Shown piece after piece: positions 1 to 64,000 of a stretch of DNA of 64,000 nucleotides; within the stretch, counting starts at the first letter, position 1; each line of letters opens with the position of its first letter. The notes beneath the pieces are model-generated. The model had not been told where the DNA came from. It worked only from the letters and a program-made list of their open reading frames with translations, and did no database searches. The position numbers and the translations under genes were made by a program. The stretch comes from Ignavibacteriota bacterium. Its GTDB lineage: Bacteria > Bacteroidota > Ignavibacteria > UBA10030 > CAVZMI01. The stretch covers positions 224,001-288,000 of the forward strand of contig CAVZMI010000021.1 of NCBI GenBank assembly GCA_963776275.1. Reading direction: 5' to 3'.

Positions 1-1
1 C

Positions 2-841
2 TTTTATGGTGATCTATTTACAGCAGATGCGCTTCAGACTGCTGTTGGTGATGTCGAATATGTGTATCACCTTGCCGGTGTTGTCGCAGCAAAGAATCGT
101 GATGGATATTTTCGAGGAAATCAGGGAGGAACTCGCAACATTCTTGAAGCAGTCCTTACTGCAAATCCCGGATTAAAAAAATTTATTTTTGTCAGCAGTC
201 TAACAGCCGTTGGTCCCGCACTCGGTGATAATCCGGTAACAGAGGAGACCGTTCCGCACCCGATCACGGCATACGGTGAGAGCAAACTGGCTGCTGAGAG
301 AGAAGTCATGGATCGATGGAGCACAATTCCGGCTGTTATCATTCGTGCGCCGGCAGTCTATGGTCCGCGTGACGTCGGAATCCTGACATTTTTTCAGACG
401 ATCAATAAAGGACTCGAACCGCTAATCGGTTTTCATGAAAAAAAAGCAAGTCTTGTCCATTCAACCGATCTTGTCAATGGTATTATATTGGCTGGTGAGA
501 ATGAAAAAGCGGTTCGTACTTCGTATTTCATCGGAAGTGAGAGAGGTTATACCTGGAGCGAGCTTGGTGCACTGACTTCACGTTTATTGAACAAAAAAAC
601 GATTAAGATCAAAATTCCCCATTGGATTGTTTTCGCGATTGCAGGTATTTCAGGAGTGGTAGGTAATTTGGGTAAGAAACCGCCGATTTTCAATTTCGAA
701 AAAGGAAAAGACATTACAAGGCCGAACTGGACATGCTCGATAGAAAAAGCAAAAAGAGAGTTGGAATATAGACAGACCATAGCGGTCGAACAGGGTTTTT
801 GGGAAACTATTAAGTGGTATAAACAGCAAGGATGGCTTTGA
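2..841 (+). CDS. NAD-dependent epimerase/dehydratase family (extended SDR), 5'-truncated by window edge
   Basis: Frame open from position 2 (FYGDLF...VYHLAG); motifs VSS, YGESK (YxxxK) and RAPAVYGPRD. Confidence 0.85.
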   Translation, partial: FYGDLFTADALQTAVGDVEYVYHLAGVVAAKNRDGYFRGNQGGTRNILEAVLTANPGLKKFIFVSSLTAVGPALGDNPVTEETVPHPITAYGESKLAAEREVMDRWSTIPAVIIRAPAVYGPRDVGILTFFQTINKGLEPLIGFHEKKASLVHSTDLVNGIILAGENEKAVRTSYFIGSERGYTWSELGALTSRLLNKKTIKIKIPHWIVFAIAGISGVVGNLGKKPPIFNFEKGKDITRPNWTCSIEKAKRELEYRQTIAVEQGFWETIKWYKQQGWL

Positions 842-1019
842 AATCTTGATTCTGAGTCCATTTTTAGCTATTTTATATTTTCTTAAGGGCTCAAGAGAGA
901 CGGGAAGGAAAGATAAGATAAAATTAAAAAGGAAAAATTAAAAAGGAAAAATTATTTATAAGAGTGCTTTATTTCTCCCTTTTTTTAATTTTTACTTTTT
1001 ACTTGCTTTTATCATTGAC

Positions 1020-1237
1020 GACCCCGTAGCTCAACAGGATACCTGCCCGCCGACTGCGTCAGCAGGCAGGGGGGGAGCAACAGCCTTCTAAGTCCCATTC
1101 CGACCGAACTTCGTGAACAGATTGAGACGAAGTTCGCAGTCGGAATGAGGATCCCGATTCTTTGAATTTTTAGGGCATATCGGGACTGTAGGTTGCGCGT
1201 TTTCTCCCGCTTTCAGCGAGACGTGAGGCCGGGGTCA
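1020..1237 (+). pseudogene. tRNA-Arg(TCT) copy interrupted by three hairpin insertions
   Basis: Colinear with intact tRNA at 2503-2576: GACCCCGTAGCTCAAC-GGATA [insert 1042-1074] GAGCAACAGCCTTCTAAG [insert 1093-1185] CTGTAGGTTGCGCGTT [1202-1227 replaces CGATTCGC] GCCGGGGTCA. Confidence 0.85.
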
Positions 1238-1283
1238 CAAAGTCAGGAAGTAAAAAGGTAAAATTAAAAAGTAAAAAGTATTT

Positions 1284-2428
1284 TGTATTATTAAGGAGAT
1301 GTGTTTACACACATCAGTTAACTGTTCTTTGAAATGAAGGTCATTGGAAGGACTTCGAGTTGTCGTATACTTGTGTCTGGATAGGACACAAGGACAACCG
1401 GGAGATCTCCAATGACCACAGACGATCTGATCATTAACCAGCGTCGATCGTTATTAATCTACGCTGAACGTCACGGTGTGAGCCAAGCATGCCGTACTTT
1501 TGGGATGAGCCGAACGAGCTTCTACAAAATAAAAGCACAGTTCATCAAAACAGGGTCATTAGCTCCAAAGGTACGACGAAAGCCTAAAATGCCCAATGAG
1601 ATGGCACTGAGCAAGAAAAAACTCTTACTAGAACTCGTCCAAGAACATCCAGCATGGGGACCACGACGATATGCCTATATTTTTCAACAGCAAGGCATTT
1701 CCGTTACTCATGTGGCGCTCTGGTACCACCTAAAGCGTTTTGGTCTGAATCGTCGCTATCAACGATTGGTCTATCTTGAACGTGCTCGTATGGACAACCG
1801 ACCATTGACCGAACAAACGTTACGCGTGATGAAACGTCAGATCAACAAAGTCAATGAAGGACTCTGGCCGGGGCATATTGTCGCTCTAGATACCTTTTAC
1901 GTGGGTCATCTCAAGCGTGTTGGACGAATCTACCAGATCTCTGGTATTGATCTGTGCTCTCGCTATGGCTGGGCAAAACTCTACACTCGTAAAGATCAAT
2001 CAGCAACGATCGATTTGGTCGAAAATGTGCTTATCCCGAAGTTCTACGACAACGGTATCAATCTCGAGTATGTACTGACGGATAATGGCACTGAGTTCAC
2101 CGGCAGTCAATTCCAGCGTATGCTTGCTGCTTATGATATCAAGCACAATCGAATACCCAAAGGCAAGCCGATCCTTAATGGCACCTGTGAACGTTTTCAA
2201 AGAACAATCCTGGAAGAGTTCTATCAACCAATGTTCCGTACTCGATTCTTCAATTCTCTTCCAGAGTTACAACAAGCTCTTGATAAATATTTATGGTATT
2301 ATAATTTTCAACGTGCTCACTTCGGACTAGCTAAAAAAGGGGCTATTCCGATTGATGTATTTAAATCTAAACATAGTGCTTTACGACAACAATTTCAAAA
2401 ACTGTTAACTTGACTCTTTAGCAGTACA
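1284..2428 (+). mobile_element. IS481-family insertion sequence
   Basis: TGT...ACA ends; imperfect terminal IRs (TGTATTATTAAGGAG..TCAGTTAACTGTTCTTTGAAAT vs reverse complement of right end TGTACTGCTAAAGAGTCAAGTTAACAGTTTTTGAAAT); 7-bp direct repeat AGTATTT at 1277-1283 and 2429-2435. Confidence 0.9.
1412..2413 (+). CDS. IS481-family DDE transposase (HTH + rve integrase core)
   Basis: GVSQACRTFGMSRTSFY HTH; PGHIVALDTFYVG, LTDNGTEF and NGTCERFQRTILEEF DDE motifs. Confidence 0.93.
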   Translation: MTTDDLIINQRRSLLIYAERHGVSQACRTFGMSRTSFYKIKAQFIKTGSLAPKVRRKPKMPNEMALSKKKLLLELVQEHPAWGPRRYAYIFQQQGISVTHVALWYHLKRFGLNRRYQRLVYLERARMDNRPLTEQTLRVMKRQINKVNEGLWPGHIVALDTFYVGHLKRVGRIYQISGIDLCSRYGWAKLYTRKDQSATIDLVENVLIPKFYDNGINLEYVLTDNGTEFTGSQFQRMLAAYDIKHNRIPKGKPILNGTCERFQRTILEEFYQPMFRTRFFNSLPELQQALDKYLWYYNFQRAHFGLAKKGAIPIDVFKSKHSALRQQFQKLLT

Positions 2429-2502
2429 AGTATTTATAATAGCGTTCGATTTCTCTCTTTTTAATTTTTACTTTTTAATTTTTACTTGCTTTTATCATTG
2501 AC

Positions 2503-2576
2503 GACCCCGTAGCTCAACTGGATAGAGCAACAGCCTTCTAAGCTGTAGGTTGCGCGTTCGATTCGCGCCGGGGTCA
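2503..2576 (+). tRNA. tRNA-Arg (anticodon TCT)
   Basis: Acceptor GACCCCG/CGGGGTC, anticodon arm ACAGC-CTTCTAA-GCTGT, T-loop TTCGATT; CCA not encoded. Confidence 0.96.
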
Positions 2577-2687
2577 CAGGATTAGGAAGGAAAAATTAAA
2601 AAGTAAAAAGGAAAAAGTATCTGATATGACTTTCAATTTCTTTTACTTTTTAATTTTTACTTTTTCCTTTTTGTTTTATGCTAAGAT

Positions 2688-2762
2688 GGTGACCATAGTT
2701 CAGTTGGTTAGAACGCCAGATTGTGGCTCTGGAGGTCGTGGGTTCAACTCCCACTGGTCACC
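2688..2762 (+). tRNA. tRNA-His (anticodon GTG)
   Basis: G-1 plus acceptor GTGACCA/TGGTCAC, C discriminator, anticodon arm CCAGA-TTGTGGC-TCTGG, T-loop TTCAACT. Confidence 0.96.
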
Positions 2763-2785
2763 CTTGTAAATGGTGAATTGTGAAT

Positions 2786-3030
2786 AGTGAGTAGTGAATG
2801 TTTCTGTGGCTGGTTAAAGGAAAACCATTCACTATGTGTGAGTTAAGTGAGTAGTGAATGTTTCTGTGGCTGGTTAAAGGAAAACCATTCACTATGTGTG
2901 AGTTAAGTGAGTAGTGAATGTTTCTGTGGCTGGTTAAAGGAAAACCATTCACTATGCGTGAGTTAAGTGAGTAGTGAATGTTTCTGTGGCTGGTTAAAGG
3001 AAAACCATTCACTATGCGTGAGTTAAGTGA
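2786..3030 (+). repeat. Tandem repeat, 4 x 60 bp (plus degenerate partial to ~3060), each unit hairpin-forming
   Basis: Unit AGTGAGTAGTGAATGTTTCTGTGGCTGGTTAAAGGAAAACCATTCACTATGYGTGAGTTA; internal IR TAGTGAATG/CATTCACTA. Confidence 0.95.
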
Positions 3031-3126
3031 TTGGATGACTCCTTAAAGGAAAACCATGCGGGGTGTAACCTGTTTTCGTTCTATACTATATAGACCGATC
3101 ATCAGGATTCAATTTTCACACTTCAT

Positions 3127-3495
3127 ATGGGAAATGCTGAGTTTGCTGAGACTTTAAGGTGCAGGACGAAGCGATTTGCCCTTGATATCATCCGACAAAC
3201 CGAAGATATAACAAAATCGGCAACATCAGAGATCATCAGGAAGCAAATAATTCGGTCAGCGACATCCATTGGAGCGAATTATCGATCAGCGTGCCGTTCA
3301 CGCTCCAAAGCCGATTTTATTGCAAAAATCCGGATTGTAGTAGAAGAAACCGACGAGACTTTGTATTGGTTGGAACTCTTGTGCAATTTGAAATTATTGA
3401 GCCCGGAGGAGTATTCACCAATCCATAGAGAAGGTGAGCAACTAATTGCAATCTTCGTAACCTCGATCCAAACAGTGCAACGCTCATTAAAATAA
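3127..3495 (+). CDS. Four-helix-bundle protein (23S rRNA intervening-sequence protein / bAvd-like family)
   Basis: Family signature QIIRSATSIGANYRSACRSRSKADFIAKIRIVVEETDETLYWLELL. Confidence 0.92.
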   Translation: MGNAEFAETLRCRTKRFALDIIRQTEDITKSATSEIIRKQIIRSATSIGANYRSACRSRSKADFIAKIRIVVEETDETLYWLELLCNLKLLSPEEYSPIHREGEQLIAIFVTSIQTVQRSLK

Positions 3496-3559
3496 TAATA
3501 AGGTTTTTTATCGCCATCTAAACATTCACAATTCAGAATTCACTATTCACCATTTACAT

Positions 3560-3632
3560 GTCCCCATCGTCTAGTGGCCTAGGACATCGCCCTTTCACGG
3601 CGGTAACACGAGTTCGACTCTCGTTGGGGACA
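3560..3632 (+). tRNA. tRNA-Glu (anticodon TTC)
   Basis: Acceptor GTCCCCA/TGGGGAC, anticodon arm TCGCC-CTTTCAC-GGCGG, T-loop TTCGACT. Confidence 0.96.
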
Positions 3633-3839
3633 CTTGTAAATTGCGAATTCAGAATTGTGAATGGTGAGTTAAAAGCGTGCATTGAAGGAGTTCGGAAAAT
3701 ACATCAATAGCATTGTAGTCGGGCACATATACAATTCACTTCCGGCAGCGAGTCGGAGGCTGAATTGTGAGTATTGAAGATATCGAAGAACCGGTTCTCT
3801 GTTACAGACTCTTTTTAATCAGAATTTAAATATACCAAT

Positions 3840-6373
3840 TTATTTTCTTCCTACTGTTACTTTCACCTCATATTCCGGTATCACTGAGATTGAATCTACA
3901 CCTGCGATTTGAGTCGATCCCTTAAAATCCGGCAGGCAGGATTTTGGAAGATACAGTGGCGCATCGCTCCGTATCGGAAGTATTTTCAGATCGACTCCCT
4001 TGGAAAATATATCCGGTGTCAGTCGTTTCAACCCAATTTGCCACGTTGTTCCGTTATAAAAATTATCTGTCACTAACCGCGTGCCTCTATATAACCTGCC
4101 AATGTCTCCTGTGTAACCGATATTCAGAAATACCTCGCTGAAATCTGCATCCTCGTTTTTTGTTACTTTCACGAGCCAGATGCCGCATTTGTCAAATACG
4201 GAATCATCCGGCGTGGTTGCCACCACACAGTTGCGCCAATCGACAAATGGTCCCATCTTTACCGGAGATACCGCCTGCGGCTTCCGGATCTGCTCATAGC
4301 TTTTGAATATTTTCTTTTCTTTCACCATTGATGTATAACGACTGAATACTCCATCGGTACCGGACCTTTTTACAGACACGGCAGAGAGACTATGAATTCC
4401 GACCGATGGAAAAAGAGAAAAAGTAAACGCATTCACATCGCGCGAACGTAAACAGATTTTATCCCCATCAGCAAAGACATCAGCGTCCGTCATCAGCAGA
4501 TAATCTTTTCCGTTTACTGGAATTTTCCATGAGTTGCATGCCTGTTGCTGCGAAAAAAGAAAGACACGGACCTTTTTTCCGGATACAGTTGTCAATTCCA
4601 TCGCCGGCGTTGTAGAGGAGCGCATGCCGTCGACGCAGATGAGTTTATCAACATGTGAGATTCTTCCAGTCTGTGATTGTAACGTCTTCACCGTCGATTC
4701 GACAAAGATAAATTCTGCGGCAATACCGGCAGAGCTGATAAAAAAGTAGTTGACCGTCGTTCCATCGTCGATCATGGTGAACGGCTGGGCGGTTGCATAC
4801 AGCAAGCAAGAACCATTAAGGTCCATATTCAGCGGCCAGAAAAAACATGACTGCGACAAAATATCAACCGGTTTTCTGGGAATCATGATAGTTTCCGTGG
4901 GTAACATCACTTTTACCTGGATACCCTTTTGAATCGGCATAGGATAATTGCGAAGATAGTTGTTCACGAAAAGAAATCCGCTGTTACCTGACGTACGCGC
5001 CGAGACACGAAGTGTGGTTGTATCTCGCTGTCCGGAGGGCATGACATCCGGAAGCACTGCTCTCATGGGTGCCAGAATGGATCCAAAGTCCTTAATGAAT
5101 TGGTGAATCACTTTTAATGGACGAAATGAATCGTTTAATTGTCCGTATTCACGCAACGGCGCCTGAAAATCATACGAGACAACCGGCACATCGTTCGGAT
5201 AACCGGTTGCCTGAGATTCCTGAAGAGTGGTTCTCTTGCCATCAGGATTCGACCCTCCGTGATACATGTAATAACCAATAAGATTTACTCCGGAACCAAG
5301 TGCCGTCAATGCAATGGGCGGGATATCTTCCCCAGACACTCTGACTCGGCGATGGTATGTGACCTGCATTCCCGCTCCGAGTTCTGCGGTACACATCGGG
5401 TAATGCCAGAGTTGAACGTCTTCTTCCGAAGTCGAGGCTCCCTGCGTAATTCCCACGTCACTGTTAATCGGGGTTAAATGAAACTGATAGACATGCTGTG
5501 GATCCGGAGGTAATTCTGCTTTGCTTCCGGACCAGGCCTCGTCGGGGTATCCGCCGAACACCGGAATAACGATATGAGGCGGAACCACGGCGTTGTCCCA
5601 GCCCGTAATTGTATAGAGTGGAACGTCAATTCCTGCGCCAACCGCCATGTTTTTGAGTTTTATTATATGAGCCGCCCCGCCAGTCGGCGCGCGATTCGAA
5701 TATTCGTTCTCAAGCTGTATGCCGATGACAGGTCCGCCATCTTTCCATAATAATCCTTTCAATTGCTTTCCAATTTCATGATAGAATTTTTGGGTGTAGG
5801 AGAGATAGAGGGAATCATTCACACGTGTCTGGCATGCATGCAGTAACCAATCAGGTAATCCGCCGTTTCGGACTTCTGCATGAGACCATCGACCGATACG
5901 CGGAAAAACATACAGGCCATGTTTCGCACACAGTCCGACAAATTTACGCAGATTCTTCCGGCCGGGCAGCATTCAAATTGTCCTTCCAACTCTTCATGAT
6001 GGATCCAGATAATGTACGTCGAGACGACTTGTATTCCGCCCGCTTTCATTTTAAGAAGTTCTTCTTCCCAGTACTTCTCCGGAAAACGGGTGTAATGAAA
6101 CTCGCCCATAACCGGCAACCACGGTTTTTTGTCCAGCAGGATATATCGGCTGTTCACAGAGAGTTGATGCCCGGTTGGGGAGATCCCCGCCTTTATGCTT
6201 CCCATTTGGAGATATCCCGTTTCAGGGGGCGATATCGGAGCGCTTGCATCAATTGAAAATATCGTACCGTCGGTTTTATTTGTCTGTGCAAGAAGGCCCG
6301 CGATTGAAAACAGGGTTGAGAACGCGATCATCGCGAGGCAGCGAGATTCTTTGTAGTTGACGAATGGTATCAA
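3840..6373 (-). pseudogene. GH35 beta-galactosidase, frameshifted near 5964-5971 (pseudogene or sequence error)
   Basis: N-part 5819-6373 has signal peptide and GEFHYTR...KMKAGG...YIIWIHHEE; C-part 3840-5972 has GGPVIGIQLENEY, YYMYHGGSNP, SYDFQAPLREYG. Confidence 0.85.
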
Positions 6374-6400
6374 AATTCACCTTGCTCATTGATCGATGTA

Positions 6401-7723
6401 TTATTTTACAATCAGTGTCTTCGCTATTTTTCGATGTATGTTTGTCAATTGGACAAAATATATCCCCGGACTCATCCTGAGGCTTCTTATAGTAATATTA
6501 TCGTTGTTCTGAGCCGTGGTTTCAAATAGTTTTTGTCCATTCACAGTAAATATTTTGATAGAAGTAGGAATGGTTTTATCTTTCAGAGTGATCATAAAAT
6601 TCTGTCCGGCACCGACAGGATTTGGATAGACGCTGACACCATCACTTTCATTGTTATACCCTTGATTTCTTGGTGCATCCTCTTTCACAGATGTCGAAGA
6701 TGAATCGCCACTTTCCAGAAATGCGTCCAGAGCGACAGTCGGTTTCTTGGTCACCGGGCCCCATGCCCCGAGCTTGTAACCCTGCCAGTTATAGCATTCA
6801 GGTTCCCAATATATAACACCTAAACCATTCACCGATTTTGTTTTTTCTATGAGGTTCAGCAGAAAATGATTCGCCGTAACCGGATCATTGTAGAGATATC
6901 CCGTTTCCACAACCATTACCTTAGTTTGATATCTCGCGATCATGTCTTGCATGGTCAGTAATGACATACTATCATCTGTTTGCCATGACAATCCGGCCCA
7001 GTACGGGTACACCGACATTCCAATGATATCCCACGCAGCTCCGTTATTTTTTAAACCGTCGAATATCCTTCTGTACATGCCATCATTATGACCGTCCGAA
7101 AGATGAACAATAACCTGGATTGTGCTGTCGACAGCCTTCATTGCGTTGTAACCACTTTTAATCATGGCAGCAAAATTATCCATATGGGTTGAAGCCCTTC
7201 CATCCTCCCATAACATCCCGTCATTCGTTTCATTTCCAATCTGCACCCACGCCGGTATAACCCCAATTGATTTCAACGTATCGACTACATCATAGGTGTG
7301 ATTATAAATATCCGTAAGGAGTTGTGGAACTGTATGATGCAACCATGCAGCGGGCTTATTTTGTTTGCCGGGATCAGCCCATGTGTCGCTGTAATGAAAA
7401 TCCAGCATGACTTTGAAACCCATACTATCGGCCCGATGCGCCATTGTCGCTACATCTTTTTTCCCGCACCATCCACCCACAGGATTTACCCAAACTCTGA
7501 AACGGAGCGCATTAATCCCCTTCTCCTTCAGGATTGCCATACAATTTTCTTTCACTCCGGAATCGTTATAAAAAACGTAACCGTAAGATTCCATTTGCGA
7601 CAGCCAGCCGATATCGGCACCGTTCGCAAATTGCGCTTTCGCTTCTCTCGGAAAATGCAAACCAAAGAACAGGATAATGAACAACAGAATATTTTTCAGA
7701 AAGAATAATTCGTTTTTCTCCAT
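6401..7723 (-). CDS. GH53 endo-1,4-beta-galactanase with T9SS C-terminal sorting domain
   Basis: GADIGW, RFRVWVNP, DFHYSDTWADPGKQ, VQIGNE, VVETG, YWEPE; CTD VYPNP...GIYFVQL. Confidence 0.93.
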   Translation of the reverse strand: MEKNELFFLKNILLFIILFFGLHFPREAKAQFANGADIGWLSQMESYGYVFYNDSGVKENCMAILKEKGINALRFRVWVNPVGGWCGKKDVATMAHRADSMGFKVMLDFHYSDTWADPGKQNKPAAWLHHTVPQLLTDIYNHTYDVVDTLKSIGVIPAWVQIGNETNDGMLWEDGRASTHMDNFAAMIKSGYNAMKAVDSTIQVIVHLSDGHNDGMYRRIFDGLKNNGAAWDIIGMSVYPYWAGLSWQTDDSMSLLTMQDMIARYQTKVMVVETGYLYNDPVTANHFLLNLIEKTKSVNGLGVIYWEPECYNWQGYKLGAWGPVTKKPTVALDAFLESGDSSSTSVKEDAPRNQGYNNESDGVSVYPNPVGAGQNFMITLKDKTIPTSIKIFTVNGQKLFETTAQNNDNITIRSLRMSPGIYFVQLTNIHRKIAKTLIVK

Positions 7724-7879
7724 GCCTCCCCCTCTATTCTACCAATTGTCGTACTAATTATTTTCTCGTTCTTCAATCAAAAAACATCTTCACAGAGAAT
7801 GCCGAACTTTTTTTCCACCAAAAACAATCTCCATACCGTGATCTGAAGTGTCCATCAATTGTTGTGAAGATCTATAGTA

Positions 7880-8881
7880 TCATGTTGATTCTCTAATGAT
7901 TAATTTTGTCTCAATAATTTGTGTTCTTGATTTCGTTCGTTCTCCGTTGATCATCTCCAGAAGCATTGATCCGGCCTTTTTCCCCATTTCATACGGGAAC
8001 TGATCGATAGTGGTAAGTGTCGGATGAATCATCGATGTGATGACATTATTCGAAAAACCTATTACGGCGATATCATCGGGAATGGTTAAATTCGCTTCCT
8101 TAATTCTTTGGTAAGCCCCTATGGCTACCGGATCATTTACAGCAAAAAGTGCATCTGGAATTAAATTTTTCCGTAGAAGCGCATCCATGGAATTATAACC
8201 GAACGACTCATCCAAATCTCCTGCTACAATAAAATCGTCAATGATCGGAAGATCAGTAACGCGCAGAGCATCGAGATATCCTTCCAGCCTTTTTTGGCAT
8301 ATTTGAAGTGTCATCGGCCCCGCGAAGTGCGCGATTCTTCTCCGACCTTTGTCTATGAGATACTTGACCGCATTAAAAGAACTTTTATAATCGTCAATAA
8401 TAACTTTATCCGTGTCGATATCGTCCCACACACGGTCAAAAAATAAAAGTGATATTTTATGTTTCAATAAATGTCGAAAATGTTCTCCCGACTTTGTGTT
8501 CTGAGAAATAGAGGCGATCACACCAGCGACACGGTGCTGCATAAGGAGATTCGTATTTACAACCTCCCGTTCATAGCTTTCATTTGACTGACAAAGGATG
8601 ATTGTATACCCGGACTTGTAGGCAATCTCTTCTATTCCGCTTATGGCCGATGAAAAAAAATCGTGCCGTATTTCAGGGACGATCACACCAATAGTTTTTG
8701 TGCGATTACTTTTAAGGCTCTGTGCTATGACATTTGGGGCATAATGAAATTGTCGCGCCACATTTCTTACTCTCTCTTTCGTCGAATCTTTGATATCGGG
8801 ATGATCATGGAGTGCCCGAGAGACTGTCGAAGGAGATAACTTAAGCCTCTGTGCAATATCGATTATTGTCTTTTGTTTCAT
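7880..8881 (-). CDS. LacI-family transcriptional regulator
   Basis: TIIDIAQRLKLSPSTVSRAL HTH; PBP-like effector domain (FFDR, NDPVAIG, IPDDIAVIGF). Confidence 0.95.
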   Translation of the reverse strand: MKQKTIIDIAQRLKLSPSTVSRALHDHPDIKDSTKERVRNVARQFHYAPNVIAQSLKSNRTKTIGVIVPEIRHDFFSSAISGIEEIAYKSGYTIILCQSNESYEREVVNTNLLMQHRVAGVIASISQNTKSGEHFRHLLKHKISLLFFDRVWDDIDTDKVIIDDYKSSFNAVKYLIDKGRRRIAHFAGPMTLQICQKRLEGYLDALRVTDLPIIDDFIVAGDLDESFGYNSMDALLRKNLIPDALFAVNDPVAIGAYQRIKEANLTIPDDIAVIGFSNNVITSMIHPTLTTIDQFPYEMGKKAGSMLLEMINGERTKSRTQIIETKLIIREST

Positions 8882-8940
8882 TGTAAATGATGCTCAGAAT
8901 TCTTGACCCTTATTGAAAAGGCTATTACATGAAAAATAGA

Positions 8941-9200
8941 TCATTTCACCAGTATCATTTTTTTTAGGAATTGAAATCAACCACCTCAATCCTGTAAAGA
9001 TAAATCCCGGGAACCAGATTCTCCGCGTCAAATTCCGTCGAATATATGCCCTCGTCGAATTTGACGTTAACCGGAGTTTTGAAGACCTGGCCGAGAATAG
9101 TATACACCACCAATAGTATCTATGGGGTTCTCGGCACGGAAAAATCACTTCGCATTGTGGGATTGAACAGATTCGGAAAGTTCTGTAGTAACGAATACCG
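8941..9200 (-). pseudogene. Decayed stand-alone T9SS type-A sorting-domain remnant
   Basis: Minus strand reads YSLLQNFPNLFNPT...TP*ILLVVYTILGQ...GIYLYRI..NS*, then shifted KMILVK*. Confidence 0.7.
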
Positions 9201-9418
9201 AATCGACATTGTGCGGATCGCGTTTATTTTCTCCCCTGAAATCTTCGGTATACTATAGATTACAATTGATCACATATGACGAAAAAAAAGGTGCTCCGTG
9301 AATTCATCTTCTACGATCGTCTCCACAAGCTGCTTTCCGGACCAGGTTTCAATAAAGGCACGTGTACAACAGCAGATGCACTGTTATACACGTGCATTAA
9401 ATCGCTTGAGAGTGACGC

Positions 9419-11155
9419 CTATTTCATTAATATCATTTTCATCGATAGCGTTGTTCCTGAACTTGTCAGTTTGTAGAAATATATACCGCTACTCAGATTA
9501 TTAGCCATAAATGTCACATCATACGATCCGGCATTTTGAACCTCATTTACCAGAACTGCCACTTCTCTGCCGAGGACATCGAACACCGAGAGTCGGGTCA
9601 TCCCCTTCACCGGAAGAGTATATGAAATTTTTGTGCTCGGGTTGAAGGGATTCGGATAATTCTGACTGAGTTCGAACTTCGACGGTACTGAAGCTGGAGA
9701 TTGGGAGACTGCGGTCAGTTGTTCAGGGAACCAGTTCAAATCGCCAAGAGCTTTGCCATCGGTTCCTGCTGATTCAAGAGTCGTATTTGAATATCGCAGA
9801 TTTTCCGGAACCGGATACCCTTGTGTTGATGCCCAGTTTGATGCAACATTTGTCCATGTACTTCTATCAGTTGGTGCAGCCATCGGATAAACGTACGGAC
9901 GATAACCACCGGCACTTCCGCTGGCAGTACCACCAAAAGCCGTATCTATCAAAGTAATCATATTTGCTATTGATTGAGAAACGAGCGTAGCATCAAATCC
10001 CGGATCTGTGTTGTCGTTGTTTGCTACGTTGACATTGGGCCATGTTATTTTATCTGTAAGAATACCAGCTCGGGCTCCGATTAATTGTTGGGGAGAAAGA
10101 CTAAGCGTTGACCATTCGTTTTGGATTGCAGCCGGCCAGAAATAAGCATTATTTGTGATGGTAATATACCGGTCAGCTTCTGTCAGGTTAAATGGAGCTC
10201 CTTTTAACGTTGCTGAAAGAGTATCTAAAACAATTGCACCAGTAAACCAATTGCCTGGATCCCAACCCCACGAAGTGGGTTGACTTGCCGAACCTACGCT
10301 GTAGAAGACATTGTTTGTAATAATTGCATTAGTGAGATGATATAATTCGAAAACACCTTGTTGGGTTGACATAAAGATTGTATTATGCTGGAAATCCAAC
10401 TTATTGCATGCATACCCTCCTCCACCAAGTACTAGGCCACCGGTAAAGAAAAAGGTATTATTACGGAAATATGCCGTATCGCAAGGAATGCCTGTCGGAT
10501 CACTGACTTCGATCCATGCCAATCCAGGATTTCCTATTGCGTCATCTTGATTGTTCCGAAACTCACAGTTGGTTACATAGAAACTGCAATGAGCATGCGC
10601 CCAGGTATCAATCAGGTTTGGTGTGTGTTGAGGACCGGTAATATTTTCAAGGATGCAATGATCAAAAATGAATACATTGTAATCTCCAGAGGGAGTAACA
10701 AAACGGCCAGTATTCGCTGCGCCGTCTGAACGAGTGCCTATGAAATATAATTGTTTTAACGTAAGAGTATCATCCCCCTGAGGTTCAAAGAAATCACCGA
10801 TAGAACTATTATCTTGGTTAATATACGGTGCAAGTACCGGTGGATGACCAGTCTTTGGATTTATTTTTCCGATAACGGTAACGTTACCTTTTACTGTAAT
10901 GGGAGCTGTTACGTAATACACTGTATCCACATCTCCTGTCGGCTCAAGCAGAAACACGGTATTCGGTTTAACGTAACCTCCGGCAACAGTATCACTGTTA
11001 ATAACATCATCGAACGAACCTGTAGGCCAGGTCGGAGGGTACGCATAAATACGAACCGTATCAATAGCATTCGCAAACATATTTGATGATGGTATTAATA
11101 ACATTATCAACATCATTACAAGCAGTGAATTAAACATTGTTTTCATAATAAACAT
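9419..11155 (-). CDS. Secreted T9SS-sorted protein, probable parallel beta-helix, partner of adjacent TBDR
   Basis: Signal peptide; beta-helix-like repeats (FRNNTF, FQHNTI, ITNNVF, ITNNAYF); GDLNWF; CTD QNYPNPFNP...KMILMK. Confidence 0.75.
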   Translation of the reverse strand: MFIMKTMFNSLLVMMLIMLLIPSSNMFANAIDTVRIYAYPPTWPTGSFDDVINSDTVAGGYVKPNTVFLLEPTGDVDTVYYVTAPITVKGNVTVIGKINPKTGHPPVLAPYINQDNSSIGDFFEPQGDDTLTLKQLYFIGTRSDGAANTGRFVTPSGDYNVFIFDHCILENITGPQHTPNLIDTWAHAHCSFYVTNCEFRNNQDDAIGNPGLAWIEVSDPTGIPCDTAYFRNNTFFFTGGLVLGGGGYACNKLDFQHNTIFMSTQQGVFELYHLTNAIITNNVFYSVGSASQPTSWGWDPGNWFTGAIVLDTLSATLKGAPFNLTEADRYITITNNAYFWPAAIQNEWSTLSLSPQQLIGARAGILTDKITWPNVNVANNDNTDPGFDATLVSQSIANMITLIDTAFGGTASGSAGGYRPYVYPMAAPTDRSTWTNVASNWASTQGYPVPENLRYSNTTLESAGTDGKALGDLNWFPEQLTAVSQSPASVPSKFELSQNYPNPFNPSTKISYTLPVKGMTRLSVFDVLGREVAVLVNEVQNAGSYDVTFMANNLSSGIYFYKLTSSGTTLSMKMILMK

Positions 11156-11336
11156 CCTTTCATTGAATATTATATTTTGTTAATTATTTACTACCTGAAC
11201 AAGTTTCTCATCAGCGGGCTTAAGAACAAACAGCCGTTTACAGGAAGCCAAACTGAAAAAATGCTTCTTATTTCTCCTCCTTTTTGCATAAAATTGTGAA
11301 TTGGTTTATAAAAAATATTTTTCAGATGTCTCTTTT

Positions 11337-14300
11337 TTATTCATGTGAGTTAAATTTCCATCGAATTCCGATATCGGCCGTTAAGCCATAGTTATACTCT
11401 GATGTAGGGAATCCATTTTTTCTTACGGTATAAATGTCGGCTTCCTTATTCACGTCATTGATATCCAAATAAAGCTCTAAATCATACCATGGTAATCCTT
11501 GTTTCACGGCAAGATCCCATCGGAGATATGTTGTTTTATCAGAACGCAGAGTCCACCAGAAATTGCCTTGGTTAAATACATTTGATTGATAAATCATAGA
11601 AGCAAGAATGGAAAATTTCCCGTAGTCAAAGCCAAGCGAAAGATTCACAACATCGTTAGGTTGTTGATAGAGTCGGTCGATATATGATGTATCGACATAT
11701 TTGACGGGTTGACCAAAAACAACCACAGTATTTGTATACGGAAACTTCCCTTTAGAAAATATATGCGTATAATTAATATTCATTACTAACCCGCTCAATG
11801 GTCCCGGCAAATACCAAAAATGTGTTTGCCATTCTGCTTCAATCCCCCATACGTTTATCCGAAAAGGGTTATTAATATAGGTATTGAGAGTATAAAGGTT
11901 GGTGTAACTAGGAAATCCAAAAGCTTTGACTTGATTTGAATCAAGGTGGATGTTTTGAGGATTAAAAATTTGATTATCAATTGTTTTCAGAAAAGGGCTT
12001 ACAGCAAATAATCCGATAGTATTATCATGGATGGATACCTGAAAATCATAATTATACGCTCGTTCTGGTTTTAATGAAGTATTATTCCATGCAATAAATT
12101 TCGTCGTAGTACCAATAACTTCTTTTGGAACAAAGGTGCTGAAATCAGGATATGCTATTGTATTTGTGAATGATGCTCGAAAACCGATCTCGTCCGATGG
12201 ATTATATTTTATTATGAGATCAGGAAGCCAATACCCATGATATTCTTCATCTGTTACCATCGTGTACGGATATAAATTGGGATAGATAATTTTGCCATCA
12301 TCATATTTCATAAAGTGAGCTGCGGTATAGGAGGTTCTCAGCGCTTGATATCGGACACCGGGAATTACAGATATCCATGGACCTATATTCAACATAGCCA
12401 TGAGATACCCGGCGCTGCGGATTTCATGTCCGGAATAATCATTTGCTGTACTTTGGACCATATCATAAAGAAAATCCGGCTGATCTGCTACCGCTGTCCG
12501 TACAGCTCCAACCGTTTTCATCGTATTAATAATTTGATCGATGACATCTACATTGACTGCTGATTGCATGGAATACTCGCCTTTGAGGAATTTTCCATAA
12601 TCCATGTTTTTATTATAAAATCCCGAGATAGGAAATGGACTCTGTCCTGTTGGGTCAAGATTATATGGTGACTGGGCCAACCATGGAAGAGCTTGTACCA
12701 TAGATTGTCTGAAGCCCACCGACGCACTGCCATCATTTATATGGCCAAACCAATAATCATAATTGTAATACCGTGTAGTATATTTGTACGCGCCGCCTCC
12801 TTTTACAGATAAGGAGATGAGGTCTGAAAGATTAAAATTATATTTAATATCAAGAATGGCTTGCTTATCATCCTGCTTGTTGAAACTGCGCCACGCAGTA
12901 TTATTTGTCCATTGCATTTGATCAAGATTGATCAAGTTCTGTTCTTGGCGAACAACATCTGCAGGAGGGAGATTAGCCGAAATATTTTTTGCTCCTGATC
13001 GTTGTTGTATGAAATCCATATACCAGTTGTACGGTGTATAATTATCTGAATATCCATTCGATAGTTTTGCTTCTACTTTTAATGATCCGAATTCCTGTTT
13101 ATAACTCAGAATATTTGAGACAACATTAAGATCGTTCTTCTGTAATGATGTACCAAAAATAATTCGATCTGATAAAGCCGTATAGTTTTGTACGGTATAC
13201 TGATCGGAATGTTGTTCTGATGTCGTTGTACCATGACTGACGATATTAAAAAGAGCTAACTCACCGTCGGGTATTTTATAATCAAATGTTATTGTCGCAT
13301 CATATCGTTTTTGTATTGAAGGGATAAAGGTCAGAGTTGTGTATCCCATCGCAAGGGTATCGGGATTTTTGGTTACATTTAGATTTGAATTGGTATAGAA
13401 TGCTCCGAGCTGATCTGAAGTCAAATTTTGTCTTTGTGCAATTCCCTGCACAAAGACGCCAAATTTATCATCAAAAAATCTTTTTTCAATGCTTGCGACA
13501 AATTTATAATCTTTGTTTGAACTCATCAAATCATTGTAACCATTTTGGGCAAGAAGAGAAATTGAAGCTGCGGCGTCGGGATTTGTTTTTGCACGACGAA
13601 TATCAAAGTTGACGGTGCCTCCGATAGCTGCAGCATCCATATCAGGCGTAACTGTCTTGAAGACTTCTATACCTTCCAGCGAGCTAGATGAAATCATACT
13701 CATGTCTACCGAACGGCCACCAGGATTGTTCGAACGCTTAGCATAATCACCATTGGTGATAGAAAAGCTGCCTGCATCGTTTGCGGGTATTGGTACCCCA
13801 TCAATGGTGATGGAATTATATTTTGGTTCAAGTCCACGAATAACCACTTGCGTGGCTTCACCGCCGTTCCGTACAACTGAAACACCGGGCAATCGTCCGA
13901 CGGATTCCGCTGCGTTTGCATCAGGGAGTTCCTGTATACGTGCGGATGAAACCACATTCGTGATGTTATCTGCTGTCAGCTGTCGATTGATGGCTGAATT
14001 TTGACCGCTTGCCTGGGCCGTTACGATCATTTCGGCTGTCGTAACGTTCATGGCCTCCATTTTTATGTTTTTCTCGAGTTGTTCACCCTCTTTCACTTCG
14101 ATTTTCACCGTGACCGTTTTATAACCGATATAGGAGACTCGTAAGGAGTATGAACCCGGCGGTACAGACGGGAGAATGAACGTCCCGTCAATGATCGTCG
14201 TCGTTCCGATAGCTTTTCCTTCGAGCATAACAACCGCGCCGTAGAGTGGTGCATTCGCACTGGCGTCAATGACCTTACCAGAAATTTTTCCGGAGGTTTG

Positions 14301-14393
14301 CGCAAAGCCATCGATTGTAAGGATGGATAAGAAAATCAGGAAGATGGCGAATCCATGATTTTTTCTTTTGAAATATTTCTTATTCTTTTGCAT
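11337..14393 (-). CDS. TonB-dependent receptor
   Basis: Signal peptide, carboxypeptidase-like N domain, plug IQELPDANAAESVGRLPGVS...IRGL, LKPE barrel motif, C-terminal IGIRWKF. Confidence 0.93.
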   Translation of the reverse strand: MQKNKKYFKRKNHGFAIFLIFLSILTIDGFAQTSGKISGKVIDASANAPLYGAVVMLEGKAIGTTTIIDGTFILPSVPPGSYSLRVSYIGYKTVTVKIEVKEGEQLEKNIKMEAMNVTTAEMIVTAQASGQNSAINRQLTADNITNVVSSARIQELPDANAAESVGRLPGVSVVRNGGEATQVVIRGLEPKYNSITIDGVPIPANDAGSFSITNGDYAKRSNNPGGRSVDMSMISSSSLEGIEVFKTVTPDMDAAAIGGTVNFDIRRAKTNPDAAASISLLAQNGYNDLMSSNKDYKFVASIEKRFFDDKFGVFVQGIAQRQNLTSDQLGAFYTNSNLNVTKNPDTLAMGYTTLTFIPSIQKRYDATITFDYKIPDGELALFNIVSHGTTTSEQHSDQYTVQNYTALSDRIIFGTSLQKNDLNVVSNILSYKQEFGSLKVEAKLSNGYSDNYTPYNWYMDFIQQRSGAKNISANLPPADVVRQEQNLINLDQMQWTNNTAWRSFNKQDDKQAILDIKYNFNLSDLISLSVKGGGAYKYTTRYYNYDYWFGHINDGSASVGFRQSMVQALPWLAQSPYNLDPTGQSPFPISGFYNKNMDYGKFLKGEYSMQSAVNVDVIDQIINTMKTVGAVRTAVADQPDFLYDMVQSTANDYSGHEIRSAGYLMAMLNIGPWISVIPGVRYQALRTSYTAAHFMKYDDGKIIYPNLYPYTMVTDEEYHGYWLPDLIIKYNPSDEIGFRASFTNTIAYPDFSTFVPKEVIGTTTKFIAWNNTSLKPERAYNYDFQVSIHDNTIGLFAVSPFLKTIDNQIFNPQNIHLDSNQVKAFGFPSYTNLYTLNTYINNPFRINVWGIEAEWQTHFWYLPGPLSGLVMNINYTHIFSKGKFPYTNTVVVFGQPVKYVDTSYIDRLYQQPNDVVNLSLGFDYGKFSILASMIYQSNVFNQGNFWWTLRSDKTTYLRWDLAVKQGLPWYDLELYLDINDVNKEADIYTVRKNGFPTSEYNYGLTADIGIRWKFNSHE

Positions 14394-14516
14394 TTCAACT
14401 CTCCAATGGTTTTTACATTTCCATTTTTTCGAGTTTCAAGTTTCTCACGGTACTAGGGATTACGTACACATACTTTTTTCTTGTTGACCCACGGTTTCAT
14501 CATTTATAGTTTTATC

Positions 14517-14528
14517 GCAAACGTTTGC
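14517..14528. promoter_or_regulatory. Putative LacI-family operator 1
   Basis: Perfect palindrome GCAAACGTTTGC with central CG, upstream of the TBDR; LacI gene lies in the same locus. Confidence 0.7.
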
Positions 14529-14713
14529 ATTACTGGATACAATTTTTCACGTTTCTTTCTTCATCGTTGCAATCTCTGGATTTTTTTCTCTGCGTTGATG
14601 AGTATTTATTTTCCTGTAATTCTCTATACTCGAAACATTGTCGTCGAATTCAAGTAACAACTCCTTGACTTTCGAGGCGGGTGAAACTTCATGCATCAGC
14701 CCGAGCTTCTATC

Positions 14714-14727
14714 TGCAAACGTTTGCA
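14714..14727. promoter_or_regulatory. Putative LacI-family operator 2
   Basis: Perfect palindrome TGCAAACGTTTGCA, same core as operator 1. Confidence 0.7.
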
Positions 14728-15043
14728 AAAATTGGGGAAAAAAGTTCGTCCCCTCACCGGTCCAATAAGGTTGATGGAAAATGAAAGATATATTTTCTTC
14801 CGGAAGATGACCGAGAAAAATATATCCGGCAAAAACGTAGAAAAGATAATCATCTGCAAAATTGAAAATCCCCTCTATTGGTGGATTTGCCCTGGGAACG
14901 AAAAAATACAACAATATTTATTGCTATTTAGACGATTTTGCAATATAAAAACCGTTATATAACCGTTTCTTAACGTTTAGAGGGGTTTTTTATCCAATAA
15001 TATGGAGTTTGAACTTGATATTGTTTTCTGATATCTTCTGAAC

Positions 15044-16354
15044 ATGGCAGATAATAACAATACGGCAATCCCTTCGAATAAAGAGATAAAAACAATCGTC
15101 AATACGGTATTGAAGAGTAAGATTTTCAAAGATTCACCGATCTATTCAAATCTGCTGTTGTATCTTACCCAGGCTACACTCTCTAAAAATATTCCGAAAG
15201 AAACCACCATTGCAATTGACCTTTTTGGCAAGGACACCAGTTTTAATTCCAATAAAGATTCTACGGTACGCCACCATATCCTTGTTCTGAGAAATAAGCT
15301 CGATGAGTACTATTTGAACGAAGGCAAAAAAGATAAATTTCGATTGGTCATCCCAAAAGGTCACTATGAGATTCAAATCATTCAAGCTGCGAATGGACAA
15401 CCCAAAATCGAAAATCGTTTCTTCTCTTTTTTAAAACGTTGGGAAGTAGTCGTAATTCTTCTTCTGATATGCATTAATCTTTTCTTGATCTTTCGTCAAT
15501 TCTCTCTGAACTCATCATCGCCTTCTCCCCAAGCTACCTATTCAGTCTACCCCGAAGATCAGGTGTGGGGATCGTTCTTTAAGAATGGCTATCCTGTTTC
15601 CATTATTATCGGAGATGATTTTTGGATGGATGAGTACCGCCCCGATTACAAACGATATCGGAATGTTCGGGACTGGAATATTTCCTCAGAGAATGATTTA
15701 ACCGATTTTCTATTGAAATATCCGAAAGCAAATCTATCGAAATCGGAAATAACAGGGATCCCTTTCGGAGGCGAATATAATTTAATGGATATCTTTCATG
15801 TTGTTTATCATTTTCAAAACAATGTGTCATTATTCATGTCTTCTGCCATCACTCTTGATAATCTTCGAGATCATAACATTATTTATATCGGTGAATTCAA
15901 GAATTTACGAATCTTAAACAAAATATTTTACAAAACACCTATCCGCTATCAATATACTCCCGATGAGCGGTTGTTTATCCTTGATGAAAAAAACAATATC
16001 GCAAAATCATTCCTCCGCATCCAAGCACCCTACGAACAGCAAAATAAATACAATATTGATTACTCATTGTTAATTAAGATGCCCGGTTTTTCTAAGGAAA
16101 ATTTCATGTTCATTGTGGGTTTCGGTTACGGCGGTCGCGTGGAACGGACAAAAATGCTGGCAAATTCCGAATTACGGAAGAAATTCATCGAAGATATTAA
16201 GAAAATCAATGCATCTGTGCCCGAATATTTTATCGCTCTCTTTGAAGTAAGGAGCATCGAAAGAACGGGGTTTACAAATGAATTGAAATATTTCAAGGAA
16301 ATACCACGAGATTTCTTTACAGAACAAAAACAGGATAGTAGTATGAAGAATTAA
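15044..16354 (+). CDS. Membrane-anchored regulator-like protein (N-terminal winged-helix-like domain, one TM helix, extracytoplasmic domain)
   Basis: FKDSP..LLLYL..KETTIAIDLFGK..DSTVR..LRNKLDEYY..EG..IPKGHY; TM WEVVVILLLICINLFLIF. Confidence 0.65.
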   Translation: MADNNNTAIPSNKEIKTIVNTVLKSKIFKDSPIYSNLLLYLTQATLSKNIPKETTIAIDLFGKDTSFNSNKDSTVRHHILVLRNKLDEYYLNEGKKDKFRLVIPKGHYEIQIIQAANGQPKIENRFFSFLKRWEVVVILLLICINLFLIFRQFSLNSSSPSPQATYSVYPEDQVWGSFFKNGYPVSIIIGDDFWMDEYRPDYKRYRNVRDWNISSENDLTDFLLKYPKANLSKSEITGIPFGGEYNLMDIFHVVYHFQNNVSLFMSSAITLDNLRDHNIIYIGEFKNLRILNKIFYKTPIRYQYTPDERLFILDEKNNIAKSFLRIQAPYEQQNKYNIDYSLLIKMPGFSKENFMFIVGFGYGGRVERTKMLANSELRKKFIEDIKKINASVPEYFIALFEVRSIERTGFTNELKYFKEIPRDFFTEQKQDSSMKN

Positions 16355-16861
16355 ACCTGAGAGCAATAAGCAACCCCTTTTAATTCCAAGAGTAGCCTTC
16401 TCCTGTCAGTTTTATTTCAATGTGATAACTCTTCGTCATTCTCCGATACTTTCAATACCTCTACCGTGCTCTCGTTCCGAAAAGATTAAAAATTATTTTC
16501 TTCCCTGCAAAAATTTTTTGAATGAAGTGGTAAATTCTTACTTCTCAGAAAATGCTACACTTTTTTTAATGAAGATTTTATGTGTTGATCAGAACAAATA
16601 CTAAAAGTTGAAAGATAATTGTATGTCTACAGACCATTTTGGACCAATTGGATTAAAAATTAATAGAGATTTTTCGGAATATCAGACACCTCAAATGAGA
16701 AATCATGCAGAAATCTCAACAAAATCGATTAAACTGGAATAAAAACACTCCTTTTGATTATGTCTCGTTGGGGACACTAGTAAATTGTGAATTGTGAATT
16801 GTGAATTATGAATTGTAAATTGTGAAATGTGAATGTAAAATTAGCCGAAGAATATATTAAT

Positions 16862-16896
16862 AAAAGCCGGATTCTCTATGAGGTCTGGCTTTTTTT
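16862..16896 (+). terminator. Intrinsic terminator, possibly bidirectional
   Basis: AAAAGCCGGA..loop..TCTGGCTTTTTTT. Confidence 0.65.
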
Positions 16897-17275
16897 GTAA
16901 CCACCACATATTCTATGATTTTTAGAAAACCTATCGTTCTTCATTCAACATCCATAAATCATTATTAACACTCTCTCATCATCCCTAATTTATTATCGAC
17001 AAGATCGCGCTTAATGTGCTATTGATTCCAAACTTCTGCCAATGTATATTATTGGTAGAATCGTGGATGTTTGCCGTGCCATTCCTGATGTCGTCGTGCG
17101 TCTCGTCTCGGCACTAGAGTTTCACGGATTAACGACATTCAATCCCTCTGAAGTCTATATTGCCATTCCTTACGTCGGTAAATCTTCTAAAATACATTAC
17201 CCGCCGGTAGGGGTAATGTGATAAATTGGAGTTATATAAAAACATAATATTTAAATCTATCTTGGAAAAATCCAC

Positions 17276-18190
17276 ATGGCAATGAATTCTCAAAAGAACC
17301 GAAGTAACCTGGGTGCATCCGTCCGTGCACGTCTTCTTACTCTTGCAAGGAAGAATAACCGTGACCATAACGCTCTTCTTGTCCAGTATGCTCAGGAGCG
17401 TTTTCTTTACCGGCTTTCGCTCTCGCCGCACAGGGACAATTTTATACTAAGAGGAGCATTACTTCTCATTTCATATAATCTACCATTGAACCGGCCAACG
17501 AAGAATATCGATTTCCTGGCTCAGGGAATCAATCAAGATCTCGGCAGCTTGAAGAAAGTTTTTCTTTCCATTGCGGGAATTCATGTGGAAGATGGTATTG
17601 AGTTCCCATCAACCAGCATTACAGTTGAAAATATCAAGGATAATGAAAACGGCGAGGCAAGAGTGCACTTGAAAGGGACTATTGGCGGCGCTGCTTGTTC
17701 TTTGCAGGTCGATATCGGTTTCGGAGATATTATCGTTTCGGGGCCCATTAAAGCAGATTTTCCGACACTCCTCGACTTCCCGGTCCCTAATCTGAAAGTC
17801 TATTCGCTTGAGTCTGCTGTCGCTGAAAAATTTGAGTTGATCGTTAAGTTCAATTCCCTTTCAAGCCGGGCAAAGGATTTCTACGACATAAATTTCTTAG
17901 CGTCCGTACATCCTTTTACCATGGCAAATCTCAAAGAAGCGATGATAGCCACATTCAAACAACGAGGAACCGACATAGACAGCAGGAAGGCCATTTTTAA
18001 AAAATCATTCCGAAGTGACGAACAAATGAATACATTCTGGACTACTTTTCTGAAACGCAACTCCCTCGATTTGTCTACTTCATTTTCTCAAGTTGTGAAA
18101 AATCTAGAAAATTTTATTGAACCAATCTTCAAAGACAATCCGCAGCAAATGGTGTGGCAGCCAGATACACAAAAATGGGTAATAAAATAG
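17276..18190 (+). CDS. AbiEii/AbiGii-family nucleotidyltransferase (type IV TA toxin), no adjacent antitoxin
   Basis: ASVRARL, YAQERFLYRLS, FILRGALL, RPTKNIDF, QVDIGFGD, AEKF, SRAKDFYD. Confidence 0.88.
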   Translation: MAMNSQKNRSNLGASVRARLLTLARKNNRDHNALLVQYAQERFLYRLSLSPHRDNFILRGALLLISYNLPLNRPTKNIDFLAQGINQDLGSLKKVFLSIAGIHVEDGIEFPSTSITVENIKDNENGEARVHLKGTIGGAACSLQVDIGFGDIIVSGPIKADFPTLLDFPVPNLKVYSLESAVAEKFELIVKFNSLSSRAKDFYDINFLASVHPFTMANLKEAMIATFKQRGTDIDSRKAIFKKSFRSDEQMNTFWTTFLKRNSLDLSTSFSQVVKNLENFIEPIFKDNPQQMVWQPDTQKWVIK

Positions 18191-18346
18191 AAGTCATTTT
18201 TCACTCGCGTGCATTCACAGATCGCACTTCGGTTAATATTCTTTTCATTTCCACGACCCGAACGTCGTGGCAATCCCTCGCGAATGTTCTTCCTGTAGAA
18301 GGCATTTCGATACATTCAAAATTCACAACTCACAATCCAAAATTTA

Positions 18347-18838
18347 CTAGGCTTTCCCCATATTAGCCACATAGCCTTCGACCATCAGGAGATTTTTCTC
18401 GCCTGCCTGTTTTATCACGCTAAGCAGCCGATCCATCTTCACCACCTCTTCCAGCTGTTCATCGATGAACCATTGCAGAAAACTCTGCGCGAGGTAGTCA
18501 TTCTGTTTGACGGCCAGATCCATGAGAGCTGTGATCTGGCGAGTGACTTCACGTTCCCAGTTCAACGCAGCCTGGACGGCGTCTTCGGCTGTTGCAAATG
18601 TCGGCACTGGTGCCGGAGTTGCGGGGATCTGAAGCTCGCCTTGCGTATCGAGAATATACTTGACGAACTTCATGGCATGTTGTTTTTCTTCATCGGCCTG
18701 CTCGAAGAAGAGCTTGGCTAGCAAATTCAGCTTGTGCTGCTCAAAGTGGGCGGCAATGCTTATGTACTGCATGCTAGCGCCGAATTCGTGTCCGATTTGT
18801 TCATTAAACGCCTTTGAAAGGTCTCGACTAATTAACAC
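18347..18838 (-). CDS. ftnA: Non-heme ferritin
   Basis: NEQIGHEFGASMQY, QADEEKQHAMKF, WERE, FLQWFIDEQLEE ferroxidase residues. Confidence 0.9.
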   Translation of the reverse strand: MLISRDLSKAFNEQIGHEFGASMQYISIAAHFEQHKLNLLAKLFFEQADEEKQHAMKFVKYILDTQGELQIPATPAPVPTFATAEDAVQAALNWEREVTRQITALMDLAVKQNDYLAQSFLQWFIDEQLEEVVKMDRLLSVIKQAGEKNLLMVEGYVANMGKA

Positions 18839-19111
18839 GGTATTCTCCTTTGTTTGATGTAAGATACTTTTTAATAATTGATTTTCTAGTATGCTATTAA
18901 TAACACTGAGGGGTGTACAAAAAATTCCCAGATGGAACCCCCGGCACCATTTAGTTTATACAGGGGGGAAACAGGGAGGGTAGGGATTGGAAGGTAGTGT
19001 TGTAGGTTAGTATGTCCATTGGAGTCGTGGACTAGGTGGCTTCTGATTCTCTATTTAATAGAACGAAATTGGGTTACAGGTATCGGGTGGGATGAAAATA
19101 GATTTGTAATG

Positions 19112-19278
19112 CTATTGCCACGACCTAAAGGTCGTGGAAAAGATACCGAAGTTTAAAGAGGGCTTTAGCCCTACATTTATTTAATGAGGGGTTAAAAACC
19201 CTCGTTTTCTCTCTTTTTTGTATCCACGAGCTACTCGCCTCGCTCCGCTTCGGCGGAGCGGGAAGCTCGTGGCAATAG
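19112..19278. repeat. MITE/REP-doublet-like element with nested hairpins
   Basis: 12-bp terminal IR CTATTGCCACGA/TCGTGGCAATAG; each end is itself a hairpin; inner IRs GGGCTTTAGCCC and GGGTTAAAAACCC. Confidence 0.75.
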
Positions 19279-19420
19279 ACGGGCCTGTCCACCAAGTATT
19301 CTAGCCGAAGATAATCGCTGACGACCACGGGGATCCAAACCAAATCCTGAGTGAAAAAACCGCTTTAACGGTTTACCTCATCGCTGTTTTGGCTTTACTA
19401 AAAACAACAAAGGCCATCTA

Positions 19421-19852
19421 TCAGTTATTCTGTCCCGGCAATCCTTTCGGAAACAGGAATACAATATCGGGCGTATCCGGTGTATGTTCAATGAGTTTTT
19501 GTATATCATTCATATCTCTTCGAAGAGCTTCGCTCAATTTCTTTTTTATTTCCTCTGCATATTTATCGTCCTCAAAAACGGATGCATAAATTCTATGTAT
19601 TAATCCATAATAAGGAAAACAGCTCGTCAGGATTTCATCAAAGAGCAAATCTCCCATTGGATACTCCTGATCGAATATCCAACCTTTTTCAATGTCGGGC
19701 TTCAAGGTGAAAACGAGTGGAGCGTGTAATCTAATAATCAGCTTTCTCGACACCGATCCAATTTCGTCGAATAATTTCGTTGCTTCATATTTATTTCGGG
19801 CATTGCACACGCTCAGCGTTCCATCAGCCCATCGATATGCATAGTTTGGCAT
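19421..19852 (-). CDS. Hypothetical protein
   Basis: 143-aa ORF with ATG start, plausible composition, no recognised motif. Confidence 0.6.
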   Translation of the reverse strand: MPNYAYRWADGTLSVCNARNKYEATKLFDEIGSVSRKLIIRLHAPLVFTLKPDIEKGWIFDQEYPMGDLLFDEILTSCFPYYGLIHRIYASVFEDDKYAEEIKKKLSEALRRDMNDIQKLIEHTPDTPDIVFLFPKGLPGQNN

Positions 19853-19967
19853 TGGAGTGTCTTCGATAGTTCTATTAGAGAGAACGAAAACGGGTTACAA
19901 TGATGTTGGAGTATCAATTTTGGGGGGAATCAATGGGATATGTTTTGGGCGTTGTTGTGGGATTCGT

Positions 19968-20014
19968 CGTAGAGTCGCCCCGTTCCATAGGGACGTCCCG
20001 ACGGGACCTCTCTA
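19968..20014. repeat. Degenerate GTAG-type REP-like palindrome
   Basis: GTAGAG...GGACGTCCCGACGGGACCTCTCTAC, overlapping the glgX stop. Confidence 0.45.
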
Positions 20015-22168
20015 CAATTCCGCTCTTCGACCGAGCAGGAGTACGGTGCTTCTCGGGTTGACCAGATAAGCATCTTGCGGGTCGAGCACTACTTCTTGTC
20101 CGGGGATCGCGAGGTCATGACCGGTTGGTAAGCTTGTGTCCAAAACCCGGTACCATTTGTTTTCGCCCGGGAGCTTCGGAAGGCGGACCTGCCGCAGACG
20201 ATAATCGGCGTGCAGGATGATAAACAAATAATAATCACCCAACGCCGATTGCTCCTCTCCGCCATCTAATTGAACACAAAGCGTCCGCAATTCCGAATCG
20301 CTCCAATCAGGGCTGCCGCCATCCGCGGAAAACCAACTTAGATCCGGAACGCTGTCGGCATCCAAATCCTGGCCCAGATAAAACTTGCGCCTCTGGAGAA
20401 TCGTGTACCGGCAGGTAAGGGCTACGGCCTTTCTAAAAAAATCCACAATGCGTTCGTTCGCAGTCACCCGGTTCCAATCGAACCAACTGATGCTATTGTC
20501 CTGGCAATAGGCGTTGTTATTGCCCAGCTGGGTGCGCATAAATTCGTCTCCGCCCAGAATCATGGGTGTACTGGAGGAAAAGAGCAGGCAGCAGATATAA
20601 TTTTTAACAAGCTGCTCGCGGAGTCGAAGAACGGCAGGATCGTCTGTCGGGCCCTCTACACCGCAATTCCATGAATTGTTGTCGTTCGCACCGTCTTGAT
20701 TGTTTTCGCCGTTCGCTTCGTTTTGTTTTTGATTATATGAGACAAGATCGTAAAGCGTGAAACCGTCGTGGCACGTCACAAAGTTGACGCTGTTATACGC
20801 AGACCGTCCGCTCTCGCCGTAGAGATCCGCAGAGCCGGCCAGACGCCACCCCATATCGGCAACTTGTTGGGAGTCGCCCTTGACGAATTTCCGGACCGTG
20901 TCGCGAAATTTCCCATTCCATTCCGACCAGTCCACAGGGAAATTCCCCACCTCGTAAGATCCCAAATCCCAGGGCTCGGCGATGAGCAGTACATGATTCA
21001 GCACCGGGTCCTGTGACAGTGCATCGAAGAACGCAGACGTTTTCTGGAAGTGCATATCCTGACCCGCGCGGCCCAGCACCGAAGCTAAGTCGAAACGAAA
21101 GCCGTCCACGTGCATTCTCTTGACCCAATAGCGCAGCGAGTCCATAATCAGGCGGAGCACCACAGGATTATCAGCGTTCAGGCTGTTACCGCATCCGGTG
21201 TAGTTCATGTAATAACGGGAGGGCTCAGTTGAAGGACCGGTCAGGCAGTAGTAGGTCGGATTGTCGATCCCTCTGAACGAGATACTCGGCCCAAGTTCAT
21301 TGCCCTCACCTGTGTGATTGAAAACCACATCCAGAATGACCATCATCCCCGCCTTATGTAATTCACGCACCAACATTTTGAACTCGGCCACCTGGCATCC
21401 TGGATTTCTTCCGGTGCTGTACGACGACTCGGGTGCAAAAAAACCGACGGTATTATATCCCCAGTAATTGGTCAGACCGCGGTTCCTGAGAAAGTCGTCC
21501 ACGTAAAACTCATGGATGGGGAGAAGTTCCACAGCGTTGATGCCGAGACTCTTCAAATACGGAATCTTTTCAATGAACCCCAGATACGTCCCCCGGTGTC
21601 GCACGGCAGAGGAGGAATGGGCCGTGAATCCCTTGACGTGCACTTCATAGATGAACAGTTTCTCCAGGGGCACGGCGGGAGGGGCATCCTTCTGCCAATC
21701 GAACCGATTATCTACAACAATACCCTTTGGCACGATGGCAGTATTATCGCGCGGGTCGGGTGTGAGATCTTTGGCATCGGACAAAGGGTCATAGGCCAGA
21801 AGCAAATTATCTTTATTGATGAATTTGTGTGTGATTGCCTTCGCATAGGGGTCCAGAAGAAGCTTTTGTTCATTGAAACGCAAGCCGATATGAGGTTTGT
21901 AATCCCCCCGGACCTTGTAGCCGTATAACTGTCCGTCCTTGACATTTTTGACAAAACAATGCCATATATATTTGGTACGATTCTCCAGCCGAATAATATC
22001 GGTCGGATCGCCGTCCAGCCTGTCGAAGAGTAACAGGAACACTTCGGCAGCGTGCTGCGAATAGATGGCGAAGTTCACACCGTCTTCCCGAACCGTGGCT
22101 CCCAGAGGATAATACTTACCCGCGGTCACCATCTTGTTGGTGAAAGGCATCAATGAATTTCCCATCAC
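20012..22168 (-). CDS. glgX: Glycogen debranching enzyme / isoamylase (GH13_11)
   Basis: YPLGAT, LLDPYAK, NYWGY, DVVFNHTGEG, DGFRFDLA, AEPWD, HDGFTL, NNNAYCQD. Confidence 0.96.
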   Translation of the reverse strand: MMGNSLMPFTNKMVTAGKYYPLGATVREDGVNFAIYSQHAAEVFLLLFDRLDGDPTDIIRLENRTKYIWHCFVKNVKDGQLYGYKVRGDYKPHIGLRFNEQKLLLDPYAKAITHKFINKDNLLLAYDPLSDAKDLTPDPRDNTAIVPKGIVVDNRFDWQKDAPPAVPLEKLFIYEVHVKGFTAHSSSAVRHRGTYLGFIEKIPYLKSLGINAVELLPIHEFYVDDFLRNRGLTNYWGYNTVGFFAPESSYSTGRNPGCQVAEFKMLVRELHKAGMMVILDVVFNHTGEGNELGPSISFRGIDNPTYYCLTGPSTEPSRYYMNYTGCGNSLNADNPVVLRLIMDSLRYWVKRMHVDGFRFDLASVLGRAGQDMHFQKTSAFFDALSQDPVLNHVLLIAEPWDLGSYEVGNFPVDWSEWNGKFRDTVRKFVKGDSQQVADMGWRLAGSADLYGESGRSAYNSVNFVTCHDGFTLYDLVSYNQKQNEANGENNQDGANDNNSWNCGVEGPTDDPAVLRLREQLVKNYICCLLFSSSTPMILGGDEFMRTQLGNNNAYCQDNSISWFDWNRVTANERIVDFFRKAVALTCRYTILQRRKFYLGQDLDADSVPDLSWFSADGGSPDWSDSELRTLCVQLDGGEEQSALGDYYLFIILHADYRLRQVRLPKLPGENKWYRVLDTSLPTGHDLAIPGQEVVLDPQDAYLVNPRSTVLLLGRRAEL

Positions 22169-22306
22169 TCCTCCTTTGGAATATAAAAATGTATCTGTTT
22201 TCTATCGGGAAAGCAAGAGCGAAGCAGAAGGCAGGAGTTTGCAGGATAGACTCTGACATGATTGGGAATCGGAGAAAGGGCAACGAATTCTGCAAAGATA
22301 ATTCCA

Positions 22307-23182
22307 TTAATTTTGAATTAGCTTCTTCAACGCGTTCCAATCTATTTTTTTGAGAACCTGCGTTGCCCGCGCCGGATCTGCCTGAATACTAACGAAAATA
22401 GTTTGCACTGCTGTCGGGGGAATTCCTTCTTTTGCTTTTGTTTCTAAATATTTTCCACCATCGGTTTTCAATTGCCATCCATTTCCAAGCAATACGTACG
22501 TTGTCCCTTCACGCCATCCATTGGTCTTCGTCCATTCTCCCTGCGAACGGTATGTCGGGCATCCGGCTACAGGTGCATCCTGAACCACAGATTCATACAG
22601 CCCCTCTGAAAATTCATTTACCCAGATTCTGATAGTGATGCTCACATCGCGTGCACTCATCTTTTCCATGATGCCGTCATATTCCTTATCATTCGCGGCG
22701 AAGATGTTCTGTAGCTTCTTCGAGTTCGTCTCCATTTCTTTCTGAACCCGCTCAAGTGTGGGTTTATCGTTCTTTCCTGCAGCGTCACCAAACTCTTTAG
22801 CCAACTTATCGTTCTGTTCCACCAACTTTTTATACTCGGGATTTGAAGCATTCTTCATCATTATTGGGCCCAGGACTTTTTGTATTTCTTCATCGGCTGC
22901 CCGCTTCCGTGTGTAATCGTTCCACGACACATGATAAGAAATCCGGAATGGGTAATTCTCGCTACCTTTTCCAACCCATTCAAGTTCCGATAATTCATCC
23001 TTCTCTTCACCCCACCCTTCGGGTCCGGCCGGCAATGCTTTAATGAGAGTCTCCATCACCATCTTGTAAAAATCTTTTTCCTTCTGTGTAGCTTTGCGCG
23101 ACTCACCGTCGGCAAAAACTATTGATGAAATTATCATGACACTCATGATCATCACGAGAATCGGAAAGAGCAGCTTTTTCAT
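22307..23182 (-). CDS. Hypothetical exported protein
   Basis: Signal peptide MKKLLFPILV...VFA; central charged helical segment. Confidence 0.7.
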   Translation of the reverse strand: MKKLLFPILVMIMSVMIISSIVFADGESRKATQKEKDFYKMVMETLIKALPAGPEGWGEEKDELSELEWVGKGSENYPFRISYHVSWNDYTRKRAADEEIQKVLGPIMMKNASNPEYKKLVEQNDKLAKEFGDAAGKNDKPTLERVQKEMETNSKKLQNIFAANDKEYDGIMEKMSARDVSITIRIWVNEFSEGLYESVVQDAPVAGCPTYRSQGEWTKTNGWREGTTYVLLGNGWQLKTDGGKYLETKAKEGIPPTAVQTIFVSIQADPARATQVLKKIDWNALKKLIQN

Positions 23183-23284
23183 AAAAGTAACCTCGATAAG
23201 ATAATATTCAATAATTGGCTTCACCGGCATTAAAAGGAGTCGGTGGCATGAATCAACTTATCTTTTGGCGATGGCTGTTAGGAG

Positions 23285-23345
23285 TAACACAGAGTCCACA
23301 AAGTACTGTTGAAATGGCAATTGTAGAGGACACAAAGCAGAATTT
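23285..23345. repeat. MITE-like element, partial arm
   Basis: AACACAGAGTCCACAAAGTACTGTTGAA...GAGGACACAAAGCAGAA matches the reverse complement of the 29025-29081 arm. Confidence 0.6.
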
Positions 23346-23392
23346 ACATTTAGTATTCGCTCTACACTCTGGCTCTCCAAAAAAACATAAGG

Positions 23393-25891
23393 TCACTTCA
23401 CCAACAGCATCTTCTTTGTAGCAATGAAGGCTCCGGCTTTGAGCCGATAAAAATATACTCCACTTGCCAAATCTTTACCATCGAATATCACCCTGTAGTT
23501 TCCCGGCATTTGCTTTTCATCGACCAGCGTCCTTACTCCTCTTCCGAGTACATCAAATACCTTTAGTGAAACTGTTGTCGCCGCTGCAATCCTATAGCTG
23601 ATTATCGATGCAGGGTTAAACGGATTGGGATAGTTCTGCTGCAGTTCATAATCATGTTTTAACCCGGGATTCCCATTCTCTACCAATGTTATCTCTCCGA
23701 CATCAAATAGCCTGCCGTAGACATCGTATCCATTCCCGGGTGTTCGCGCCTCGCTCCAGAGTACAAGTAGTGAATTGCCATTTTGACAAACGATGGGATT
23801 CATTTTGACTGTCGTGGTATCTGATGAAGCAAGCAATGGATCGCCCACGGGCCGGCCCTGTGATGTAAAAACACGGATAAATATTTTTTCCCCCGTTCTA
23901 TAAACAGCTGCGAAATAATTGCCGGAGAGACTCTTGCAAACGACCGCTGTAGCACCTTCACCGATAACGAAATCGGTTGCCAGAGTGTCACCATTCTGAG
24001 ATACGATAGTGCCGGTATAATAATAATCATAGTGATACTTCAACGTCAGAAGTAGAAATCTCTGATCTCCCAGATATGTCGCAAAGGGTAGAAAACGCTC
24101 CTGATTTAGAAAATTAAGTGACTTTGAAACCAGCCTGACATATCCCGAGTATGCTATCCAAAACGATGAATCGTTTTCCTCGATTATTTGAAGACTTATC
24201 GGATTATCGATGGTCGGCATTGTGACTTCTTTATAAGTATTTGATGGATCCACACTGCGCAAATGGAGTACATTGCCCTTGCTTCGATAAAGTACGGTAA
24301 AAGAAGAATCGGGCCATATTTTTAAAGTCCCATACAGATATGTCGAATCGGAAAAAGTAGACAGTGTATCCGAAGTCAACTTTGTCATCGATTGATCAAA
24401 TCTCGAGTACCCTAACGCACAGAGAGAATCGTTCACTTTCTTCCGCCATAGAGTGATCCCCGATCCATCCGAAAAGAATTGCATTTCATCTCCCTCAAGT
24501 CTTGATTGCACTCCGATTCGGTTTCCGTCATTGTCGATTCTTTGTCCGAGGATATTTTTTTCATCATTCCACGTGACGAAAAAAGAGCCGCTGGAATACT
24601 TCACAGCTCGTGAGACGATATCATTACTGCCGAAATTCGTATCATTGACCTTCCGGCTCCCGACAACTGAAAAATTCTGATACTCATTAAGATCAATATC
24701 TCCTTCATTCGTTACAGGTATGGGCAATACGCCATTCGACATTCTGAAAAATCCCTCACCCAATGTAAATTGGTCCATCGTACCGCTTCCCGAATTTCCG
24801 ATAAGATCTCCGTTTTTATTAAAAGTAAAAAGCGATGTGTAGAGTAGGCCGTTTACGGACGAGTTCTTGACCGAGACCATCAACGAGAACTCACCATTCA
24901 CCAGAGGCGAGAAACTAAAATTTTCTATAGAATTATATGAACCCGGAGGATTTTCTGCGCTTAAAGGTATGGGTAAATCATTTATTGTGCCCACGGAATT
25001 TCCGAGGTGATCTACCTTCCAGTATTTAAGTAGGAGAGAATCACTATGAACGGCAAAGATCTCATAGAGTGAGTCTGAAACAGAAAGTAAATTCAACCGC
25101 CAATCCCAAAAATTATCCCGGGCGCCGAGAAAATCACCAGACTGAAGAAGGACGTTTTCTGCAAGAACTGAATCTTCACTGTTAAAAAAAGTTCCGCGAA
25201 TTGCAAGCAGCGAATCGTCATTCGCAACGTTGAACCACACGACTGCAAAATCTCCCATTCCATTGGCGCAGAGTGAGATGGCAGCCGGGCGTATTGAATC
25301 TGAAGGTAAACCTGAATATTGGTTATTCCAACTCCATAGTGTGTCGGAATTCCAACTGCGCTTTGATACTTCAAGAAAGCCGTCAGCATTGAAAGCAATC
25401 AGATAACCGGAGGAAAAAGTAGTCATATCATGGAAAAACCCTAAAAATCCCGTACCGCACCATGGCCACATCGCCCCACCGATGATTATCGGATCTGACC
25501 AACTGCCATCGGTCCGGCAAATCCTCCCTTTCAGATAGTAGTACCAGATATCCGCAAAAAGCTCGAAAGGCACGGTTTCCTCGCCCAGCACAAAGAAGGT
25601 TCCGTCGGGTGAGAAAGCGACATCAGTGTTTGAATAAATCGGAAAATTCTTTCCAGTCGGATTGCCAAGAGAATCAAATTGCTGGGCAATGTAGCCCTTC
25701 GGCCCGTTTCTATAATCTTCCCATACTACAAGGAAACCCTGACTGCCATTTGGAAATAAAAGGGGATATGCATTTAGAAAATGAGAAAGAGAATCCTCCT
25801 GATTTATCAGAAAGTCTCCCCTGCCCAATTGAGCATATCCGGTTCCAAGCAGTGCAGTGAAGAGGACGATACCAATCGCAAGATGCCTCAT
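23393..25891 (-). CDS. T9SS-sorted secreted protein with repeated VxW-D...QxFDxxGN beta motifs
   Basis: Signal peptide; two related halves; CTD QNYPNPFNP...KKMLLVK. Confidence 0.8.
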   Translation of the reverse strand: MRHLAIGIVLFTALLGTGYAQLGRGDFLINQEDSLSHFLNAYPLLFPNGSQGFLVVWEDYRNGPKGYIAQQFDSLGNPTGKNFPIYSNTDVAFSPDGTFFVLGEETVPFELFADIWYYYLKGRICRTDGSWSDPIIIGGAMWPWCGTGFLGFFHDMTTFSSGYLIAFNADGFLEVSKRSWNSDTLWSWNNQYSGLPSDSIRPAAISLCANGMGDFAVVWFNVANDDSLLAIRGTFFNSEDSVLAENVLLQSGDFLGARDNFWDWRLNLLSVSDSLYEIFAVHSDSLLLKYWKVDHLGNSVGTINDLPIPLSAENPPGSYNSIENFSFSPLVNGEFSLMVSVKNSSVNGLLYTSLFTFNKNGDLIGNSGSGTMDQFTLGEGFFRMSNGVLPIPVTNEGDIDLNEYQNFSVVGSRKVNDTNFGSNDIVSRAVKYSSGSFFVTWNDEKNILGQRIDNDGNRIGVQSRLEGDEMQFFSDGSGITLWRKKVNDSLCALGYSRFDQSMTKLTSDTLSTFSDSTYLYGTLKIWPDSSFTVLYRSKGNVLHLRSVDPSNTYKEVTMPTIDNPISLQIIEENDSSFWIAYSGYVRLVSKSLNFLNQERFLPFATYLGDQRFLLLTLKYHYDYYYTGTIVSQNGDTLATDFVIGEGATAVVCKSLSGNYFAAVYRTGEKIFIRVFTSQGRPVGDPLLASSDTTTVKMNPIVCQNGNSLLVLWSEARTPGNGYDVYGRLFDVGEITLVENGNPGLKHDYELQQNYPNPFNPASIISYRIAAATTVSLKVFDVLGRGVRTLVDEKQMPGNYRVIFDGKDLASGVYFYRLKAGAFIATKKMLLVK

Positions 25892-25987
25892 GTTCTCTTC
25901 CTTAAGAGAAGAAAGGTGGAGCTCAAGTCTCTCTCACAGCATACAATGTTGTATCTTAGACTTTTCTTTTTTCTATGGCTGCTGGGG

Positions 25988-26120
25988 AAAACACAAAGGC
26001 CACTAAGTACCATGAAAATAGCAATTTTTAAGAACACAAAGAAGAATTTCTACAATTAATGCGCCTAAGACTTTGTGTCCTTGACAACAGATTCTTTGTC
26101 AGTACTTTGTGGTTCTATTT
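25988..26120. repeat. MITE-like element
   Basis: Arms ACACAAAGGCCACTAAGTAC...ACACAAAG and CTTTGTGTCC...GTACTTTGTGG. Confidence 0.6.
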
Positions 26121-26171
26121 AAAGATAGCAATATATATTGAATTAGCCCACTACGAAAGAAGCGAACAATC

Positions 26172-28817
26172 CTATTCGATTATATTAATATCACCAGTAA
26201 CGACCAATTCGGCTTTGAGAACTTCACCCGTGCCCAAAGCCTTCGGACTCGGCTGCCGTCCGCCGATATATAATTGAAACTTCCCCGGCTCCACTACCCG
26301 TTTGTTCTCATCATTGATCAACGACAAAGCCTCAGGCTTCAATTCGAATTCAACCGTTTTCTTCTCTCCGGCCTTCAGGTGGATGCGTTTGAATCCTTTT
26401 AGCGCATGAATCGGGACTGGTACTTTTGCATCCAATATCTTCACATACAATTCAACCACCTCGTTGCCATCAATCTTCCCGATATTTTCGACTTCAACCG
26501 ATACTTTCACATTCTCATTTGTCTTTACAGATGCAGGCGCGTTCATGTTGGAATATTTGAACATTGTATAACTTAATCCATAGCCGAACTCGTATAGAGG
26601 AACACGGCTGAAATACCGGTACGTCCGGCCTTTCATATTGTAATCTTCGAATAGTGGTACATCACTAACCGATTTATAAAAAGTCACCGGTAAGCGGCCG
26701 GCAGGATTGTAATTCCCAAATATCACATCCGCAATTGCATTGCCGCCCTCTTCGCCCGGATACCATGATTCAAGAATTGCATTTACATTTTCGTTCGCCC
26801 AATTAATTGATAACGGACTCCCGTTCAACAATACCAGCACGATCGGTTTCCCGGAAGACTTGACGGTTTTAAGTACAGCATCCTGCACAGCGGGCAGGTC
26901 AAGCGTGATACGGTCGCCGCCGCGAAATCCTTCGATATCGACCGGTCTTTCTTCTCCTTCGAGCGATGGAGTAATTCCGCCGACAAAAATAATCACATCG
27001 GCCTGTTTTATTACATCGTTGAGTCTTCGTTCATAATCATTATGCTTTCTAGCCCACTGAAATCTTGCAATTGCCGCGCCCGCATTTTGATAGTAGTCAA
27101 TCTGAATCTGGTGTCTTTCCCCTTCGACAAGCTCCATTCTTGTTTCTTCCAATATCGGACCATGATCCTTCCAGTCTTCAAAAAGAAGTTCACCGTCTAG
27201 GTACACGCGGTAACCGTCGTCACCTGTAAACCCGATATAGTATGTATCCGTAGCGGGAGCCGTAATCCAGCCTCTCCATCGCACGGAGAATTTCGTGTCT
27301 TTCTCAGGAGCTGGAGGATTATTGATGAAATCAAAGTCAACCTGCTTATCGACGCGTGTTATAAAGGGAGTGCCTTTCAATTCCATGTTGTCGAAATATT
27401 CTGCTTTCAATCCTTTTTCATTTCCAATCCCTGTCGTAAAAGCGTCTTCCGGAACGGCAGAAAGAATCGGAGATTCGTCGGCTGCATTTGATCCGGACTC
27501 ATAGAGAACCTTTACGGAAGCGGGAGCTCTATTTTTAATTCCCTCCAACGGCGTGACAGATTTCGACGGAATACCGTTGTAACTGCCGTACATAACTTCA
27601 GGAATATTCGCATTAGGACCGACGACGGCAATCGTTTTTATTTCTTTTTTTAATGGAAGTATTTTCCCTTCATTCTTTAATAACACAATCGACTCGCGGG
27701 CCGCCCTGAGAGCCAATTCTCGATGTTCTTTCGAATCGTTTTCCGAGATCGGAATTCGTGTGTACGGAACCATTTCGGCAGGATCGAACAAACCGAGTTT
27801 AAAACGTGCCGTAAATAATCGCTTCACGGCAATGTCGATGTCCGATTCTTTCAGCAAGTCTTCCTGGACTGCATATTTAAGGTTACTGTAGGCATCGCCG
27901 CATTCGAGGTCACAGCCTGCACGCACGGCCAGTGCTGCAGCTTCTTCAGAAGTTCTAGCAAATTTATGATTTCTATATATATCGTAAATTGCACCGCAAT
28001 CGGATACCACATAGCCTTTGAAATTCCATTTTCCACGCAGCACATTCTTCAATAAAAAATCGTTAGCACAGCAGGGCACACCCAGGTATCGCTGGTACGC
28101 ACCCATGATCGAATATGCGCCTCCTTCAACAACGCAAGCTTTGAAGGCCGGAGCATACGTTTCGGCAAAGTCGCGATAATCGGTTATTGCATTGAAATAA
28201 TGACGTTCAGGTTCGGGTCCGCTGTGAACCGCATAATGTTTGGGTGTGGAAACGACCTTCAGATATTTAGGATCATTGCCCTGCATGCCTTTTACAAAAG
28301 CAACGCCCATGCGGGATGTGAGATATGGATCTTCGCCGTAGGTTTCCTGTCCTCTCCCCCATCTTGGATCGCGGAATATATTGATATTCGGTGACCATAC
28401 GGTCAGTCCTCTGAAAGCACTATGATCTCCTTTTTTCTGATAGTCGTTGAATTTCGCCCTGAATTCCGTCGAGACAACATTGGCAACACGATACATCAAG
28501 CTGTCATTCCATGTGGCAGCCAGTCCGATTGCCTGTGGAAAGACCGTTGCAATACCGGAGAAAGCGACTCCATGCAGACCTTCGCTCCACCAGTTATAAT
28601 CGGGAACGCCTAGCCGGTGGATAGATTCTGCCTCGTTCATCATCTGACCGATCTTTTCATCAAGTGTCATCCTGGATACCAGATCGTTCACTCGTTCTTC
28701 AATGGAAAGAGCGGGATTCTGATATGGAAGCGGCTTTGTATTTTCGTCAGGCTGATTAGAAGACAGAGTTGTGGTGAGGATAAGGTTGAATAGAATTCCG
28801 AGGGTGATAATTCGCAT
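26172..28817 (-). CDS. GH3 beta-glucosidase/beta-xylosidase with PA14 and Fn3-like domains
   Basis: WSEGLHGV, WSPNINIFRDPRWGRGQETYGEDP, KHY, VVSDCGA, PA14 insert, YNPAGRLPVTFY. Confidence 0.95.
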   Translation of the reverse strand: MRIITLGILFNLILTTTLSSNQPDENTKPLPYQNPALSIEERVNDLVSRMTLDEKIGQMMNEAESIHRLGVPDYNWWSEGLHGVAFSGIATVFPQAIGLAATWNDSLMYRVANVVSTEFRAKFNDYQKKGDHSAFRGLTVWSPNINIFRDPRWGRGQETYGEDPYLTSRMGVAFVKGMQGNDPKYLKVVSTPKHYAVHSGPEPERHYFNAITDYRDFAETYAPAFKACVVEGGAYSIMGAYQRYLGVPCCANDFLLKNVLRGKWNFKGYVVSDCGAIYDIYRNHKFARTSEEAAALAVRAGCDLECGDAYSNLKYAVQEDLLKESDIDIAVKRLFTARFKLGLFDPAEMVPYTRIPISENDSKEHRELALRAARESIVLLKNEGKILPLKKEIKTIAVVGPNANIPEVMYGSYNGIPSKSVTPLEGIKNRAPASVKVLYESGSNAADESPILSAVPEDAFTTGIGNEKGLKAEYFDNMELKGTPFITRVDKQVDFDFINNPPAPEKDTKFSVRWRGWITAPATDTYYIGFTGDDGYRVYLDGELLFEDWKDHGPILEETRMELVEGERHQIQIDYYQNAGAAIARFQWARKHNDYERRLNDVIKQADVIIFVGGITPSLEGEERPVDIEGFRGGDRITLDLPAVQDAVLKTVKSSGKPIVLVLLNGSPLSINWANENVNAILESWYPGEEGGNAIADVIFGNYNPAGRLPVTFYKSVSDVPLFEDYNMKGRTYRYFSRVPLYEFGYGLSYTMFKYSNMNAPASVKTNENVKVSVEVENIGKIDGNEVVELYVKILDAKVPVPIHALKGFKRIHLKAGEKKTVEFELKPEALSLINDENKRVVEPGKFQLYIGGRQPSPKALGTGEVLKAELVVTGDINIIE

Positions 28818-28943
28818 AGTTTTAGACCTTTATTATTAAATTTCGGAAAGTAAAAGAATGTTACAAAGAGATTGAATGATAATCAAATTGAGGTTGAATC
28901 AGGTTATGAGGGCTTCTGAATTTCAATTCCTATTTTGAAAATA

Positions 28944-29082
28944 AAACCACAGAGTACACAAAGTACATTAGAATATGCAATTTATGAGGTCACAGGGTTG
29001 GGGGGCGTATATTAAAGTCTCGATTCTTCTTTGTGTCCTCATGAACAGCATGTTCAACAGTACTTTGCGTACTCCGTGTTTA
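28944..29082. repeat. MITE-like element
   Basis: Terminal IR AACCACAGAGTACACAAAGTAC / GTACTTTGCGTACTCCGTGTTT. Confidence 0.7.
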
Positions 29083-29134
29083 CCCCACCAGCCATCGAAA
29101 AAAGAAAAGCCGATCGATACAGATTGCCGATTGG

Positions 29135-30397
29135 TCAGTACTTTGTAGTAAAATGCCAAAGCGGCCCCTTAATTGTATCCACCCCTGCTACCTCATCTAT
29201 CCGCCAGTAATATCTTGTCGCCGGTTCGAGCGTACCGGGATCGAAGTAGTTTTCGTTTTGATTCTTTTTAAACTCCGGTGATTTGGTTTTACCGAAATAG
29301 ATGTTATGCGAGTCGGCGTTTCGTGCCGGTATCCATTTCAGTATATTACCTTCTGTCGAGATGTGATACGATTTATCCCTCGGCTTCAATATAAGTACCG
29401 TTGGAAGAACTGCGGGCATCGTTTCTTCCGGATCCCACATTCCGGCGAATGTCCATTGTGCCGTTACATCGCTCTCTTTCGGCGATCCCTCTGCCGTTTC
29501 CAGATTATCTTTGAACCAATCAAAGTCGCCTCCCTCACGATGACAATTATAAAAATAATGCCGTGCACCCCATTTATACGGCCTCGGACTGGTCTTCGGC
29601 CGGTAGATCGGAGTGTCCGCCATCGTCCACGAGAATATACAATCGAGTAAATAAAACTGTCCGTCGAGATGATGACGTGCCAAAGGAAATTCCTGCACAC
29701 CGTCGAAGGAAGAATATCGTATGACGAACTTCTGACTTCTATCGACATCGCCATCGTGCCAGATGCTTGCACTGAGATTATGTCCGTAGAATTTGCTGTC
29801 GGTAATGTAGCACCAACCGCGCGGACAGACAAAATCAACCCAACCTTCGAAGTAACAGTTTGCGTGATAATACATACCGGCCGTTTTATTCCAGAGGCTG
29901 AGCGTGTCCCCGCCGTCGGCTATGACGTTGCAATTCAGGATGATAATGTGTGTGCCGCCACCGCGGATAGCGAACTGATGATCGTGATCGCCATACAGAT
30001 TGCCGTAATTATTATATACGGTCAGATTCGCCAGCATGATATTTGTGACAAGCGAATCGATGTTGATAGTTGCCGATCCATAGTCGGAGCCGTCATGTTC
30101 TTTCACCCAATTCTTCCGCAGTTCGGCATAGACGACTCTCGTACTGTCGCGATCTTCGCCGACAAGCGTTATATAGCTTCTGGTAATGTAAAGCTTTTCA
30201 TGATAAATCCCTTTTCGGATCAGGATGATGACGTTTTGATTGTTGTTCTGAGGGACCGAGTTGATGGCGTCCTGAATATTTGTGAATTGGCCGGTTCCAT
30301 CCCGGGCGACGATAATATTGGCTTTTTCGATGGCGAAAACTTGCGGGGAGAATAAAAGCCAAAGATTTGCATTGAAAATGATGAATAAGCGATTCAT
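29135..30397 (-). CDS. Pectin methylesterase (CE8)
   Basis: VARDGTGQFTNIQDAI, GIYHEK, GGDTL, EGWVDF; small C-terminal Fn3-like module. Confidence 0.88.
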   Translation of the reverse strand: MNRLFIIFNANLWLLFSPQVFAIEKANIIVARDGTGQFTNIQDAINSVPQNNNQNVIILIRKGIYHEKLYITRSYITLVGEDRDSTRVVYAELRKNWVKEHDGSDYGSATINIDSLVTNIMLANLTVYNNYGNLYGDHDHQFAIRGGGTHIIILNCNVIADGGDTLSLWNKTAGMYYHANCYFEGWVDFVCPRGWCYITDSKFYGHNLSASIWHDGDVDRSQKFVIRYSSFDGVQEFPLARHHLDGQFYLLDCIFSWTMADTPIYRPKTSPRPYKWGARHYFYNCHREGGDFDWFKDNLETAEGSPKESDVTAQWTFAGMWDPEETMPAVLPTVLILKPRDKSYHISTEGNILKWIPARNADSHNIYFGKTKSPEFKKNQNENYFDPGTLEPATRYYWRIDEVAGVDTIKGPLWHFTTKY

Positions 30398-30451
30398 AAT
30401 TTTTAATGTGACTGAAGGGGATCTTTCAATACACATTGCTAAGTTTAAATA

Positions 30452-30586
30452 TAACCACAAAGTTCACAGGGGACTGATATGAATCTGTTGAAGAGGACAC
30501 AGAGTTTGGGGGTACTATCTTCTTATATTCTTCTTTGTGTACTCATAAATAGCATTTTAAGATGTACTCAGTGTCCTTTGTGGTTA
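30452..30586. repeat. MITE-like element
   Basis: Perfect 11-bp terminal IR TAACCACAAAG/CTTTGTGGTTA; inner GAGGACACAGAG/CTTTGTGTACTC. Confidence 0.72.
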
Positions 30587-30618
30587 ACCCAGCAGCCATC
30601 GACAAAAGAAAAGTCGAA

Positions 30619-32160
30619 CTACTGCTTCCCGACGATAGGATCGATGTGGCGACGGAAATGCTTCACGAGATACTGATAATGAACATCCTCATGATCCCGG
30701 AGACATTTCATGATTCTATCCTTGAAGAGATAATTCCCCCTTTCATCTTTCTTAGAAAGAATTGACCCAAACGTTACGTGCAGAATCTGCCGGGCATTAT
30801 CATCCGAGAGGAGTCCTGACAACTCTGCTTCTGAATAATCTTTTGTCGGGCGCATCCGGTTTACATCAGCAGTAACGTGATACGATTTGCGGTCGTTATC
30901 GTAGTTGGCACGTGCACAGTCGAGAATTTCCCGGAACAGCGCCGGATCGGAAGCGCCGATGGTCCGAAGCGCTTCAAGCCAGCTGGTACCGGCTGTTTTT
31001 ACATGAACTTTGCCAAACCCGGTCGAACCGACAATTTTATAGACATCGAATTTATCGCTGCCCGAATGTATGCTGATTTTGTACGGACCTAGTTTTTCTG
31101 CTATCTGCATATGCTGGATATACTCTTCTTTGAATCTCTTCAGATCGCCTTTGTATTCAATTCCCTTTTCAAAGTCACCGATAAAGCGCGGTGCCAGACT
31201 CATCAGCTTTATGCCAAGCCGTTTAAGTTCGTTTGCGATGACAAAATGTTCCAGCGGTGATGTCGGCGTATCGGTTTCATCGACTGATAGTTCAATCTCG
31301 GCCTGCTGTTTCGACCAATGCGTTTTAAGATAATTTACCAGCTTCACCGTTTGCACAATACCCGCGCCGTACTTTACCATCGATCGAAGTATGTCTTCCT
31401 CCATTGGTCGAATGACAAATCCTTTTGCAATTTCGAATTTCTTCCCCTTATATCGCTTGAGGCAAGCTTCGAGTGTATCGTCAAGGAGAGCCCACGGCAA
31501 TACAGCGGCACGCTGTCGAATATCTTCCGCCGACAGCCTGGCAGCTACGTTCACTACATATAAACCGATATCGAGTGTGAACATGGTGAATCCCGCCTTT
31601 GCATAGCGATCTATATCCTCGGGAGTTTTAAGATGATCGCCATCGGCGCCGAAACCGTCTTTGTATCCTTCCTGAAATACCGCCCATGTTGCCGCATTCA
31701 TCACATCTTCGGCTTCACGCTTGGTTCGTTCCAGCTCCCGGACCGACTGCTGAGCTAGAACCGGTTTAAGGCCGCTACCGACTACCGCACGGATATGTCC
31801 GGCGTTCGCGAGTCCCAGCCGATCTCCACATCCGATCGAATTCTGTTGACCAATCAATTCCGGTTTCGTAAAGGCAAATATGTTTCGCAGCGCACCGGCA
31901 TTTGTATGATTCAATGGACATCGTTTCATGCTCTCGTTCTCGACCCATTCGAACTGACGTGCAATATCGCCTCCTGTAATCCAGAGAGCTTTTCCGGCAG
32001 CGTCCTTACCTATGAAAAGATAATTATCCTGAATTTTATTTACAGACTTCGGGTAGATCTTTATATCTACACCTGTTATAGATGCTAAGGTGCAGAATGC
32101 ATTATTGGGATCCGGATCGCTCACACAAAGGTCCAGTAGATCTTTCACGGCTGGTGTCAT
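30619..32160 (-). CDS. uxaE: Tagaturonate/fructuronate epimerase
   Basis: GCGDRLGLA, LAQQSVRE, GADGDHLK, ELSVDET, LAPRFIGDFEKG, HSGSDKF, HVKTAGTSWLEA, RQILHVTFG. Confidence 0.93.
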   Translation of the reverse strand: MTPAVKDLLDLCVSDPDPNNAFCTLASITGVDIKIYPKSVNKIQDNYLFIGKDAAGKALWITGGDIARQFEWVENESMKRCPLNHTNAGALRNIFAFTKPELIGQQNSIGCGDRLGLANAGHIRAVVGSGLKPVLAQQSVRELERTKREAEDVMNAATWAVFQEGYKDGFGADGDHLKTPEDIDRYAKAGFTMFTLDIGLYVVNVAARLSAEDIRQRAAVLPWALLDDTLEACLKRYKGKKFEIAKGFVIRPMEEDILRSMVKYGAGIVQTVKLVNYLKTHWSKQQAEIELSVDETDTPTSPLEHFVIANELKRLGIKLMSLAPRFIGDFEKGIEYKGDLKRFKEEYIQHMQIAEKLGPYKISIHSGSDKFDVYKIVGSTGFGKVHVKTAGTSWLEALRTIGASDPALFREILDCARANYDNDRKSYHVTADVNRMRPTKDYSEAELSGLLSDDNARQILHVTFGSILSKKDERGNYLFKDRIMKCLRDHEDVHYQYLVKHFRRHIDPIVGKQ

Positions 32161-32334
32161 GGGCTTGGTTTTCCTTATTTAGTAATGGAACAATTCAGTA
32201 TATTGCGTTAATTGGATCCGAAAACTTCAAAACACTTTGCCATTTAAGCTTTTCTATAACAGGCCGCTCCCCACGGGTCGTAGACCTACGGGATTAAAGA
32301 GAGTTCAATCTCTTTTCGGGTTCCGATCCACCGT

Positions 32335-34329
32335 CTACCGAATCAACGATTTCGCATTCTCCAATAGCCACTGAAAGAGATTCCTTCCGGCTTTGCTGTT
32401 CTCATACTCGGCCGGCAGCCTGCGTGTATCCATATATTCATTATAGAGCCAGGGATCGCCTATGGCGAATACCAGTCCTTTACCGAGGCGGGCAGCAGCC
32501 ATCAGGACAAGTCCGTTCTCTGTGAGAACCGGTTCGGCAGGTTTCTCGATTCGCAGCGAACTGACCTCCTTTATAAATATCTGTTTCACATTCTTGAAAA
32601 TCGGATGCGTCGGCAGATTATCACTCTTTCCCATCGAATAATCATTATTCACTACCGCGTGATACTTGTCTTCAGCAAAATGAATTCCGAACCGTTCCGC
32701 CAGCCGGTTAAAATGCTCGAACTCCGCATTTCCTTTATCATTCCCCATCAACACCAATACACCACCCGACTCGACCCAGGGGACCATCACGTCGATTGAT
32801 TCTTCGGTAATATAATTTGGTTTTTCGGTTTCTGCAGGAGTATCCGGATCGACAATAATATAGACGCTGTAATTTTTCAGGTCGTTCTCGGTCGGTGCAC
32901 GACGTACTGCGACAATATCGGCACCTAGTTTACTGATGATGGCGCCAAGTTGAGAAAATCCGGAATCTGTTGTGTCCTCCCACACGTAATGAAACTGAAC
33001 TCTATTTAAATCGACAATTCTCCACTCACAATTGAAGAAATAATCAAGGGCAACTATTTTTCCCGATCCGATCAGAGTGTCCATGCTGTACTTCTGGATT
33101 TGATTCGAACCTTTGGTCATATCCATTGTTTGGGTCTGTTCCAATTCGATTGCCGCAAGCAGAAACGGACCGTATCCCTTGAAGTCATCCGTGCGCTGTG
33201 GTTCGCCGAGGTAGTACGCCACACTCCCATCGCGATACGGATTGCCGCCCAATCCGCCGACGCTGCATATATGTTCCAGATGTACAATCCCTGAGGAGTC
33301 GATGGAGACCAGATGATCGATTATTCCTTCAAACGTCGTCTTTGCCCACCCCAGAAATTCATAGGGCAAATATCCGCGGTTCGCTCCCTTCGCATATACA
33401 TATGCAAACATCGATGAGACTGATGCTTCCAGATAATTTCCTTTTTCGTCGGGTTTATCCACCACCTGATACCAGAGTCTCGATTTTCCATCAAGTTGTC
33501 TGAGCATACTGGCAGCAAGGTTATTTAATATTTTTAAAAGCTCTTTTCGCTTCGGATGTTGTACGGGAAAATAATCCAGAACATCCACCAATCCCATTGC
33601 ATACCAGCCGAGCGGTCGTCCCCATAGGTTCGGCGAGCAGCCGGTCTGCGGATTTGCCCAGCGCTGTTGTTTGCTCTCATCCCAGCCATGAAAATACAAG
33701 CCCGTGCGTTCGTCATAACAATGTTGTGCGATGAGCAGAAATTGTTTTGCGATGTCATCAAATGCAGCGGTGTCTTTGAACATTACAGAGTAGAGCGTGT
33801 AAAACGGTTCTGCCATATATAATCCATCCGTCCACATCTGGTACGGATAGATTTTTTTATGCCAGAAACCGCCGTCATTTGTGCGGGGTTGTTCTGCAAG
33901 TTGACGCCTCAGTATTTCGGCAGCTTTTTTATACTTTGCATCGTGAGTGATATCGTACATTCTTAGAACAGCTTTACCGGGCGCGATGTTGTCAAGCTGA
34001 TATTCTCCAAAGTTATAAGTAAGAATGGCCCCATTACTGATAATATAATGATCAAGATTTTTTTTGATGTAGTATATATACTGACTGTCGCCGCTATGCC
34101 GCCACATTTGATACATTGCTTCAAGCATCAGACCCTGCTCATAATTCCATTTTTGGGATTTAGCTTCAGTGGGATAGATAATGGAATCGGGGTGCATGGC
34201 CAGAAAGCTCTGGGCGATACGCGCCGACCAGGGAATGACTGTCTCTTTCGACGTTCGTTGAGCAGACCCGGCGCAGCCTGATAAAACCAGGAGAAAAGCC
34301 ATATATTTCAATAATCGCTGCATTATCAC
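32335..34329 (-). CDS. GH105 unsaturated rhamnogalacturonyl hydrolase fused to a DUF4350-like domain; lipoprotein
   Basis: Lipobox LSGC; WNYEQG, GGFWHKKIYPYQMW.DGLYMA, HGWDE, GGLGG; C-terminal YIIVDPDT, GDPWLYNEY. Confidence 0.9.
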   Translation of the reverse strand: MIMQRLLKYMAFLLVLSGCAGSAQRTSKETVIPWSARIAQSFLAMHPDSIIYPTEAKSQKWNYEQGLMLEAMYQMWRHSGDSQYIYYIKKNLDHYIISNGAILTYNFGEYQLDNIAPGKAVLRMYDITHDAKYKKAAEILRRQLAEQPRTNDGGFWHKKIYPYQMWTDGLYMAEPFYTLYSVMFKDTAAFDDIAKQFLLIAQHCYDERTGLYFHGWDESKQQRWANPQTGCSPNLWGRPLGWYAMGLVDVLDYFPVQHPKRKELLKILNNLAASMLRQLDGKSRLWYQVVDKPDEKGNYLEASVSSMFAYVYAKGANRGYLPYEFLGWAKTTFEGIIDHLVSIDSSGIVHLEHICSVGGLGGNPYRDGSVAYYLGEPQRTDDFKGYGPFLLAAIELEQTQTMDMTKGSNQIQKYSMDTLIGSGKIVALDYFFNCEWRIVDLNRVQFHYVWEDTTDSGFSQLGAIISKLGADIVAVRRAPTENDLKNYSVYIIVDPDTPAETEKPNYITEESIDVMVPWVESGGVLVLMGNDKGNAEFEHFNRLAERFGIHFAEDKYHAVVNNDYSMGKSDNLPTHPIFKNVKQIFIKEVSSLRIEKPAEPVLTENGLVLMAAARLGKGLVFAIGDPWLYNEYMDTRRLPAEYENSKAGRNLFQWLLENAKSLIR

Positions 34330-34332
34330 CCC

Positions 34333-35727
34333 TTACTTACTGTTGATTTTCACATCGATTAAATCGAGATTCTTTACATTCTCAATCACGTTCGGTTCTG
34401 CAACATTATTAAACGTACAACTTTCAATATGGATATTTTCCGCCGGTGACCGGCTATACGCGCGTATCCATACTCCAAATTTACTTTTTTCGCTTTCAAT
34501 ATTTTTAACTTCAATATTCCTCACGATGGGTGTAAAACTCCCACTGTCTCCCTCTTCATAATAAAAATCGATTTTCACTACAGCTTCGGAAACCTCTCCG
34601 ACTTTTATATTTCTCATGAAAACATTTTCGACCACTCCGCCGCGCATTGCATTTGTTTTTATACGTAATACCCGGTCCAGGTTCGGACTATCCATCGTAT
34701 CGTCCTCCGCATACACATTTCTCACGCCGCCCGACATTTCACTGCCGATCACAACGCCTCCGTGGCCATCTTTCATCCTGCAACCCTGAACGATGATATT
34801 CTCACACGGCATATTCACGCGTCTGCCGTCGGCATTTCTTCCGGATTTGATCGCGATACAATCGTCACCGTTGTTAAAAAAACAATTCTTGATTAAAACA
34901 TCCGTACATGATTCAGGGTCACAGCCGTCGTTGTTGGGGCCGAGTCCTTCAACTGTCACCCCAATAATTGATACATTCTGACACAACACGGGATTGATGA
35001 ACCACATTGGAGAATTTTTTAAAGTGACACCCTCGAGCAGTACATTCCTGCATTTGTACGGTACGAAGTAATTCGGACGCAGGAAGAATCCTTCGCCGAA
35101 CACCCGTTCTGCAACGGGCACTCCGCTCTCACCCATATCGAACAATTTTTCCCTTGCATCGTACTGATCCGGTTTGCCCGGTTCCCAACCGTATTCCTTT
35201 TTTCCCTTCCAGCTCCACCAGTTATCGTTTGCTCCCTGACCATCAAGGACACCCTCACCGGTGACTGCAATATTTTCCTGTTCATAGGAATAGATAAGCG
35301 GTGAGTAATTCATACACTCAACGCCTTCCCAACGTGTAAACACGACAGGGAGATATTTTTTCGGGTCAACACTGAACCGGATTGTTGCATTTTTCGAGAT
35401 ATATAAATTGACATTGCTTTTCAGGTGGATGGCTCCGGTAAGAAAAGTCCCTTTTGGCACGACGACTCTGCCGCCGCCCGATGCATTGCATTTCTCTATG
35501 GCTTTTCTGAATGCCCTGCTGCAATCGGTTTTTCCATTGCCGACAGCCCCGAATTTTGTCACGATAAAGTCCTTATCGGGGAATGCAGGTGGGAAGATAC
35601 GTTTTAAAATTGAGGGTACGGCGTCCCAGCCCTGTGGATCGGATGGATTTTGCTGCGCGAACACAACTGATGCTGTAATAAAACAGAGCAATGAAATATA
35701 GAGCAGATTTGAATGGCCGACATTCAT
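34333..35727 (-). CDS. GH28 polygalacturonase
   Basis: NNDG, GDDCIAIKSG, GHGG, RIKT catalytic motifs; signal peptide. Confidence 0.95.
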   Translation of the reverse strand: MNVGHSNLLYISLLCFITASVVFAQQNPSDPQGWDAVPSILKRIFPPAFPDKDFIVTKFGAVGNGKTDCSRAFRKAIEKCNASGGGRVVVPKGTFLTGAIHLKSNVNLYISKNATIRFSVDPKKYLPVVFTRWEGVECMNYSPLIYSYEQENIAVTGEGVLDGQGANDNWWSWKGKKEYGWEPGKPDQYDAREKLFDMGESGVPVAERVFGEGFFLRPNYFVPYKCRNVLLEGVTLKNSPMWFINPVLCQNVSIIGVTVEGLGPNNDGCDPESCTDVLIKNCFFNNGDDCIAIKSGRNADGRRVNMPCENIIVQGCRMKDGHGGVVIGSEMSGGVRNVYAEDDTMDSPNLDRVLRIKTNAMRGGVVENVFMRNIKVGEVSEAVVKIDFYYEEGDSGSFTPIVRNIEVKNIESEKSKFGVWIRAYSRSPAENIHIESCTFNNVAEPNVIENVKNLDLIDVKINSK

Positions 35728-35789
35728 GGTTGCCAGTTTCTTTTATTTCTTACTCCGTGGATTTATGTATTGATGTAGCATTTGGTCTC

Positions 35790-35809
35790 CCCACGACTTA
35801 CGTCGTGGG
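35790..35809. repeat. REP-like hairpin related to the ends of the 19112 element
   Basis: CCCACGACTTACGTCGTGGG. Confidence 0.5.
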
Positions 35810-35886
35810 TTACATTCTATCTTCATTGCATTACTTAAGCTTTAAATCTTGCACTACTCCGTGGTTCTTTCTGATAAAGAGGGTTG

Positions 35887-38338
35887 CTATCTAATCAGCA
35901 CCATTTTCTTTATCTGCTGCTCGCCACCGCTTTCAAGAACGCTGAAATAGATACCTGACGGCAGGGATGCTGCATCAAATCGCACGAAAATTATTTTCCC
36001 CGGTTCAGCCTGACCCGAGAAAAGCGTCCTGATTTCCTGTCCGAGAATGTTCATTACTTTTAGTTTCGCAGTTCCTTCTTTCGCCACAGTGAAGCGGATG
36101 ATTGTGGTCGGATTGAACGGATTGGGATAATTCTGTAATAGTTGGAAATTAAAAATCTCTTGCCCATTCCCCACGGTGATGCCGTTCGGCACGGATGATT
36201 CAAAGCAACCTAAATCGGGCGCAGAACCGTTATATGCCAATCCGACATCCGTTCCCTGATCGATAAGCGAACTGCCCGTAGCAAGATGCAAGAAGTTGAC
36301 GTTCCGGAAGACTGCCATCGGCTTTTCTTGAACCGCGGACACCGGCTGTATCGAGAGTGATGAAATCTTCAGCGGTCACATTGAAAGGACTTAACCAACT
36401 GTTCGTTTGTTGTATCGCATAAGTACCAATAAGAGCTTGACCACCGAACGTAATGCAATTAATTACGGTCAAAGTGCTCCCATCTTTCAAACTGCCCGTG
36501 ATATTGTAATCTGTACCATTCCTATAGGCAGTACAGTTGAATAGAGTCATCGAACCCCTGTTATTGTTTTGATCAAAACCTTTCACTCGGTTATCAAATG
36601 AAAGGCAATTTTTCAGAATCATATTATGACGCAAATTTTGTATATTACTGCTATCACCACCGCCCATTTTGAATCCATTTCCATTTCCAGAGCTTCCACT
36701 CCCATTTTTAAGAAAACCGTTGTTAAAGCACCAACTGTTTTCAATTACTGTTGTTACATTATCGGATGGCCGTAAATATCCATCCCAACCGTCGTCCGAA
36801 TTCTGCCACGATCTGCAGCCGTAAAAGTAATTTCCCATACCGACATCAAGCTTCGGTGCAAAACCGTCGGCATTTTTTTGACCTGCATCTGCATTATAAT
36901 ATGAATCACAATTGATGATCCGGTTGTTCGATGCCCCGTTGCTGAGTTGAAGTCCCGTGTCGTAGTTTTCATAGAACGCACAAAATTCTATTATATTATT
37001 CGAGCCACTGAGAATCATACCGTTATCACCGGCTCTGTAAATATCCAAACCCTTGATGTGCCAGTAACTACCTGAAAGATCAACGCCCCTGTTACTGCTG
37101 CCCACTGCCATCGAAGAAAAATCCAGAACAGGACGTTCACCGGGGTAGGCGAACAGATAATACCTGCTGATACTTGTACCGTTTTTCGAGATTCCGATTT
37201 TTGCGCTCAGCATATAGCGGCCGCCGCGGACAAAGATCGAATCGCCGGGCTGGGCAAACGATATTGCCCTTGGAATTGTCTTGAAAGGTAATTCATATGA
37301 ACCCGGATTTGTATCGAGTCCGTCCGGTGATACATAAAAACCGAGCACGACGTCCGGTGCCACGCCTTCACCTGTGACCGTAACATTCTGTGCTGCAACT
37401 CCACCACCTGCATTCGTGATGATCCTGTTGTACTCGAGAATCGAGTCCGGTGCAAACTTCACATAGATTACAGTGCTGCTGAGAGTACCACCTGCATACT
37501 GAACATTAATAGAGACCGCATATCCCGATCCGCTTGTGGTTGATACTTCAAATCCTGCCGGAGCTGTTACTGTGATACTATCGGATTCCGGTGTCAGGTT
37601 GGTGCCCGAGAGCGAGTAGGACATTTCTTTCGATGCGCCTACGTGAACACTACCGAACGAAAGAGTGTCAGGGAAAATACTTATCGTCGGTGTTCCCGGT
37701 GCAACCGTGGTTCCGGAAATGACCACGTCGGTAAGACAAACATACTTCGTGGGACTTGGAGTAGAATTATACCATGGATAAATTCTTAGATAAAATTTCT
37801 GACCATCAACGACTGTCACACCCGGAGTATATGAAAGTGCCATCATTGCAACCGTCCGTATATCCGGTAATGTCAGAGAAGTGGGATTTAATTGGGTCCG
37901 TGTAATAAATGTAGAGTCGGTGGAGTAGTAGATGTTTGCAAATAGATGTCCGTTAGTTCCAAAGCAGCCAATATTAAGAACGATGGATTGGACGGTAAAA
38001 ATATAGCCTGGGGTGGGAAACACCGAGTATTGTATATATCGTGTACTATTCTCTGTGGTTTCTTCAGGCCAATATAGACTATTGCGCCAGATTCTCTCTG
38101 CAGCACCGACCGGCGAACCACTGGTACTGTCACCACCGATGAAGTCCCTGACAGACATCGTGTCCGACAGGATCTGAGGAGATGCCGTAATATTGCCAGA
38201 AATTATTGCTGTCGTATCCACAGTCAAGGCCCAGGTCGCTGACGCTGACTGTGTGTAGGCATTCAGTGTTAATACAAGGAAAGTGACCGGAACCTGAATG
38301 CAGAAGATTAACAACAAACGCTTCGACAAGATAACCAT
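35887..38338 (-). pseudogene. PL9 pectate lyase with T9SS CTD, frameshifted near 36304 (pseudogene or sequence error)
   Basis: NADGFAPK, NSDDGWD, GNGNGFKMGG, KGFDQNNN; reading continues in 35887-36342 (NFLHL...APDLGCFE...QNYPNPFNP). Confidence 0.85.
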
Positions 38339-38420
38339 CCCCTTACCTCACGATACAATGAAAAAAACCTCACCACGTTTTACAGTGGAGATTTTTAAGA
38401 TTGAAAACGGATGGATAGTG

Positions 38421-39875
38421 TTATACCGTATACGCCGATGAAGCTGTTTCGCCGCCGCGGCCTGTCCAGTTCGTATGGAAGAACTCGCCGCGCGGTTTAT
38501 CAACTCGTTCGTACATATGTGCCCCGAAGTAATCACGCTGGGCCTGTAGTAAATTCGCCGGCAGGCGCGAGTTTCGGAATCCATCATAGTAATTGAGTGC
38601 CGTTGCGGACGCCGGCACCCAGATTCCGTTCAACACTGCGGTTGAAATTACACGCCGCCATGCATCTTGTGACGCCTCGATTTTTTCTTTAAAGAATGGA
38701 TCGAGGAGGAGATTACTCAATGCCGTATTTTTGTCGAATGCTTCTTTTATCTTGCCCAGAAAAACGGAGCGAATGATGCATCCGCCGCGCCACAGGAGAG
38801 CAATGCCGCCATAATTCAAAGTCCATTTGTACTCTTCTGCTGCCGCGCGCATCAATGTAAAACCCTGTGCGTAGGAAACGAGTTTCGATGCATAGAGCGC
38901 TTTTTCGAGATCAGCGAGAAAGGCTTGTTTGTCGCCGTTGAACTTCGTTTTTGGACCGCTTAATACTTGTGAGGCTTTCACGCGCTCTTCTTTCATTGCG
39001 GAGAGACAGCGCGCATAGACAGCTTCACTGATCATTGTCAGTGGAACACCGAGATCCAGCGACGCGACGCTCGTCCATTTGCCGGTTCCTTTTTGACCGG
39101 CGGTGTCTAGAATTTTATCGACCAGCGGTTTTCCATCTGTATCTTTGAATGCAAGAATGTCACGCGTAATTTCGATGAGGTAGCTGTTGAGATCGCCTGT
39201 ATTCCATTTTTTAAATACTTCGTGCATTTCACCGGCGTTCATACCGAGCAATTCGTTCATGATTTGATATGCTTCGCAGATGAGCTGCATATCGCCGTAC
39301 TCGATTCCGTTATGAACCATTTTTACGAAATGTCCGGCACCGTCGCTGCCGACCCAATCGCAGCAGGGCGTTCCGTCGGCGACTTTTGCAGCGATGGACT
39401 GGAAAATCGGTTTGACGTGCGGCCAGGCACCCGGCGATCCTCCGGGCATTACCGATGGTCCGCGCAGCGCGCCTTCTTCTCCACCCGATACTCCCGTGCC
39501 GATAAATTGCATTCCTTTGCTCTCAAGATACTTTGTGCGGCGGATCGAATCGGGATAATGCGAGTTTCCGCCGTCGATGATAATATCTTCCTTTTCAAGA
39601 AGCGGAATTAGCTTTTCGATGAAATCATCGACTGCTTTCCCGGCTTTCACCATCAGCATAATCTTATGTGGGGTTTTAAGCGAGGCAACAAATTCTTTGA
39701 GCGAATGTGTGCCAATAATATTTTTCCCTTTTGCACGTCCCTGCACGAAGTTATCGACTTTTTCCACTGTCCGGTTGAATACTGCAACGGTGAACCCGTG
39801 ACTTTCCATGTTCAGCACAAGGTTCTCTCCCATCACTGCTAATCCTACCAATCCGATATCGGCTTTCTGTTCCAT
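38421..39875 (-). CDS. gnd: 6-phosphogluconate dehydrogenase (decarboxylating)
   Basis: GLAVMGENL, GVSGGEEGA, KMVHNGIEYGDMQ, GQKGTG, QAQRDYFGAH. Confidence 0.97.
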   Translation of the reverse strand: MEQKADIGLVGLAVMGENLVLNMESHGFTVAVFNRTVEKVDNFVQGRAKGKNIIGTHSLKEFVASLKTPHKIMLMVKAGKAVDDFIEKLIPLLEKEDIIIDGGNSHYPDSIRRTKYLESKGMQFIGTGVSGGEEGALRGPSVMPGGSPGAWPHVKPIFQSIAAKVADGTPCCDWVGSDGAGHFVKMVHNGIEYGDMQLICEAYQIMNELLGMNAGEMHEVFKKWNTGDLNSYLIEITRDILAFKDTDGKPLVDKILDTAGQKGTGKWTSVASLDLGVPLTMISEAVYARCLSAMKEERVKASQVLSGPKTKFNGDKQAFLADLEKALYASKLVSYAQGFTLMRAAAEEYKWTLNYGGIALLWRGGCIIRSVFLGKIKEAFDKNTALSNLLLDPFFKEKIEASQDAWRRVISTAVLNGIWVPASATALNYYDGFRNSRLPANLLQAQRDYFGAHMYERVDKPRGEFFHTNWTGRGGETASSAYTV

Positions 39876-39948
39876 TCTTATTTTCCCTATGTTAGGTTGT
39901 TGATGGTGTATTCTATGTTCTTCCATTAATGAATTAGCTGCACGATGG

Positions 39949-41220
39949 TCATTGAAAACGTTCCTTATGCGCCCACAATCCCAGAGCGGGATTTGAGATG
40001 TAGAAGATTTTCTCGCCGTTAGGCATTGTGTTGAATCCTTCGGTAAGTTTTTCGGGAGTATATTTCCTCATCATCAGGGACAAATCGGCATACTTAAAGT
40101 TGACGCTTTCGATTTCTTGTTTTGAGATATTAGCGGTGCAATACGTGATCGAAAAACGTCCTTCGGATGAACCGTGGATCAGATGTGCGGCCGCGCTTAA
40201 ATTGTTTTTCAGGTCGTCGGCATCGTTCACATACTGTAATGTTTTCGGTGTACCGACATAGCCATATTTTCGAATGAGAGCATCGATTTGCCTATCTTCA
40301 CCAAACTCTTTCAATCCCGGAGCCAATACGATTAGTTCTCCGCCGTCAGCTATCGCCATCCGTGTGCGATAGATGCTTTTATTACCCAGCCATGTGCTTT
40401 TATATTCCGAAGGATCGAGATAGACCACAACCTTCTTCAACGGTTCCTTGACCATCTGGAAGTTCACTTTCAGCGAGAGAGCCGCCGGACGATCGAAACA
40501 TTCCAGGTCGTCACCAACATACAGACCGCGTACTTTAAGCCGACCGTCACCGCCGCGTGAAACTACAGTGTGAACGTAAATGATCGGCAGATTTCTTATA
40601 AAATGATCTGATGCATAATTAAAAACAGTGCGTACCGGATTTTCGGCACGCCCCATGATTCGCTCCATACCGTACACGGCTCCAAGAAAGTGACTTTTAT
40701 TGATCCCTTCCGGCCCGCCTGTCCCGACAAGGACGTTCTTATTGTAACTGGCCATGCCGATCACTTCGTGAGGTACGACCTGACCGAGCGATATTATCAG
40801 GTCAAAATTACCCTCAACCAATAATTTATTGACCTGTGCTTTCCATCCGTAATTCAATTTTCCTTCCGACATCTGAAAAATAAATTCGGACGGGACTTCA
40901 CCGAGCGTTACAACGTCATTGCGCCAATCATGAACCCGAAAGAGATTGAGCGGCATACTGCCGAACATATTTTGAATCTCCTGTTCGGTCATGGGAGCGT
41001 GGGTTCCCAGAGCGGGCAGAACATCAGTGAGCTTCTCTTTGTAGTACTCCCCTATAAGCCGTGTGAGCACACCGGCATGCGAATGGAAGCGGGTGAAATC
41101 AGGAGGAATAGCCAATACTTTTTTCTTCACACCCAACTTTGCCAGCGCTTCAAATAATCCTGTTCTCAGGTCATTTTCCTCAAGAACATCGTTTTCAGAA
41201 CCCCTGCTGAAAAGTAGCAT
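39949..41220 (-). CDS. Lactate-racemase (LarA) superfamily protein, probable D-mannonate/D-gluconate 2-epimerase (GntE-like)
   Basis: PPDFTRFHS, ALGTH, HDW, VVPHEVIG...NK; located between hexuronate genes and gnd. Confidence 0.78.
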   Translation of the reverse strand: MLLFSRGSENDVLEENDLRTGLFEALAKLGVKKKVLAIPPDFTRFHSHAGVLTRLIGEYYKEKLTDVLPALGTHAPMTEQEIQNMFGSMPLNLFRVHDWRNDVVTLGEVPSEFIFQMSEGKLNYGWKAQVNKLLVEGNFDLIISLGQVVPHEVIGMASYNKNVLVGTGGPEGINKSHFLGAVYGMERIMGRAENPVRTVFNYASDHFIRNLPIIYVHTVVSRGGDGRLKVRGLYVGDDLECFDRPAALSLKVNFQMVKEPLKKVVVYLDPSEYKSTWLGNKSIYRTRMAIADGGELIVLAPGLKEFGEDRQIDALIRKYGYVGTPKTLQYVNDADDLKNNLSAAAHLIHGSSEGRFSITYCTANISKQEIESVNFKYADLSLMMRKYTPEKLTEGFNTMPNGEKIFYISNPALGLWAHKERFQ

Positions 41221-41241
41221 CTATTTTTTCTCTACGCGTAA

Positions 41242-42328
41242 TTATCTTTTAATTCTGGCGGAGCCGCCGTTCATCACATCCTTGACTTCATCCAGCCTGA
41301 TGATGCTTGTGTCTCCGCGTGTACTCTGAAGTAGCGCTCCGTGGGCTGCGCCCATCTCCACACATTCCTGCAATGTCATATCATTCAACAATCCGTAGAT
41401 CAATCCGCTGCAGAACCCGTCGCCTCCGCCGATGCGGTCTTCGATCTCAAGATTTTCGTACCTCTTTGATTCATAAAAGATACCGTCGTAATACATGATC
41501 GCCGACCAATTGTTGATCAACCCGCTTTTCACTTCACGCAAAGTAGTACCGACAATTTGGATATTGGGATATGTGGTAGTGACTCTTTTCACCATTTTTA
41601 TATATGCTTCCACCGGTAAGGTGGTCAGAGTCTCATTCGGTCCCTTCCACCTCAAATCCGAGTACTTTCTGGAAATCTTCTTCATTACCAATCAGAACAT
41701 CAATATAAGGGATAAGGTTCTTTGTCACCTCGATAGCTTTTTCAGTGGACCAGAGTCTTCTCCTAAAATTCAGATCATAACTCACAATGATCCCGGTTTC
41801 ATGTGCTGCTCTCATCGCTTCCTTTACTACTTCTGTACAGCTATCACTCAACGCCGTAAAAATTCCTCCCGTATGAAACCAACGTGTCTTTTTCACAGCA
41901 AAAATCCTTTTCCAATCGACTTCCCCCGGCTTCATATGAGAAACGGCCGTATGGCCGCGATCATAGATCATTGCGCTGGCACGTAAACCGATCCCCACTT
42001 CGGTGAAGTTCAGACCGATCCGATCATCCCTGCCTACACCGTCAAAGGGAACCCAGATCACCTCACTGATGTCCATGCCACTGGCTTGTGCATGATTCCG
42101 GATGAAATGTCCGAGCGGATTCTCGACAAGGCGGGATATCCAACCGGTACGCAAGCCAAAACGGGAAAGTGCATGTGCAACATTGTATTCTCCGCCACCG
42201 GCATATATTTCTAATATTGTTGTTGACTCGATGCGCTGGTGACCCGGCGGACTCAATCGAATCATGCATTCACCGAGTGACAGCAAATCAAATCCACATT
42301 CAGATGCCGGATGTATCTTCAACGCCAT
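41242..42328 (-). pseudogene. PfkB-family sugar-acid kinase (KdgK/GntK-like), frameshifted near 41640
   Basis: GGGEYNVA, SYDLNFR, GNEEDFQ in N-part; DRIGGGDGF in C-part 41242-41691. Confidence 0.85.
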
Positions 42329-42409
42329 TATTGTATCCCTTTCACTTAACAAAAAAAATTCTATTGTTCTCCGGAACTTTTTTCTAAATATTCTTTGTTG
42401 TGCCTGCAA

Positions 42410-43507
42410 TTACCTTTGTATTCGTGCCGAACCACCCTTGGCAAACGACCGCACCTGTTCCAAAGTCACCATTGTTGTGTCTCCGGGAGTTGTCGTGAGC
42501 AACGCGCCGTGTGCCCAACCAAGTTTTACGGCTTCGTCCGGTGTTTCGCCTGTCAATAAACCATAGAAAAATCCGCTTGCGAATCCATCGCCACCGCCTA
42601 CGCGGTCGAGCACATCCAGATCACATGTGGGCGAGATGTATGTCTTGCCGTCAATCCAGGCAACTGCACCCCAGCTATGCCGGTTCGTTGAATGTACTTC
42701 GCGCAATGTTGTGGCAACGACTTTCACCTGAGGATGTTTCGCAACAACTTTGTCGATCATAGCAAGGAACACGCTCGGATCAAGTTTCGATTTCGCAGCG
42801 ACTTCCGGACCGGGAATGCCAAGGCCTTTCTGCAGATCCTCTTCATTGCCGACTAAAACATCGGCGTTTTCCACAATGCGTGCAACCACCTCAACCGCTT
42901 TTTTCTGTCCACCCCAGATATTCCACAGCTTCTCACGGAAATTGAGATCAAAGCTTATAACTGCACCTGCTTTCTTTGCCGCCTTCATTCCCTCGATGAT
43001 AAGCTCACCGGTTGTTTCCGAGAGCGCCGCGAAGATGCCGCCGCTGTGAAACCATCGAACACCGCCGGAGAAGATTGCGTTCCAGTCGAAGTCACCGGGT
43101 TTTAATTGTGCCCCGCCTTCGTTCGACCTGTTATAGAACACTACCGGAGGACGAATACCCTGTCCCCGGTCACTGTATACTGTTGCCATATTAGGGCCGT
43201 TTACTCCGTTGTGCTTGAAATGTTTGTAAAACGGTTTCACTCCCATCGCCCTCACTCTCTCGGCAATCAAATCGCCGATCGGGTAATCGACCATTGCCGT
43301 GACGATGCCGGTATTCATACGAAAGCAATCGGCCAGGTTTGCGGCCACGTTGAACTCACCGCCGCTGACATGAATCTGACACTGGGTCGCTTTCCTGAAA
43401 GGAACTAAGCCCGGATCCAAACGATGCACCAGTGCACCCAATGAAACAAAATCCAATGCACCATCCGGACGGATTTTCAGACCGTTGCTCATCTTGTGCT
43501 CCTTCAT
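42410..43507 (-). CDS. PfkB-family sugar-acid kinase (KdgK/GntK-like)
   Basis: SGGEFNVA, SFDLNFR, GNEEDLQ, DRVGGGDGF. Confidence 0.9.
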   Translation of the reverse strand: MKEHKMSNGLKIRPDGALDFVSLGALVHRLDPGLVPFRKATQCQIHVSGGEFNVAANLADCFRMNTGIVTAMVDYPIGDLIAERVRAMGVKPFYKHFKHNGVNGPNMATVYSDRGQGIRPPVVFYNRSNEGGAQLKPGDFDWNAIFSGGVRWFHSGGIFAALSETTGELIIEGMKAAKKAGAVISFDLNFREKLWNIWGGQKKAVEVVARIVENADVLVGNEEDLQKGLGIPGPEVAAKSKLDPSVFLAMIDKVVAKHPQVKVVATTLREVHSTNRHSWGAVAWIDGKTYISPTCDLDVLDRVGGGDGFASGFFYGLLTGETPDEAVKLGWAHGALLTTTPGDTTMVTLEQVRSFAKGGSARIQR

Positions 43508-43542
43508 TTCACATTTATGCTATAAATGAATTCATCCTTTTT

Positions 43543-44376
43543 TTATACACCCGAATAGGCCGAGAATCCGCCATCAACCGGTAACACGATTCCCGTGACG
43601 AACTGTGAAGCCGGCGACAGGAGCCACAACATGGCGCCCAACAAATCCTCCGGTGTGCCGAAGCGTGCCATCGGTGTGTGATCTAGAATTTTTTTACCGC
43701 GGGCCGTCAATTCGCCTGTTACTTTGTCGGTCAAGAGAAACCGGTTTTGCTCGGTCAGGAAAAAACCCGGAGCAATTGCATTCACACGGATGTTCGGCGA
43801 ATATTCCTGCGCCATATGAACAGCCAGCCATTGCGTGAAGTTACTCACAGCTGCCTTCGCTGCCGAGTATGCCGGTATGCGGGTCAATGGACGGAAAGCA
43901 TTCATCGATGAGATATTCAGAATAACTCCTTCTTTTTGCTCCGCCATTTTCTTCCCGAATATCTGACTCGGTAGAATAGCACCGATCAAGTTCAAATTCG
44001 AGACAAACTGCAGAGCTTCGACCGGAATGTCGAAGAAGCTTTGATCTGCATTCGTTGTCGCTTTAGTATTATTCCCCCCTGCACCATTGATGAGGTAATC
44101 AATCCGTCCATATGTCGAAAATACTATGTTCGCCGCCTCCTGGACTTTCACTCTATCGAGCACATCGATGAAGAGAACAAGGTGTTTTCCTTTCGTCACG
44201 CCGAACGATTGAAGCACTTTCTCACCGAGCGTGATATCGCGGTCGAGTATGACGACATTTGCATTGCATCCAGCAAGAGCTTTTGCCATTTCGCCGCACA
44301 GCACACCGCCGCCGCCGGTGATTGCTACTGTTTTTCCTGTAAAATCAAACGCCTTGGTTACATCCTGTAAGTTCAT
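43543..44376 (-). CDS. SDR oxidoreductase, probable D-mannonate dehydrogenase / fructuronate reductase
   Basis: TGGGGVL, NGAGGN, PLTRIPAYSAAKAAVSNFTQWLAVH, NAIAPGFF. Confidence 0.85.
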   Translation of the reverse strand: MNLQDVTKAFDFTGKTVAITGGGGVLCGEMAKALAGCNANVVILDRDITLGEKVLQSFGVTKGKHLVLFIDVLDRVKVQEAANIVFSTYGRIDYLINGAGGNNTKATTNADQSFFDIPVEALQFVSNLNLIGAILPSQIFGKKMAEQKEGVILNISSMNAFRPLTRIPAYSAAKAAVSNFTQWLAVHMAQEYSPNIRVNAIAPGFFLTEQNRFLLTDKVTGELTARGKKILDHTPMARFGTPEDLLGAMLWLLSPASQFVTGIVLPVDGGFSAYSGV

Positions 44377-44395
44377 ATTAATCCTCGCTTTGAAA

Positions 44396-45712
44396 TTACA
44401 ATTCAACTCGCTTCATTTTCGGCGCTAATGCATTGAAGATCACCCATGTAATTATATATATTGATCCGCAAAAAACAAACAATATATAATAGCCAGTATC
44501 GATGGAGCCCGCCTCCTTATAATAGTCAAGCAGCATTCCTGCAATTTTAGAAATCAATATACCTCCAATACCACCCGCCATACCTCCAATGCCTGTTACC
44601 GAAGCAACTGCTTTCTTTGGAAACATATCTGATGTTGTCGTAAGAAGATTTGCTGCCCATGCTTGATGAGCTGACGCTGCAAGTCCTACAATAAGGATCG
44701 CATACCAGTGATTATATTGTCCCAATGCTTGAGCAGCAATCACCGGCAGCACACACAATGCAAAAATGAGCATAGCGATTTTGCGTGCCTTAAATACCTC
44801 TAATCCTTTCTTAATCAAGTTGCTTGAGAGCCAACCGCCAAAAATACTGCCAAAGGTTGTCATCGTATATACGACGGCAATCGGAAGAGCAAGATCTGTT
44901 TTCGAAATACCGTATTGCTTATTAAGAAATGAAGGCAGCCAGAACAAATAGAACCACCAGGGCGGATCTGTTAAAAATTTACCCATAATAAATGCCCAAG
45001 TTTGACGAAATGTCAACAATTTGAACCAACTGACTTTTTCGTTTTGTTTTTCTTTTGTTTCGGTCTCATCTATATCGCTGTGGATGTATGTATATTCCTC
45101 TTTACTTAATCTGTGATGTTTGCTTGGAATTTCATATATAGCAAGCCAGAAAAACAGCCACAGAAGGCCAACGGTACCGGTAAGAATAAATGCCCATTGC
45201 CAACCCCACCAGAAGGCAATCAGAGGGACTGTTAGCGGTGCAATGATTGCACCCACGTTTGTTCCAGAATTAAAAATCCCGGTTGCTAATGCTCTTTCCT
45301 TTTTAGGGAACCATTCTGCAACTGTTTTAATTGCCGCGGGGAAATTACCCGACTCACTAATTCCGAGTACACCACGAGCAAATATAAATCCGAATGTACT
45401 CCTGGCAAAGGCATGGCCAATAGCTGCAAGACTCCATATTAATAGCGATAAAGCATATCCTATTTTTGTACCAACTTTATCAATAACCCAACCTACACCA
45501 AGCATCCCAAGCGCATACGATAGCTGAAAAGCGACAACAATGTTAGCATAGTCTGATTCCGACCATTTGAATAAAGGTTCAAGATAGTCATCCTTTAAAA
45601 GACTGATGACCTGGCGATCCAGGTAGTTTACTGTTGTAGCAAAAAAGAGAAGCGCTAAAATAATCCACCGATATTCCCCGATTTTAACTTTTTTCCTATT
45701 TAAATCCGTCAT
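44396..45712 (-). CDS. exuT: MFS hexuronate transporter (ExuT-like)
   Basis: RWIILALLFFATTVNYLDRQ, ESGNFPAAIKTVAEWFP..ERALATGIFN, TDPPWWFYLFW. Confidence 0.88.
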   Translation of the reverse strand: MTDLNRKKVKIGEYRWIILALLFFATTVNYLDRQVISLLKDDYLEPLFKWSESDYANIVVAFQLSYALGMLGVGWVIDKVGTKIGYALSLLIWSLAAIGHAFARSTFGFIFARGVLGISESGNFPAAIKTVAEWFPKKERALATGIFNSGTNVGAIIAPLTVPLIAFWWGWQWAFILTGTVGLLWLFFWLAIYEIPSKHHRLSKEEYTYIHSDIDETETKEKQNEKVSWFKLLTFRQTWAFIMGKFLTDPPWWFYLFWLPSFLNKQYGISKTDLALPIAVVYTMTTFGSIFGGWLSSNLIKKGLEVFKARKIAMLIFALCVLPVIAAQALGQYNHWYAILIVGLAASAHQAWAANLLTTTSDMFPKKAVASVTGIGGMAGGIGGILISKIAGMLLDYYKEAGSIDTGYYILFVFCGSIYIITWVIFNALAPKMKRVEL

Positions 45713-45766
45713 TATATTCTATCCATTTTATGCAAGAAGATGTTTCTATTTAAAATCGAAGTACTG

Positions 45767-47038
45767 CTATAGTTCCATTAGCTCGAGTCTTGGAGCTAAT
45801 CGTATGAAAATTAAATATGCAAGGATGTACATTGAGCCGCAGATAATAAACAGAATAAGATAACTTCCTGTAAATTCTAGAACAAATCCTGCGATCGTAG
45901 CAATCAACATTCCTCCAATGGCTCCTGCCATACCACCAATGCCCACAATGGATCCGATTGCTTTTCGCGGAAACATATCCGATGTGGTCGTAAAGAGATT
46001 CGCAGACCATCCCTGGTGTGCCGCAGTTGCCAGACTTAGTAATGCTACAGCCATCCACAATTTAGATGCCTCTGAAGCAAAGACAATTGGCATTACAGAA
46101 ATCGCACAAATAAGCATCGCCGTTTTTCGACCTTTATTGACACTCCAACCTCGTTTAATTAAGAACGATGAAAGCCATCCCCCACCGACACTGCCTACAT
46201 CTGCCATCACATAAATCACGATAAGTGGCAATCCAATTTTGTCTAAAGTTAATCCATAGCTTTTATTGAGATACTTCGGCACCCAATAGAGATAGAACCA
46301 CCAGATCGGATCCGTCATAAATTTTGCAATCGCGAAAGCCCAGACTTGCCGGTGTCTCAGCAATCTCGACCAAGGGATCTTTTCTTGTTGATCGGGTGGA
46401 TCACTTTGTATATATGCTCGTTCCTCTGCTTTAAGCCGCTTATGTTGTTCAGGCCTTTCATAGAGCAACACCCAGAACACGATCCACATGAATCCGATGG
46501 AACCTGTAACAATGAAGGCCATCTGCCATCCATACGTAAGGGTGATCCAGGGAACGACTAAAGGAGCGGCTACAGCACCCACATTTGAACCGGCGTTGAA
46601 TATACCTGTTGCCAATGCACGTTCTTTCCTGGGAAACCATTCGGCTACAGTCTTTATTGCGGCTGGGAAATTACCCGATTCGCCTAGCCCCAACGAGAAA
46701 CGCGCCATAGCAAATCCAACCACTGAAGATGCAAAGGAATGCGCCATAGCAGCAAAACTCCAGACTGCCATGGCTATGGAATATCCAATTTTTGTTCCAA
46801 GCTTGTCCATAAGCCGCCCCACAACAAACATACCTAAGGCGTATGCTGCTTGAAATGCAGTTACAATATTGCCATACTCAATCTCGTTCCAACCTATTGC
46901 CTTCTGCAGATCCGGAGCTAGAATACCCAGTACTTGCCGATCGATGTAGTTGATTGTGGTAGCAAAAAACAGCAGCGCACAAATTGTCCAGCGATAGTTG
47001 CCTACTTTCACTTTTACTTCATTCGTTTCTGGCACCAT
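45767..47038 (-). CDS. exuT: MFS hexuronate transporter (ExuT-like), paralogue
   Basis: RWTICALLFFATTINYIDRQ, ESGNFPAAIK, TDPIWWFYLYW, AHQGWSANL. Confidence 0.88.
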   Translation of the reverse strand: MVPETNEVKVKVGNYRWTICALLFFATTINYIDRQVLGILAPDLQKAIGWNEIEYGNIVTAFQAAYALGMFVVGRLMDKLGTKIGYSIAMAVWSFAAMAHSFASSVVGFAMARFSLGLGESGNFPAAIKTVAEWFPRKERALATGIFNAGSNVGAVAAPLVVPWITLTYGWQMAFIVTGSIGFMWIVFWVLLYERPEQHKRLKAEERAYIQSDPPDQQEKIPWSRLLRHRQVWAFAIAKFMTDPIWWFYLYWVPKYLNKSYGLTLDKIGLPLIVIYVMADVGSVGGGWLSSFLIKRGWSVNKGRKTAMLICAISVMPIVFASEASKLWMAVALLSLATAAHQGWSANLFTTTSDMFPRKAIGSIVGIGGMAGAIGGMLIATIAGFVLEFTGSYLILFIICGSMYILAYLIFIRLAPRLELMEL

Positions 47039-47216
47039 TGAGTCCTTTTAATAAATCGTTATATCTGTTGCCTATGAATATCCATTACTGATTAACCGTA
47101 TCGTATAACAGGGACGCAAGTTCAATGCGATTAGTGTTGTTTCAAGAGTAACCGATCCGTCTCCCCCATAATCCCCGATAGTGTTAAATACTCTTTCCCA
47201 TTACGTATTTCATTGG

Positions 47217-48627
47217 CTACTTAAAATCAAAAAACCTCTTTGCATTGTAGTAGCAGATATCCTGAACAATGCCGCCGATAAGTTTCATGTCGTTTGGAAT
47301 CAGACCTTTTTCAATTTCGTTCCCCAAGATGTTGCACAATAACCTCCGGAAGTATTCGTGCCGGGGAAATGAAAGAAAGCTTCGTGAATCTGTCAGCATT
47401 CCCACAAATTGACTCAGAATTCCCAGGTTGGAGAGAGCCTCGATTTGCTTTTTTATGCCGTCGAGCTGGTCCAGGAACCACCAGCTCGAACCGTATTGCA
47501 GCTTGCCCGGGATGCTGCCGTCCTGAAAATTCCCGATCATTGTCGCTATCAACTCATTATCGCGAGGATTGAGATTATATATAATCGTTTTGGCCAGCCG
47601 TCTCTGTGAATCGAGCCTGTCAAGCAATTTTGCCAGTGGTCGTGCAATCTCAAAATCGCCGATCGAATCGAAACCGGTGTCAGACCCAGCTCCGGCATCA
47701 TTCGCGAATTGTTGTTACGAAGGGCACCGAGATGAAACTGCTGCACCCATCCTTTCTCATAATCCATCACTCCGAATTCAAATAACATGGCTGACTTGAA
47801 TTTCAATATATCTTTTATATCCAGGCTTTTCCGTTTTTTTAATCTTCTAAAAATATACTTGATCTCCGATTCTGTATAGTCTTCTGCATATGCTGTTTCT
47901 ATTCCATGATCAGACAAACGGCAGCCGTGTGCGTGGAAATAATCGTGCCTCTGACGAATGGCCGAGATGAATGTGTCAAAATCTTTGATATCAATTCCCG
48001 ATACATTTTGCAGTATTTGAAGATAGGAAAGAAAGGTATCTACGTTCTCAACCGCCATCGCTTTATCTGCACGAAATGCTGGTATCATCTGAGTAAATCT
48101 GTTTTTACTTTTCGCATATACTTCGTGATATTCGAGCGAATCTGCCGGATCATCGGTTGTACAGACAACCTCCACATTCATTCTCTTAAGAATTCCCTGT
48201 GTGGAAAATCCCGGCATCGCCAGTTTTTTATTGCATGTATTCCAAATGACCTTTGCCGTCTTTTCATTCAGGAGTATATTTGTTATTCCGAAAGGACGCC
48301 GTAGTTCCAGATGAGTCCAGTGGAAAAGCGGATTACGAATTGTTTTCGGCACTGTACGCGCCCACATTTCGAATTTTTCCCAGTCGCTTGCATTGCCCGT
48401 TATAAAACGCTCATCGATGCCGCAGTGCGCATCGCCCGCCATTTGTAATGATCTCCGTACAACCAGATCTGCGTCAGGTTGGCGAACTGCCTGTTCTCGG
48501 CAATTTCCTTTGGTGAAAGATGGCAGTGATAATCGATGATCGGCAAAAATTCTGCATATTCATGATAGAGCCTGGATGCGGTTTTTGTTTCAAGTAAAAA
48601 GTCTTCGTGGATGAATTTCTTTTTCAT
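47217..48627 (-). pseudogene. uxaC: Uronate isomerase split by two frameshifts (~48425 and ~47683)
   Basis: [18 protein letters not shown] / NPLFHWTHLEL, TTDDP, SDHG / [26 protein letters not shown] across three frames. Confidence 0.9.
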
Positions 48628-48723
48628 TTTCTCTCCTTCAATGGAAGTTCATTCATCGAATACCGTTTGCATTATTAAACATCTCTTTTTCAACCCTCAT
48701 CGCGGTTCTATCCAATAATCTGT

Positions 48724-49966
48724 TTATTTTTCAATAGCCAGCGTTATATTCAAGGGAGATCCGACTCGTTGTGAAAATTCTTTCAGATAATTATTCCAAT
48801 CTTCGGAATTGTTGAAGTCGCCGCTGCGCGTCCAGCCGGCTCCTGCATAATATGTTGCGGTCTTACCCGGCTCAACAGCACCGAGGATCAGCATGTGTAC
48901 ATTGTCTTCCTTGATGCCGCTAAATGTCTCCTTCGTCATCACGATACCGGTGCCGAGCGAACCATTCTCGATTTTCTCGTCGGTCTGTCCCCAAAGGCTT
49001 ATCCAGTGATTCTCTTTATCCGTGTAACCCATGACGCCTTTTCGTTTTACAATGCCGGCTGTAAACGGGAGCACACCTTGTAAGGAATCACACCGGTAGG
49101 TTACTTCGATCTTACTAAGGTTGGTTCCTGCGTTAAGTGTGATACGCTTGACCTCCGAAATATTTTTTCCATCAAAGTGGACCGGTTTATATACTACCTC
49201 GAACATTGCCCGGATTGGACCCGTTGCAAGAATTTTATACGTCACAAATACACCCGGCTGATAGAGAGAATCATCTTTATAGAGCGCGCAGCTTCCTGCA
49301 CCGAGTGATCCTCCGACGGCGAAGAAGTCGGCACCTTCACCGTGATCTTCATGATAAGAAATCCTGCTGCTGTCGGCTGCTTCATCGCCTCTGTACCATT
49401 TTTCGATTATGGGATAACGAACGCGCTTTGTCCAGACATCAATTCCATTATTTAGTTCCTTTGCAAACGCAGGTCCATAGATACGATGTGCAATCCGGTC
49501 ATTCTCCCATGCTATATCTTCGCGAGGAATCATAAAGCGCACGTCGGTGAGCGATTCGGCAGTCTTCGGCCCTTTGTTCCATGTTTCTATAATGAACTGC
49601 CTCGTTTCTTTAGCCTTGAAGTCGGAACAAAAAATCAACTCCTCCGGTGTACCGTCATGATCTTTATAAATTACCTGGGTGACGAGCTCGTTGTCTGTTT
49701 TTGCATCAATGACACGTGTCCGAGTGGGATCCAAAGTTGAGATTTTTTGCCTGAGATCGGTCCGACTGGAGAACGACCATTTCGCTTGAACGGTTCAGAT
49801 TCAATAAATTTGAGACTGTTACAAGGATCCGTGGATCTTTAGCAGAAGCGTAATCGATGATTACACAGATGAACAGTATTAATGCGGTTATTTTCTTCGT
49901 CCGGATGAAAAAAGCCGAGATAACAGCCGTAGCTGCCTTTTTTTTAGAATATATTGCTTCTTTCAT
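48724..49966 (-). pseudogene. DUF4861-like pectin-locus protein, frameshifted near 49763
   Basis: Signal peptide and VTVSNLLNLNR N-part; DIAWENDRIAHRIYGP, GIDVWTKR, YHEDHGEGAD, YYAGAGW. Confidence 0.75.
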
Positions 49967-49977
49967 TCCTTTTCCTT

Positions 49978-50811
49978 CTAATGTAAATCACTCATCGAGA
50001 CGCCATCCATATCATCAAATACCTGATTTTCGCCGCCCATCGCCCAGATGAAGCTGTAATTGCATGTTCCGACTCCGGAGTGGATTGACCAGCTCGGATT
50101 CAGTACCGCCTGTTCATTGCGCATTACCAGGTGACGTGTTTCACCCGGCTGTCCCATAAGATGGAGTACTATTCCACCGGGAGGCATATTATAGTACATA
50201 TATACTTCTGAACGTCTCTGATGCGTGTGTGACGGCATTGTGTTCCAGACACTGCCTTCCTCCAATTCCGTCAATCCCATGACTAACTGACAGCTTTGAA
50301 TGCCATTTGCAAGAATTAATCTGTTGATGGTTCGTTTGTTTGCGTCATGCTGGCTTCCAAGTTTCAATTGATCTGCATCGGCAAAGCGGGCATGAGTCGT
50401 CGGATATTCTTTATGAGCAGGATAACTGACAAAATAATACTTAGCAGGTTTCGCCGCATTTTTACTTCTGAACTCAATATCCTTTGTACCGCGTCCGATA
50501 TAGAGTGCGTCTTTGTTCGACATTGTGAGGATTTTACTATCGACACCGATGGTTCCTTCATCTCCTATATTGATGATGCCAATCTCGCGCCTTTCGGCAA
50601 AAAAATCTGCCGCCATTTCTTTCTTTGTCGCCATCAATTTCAGAGTCTTTTCTACCGGCACGGCAGATCCTGTGATTGACCGATCTACGTCGGAGTATGT
50701 CATATGAATATCATCAATCGCGAACAGATTATCAATGAGAAACATTCTCCGAAGCGCCTCTGTCGTCATTGTTTTGAATCCTTCCGGATCAGTACCGAAC
50801 CTTATATTCAT
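49978..50811 (-). CDS. kduI: 4-deoxy-L-threo-5-hexosulose-uronate ketol-isomerase
   Basis: ERREIGIINIG, SCQLVMGLT, WNTMPSHTHQRRSEVYMY, PSWSIHSG, WAMGGENQ. Confidence 0.96.
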   Translation of the reverse strand: MNIRFGTDPEGFKTMTTEALRRMFLIDNLFAIDDIHMTYSDVDRSITGSAVPVEKTLKLMATKKEMAADFFAERREIGIINIGDEGTIGVDSKILTMSNKDALYIGRGTKDIEFRSKNAAKPAKYYFVSYPAHKEYPTTHARFADADQLKLGSQHDANKRTINRLILANGIQSCQLVMGLTELEEGSVWNTMPSHTHQRRSEVYMYYNMPPGGIVLHLMGQPGETRHLVMRNEQAVLNPSWSIHSGVGTCNYSFIWAMGGENQVFDDMDGVSMSDLH

Positions 50812-50882
50812 CCTTCGATCCTTTCTTCTAATCTTTCTATCAACAATTCATAATTTGATGCTTTAGATTTCCACATTTGTTA

Positions 50883-51842
50883 TCAAACCTGTACAAGATG
50901 AATAGCAAATCCACCGATTTCGAGATCGAGATACACGGTGGAAAGTTTTCCGTTCTTTTCGCTCTTTGTTTCCGGCTTGATTCCGATTCCCTTCAGTGAC
51001 AGATAGGCAATTGCGCGCTCAATAAAATTGGTGGTAATAGCGATATGACCGTGAGTACCGAGATAATGCCGCTTCAGTACTTCAAACTGAGTTCCAACGA
51101 AGATCGAACCGTTTGTGTCCTGAGGTACGATCTGAAATATCTTTTCTATCTGGTGCGCAATGTTCAGCGCTTCATCGGGAGAAGGCGAGTTCATCCCGAT
51201 ATGTCTGAGTTCGAATCCCAGTATTGTAGTGACTGCCTGCCGCGATAGAGCCGCGATCTTTTCAAACTGACCTGCTTCGATCATCTCAGGATTCACCATC
51301 CAGCTTCCGGCGCATGCAAGGACTCCTGGGAATCGAAGATAGGAGAGGAGCATCGACTGGTCAATGCCGCCGGTGGGAATAAACTGCAGATTCCTGAATG
51401 GCGCTGCAATTGCTTTCAGGTACTGCAGACCACCGCACGCTTCTGCCGGGAAAAATTTTACAGCATCGAGACCATATTCAAGCGCATTCTGAATCTCTGT
51501 CGGGGTTGCAACGCCGGGTAAAACAGGAATTGCATTGGATATACAATACTCGACGACTTTCGGGTTAAATCCCGGCGACACAATGAAACGTGCCCCGGCA
51601 TCGATCGCTGTCCGAACCTGATCAATCGAGATAATGGTCCCTGCACCAACAAGCATCTGCGGCGAATTTGCCGTAATCCGTTCGATCACACGTGCAGCGG
51701 CCTGAGTCCGGAATGTAACTTCAAAAGAGGTCAACCCGCACTCAAGCAGTGTCTGTCCAAGCATCGCTGCTTTCTTTTCATCTTCGACGATTGCGACAGG
51801 AAGAATTCCCTGCAATCCAATCTTTTTCAGAATATCGTCCAT
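50883..51842 (-). CDS. eda: KDPG/KHG aldolase with ~110-aa C-terminal extension
   Basis: EVTFRT, GAGT, FIVSPG, PGVATPTE, KFFPAE, PTGGI. Confidence 0.92.
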   Translation of the reverse strand: MDDILKKIGLQGILPVAIVEDEKKAAMLGQTLLECGLTSFEVTFRTQAAARVIERITANSPQMLVGAGTIISIDQVRTAIDAGARFIVSPGFNPKVVEYCISNAIPVLPGVATPTEIQNALEYGLDAVKFFPAEACGGLQYLKAIAAPFRNLQFIPTGGIDQSMLLSYLRFPGVLACAGSWMVNPEMIEAGQFEKIAALSRQAVTTILGFELRHIGMNSPSPDEALNIAHQIEKIFQIVPQDTNGSIFVGTQFEVLKRHYLGTHGHIAITTNFIERAIAYLSLKGIGIKPETKSEKNGKLSTVYLDLEIGGFAIHLVQV

Positions 51843-51867
51843 TGAATTTTTATTTTTCAGTCATATA

Positions 51868-52620
51868 TCATCGTGCCATCCAGCCGCCATCGACAACGAG
51901 CACGTGGCCGTTCACATAATCGGAAGCCTGTGAGGCCAGGAATATGACCGCACCCTGCAAATCATCCGGAGTACCCCATCGACCTGCCGGAATACGATCA
52001 AGAATTGCTTTTGAACGAACGGCATCTTCTCGAAGCGCCTTCGTATTGTTCGTGGCCATATAACCGGGCGCAATTGCATTTATGTTAATGCCGTACTGGG
52101 CCCATTCGTTCGAGAGCGCTTTTGTAATCTGTGCAACTGCTCCTTTGCTTGCAGAATATGACGGCACTATGATGCCTCCTTGAAATGCCAGCAACGATGC
52201 GATATTAATTATTTTCCCGGATTTTCGTTTCATCATATCACGAGCAACTGCCTGGGAGAAGAAGAATACGGTTTTCGAATTGATCGCCATGACATCATCC
52301 CAGTCTTTCTCGGAAAAATCTATTGCCGGTGTCCGGCGGATTATACCTGCATTATTCACGAGGATATCCACTTTCCCGAACGTCCGGATTGTCTCATCAA
52401 CAATTGATTGAATTGGTTTGGTGGACATGAGATCAGCCTCGATGATAATGGTTTTCCGGCCAATTGCCTTGATTTCTTCGGCAGTTTCAGCACTGGAAAC
52501 GTAATCGACCAGAACGAGATCTACGCCGGCTTCGGCCAATCCCAGCGACATGCCTTTGCCAAGTCCCGTACTCGCACCGGTAACGATAGCCGTTTTACCT
52601 GAAAGATCAAACAGCTTCAT
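51868..52620 (-). CDS. kduD: 2-dehydro-3-deoxy-D-gluconate 5-dehydrogenase
   Basis: TGASTGLG, NNAGIIRR, FQGGIIVPSYSASK, IAPGYMATNNT, VDGGWMAR. Confidence 0.95.
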   Translation of the reverse strand: MKLFDLSGKTAIVTGASTGLGKGMSLGLAEAGVDLVLVDYVSSAETAEEIKAIGRKTIIIEADLMSTKPIQSIVDETIRTFGKVDILVNNAGIIRRTPAIDFSEKDWDDVMAINSKTVFFFSQAVARDMMKRKSGKIINIASLLAFQGGIIVPSYSASKGAVAQITKALSNEWAQYGININAIAPGYMATNNTKALREDAVRSKAILDRIPAGRWGTPDDLQGAVIFLASQASDYVNGHVLVVDGGWMAR

Positions 52621-53016
52621 AGTACTCCCTCTGTCTTTCTATCCGACTTCTTTATTACAAAAGAAGCATCCAGTCCACAAAAAATTGAAACTGGATGCTT
52701 CGAATTGGATATTGATAAAAGTTCGAGATCCAATCAATCCTCTCGAAAAATTATAATATAGAAAAATAGTGCACAAATGTACAGGCTCTGTGAGTCCTGA
52801 CCGTCTCTCTCCTTTCGGAGGAGTGTCTCACTCAATCAAGCCATCATCATATTAACCTATTGAACCCTCGTGTGGAGTAGAGTAACAGCGCAGCGAGGTT
52901 AGGTCAAGCATAATCTGTTTTTGCCTCTTTCGGTTGGCAGTGCCTCAGTATCTCGACCGGGTCCTGTTTCCAACCATATGTCGATTTCTCGCTCCATGCA
53001 TTCAGAGCTTTTTCAT

Positions 53017-53061
53017 GTCCGGGATATTGGAGGTGAGCGCCTCAACCTCCGCACCCGGATA
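53017..53061 (-). terminator. Hairpin downstream of the T9SS protein gene
   Basis: TCCGGG..GGAGGTGAG.CTCAACCTCC..CCCGGA stem. Confidence 0.45.
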
Positions 53062-53086
53062 GAAAAGGAATAGCTTCCCTCGGCGC

Positions 53087-55237
53087 TCATTTCACGAGCA
53101 ATAATTTATTCACCTTACTGAATTTTTGGTTTCCCATCTGATCATACGCTCTGAATTTCGCGAAGTATATCCCGCCTGCCATCGAGGAAGCGTTCCATCG
53201 TACCGTGTAATATCCGGCTTCAACATTCCCATCCACGAGTACCGAAATTTCTCGCCCGACAACATCATAAATGATCAGCGATACCCGAGAAGTAATCGGA
53301 AGAGCAAACCTGATCTCTGTCGAGGGATTAAAGGGGTTGGGATAGTTCTGTTGAAGAGCAAATTCCTTCGGGATTTGTGTCTTATCACGATCAATCCCGA
53401 CCACAGGGCTTCCCTTCCCACTAACAGTAAGCGTATCCGGTGAACTCGATGCGTTATGCGAGAAAACGATGGAGCCGGATTGGGTAGACGTATCCTGAGG
53501 TGAAAACGTTACGATGAGATAGGCACTTCCCGACGGACTCAGTGTCATCGTTGCAGGTGTAAAAGTAAAACGGGCATTTGTGGATGAGATTGCCGTAACC
53601 TGCAGGGGCTGGTTTCCAAGATTGGAGACAAGAACACTGTCTTTCTTTGTAGAACCGACTGATACCGTCAAGAAATTGATTGCTTTACTTGAGAGAGAAA
53701 ACACCGGTGCTGGTAGAACCTGCTGGGTGAATTGCCACCGCGGATCTCCCACTACCTTGCCGTCACTGCTGGTGATAATATCATAGCTGGCATATGAGCA
53801 ATTGAGATTATCCATATACCATTCTGCTGTTCGCCGGTTATAATCGTATACCCAAACATTGTTTGCCACATCATGTATAAAATTCGTAGCGGGGACATTA
53901 CTGGTGCCGTCTTTCTTTTTCCCGGCACCGGCTCCTACATTATTGATCGTGTTGCCGCCCGTCCCGGGTCCAAACGGAGTAAAGTACCACCGGATCATTT
54001 TTGTCATCAACGGCGGAACTTGCGTAACTGAAACAGTCACCTTTTTAAAAGGATCATCTATACCACCACCTGACGCTAACAACTGTCTCCATATGTCAGA
54101 CGTTATAATAGGCTCTTGATAATAGAGCCATTCTGTTGGTAAATGAAGATACGGCGAATTTAGATTACGTATTGACTGGCCAGAATCTGAAATCATATAG
54201 TAGTTATTCGAAATATCCCAAGGAGTAATATGAGTTGTCTTATTAGAACGTGCAACTATCCAGCTGATTTGATATCCGCCATGTGGATCCATATCTGGGC
54301 TGTCGGTAAACTCACTCGCACGAATTGCATCGGTGTCGGGACCCATTGCAAAATTATCAATGAACAAGTTATTCTTGATCTCGAACGGACCATTACCGAG
54401 CGAATCGATGAGACCCAACGATATCATTCCACAATAACTCAATCCATTGACACACGTATTATGATTGAATTTAAAACTATGTATTGGTAAGGTGGAGAGA
54501 TAATGCCTGATGACACGATCTTGCCAGTTAACAAACGTATTATTTTCCACGATTATTGTATCGACCTCGGAATTCCGAAAATCGAAGCCTCGACCGGCAC
54601 CCAGATTGGAATTACCGATAAATCCCATATCCGCTATTACCGAATTCGTAACTTTAACAGTCCCGGCATGAACAGGCCCACTTGCTCCTATTTGCATAAT
54701 TTGACCACTGACAGTTTTTAATAAACAACTGTCAACATAAATACTGCCATTGCCGGTATTTAGAATTTCAATCATATTTCCCTGATTTTTATCGAGAGTT
54801 CCGGCTTGGCTCTCGTCGATTCCACATATCGAAAGATGCTTAAATTTGATCGTGCCATTAGGTTGAATCAATCTTGCGAATCGTCCCGGAGGTGTGCCGG
54901 ACACAGGATAACCATATATCTGCGGCATGAAATCTCCCGTACCAAGTGCGGGGATGGCATAATTTCCATCTTCCGCTCGAATCTCCAATTTTCTGCCCGC
55001 ACGAATATCAATTGAACCATCGTATGGATAATATCCATTCTTCGCCAATACATAGACGCGGGTATTGTTTTGCCAACCTGTTAGTCCATTTCCTGCAGTA
55101 TCAGCGATAATAAGCCGATTAATGAACAGGCCTGTTCCATATAGATCAGGAATAAAACATGTATCTACCTGAGCATATGTCGTAAGTGGAATGAGCAAAA
55201 ACAGAACCACCCAAAAACAAGATACAAAGTTTTTCAT
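53087..55237 (-). CDS. Secreted T9SS-sorted protein (beta-helix-like + Ig-like/ASH domain), partner of adjacent TBDR
   Basis: Signal peptide; VENNTF, FNHNT, IKNNLF, ISNNYY; SDGKVVGDPRW; CTD QNYPNPFNP...KLLLVK. Confidence 0.75.
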   Translation of the reverse strand: MKNFVSCFWVVLFLLIPLTTYAQVDTCFIPDLYGTGLFINRLIIADTAGNGLTGWQNNTRVYVLAKNGYYPYDGSIDIRAGRKLEIRAEDGNYAIPALGTGDFMPQIYGYPVSGTPPGRFARLIQPNGTIKFKHLSICGIDESQAGTLDKNQGNMIEILNTGNGSIYVDSCLLKTVSGQIMQIGASGPVHAGTVKVTNSVIADMGFIGNSNLGAGRGFDFRNSEVDTIIVENNTFVNWQDRVIRHYLSTLPIHSFKFNHNTCVNGLSYCGMISLGLIDSLGNGPFEIKNNLFIDNFAMGPDTDAIRASEFTDSPDMDPHGGYQISWIVARSNKTTHITPWDISNNYYMISDSGQSIRNLNSPYLHLPTEWLYYQEPIITSDIWRQLLASGGGIDDPFKKVTVSVTQVPPLMTKMIRWYFTPFGPGTGGNTINNVGAGAGKKKDGTSNVPATNFIHDVANNVWVYDYNRRTAEWYMDNLNCSYASYDIITSSDGKVVGDPRWQFTQQVLPAPVFSLSSKAINFLTVSVGSTKKDSVLVSNLGNQPLQVTAISSTNARFTFTPATMTLSPSGSAYLIVTFSPQDTSTQSGSIVFSHNASSSPDTLTVSGKGSPVVGIDRDKTQIPKEFALQQNYPNPFNPSTEIRFALPITSRVSLIIYDVVGREISVLVDGNVEAGYYTVRWNASSMAGGIYFAKFRAYDQMGNQKFSKVNKLLLVK

Positions 55238-55289
55238 AACGCACTCCTTTCAATAAATGTTTTATTATTGGTTAATTAAACTATTTTAT

Positions 55290-58200
55290 TTACAGTAATA
55301 CTCGTACCGCCAGATCAACCGAGGTACCGTATAATTCCGCAGTTCGGGGGAGGTATCCCCAGTCAAAAACATTGTTTAGCCGCGATCTCGTCTCCTCCTT
55401 GTTGAATATATTATTGACGTTGAGAAATAGCGCAATATTTGATGTGACCTGCTGTTTCAGCGCAAGATCCCACTTGGTGAATTCATCAACGATACCATCG
55501 GATGTTCCGAAGGCCGAGTATTGACTTGTATACCTTCCCTGATAATAAACCGATAACCTTGCCGAGAAGTCTCCAATATCATACCCCAGAGCCACATTAC
55601 CATAAATCTCCGGTTGATTTTCTGAATTCCTTGTCACTAATACAGGCTCACTATTTTGTAAATAATTATATTTCTCCGGTTTATAACGAGGTGTCCCCGG
55701 TGTTCCTGACGGGGGAGTATAAGTGGTATCTTCAACAGTTCTACCAATTATAATATTTGTCTGAGAGCGTGTTATTGAAAAGTTATAAGACAACACGACG
55801 TTTCTAAGCCAAGAGACGGGGAGAAAACCGAAATTCATCTGGTGTTCAACCTCGATTCCCCATGCGTATGAAGGATCTGGTGAATTATACGCTAAATTTA
55901 CACTGTACACGGGGCTAGTATGCAGAAGGCTTGCAAAGGTTGGATTCTGTTCCCATGATGACATATTTAAATCATCGAGTAGTCGATCTAACCGGCCGTA
56001 CAATCCTGCCTTTTCACTTGTAGTCCATCCCTTATATCCTACCGCGGTATTGGGACCCCCGGAGGGCCAGCTTATCAGGACATTATTTGTTTGGTGAAAA
56101 AGATCATCGATGATTTTGTAAAATCCCGAAACTGAAAATAGCCCTATTGTATTGCTATAGATCTGTGTGTTTACTTCAAAGTTCCATGCTTTGGCATCCT
56201 TTAACTGTGGATTTCCAGCTGAAAAGACAGCGTTACCCGAGCCGGGAGCAAACTGCGGCAGACGCATATCAAAAGCCGGACGCGCCAAAGCTCTGTACGC
56301 GGCAAAACGAACGGTCAGATAATCTGTCGGCCTCACTGAAAGCTGTGCGCTAGGCAGCCAGATTGTCTCCGCATAGTGAGCTGTCGTATCGATGACCTGT
56401 CCATTAAGAGTCACAACCGCACCAGTACCTCCAACTGCTCCGTCCGAATATTTCGCCTTATAGTCATTCGATTCTTTTTCAACCCTTAATCCGAAAATGA
56501 ACGTTGTCATCTGTCCGATATCGAGTGTATTCATTATATAGGCACTCGAGATATTTTCGGTGATGTAATAATCACTAAGAACGGAATTACCGTTGGGGCC
56601 CCAATCTTGGGCAACGGCTGCTTTTCCGTTTTTATTAAGATCCCACCATTCTTTCATTGCATCGACGTTAATAAGTGGTGATATATGATAGAGTCCCATG
56701 ACATTACGTGAGACCACGGGCTGATCGAGGTACCATATTAGTGGAACGGCACTGTGCGCGATACCTTCAAAGCGTGTTCCTGTAAGATCGATTGGTGATC
56801 CATCGACATTTACCAGAGGATATTGTTTATAGTTATTCCATACCATATCTCCGGTGTTATACCATCTCGTTTTCGCCTTGTACTTTCCACCGATTTTGAA
56901 CTCATTTGACACAAAATTCCCGAGATTAAATATTTTGGAGACATTCAACTGGAGGGTTTGCTCCTTATCAAAGTTTTCCCTTCGCATATAATTTGTACTA
57001 TCGAGTTCCACTGCCGAAAAATTATTATTGGCAAAAGGTATGATATTGATCTCAGGATGATCCTTGCATCTCTGGAAAGATCCCGCTGAGTCTGCGATAA
57101 AAGCCATACGATAATCAAAGGGATTCTTAATTCTTGATTGTGCATATGCCGCGTTCCAATCAACCGTTAATCCCAGAACATGATTCGTACCCTGCAACGA
57201 ACCGTTCAATGTACTTATTCGCTGCTCTGTATACTGATAAAGATATTCAGCCGTTCCTGATCCTGCCGGATATTCTCGTTCATTAAGAGTGATATTTCTC
57301 CCTGTTTCACTGTACAAACCGGTTAACTTTACAGATCCACTGTCCGGTGTATTCAAATCAAAAATTACCTGGCCGCCATTTCGGTTACGAAGTTCATCGG
57401 TAAAACGGACATCAAAACTACTAAGGCTATAATCGTTACCGAAAATAGTAGAGTTGCCTTCGCGCATTGGGAATCGAATATTATACAAAGAATCTGTATT
57501 ATTTGAGGGAGTATAACCATAGGCGTCATTTTCTCTGCTCCGGATTTTGCTTTCTGCATTTCCCTGAAGTTGAATACCGAGCAGATCATTGAAAAAACGT
57601 TCTCCATATCGGAACGAAAGATCATATTGCTTGGATGATTTCATCAGAACATTGTAATCACCCTTGATATCAAAGCGAAGCAGCCGCTCAGAAGGTGCTT
57701 TTCTTGTCACCAAGTTCACCGAACCGGCAATTGCATCCGCATCCTGATCGGCTGTAAGTGTCTTGTGGAGTTCCACACCCGCCAGAGCACCCTGCGAGAG
57801 CATACTCAGGTCGACGTCCCGTGTACTTGGATCGGTGGGCGGAACTTTAACTCCGTCAACCGTAATATTGCTGAACTGCGAGCTCAATCCTCGCAGTACA
57901 ATATTTGTCGCCTCACCACCACTCCGGATAATCGAGACCCCCGGCAGACGCCCGATTGCCTCTGCGGCATTTGCATCCGGCAATTCCTGAATTTTTTCCT
58001 CTGAGACGACATTCATAATTGTCTTTGACGTAATCTGCTGGTTCATTGCTGCCAATTGACCGCGAAGTTGAGCGGTTACTATGACTTCTACTCCCATTAT
58101 GATTGCGGGTTGTAACTGAACGTTCAACACGACGGTTTTTTTCTCTGAAAAATTTATTTCAATCTCCTTCGGTTCATATCCCACACAGGATACTTTAACT

Positions 58201-58418
58201 TTAAAAGATTTTTGTGGGATTCCATTGATTACATATACGCCTTCAATATCCGTTGCACAACCCAGTGATGAACCCAGTAAAACAACATTGGCTCCCACAA
58301 TTATTCCACGAGTTGTTGAATCCGTTACAGAACCACGTAACGTACTCTGACTGAAAGCAACTACCGGGATGAAGAGCAGAACAAATGCAAGTCTTCTTAC
58401 ACGGGAAAAAGTTTTCAT
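55290..58418 (-). CDS. TonB-dependent receptor
   Basis: Signal peptide, plug IQELPDANAAEAIGRLPGVS..LRGL, GNPQLK, terminal beta-strand. Confidence 0.93.
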   Translation of the reverse strand: MKTFSRVRRLAFVLLFIPVVAFSQSTLRGSVTDSTTRGIIVGANVVLLGSSLGCATDIEGVYVINGIPQKSFKVKVSCVGYEPKEIEINFSEKKTVVLNVQLQPAIIMGVEVIVTAQLRGQLAAMNQQITSKTIMNVVSEEKIQELPDANAAEAIGRLPGVSIIRSGGEATNIVLRGLSSQFSNITVDGVKVPPTDPSTRDVDLSMLSQGALAGVELHKTLTADQDADAIAGSVNLVTRKAPSERLLRFDIKGDYNVLMKSSKQYDLSFRYGERFFNDLLGIQLQGNAESKIRSRENDAYGYTPSNNTDSLYNIRFPMREGNSTIFGNDYSLSSFDVRFTDELRNRNGGQVIFDLNTPDSGSVKLTGLYSETGRNITLNEREYPAGSGTAEYLYQYTEQRISTLNGSLQGTNHVLGLTVDWNAAYAQSRIKNPFDYRMAFIADSAGSFQRCKDHPEINIIPFANNNFSAVELDSTNYMRRENFDKEQTLQLNVSKIFNLGNFVSNEFKIGGKYKAKTRWYNTGDMVWNNYKQYPLVNVDGSPIDLTGTRFEGIAHSAVPLIWYLDQPVVSRNVMGLYHISPLINVDAMKEWWDLNKNGKAAVAQDWGPNGNSVLSDYYITENISSAYIMNTLDIGQMTTFIFGLRVEKESNDYKAKYSDGAVGGTGAVVTLNGQVIDTTAHYAETIWLPSAQLSVRPTDYLTVRFAAYRALARPAFDMRLPQFAPGSGNAVFSAGNPQLKDAKAWNFEVNTQIYSNTIGLFSVSGFYKIIDDLFHQTNNVLISWPSGGPNTAVGYKGWTTSEKAGLYGRLDRLLDDLNMSSWEQNPTFASLLHTSPVYSVNLAYNSPDPSYAWGIEVEHQMNFGFLPVSWLRNVVLSYNFSITRSQTNIIIGRTVEDTTYTPPSGTPGTPRYKPEKYNYLQNSEPVLVTRNSENQPEIYGNVALGYDIGDFSARLSVYYQGRYTSQYSAFGTSDGIVDEFTKWDLALKQQVTSNIALFLNVNNIFNKEETRSRLNNVFDWGYLPRTAELYGTSVDLAVRVLL

Positions 58419-58552
58419 AATAGTAGTACTCCTTGCACTAGATTTAATTATATATTTACAACTCTTGGATAGATCAAGGATATAATACGACCTCTTACTG
58501 CTCCTTTTTCTATGAGTAAAGATTAATATAATTTAGAGAAAGGAAAAATTAT

Positions 58553-59324
58553 TTATTTCAATGAGTGCTTTAGACTTTTATTAGCCGATCCGGTGCTTCG
58601 TTGTTTTTCCAGCATCTGTTCCGTATGCTGCTCGGCAATTTCAAGATGCCGTATCATTGCAGCGCGAGCACTCTCTGCATCTCGATGCAAGATGGCTGTG
58701 AGAATTTTTTCATGCCATTCAACCGCCGAACGCTTTGCATCTGCAACAGTCTGATACACCGATGATTTGATTTGCGGAACAAGTCTATGTATCGGTTCCA
58801 GTATTAAAGGGATCAAAGAATTTTCCGCTGCTTTTGCAATATCCAGATGAAATTGCATATCAAGCCTTGAGAGTTCCACGTAATCACCGAGACTCTGGGC
58901 CAGATCATAATGATCTTTCTTTAATTTTTCAGCATCCTCTTCCGTGTGATGAAGTGCCGCTGATGCCGCTATCGGAGGTTCAATAATTTGCCGGGCATGG
59001 ACGACATCGAAAACATAATTTCGGTCAAGCTGCATTTCAAGATAAAGATGAATCGGATCTGTAACCGTCTCGGCAGATAAATTCTGGACAAAAATTCCTT
59101 TCCCTTTCATTATAACGACAAGACCACGAGCACTTAACATACGGAGCGCTTCACCGAACCGCAGTGCGGCTTACATCAAATTGCTGGCACAACTCTAATT
59201 CTGATGGAAGTCTTACTCCCGGCAAGAGTATCTTTGCACGGATGGCTTCCTCGATTTTAGATTCGACAACCTTACTTAAAAGGTATCTTTTGCCGACAGG
59301 CGTGAATATGTTGTCACTTGTCAT
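58553..59324 (-). pseudogene. GntR/FadR-family regulator, frameshifted near 59155
   Basis: From ATG 59324: MTSDNIF...LPGVRLPSELELCQQFDVSRTAVR, then shifted EALRMLSARGLV; FCD domain ARQIIEP, DMQFH, HEKI. Confidence 0.85.
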
Positions 59325-59376
59325 ATGTATGATATGTTATATCTTATAATATATTAAACACTACCTATTCTGTCAA
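59320..59376 (-). promoter_or_regulatory. sigma70-type promoter and candidate GntR operator
   Basis: Minus strand TTGACA (59376-59371), 17-bp spacer, TATATT (59353-59348); near-palindrome TCATATGTATGA at 59321-59332 overlapping the start codon. Confidence 0.6.
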
Positions 59377-59700
59377 TAGAAATCTTAACTTTTTAAAAAA
59401 AAGTTAAAAAACCTCACAGATTATGCCAAAATCCAGATTTTAAGCTCTATCTTATACAAATCCTTTGTTTTCGGGGTTTCCTTATATATAGTGTGTCGGT
59501 AGGTAATTATCCCGGTTACCATACTTCTACAGAATAAAAGAGGCTCTTATATGTACACCTGGGTATGGTCACCTCATTTCCCCGGTGAAAGAAATCCCTT
59601 CGGGAAGTTAATGCTCGAATATAACCGACACGCTTCATGAATGCTGAAGCATGTCCGTAATGATTGGATTCAATATCCTAGATAGCTTCTTACCACTATT

Positions 59701-60255
59701 TCAAACTATTTTGATTACATGAATACATCTCTCTCCACCGCGTAAGATCGACTCTTCAATTTCTACATCGACAGATTTTCCCAGTATGGTTTCGAATACT
59801 TCTTTATTGTATCCTCTTGAACAATTGCAGAAATCTTTCGGAGTTATCGACCCGTCGACAAACGGACAGAAGCACGATTCCGCTTTTTTGCCGACTATCC
59901 TGATCATTTTTTTCTCTTTATCATATTCAGTACTTTCAGCCCATAGTCTTTTCATTTCTTCCAGATAACCTTCAGGGTTATCCTTAAATTTCTTCAACAT
60001 ATCCGCATTCTCTTTTGCACACGCGCGGCCTAAGTCTTCGATAATCTTTTTCTTCTTTTCCTGATCTACCGTCGAGTCAAGATTCTCTATGAGCTTGGCA
60101 AATCGTCTGCGGATAAAATCAAACCTCCAGTCCGATTCCTTTTTCTGGGTCCCATCAGAACCGGCAAACAGATTTCCACTGGCTAAAATTGATAATCCTG
60201 CACATGAGCACATTCCTAACGCACAGGCAGAGGTAAGAAATTCTTTTCTTTTCAT
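59701..60255 (-). CDS. Cys-rich V4R-like (DUF6144-like) protein with Tat-like N-terminus
   Basis: MKRKEFL leader; LGRAC, CFCP, FCNCSRG, ESILRGGERC. Confidence 0.65.
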   Translation of the reverse strand: MKRKEFLTSACALGMCSCAGLSILASGNLFAGSDGTQKKESDWRFDFIRRRFAKLIENLDSTVDQEKKKKIIEDLGRACAKENADMLKKFKDNPEGYLEEMKRLWAESTEYDKEKKMIRIVGKKAESCFCPFVDGSITPKDFCNCSRGYNKEVFETILGKSVDVEIEESILRGGERCIHVIKIV

Positions 60256-60424
60256 ATGACGGGCTCCTTGTCTGTAATAATTATTATAAACATCTGCGGC
60301 CGGGACGTCGAGATAATCCCAACCGGTGAAAAAATCTTTGTATGCGTACGCTTCATCAAGTATTAATTGACGCGGTGTATTTGTATACCGGTCCCGGAAT
60401 AAATTATTTTACCGGGTCGAAGTG

Positions 60425-61825
60425 CTATTGTACATAATTCATCGATTTGCTTTTAAGCCTTTTGATGCAATTAATAAGTGCTCGAGAAGTATGGTAGTTT
60501 CCCTTCCATATAGATCCCTTGGAGGAATATCTATTTTCGGGTACGATGTCCACACCACCCCAGTACCAACCTCCATATTCGTCATCAATAAGATACTTTT
60601 TACAATACTCCCACTGGATGCAGAATTTTTTGTAATATTCTTGTTTGTCATGTGGGAATAGATCCGACATCATCAGTAAAGAGTTCAGAGCTTCTACCTG
60701 TGCCCACCATTCTTTTGTGTTTCTTACGATCGACGCCTTATAATCATTGCCGGAATAAAATCCTCCGTCATAGATCCCTCCGCGATTCTGATCCCAACCA
60801 TTAGCCAGCACATGATCAACCATCTTCTTTGCAATGCTTAGCGTCGTAGTATCGTTCTTCAGCCCCAGTGTTTCCGAAGCTTCCAGAATCAAATAGGCTG
60901 TTTCCACATCATGGCCGAATGAAACATAATCAAATGGATGATTTTTCTCTCTTACGACAAAACTTGAATCCCGATAGGAAAAAGGAATCCAATCGGAACT
61001 GAAATACAGCAGCATGTATCCTTTATCGGTCGTAAAGGTATCACATATTATTTGCAGCATTGAATTAAGACGTTCTTTCAATTCCTGAACCGGCCATACC
61101 TTATAGAGTTCGGTAAAGCATTCAAGAAGATGAATCATAGAATTGTAGTCTTTAGGAGGAACACCTTCATATCCTTCTGTAAACGGAATTCCTTCTCGCG
61201 ACAAAAACTGAAAATAACCTCCATGCTTTGCATCATAGCTGTGCTCTTCAAGCCAATGAAAAGCCTCTTGGGCTAATCGCAATGCAGAAGTATCGCCGGA
61301 GATCTTAGAATATGCGGCTAATCCATAGATCGCAAAAGCGTTCCCGTATGCTCTTTTTATAATTTGTCCGTTCTCAGTAAGTGGTTCTCCATATCTATTG
61401 ACGAGATCGTAAAAGCCCCCATATTCTTGATCCCACATTTTGTGCTTAAGAAATTCGACACCATATCCGGCTATGCCACGAAGGACGTTGTCCTTTTGAT
61501 AGAACATTGCCGCATTCGCCGTTGACCACACATGGCGGGCCTGAGTCACAATCATCTTTTTCTGTTGGCCATCCAATTCCCATTTATAATTTATGTCGCT
61601 AAAAAAACCGCCGTATGAAGTATCGAGAGATAAAGGATACCACAAAGCTAACTCGGATTTGAGTACTTGCTCCATCTCAATGGCAATTGTATCACCGTCC
61701 ATCTTTAAAACAGGAAGCTGTTTCTCGGTCTTTACAACATCCTCCGTCGAGCACGAACAGAAAAAGAAAAATATAAAAAACGTCGTGATAAACGTAAGTG
61801 TCCTTTTTCTTTCAGAGGCATTCAT
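60425..61825 (-). CDS. Cellobiose 2-epimerase / AGE-family epimerase with putative lipoprotein signal
   Basis: TQARHVW, YGNAFAIYGL, NSMIHLLE, SFGHDVE, WWAQVE, WKGNYH. Confidence 0.88.
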   Translation of the reverse strand: MNASERKRTLTFITTFFIFFFFCSCSTEDVVKTEKQLPVLKMDGDTIAIEMEQVLKSELALWYPLSLDTSYGGFFSDINYKWELDGQQKKMIVTQARHVWSTANAAMFYQKDNVLRGIAGYGVEFLKHKMWDQEYGGFYDLVNRYGEPLTENGQIIKRAYGNAFAIYGLAAYSKISGDTSALRLAQEAFHWLEEHSYDAKHGGYFQFLSREGIPFTEGYEGVPPKDYNSMIHLLECFTELYKVWPVQELKERLNSMLQIICDTFTTDKGYMLLYFSSDWIPFSYRDSSFVVREKNHPFDYVSFGHDVETAYLILEASETLGLKNDTTTLSIAKKMVDHVLANGWDQNRGGIYDGGFYSGNDYKASIVRNTKEWWAQVEALNSLLMMSDLFPHDKQEYYKKFCIQWEYCKKYLIDDEYGGWYWGGVDIVPENRYSSKGSIWKGNYHTSRALINCIKRLKSKSMNYVQ

Positions 61826-61868
61826 AGCTATAATATAGTAAAGACCTGGTCTATGATGACATGATACA

Positions 61869-61909
61869 GGCTGGCCGGCAATAGTCTATATCACTTGCCG
61901 GCCGTGCCG
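61869..61909 (-). terminator. Intergenic hairpin
   Basis: GGCCGGCAA...TTGCCGGCC. Confidence 0.45.
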
Positions 61910-61940
61910 TGTCGATCAATTTTATCTTTATGGTCTGATA

Positions 61941-63998
61941 TTATTTAAGAAGTATCATTTTTTTGTTCGATGTGAAATCACCGGCTTCAAGGCGATATAA
62001 ATATACACCCGAAGCCATTGCACTGGCATTGAACTTGACAGTATAGAATCCCGCATCCAAATATTTATCAACAAGTGAGGCCACTTTTTCGCCCAGGATA
62101 TTATAAACCGTCAACTTTACATTGGAAGCCTTAATCAATGAGAAGTTAATGCTTGTCGTCGGGTTGAAGGGGTTCGGATAATTCTGGGATAAAGAATACG
62201 AGGTAGGCAATCCTCCATTCGCGATTTCAATATCTGTGGCTACAGGAAGTCCATATATGGAAATCTCTGCTATGGAATACGCTCCGCTCTTCGGTGCCAG
62301 CAGCGTGAATTTCACATATCTTCCCGTTCCTGTCAATTTGCTCAAGGTCTCTGTCCCGCCTTTGCCACTGGTGACAGTCCTGATTGTTGACCACTGACTC
62401 AGATCGTTTGATACTTTAACCATGTACTGAGTGGCATAGGCATTATTTGCCCAATGGATAATTATAGTGTTTATTGAATATGTTCTCTCTAAATCGAGTT
62501 GAACCCATTGTTGAATAGGCGCAACCTCTGCCTGCCATCTCGTAACGCTGTCTCCATCCACGATATTCTGCGGTTGGCTAAGATTATACGCTACAGTATC
62601 ATTCGAAGAAACCGTTACAACCGCACCACCGGCTCTGTTAACCTGGTCCGGTGGAGAAACCGGAATCGTTATTGTTATTGAATCCCGTTCATCGCCCTGT
62701 GTTACCAAGGAATAAGTATGGTGCTCCGAATCTGGATAGATAACCAATGTATCGATGACAGGAACGGCGTTGCCATTCAGAGTTACTGTAGAACCCTTGA
62801 CCACCTGCCAAATCAAATCTGCATTTTCTCCAATTCCAACCTGACTCGGAACAGCCTTGAATATCATAATCCTTCCGCTTGGAAGAACCGTAACAGTTAT
62901 ACTTGCAGTGTCATTCACGTCTCCGTAAGTAGTGAGCGTATATGTCGTAGTGACCAGGGGAGCGATTTTAATGCTGTCATTTTCCGAGACGCTATTCCCG
63001 TCCAGTTTTACATCAGAACCTAGTTGGACATCCCATACGATCTGAGTACTGTCGGTCTTTTGAATCGTACTCGGATTTGCATAGAATGCGTAGATGTTGC
63101 CTGTTCCCGGGTTAATAATAACATCTCTTTTGTGATTGTCGAACATATATTTCAATGATGTCCATGTGTCCGCCGCCGAACTGACTCCTCCAAAGTCAGT
63201 CCACGACCAGACGAGTGCGCCGGCGTACCCTGTATTATATAACGTTGGAATCAAATTGAGACTGCTTACGCCATCTTTGGCCTGCATGTGGAACTCGCCG
63301 ATGACTACCGGCTTATCCAATCCCCATGTGGAACAGGGATGAGTAAACGGAGAAAGCACAGTACTCAGGGGCGACATTATATAGTGTACGCAGTAAAAAT
63401 CCAGCGTTCCGAGACTATCATTACCTGCCGCTATCAATTCACTATTACTGTAGTAATTCTTATTTGCCAGAGGTTCGATTCTGGCAAGATAATTCAGGTA
63501 ATCTTCCACCGTAAGATTCAGCCTATGCAGCTTATTGAACTCGCTTACAAATTGCGCCTGCTGGCTGGTAGACCAATTAGCGAATCTGTCATGTGATGTC
63601 GTCGGTTCCTTCGCAAGGACATTGACATTTGTAAGAGTCTGAAAACTATTTGCTCCGGATGTCACAAGTGCTGTCGGGTCAGTCCTATGAATCGCCCCGG
63701 CCATGAGATTGACGCTCCTCTGAATACTTGCCATCGGGACGTGGTCACGCCCACCCCAGCCAAACTCGTTTGTAATGCCTTCCGGTTCATTGAAAATTTC
63801 CCAGGCAACAATCGCAGGATGACCTGCAACTGCACTTACCATGGGAATCAATGCGTTTCTGATATAGGCATTTGTATAGGCGGTGTCTGTCAGCAGTCTG
63901 GCGTTGCGATGCAGTTTTGCCGTATCCGTACCAAATTCAGATTGATTTAGCATGTCGTGTGACCACAGGCTAAGGATTAATCCGACATTATTCGCCTG
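61941..63998 (-). CDS. Clan GH-A (GH5-like) glycanase + Ig-like repeats + CBM32/F5-8 type C + T9SS CTD, 5'-truncated
   Basis: Frame open to the window edge; LWSHDML, WEIFNEPEG, VIGEF; VDGD.TRW, WVQLDL; QNYPNPFNP. Confidence 0.82.
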   Translation of the reverse strand, partial: QANNVGLILSLWSHDMLNQSEFGTDTAKLHRNARLLTDTAYTNAYIRNALIPMVSAVAGHPAIVAWEIFNEPEGITNEFGWGGRDHVPMASIQRSVNLMAGAIHRTDPTALVTSGANSFQTLTNVNVLAKEPTTSHDRFANWSTSQQAQFVSEFNKLHRLNLTVEDYLNYLARIEPLANKNYYSNSELIAAGNDSLGTLDFYCVHYIMSPLSTVLSPFTHPCSTWGLDKPVVIGEFHMQAKDGVSSLNLIPTLYNTGYAGALVWSWTDFGGVSSAADTWTSLKYMFDNHKRDVIINPGTGNIYAFYANPSTIQKTDSTQIVWDVQLGSDVKLDGNSVSENDSIKIAPLVTTTYTLTTYGDVNDTASITVTVLPSGRIMIFKAVPSQVGIGENADLIWQVVKGSTVTLNGNAVPVIDTLVIYPDSEHHTYSLVTQGDERDSITITIPVSPPDQVNRAGGAVVTVSSNDTVAYNLSQPQNIVDGDSVTRWQAEVAPIQQWVQLDLERTYSINTIIIHWANNAYATQYMVKVSNDLSQWSTIRTVTSGKGGTETLSKLTGTGRYVKFTLLAPKSGAYSIAEISIYGLPVATDIEIANGGLPTSYSLSQNYPNPFNPTTSINFSLIKASNVKLTVYNILGEKVASLVDKYLDAGFYTVKFNASAMASGVYLYRLEAGDFTSNKKMILLK

Positions 63999-64000
63999 CG

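Follow-up and report, generated by a model that had tools for sequence, protein, structure and literature searches.

A dead duplicate of the tRNA-Arg(UCU) gene in an Ignavibacteriota genome probably serves as a safe landing site for palindromic DNA elements that are specific to sites in tRNA genes; we give this reading a probability of about 0.7. The reading is built on the anatomy of the duplicate, the families to which its hairpins belong, their specificity for tRNA sites, intermediate states in relatives and compensatory changes in the hairpin stems, all of which were observed. tRNA genes are among the most conserved sequences of any genome, which makes them ideal targets for elements that need one landing site in every host. 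To our knowledge, the agents so far described as targeting tRNA genes are integrases and, in phages, a few homing nucleases. In many Ignavibacteria, tiny hairpin elements that carry no gene occupy set positions within spare tRNA copies; judging from their sequences, such elements appear to mark spare tRNA copies across this group of soil and sediment bacteria. Working out their mechanism might lead to a new DNA enzyme specific for a site or a structure, and might account for the tolerance of essential single-copy genes to invasion, namely through a coupling of invasion to duplication.

Anatomy of the tRNA-Arg duplicate

We refer to the whole 64,000-nt stretch of DNA that was analysed as the window, and coordinates are positions in it. 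Alignment of 960-1300 against 2440-2640, together with segment mapping, places a full-length second copy of tRNA-Arg(TCT) at 1020-1238 (Table 1). An earlier note on this DNA had described a duplicate with three insertions whose retained segments differ from the intact gene at one position, and the alignment agrees: 66 of the 67 retained bases are identical to the live gene at 2503-2577, the one difference being a T-to-A change in the D loop. The inserts, denoted A, B and C, comprise 33 nt in the D loop, 93 nt between G39 and C40, and 26 nt in exchange for eight nucleotides of T loop and T stem. The hairpins that had been described in them were found again. The inverted-repeat scan recovers the arms 1042-1054/1058-1070 in insert A (13 nt, 85% complementary) and, in insert B, the perfect arms 1096-1104/1139-1147 (9 nt), 1105-1114/1127-1136 (10 nt) and 1152-1158/1179-1185 (7 nt). 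The T-arm hairpin of insert C was seen by eye and has a 2-nt bulge.

Table 1 Features of the tRNA-Arg(TCT) locus. Positions are those of the window. Column Evidence denotes the comparison or scan on which the row is based.
Feature	Position	Strand	Evidence
Duplicated upstream flank: T-rich heptamer-repeat arm and 25 nt 5' of the gene	950-1019	+	matches 2433-2502
Pseudo-tRNA-Arg positions 1-22: acceptor 5' strand, D stem, D loop to GGATA	1020-1041	+	21/22 identical to 2503-2524
Insert A: GC-rich D-loop hairpin after GGATA, 33 nt	1042-1074	+	8 further genomes in the order share the junction and a related hairpin start
Pseudo-tRNA-Arg positions 23-40: D stem 3' strand, anticodon stem and loop with TCT, G39	1075-1092	+	18/18 identical
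Insert B, hairpin 1: conserved outer stem TCCCATTCCGAC/GTCGGAATGAGGA around variable inner stem	1093-1151	+	pattern and inverted-repeat scan
Insert B, hairpin 2: TCCCGAT...ATCGGGA	1152-1185	+	inverted-repeat scan
Pseudo-tRNA-Arg positions 41-56: anticodon stem 3' strand, variable loop, T stem 5' strand	1186-1201	+	16/16 identical
Insert C: small bulged hairpin, 26 nt for 8 nt of T loop and T stem	1202-1227	+	alignment, segment mapping
Pseudo-tRNA-Arg positions 65-75: acceptor 3' strand and discriminator	1228-1238	+	11/11 identical
Duplicated downstream flank: A-rich heptamer-repeat arm	1239-1283	+	34/46 identical to 2578-2623
Insertion sequence with rve-integrase transposase ORF (1412-2413)	1284-2432 (about)	+	Pfam rve, rve_3, HTH
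Upstream flank of intact gene	2433-2502	+	flank alignment
Intact tRNA-Arg(TCT)	2503-2577	+	ARAGORN; Rfam 71.3 bits

The duplication extends beyond the gene. The earlier note had put the upstream match at about 25 bp, and these last nucleotides do match at 24 of 25 positions, but the match reaches further, to about 70 nt in front of the gene (57 matches, 8 mismatches, 10 gap columns), and 46 nt behind it are duplicated as well. Whereas the tRNA-derived segments are 66/67 identical to the live gene, the flanks are just about 74-88% identical. The heptamer-repeat type of flank is common in the source genome and its relatives. The dead and the live tRNA-Arg are separated by an insertion sequence, presumably of the IS481 family, which has three more copies in the genome at 98-99% identity and whose rve transposase ORF is the only ORF between both copies.

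In the window, ARAGORN together with Rfam at its gathering score gives the tRNA genes Arg(TCT) at 2503-2577, His at 2689 and Glu at 3560. At 1020-1237 no tRNA was called by ARAGORN and none by Rfam RF00005 at gathering score. The earlier note had proposed a comparison with RF00005, and the copy is left unmatched by it even at E up to 10: a permissive scan of 900-1350 at this threshold returned 12 weak matches, none to tRNA and none to an intron family. Because there is no call by either program and eight nucleotides of the T arm are gone, we read the copy as dead as a tRNA, and the best reading of 1020-1237 is a non-functional tandem duplicate of tRNA-Arg(UCU). The tRNA set of the source genome is that of a normal bacterium and counts 46 genes, with one intact Arg(TCT) only.

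The hairpin-bearing duplicate at this locus is specific to the lineage. In a genome of the same genus (G001), the upstream epimerase gene directly adjoins the intact tRNA, with neither pseudo-copy nor insertion sequence. A 94%-identical contig from a peat metagenome joins window position 931 to 2503, again with neither of the two, and the contigs of the 94%-identical relative in a peat metagenome run (share 0.11) leave 1035-2444 uncovered.

Hairpin families and their places in tRNA genes

Judged by its sequence pattern, insert B is a complete double-hairpin module, of a type restricted to Ignavibacteria in the genomes searched. The module consists of an outer stem TCCCRTYCCGAC/GTCGGRANGNGGA, a variable self-complementary inner stem, two unpaired bases and a hairpin TCC...GGA; its 25 distinct instances start with TCCC and end with GGA. 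Window 1093-1185 fits the pattern. A strict version of it was found in 23 stretches among one genome each of 185,579 species, and 22 of them are in genomes titled Ignavibacteria, Ignavibacteriota, Ignavibacteriales or Bacteroidota. The remaining stretch, in Streptomyces, is a probable chance match. A tRNA gene lies within about 200 nt of 14 of the 22 Ignavibacteria-type stretches, and the viral contigs gave no match to the module pattern. With a looser pattern for hairpin 1, matches were obtained in 51 of 277 genomes of the order at 1-8 copies each, and none with the reversed control. Hairpin 1 of insert B is 83% identical to a copy within the pseudo-tRNA-His of a genome of the same family. 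Module copy numbers are low and the whole inserts are unique in the source genome, with no sign of a recent burst.

The fold of the module appears to be maintained. The inner segment of insert B folds better than 200/200 shuffles, and in total 20 of the 25 distinct instances have inner segments that beat all 200 of theirs. Among six inner stems of 23 nt, four of the nine pairs have changed on both sides, and the 54 cells contain no mispair and one G-T wobble. These compensatory changes suggest that the module hairpin is kept either by selection or by its mode of copying.

The module occupies recurrent places in copies of different tRNA species. It lies between ..AAG and CTG.., that is between G39 and C40, in copies of Arg-TCT (this window, G017 and L066), Gly-CCC and Gly-TCC; in the window the junction reads ..CTAAG before the module and CTGTAGG.. 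after it, with the intact tRNA copy nearby. In tRNA-Pro copies the module follows GCGCAG of the D loop, and in one tRNA-His copy it follows GGTTAG. In six stretches it lies antisense between ..TCGAA or ..TTGAA and CC.., which by eye is the T arm on the other strand. In three module stretches no tRNA was called within 8 kb and no tRNA-like flanks were seen. The orientation of the module thus depends on the site and includes the antisense of the tRNA, which argues for an element acting at the level of DNA and not for an RNA motif. No target-site duplication was visible at the three insert junctions of the Arg copy in the window, where the tRNA sequence runs on without duplicated bases.

The other two inserts can be related to families as well. 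A D-loop insert after GGATA was found at 11 places in 10 of the 277 genomes of the order (reversed control 0), and at 8 of the 11 places it starts with CC[C/T]GCC[C/T]G. By its sequence, insert A seems to be a degenerate member of this family of D-loop hairpins. In the T loop of the copy in G017, a genome of another family, the insert is by eye a complete antisense module, and insert C therefore looks like the remnant of one, which it probably is.

We mapped 11 pseudo-tRNA-Arg copies onto their intact neighbours, the copy of this window (G000) included. An insert is present between positions 22 and 23 in 9 of them, between positions 40 and 41 in three (G000, G017 and L066), after position 37 in two (G034 and G038) and in the T loop in three (G000, G017 and G188). 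Stepwise states, which the earlier note had proposed to look for in relatives, do exist: one insert in G108, G161 and G261, two in G034, G038, L066 and G188, and three in G000, G017 and G019. Inserts unique in the genome, together with relatives lacking such states, had been named as evidence against a landing pad; the inserts are indeed unique in the genome, but the relatives do have the intermediates. Most of the 11 copies end early (after position 31, 34, 37, 52 or 67), without the 3' acceptor strand, and every one of them has an intact copy of the target gene alongside. In G017 an intact tRNA-Arg lies within the insert between positions 40 and 41, bracketed by a 20-nt inverted repeat, and the 3' half of the pseudo-copy resumes past the enclosed gene.

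The idea of a redundant tRNA as a landing pad therefore stands in so far as hairpin families recur at the same tRNA positions and in stepwise states. As for the structure targeting that had been part of it, the insert junctions share a short sequence (..AAG before and CTG.. after the insert, or ..GAA and CCTGG..) as well as a structural position, and either may be what is targeted. No insertion event at an otherwise identical site was caught among the loci compared. In G038, G019 and G108 the segment adjacent to the hairpin differs from the intact neighbour in an anticodon-stem allele; these differences, which are of single bases only, weakly hint that the hairpins may arrive together with flanking tRNA sequence by recombination.

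Similar debris is found at other tRNA genes of the source genome. In a blastn-short search (at least 13 nt, at least 92% identity, outside annotated tRNAs), 18 of the 46 tRNA genes are accompanied by partial copies of their own sequence at most 3 kb away, so that close to 40% of the tRNA loci bear such debris, and every partial copy listed shares the strand of its parent. At the loci inspected (Pro-GGG, Pro-TGG, Ser-GGA, Ser-CGA, Met, Val-TAC, Val-CAC, Thr-CGT and Ser-GCT), the fragments are broken mostly in the D loop or T loop by GC-rich TCC...GGA hairpins. The Ser-GGA copy extends to the T arm and, with inserts in both D loop and T loop, resembles the Arg copy. Searched by BLAST at full length in their own genome, inserts A, B and C gave self-matches only, and other matches were of at most 21 nt. 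The 12-mer CCTGCCCGCCGA of insert A has 9 occurrences, most of them in a separate GC-rich repeat family whose hairpin differs.

Mini GIY-YIG genes and related systems

Besides UvrC, the source genome has 13 small ORFs matching PF01541 (GIY-YIG), and one weak PF01541 match is found in a 321-residue frame beside tRNA-Val(TAC). Five of 10 mini GIY-YIG loci, with four tandem copies taken as one locus, are within 600 nt of a tRNA; the mean for random placement is 0.14, and none of 20,000 placements reaches five. The usual order at the loci near a tRNA is a pseudo-5' part with hairpins, the ORF, the intact tRNA and a pseudo-3' part with hairpins. Four tandem units, each of a nuclease gene and a pseudo-tRNA-Met, are also present. 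In G188 and G261 a GIY-YIG ORF lies between the hairpin-bearing pseudo-tRNA-Arg and the intact gene. The closest solved structures to the mini GIY-YIG proteins are UPF0213 proteins and the structure-specific nuclease SLX1, and ten of the ORFs gave weak sub-threshold NCBIfam matches only, to a group I intron endonuclease model.

The tie between the module and these nucleases is a loose one. No GIY-YIG ORF is present at the studied tRNA-Arg locus and none in the 23 stretches with a module, each up to 8 kb long. G001 has 10 PF01541 matches and no module, and of the 51 genomes that bear the module, 6 have just one PF01541 match each, for example G094, which is 98% complete and has three good modules.

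Single-domain GIY-YIG nucleases of the Ssn family, as presented in the part of the source available to us, cut single-stranded DNA beside the NTS/SRM hairpin repeats, and the nuclease gene is often flanked by such repeats (Chenal et al. 2025, PMC11893778). The loci described here are similar in that they encode single-domain GIY-YIG proteins, about 70-100 residues long, beside short GC hairpins, and the NTS palindrome as given in that text is similar to the core of hairpin 2 (TCCCGC...GCGGGA) (PMC11893778). The published SRM motif is not enriched, with 6 matches in the genome and 16-21 in block shuffles; none of the matches falls in the pseudo-tRNA region (C21:224900-226700) or within 1 kb of the 10 GIY-YIG loci. 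Unlike the hairpins borne by tRNA copies here, those of the Ssn system are presented with no mention of tRNA in the available text of the paper (PMC11893778). SegB of phage T4, according to the portion of its description at hand, is a free-standing GIY-YIG homing endonuclease in a tRNA gene cluster that promotes the inheritance of its own region (PMC2330249). It is alike in being encoded among tRNA genes; it differs, as far as that portion goes, in being a phage protein with neither hairpin module nor hairpin-plugged pseudo-tRNA, and the studied locus differs in having no nuclease gene (PMC2330249). In the full-text literature searched, hairpin-plugged pseudo-tRNAs or tRNA-nested mini GIY-YIG cassettes in bacteria were not found, and the supplements of the Ssn paper might list tRNA-adjacent homologues. 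The tRNA-site-specific hairpin habit, of which the Arg copy is a well-preserved case, is lineage-wide and apparently undescribed.

Proposed origin and alternatives

In the explanation that we favour, small palindromic DNA elements would recognise particular places in tRNA genes and would have settled in the spare copy at three sites, namely the D loop after GGATA, the anticodon stem between G39 and C40, and the T loop. The spare copy could receive them because it is dispensable, the intact copy 1.3 kb downstream doing the work. The insertion sequence would have landed later, between both copies. We infer that the hairpin elements act as DNA and not as RNA. Their spread may be by site-specific insertion or by recombination that imports flanking tRNA segments, and they may persist only beside a second intact copy. 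This second copy might derive from local duplication between the heptamer-repeat arms or from a cassette with a tRNA of its own. A mini GIY-YIG nuclease from some of the loci described above may supply the enzyme; this is the weakest point of what we infer.

The main point that this explanation leaves unexplained is that a neutral dead copy should decay as fast as its flanks. The tRNA parts may owe their preservation to gene conversion from the live copy, to a very recent origin, to repeat flanks that mutate fast, or to selection on an RNA. Also counting against a dead copy are the cloverleaf-like fold that is predicted should it be transcribed, and the co-duplication of the upstream flank. 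The low module copy numbers, the uniqueness of the whole inserts in the genome and the loose tie to the nucleases also weigh against the favoured explanation, as does the finding of no insertion event at an otherwise identical site.

A further step would be to regard the modules, with or without a mini GIY-YIG gene, as undescribed selfish DNA specific for tRNA genes, which would enter at a defined position and survive by means of a tRNA copy that it brought or created. We put this forward tentatively, as possible and not as probable. It fits the nested layout of G017, the tandem arrays of pseudo-copies and the four nuclease-plus-pseudo-tRNA-Met units. If true, the elements could spread between genomes by recombination through universally conserved tRNA sequence, and the pseudo-tRNA-Arg with three inserts would be a fossil record of three invasions.

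The inserts may alternatively be REP- or MITE-like elements moved by a transposase, of Y1 (IS200/RAYT) type or other, with the GIY-YIG genes as unrelated neighbours. REPs, as described in the part of the source at hand, are short non-coding inverted-repeat elements tagged by GTAG or CGTC that can nest (PMC3733652). Compared with REP, REPIN and MITE elements as described there, the module is alike in its inverted-repeat ends, the compensatory upkeep of a constrained hairpin, several diverged copies per genome and nesting (PMC3733652). The source genome has 9 matches to the Y1 transposase family PF01797, and the missing tight linkage to GIY-YIG genes would also agree. However, none of six inspected Y1 loci is flanked by TCCC...GGGA hairpins, and we rejected Y1 transposases as the mobilising enzyme; the one Y1 locus that does have clear flanking hairpins has them of unrelated sequence and in 4 copies. 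The module ends show, by eye, neither a GTAG nor a CGTC tag, and, going by that available description, the module differs from REPs and REPINs with a RAYT in this and in the lack of a flanking Y1 transposase. It differs further in lying at fixed positions inside tRNA copies instead of between genes, and at 1-8 copies per genome it is far below typical REP families in number. With inverted ends and no visible target-site duplication at the three junctions, it is also unlike a MITE. We consider this alternative unlikely.

The landing-site explanation also has to be weighed against a functional RNA derived from tRNA-Arg, such as a decoy, a scaffold or a processing element, in which the hairpins would be selected extensions of the arms. 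The good preservation of the tRNA parts beside diverged flanks is what such an RNA would predict, and the compensatory changes that keep the stems, together with the recurrence of the three insertion places in G017 of another family, are in line with it. The region is predicted to fold, if transcribed, as a cloverleaf whose arms are extended (-98.3 kcal/mol, z = -5.3) and which retains the acceptor, D, anticodon and T helices. A sigma-70 scan, which is blind to other promoter types, gave 5 promoter-like sites for 3.7 expected, the terminator scan gave none, and these counts are uninformative. But the pseudo-copies end at differing points, so no common RNA is conserved, and the module is antisense to the tRNA at the T-loop sites. 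It is likewise found in copies of other tRNA species and in the three stretches with no tRNA called in 8 kb. The copy itself is absent from G001 and from the 94%-identical metagenome contig, and it matches no Rfam family. The new structured RNA that the earlier note had offered as its alternative is thus not supported, and we give a functional RNA little credence.

tRNA-Arg(TCT) is a classic integration target, and the copy could be a scar of repeated integration and excision of integrase islands at this attachment site. Borders of such islands consist of displaced 3' tRNA fragments that bound kilobases of cargo and an integrase, with the intact tRNA adjoining, and partial tRNA duplicates beside an intact tRNA are indeed common to both. 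In G034 the ORF after the intact gene resembles by eye a tyrosine integrase, and in G038 a tRNA-Leu is followed by a duplicated 3' end. The Arg copy, however, is not a displaced 3' fragment: it is full length, with the 5' half and the upstream flank, and its inserts are hairpins of 26-93 nt, conserved repeat modules that recur in other tRNA species. No integrase was found in window 1-9000. An integrase scar is therefore very improbable. An error in assembling this metagenome-derived genome is hardly credible as the source of the locus: the assembly (3.7 Mb in 38 contigs) is estimated at 96% complete with 5.3% contamination and the only run found holds the relative without the copy, but the copy sits within a 331-kb contig and the same design is present in the independent assemblies G017, G034, G038, G019, G108, G161, G188, G261 and L066.

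Hairpin-bearing tRNA copies can confuse tRNA annotation, and ARAGORN called a false tRNA inside the pseudo-copy of G108. One gene of the window carries a Por_Secre_tail sorting domain, in keeping with an Ignavibacteria-type member of the Bacteroidota.

tRNA-Arg pseudo-copies in the window and in relatives

The probably dead, hairpin-bearing duplicate of tRNA-Arg(TCT) in the window carries a hairpin insert in its D loop (insert A) and a double-hairpin module (insert B). Nine nucleotides of insert A (1050-1058) are perfectly complementary to positions 1135-1143 in the 3' arm of the first hairpin of insert B, and the CCGAC/GTCGG motif is common to both segments.

Such pseudo-copies are also found in related genomes of the same order. 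In G017, the anticodon-stem insert of the pseudo-copy (stretch L051, 1501-1938) contains its own intact tRNA-Arg, which is clamped by a 20-nt inverted repeat. In G108, ARAGORN called a false tRNA-Arg that takes the hairpin of the pseudo-copy as an arm; hairpin-bearing pseudo-copies can thus mislead tRNA annotation. Since an integrase-like ORF adjoins the intact tRNA-Arg(TCT) in G034, beginning about 60 nt past it, this gene may also serve as an ordinary attachment site for islands. Locations of these and the other features are given in the table.

Location and description of features at the tRNA-Arg loci and elsewhere in the source genome (G000)
Feature	Location	Strand	Description
Heptamer-repeat arms	Window 900-1019, 1239-1283, 2433-2502, 2578-2688		Beside tRNA genes
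PF05635 gene	Window 3127-3495		23S rRNA intervening-sequence protein, four-helix bundle; between tRNA-His and tRNA-Glu
False tRNA-Arg (ARAGORN)	L047 (G108) 1523-1595	minus	Inside hairpin-bearing pseudo-copy
ORF	L046 (G034) from about 1810	minus	Tyrosine integrase-like by eye
Four tandem 349-nt units	G000 contig C10:40586-42065		After intact tRNA-Met
Two mini GIY-YIG genes	G000 contigs C22:3300-4240 and C26:28985-29900		Near-identical; not at tRNA genes
Y1 transposase ORF	G000 contig C28:53520-54190		IS200-type; one in-frame TAG

Heptamer repeats around the tRNA genes

At this locus, heptamer repeats flank every tRNA gene on both sides: the upstream arm is rich in T, and the downstream arm, rich in A and complementary to it, has AAAAAGT/AAAAATT/AAAAAGG units. 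The AAAAAGT-type repeat is widespread, with 25 matches in the source genome and others in relatives, and copies of the rve-transposase insertion sequence are located within or next to it. Repeats of the GTGAATN heptamer type adjoin the PF05635 gene. By eye, an ORF resembling this gene comes after the tRNA-Arg locus of G017.

Mini GIY-YIG and Y1 transposase genes

In each unit of the tandem array on C10, a tRNA-Met copy comes after a mini GIY-YIG ORF, and a 15-nt hairpin replaces the D loop of this copy; the last tRNA-Met copy additionally has a T-arm hairpin. The C22 and C26 mini GIY-YIG genes are bordered by a different repeat family, whose units begin with GCCAGGTTGCCGAGCG and end with CGAGTCGAGGCAACC, some of them having a TCCCGTCCCG hairpin. 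The Y1 ORF has a 20-nt hairpin on either side, present in 4 copies on contig C28, and the locus appears to be an IS200/IS605-type element that has no relation to the hairpins of the tRNA copies.
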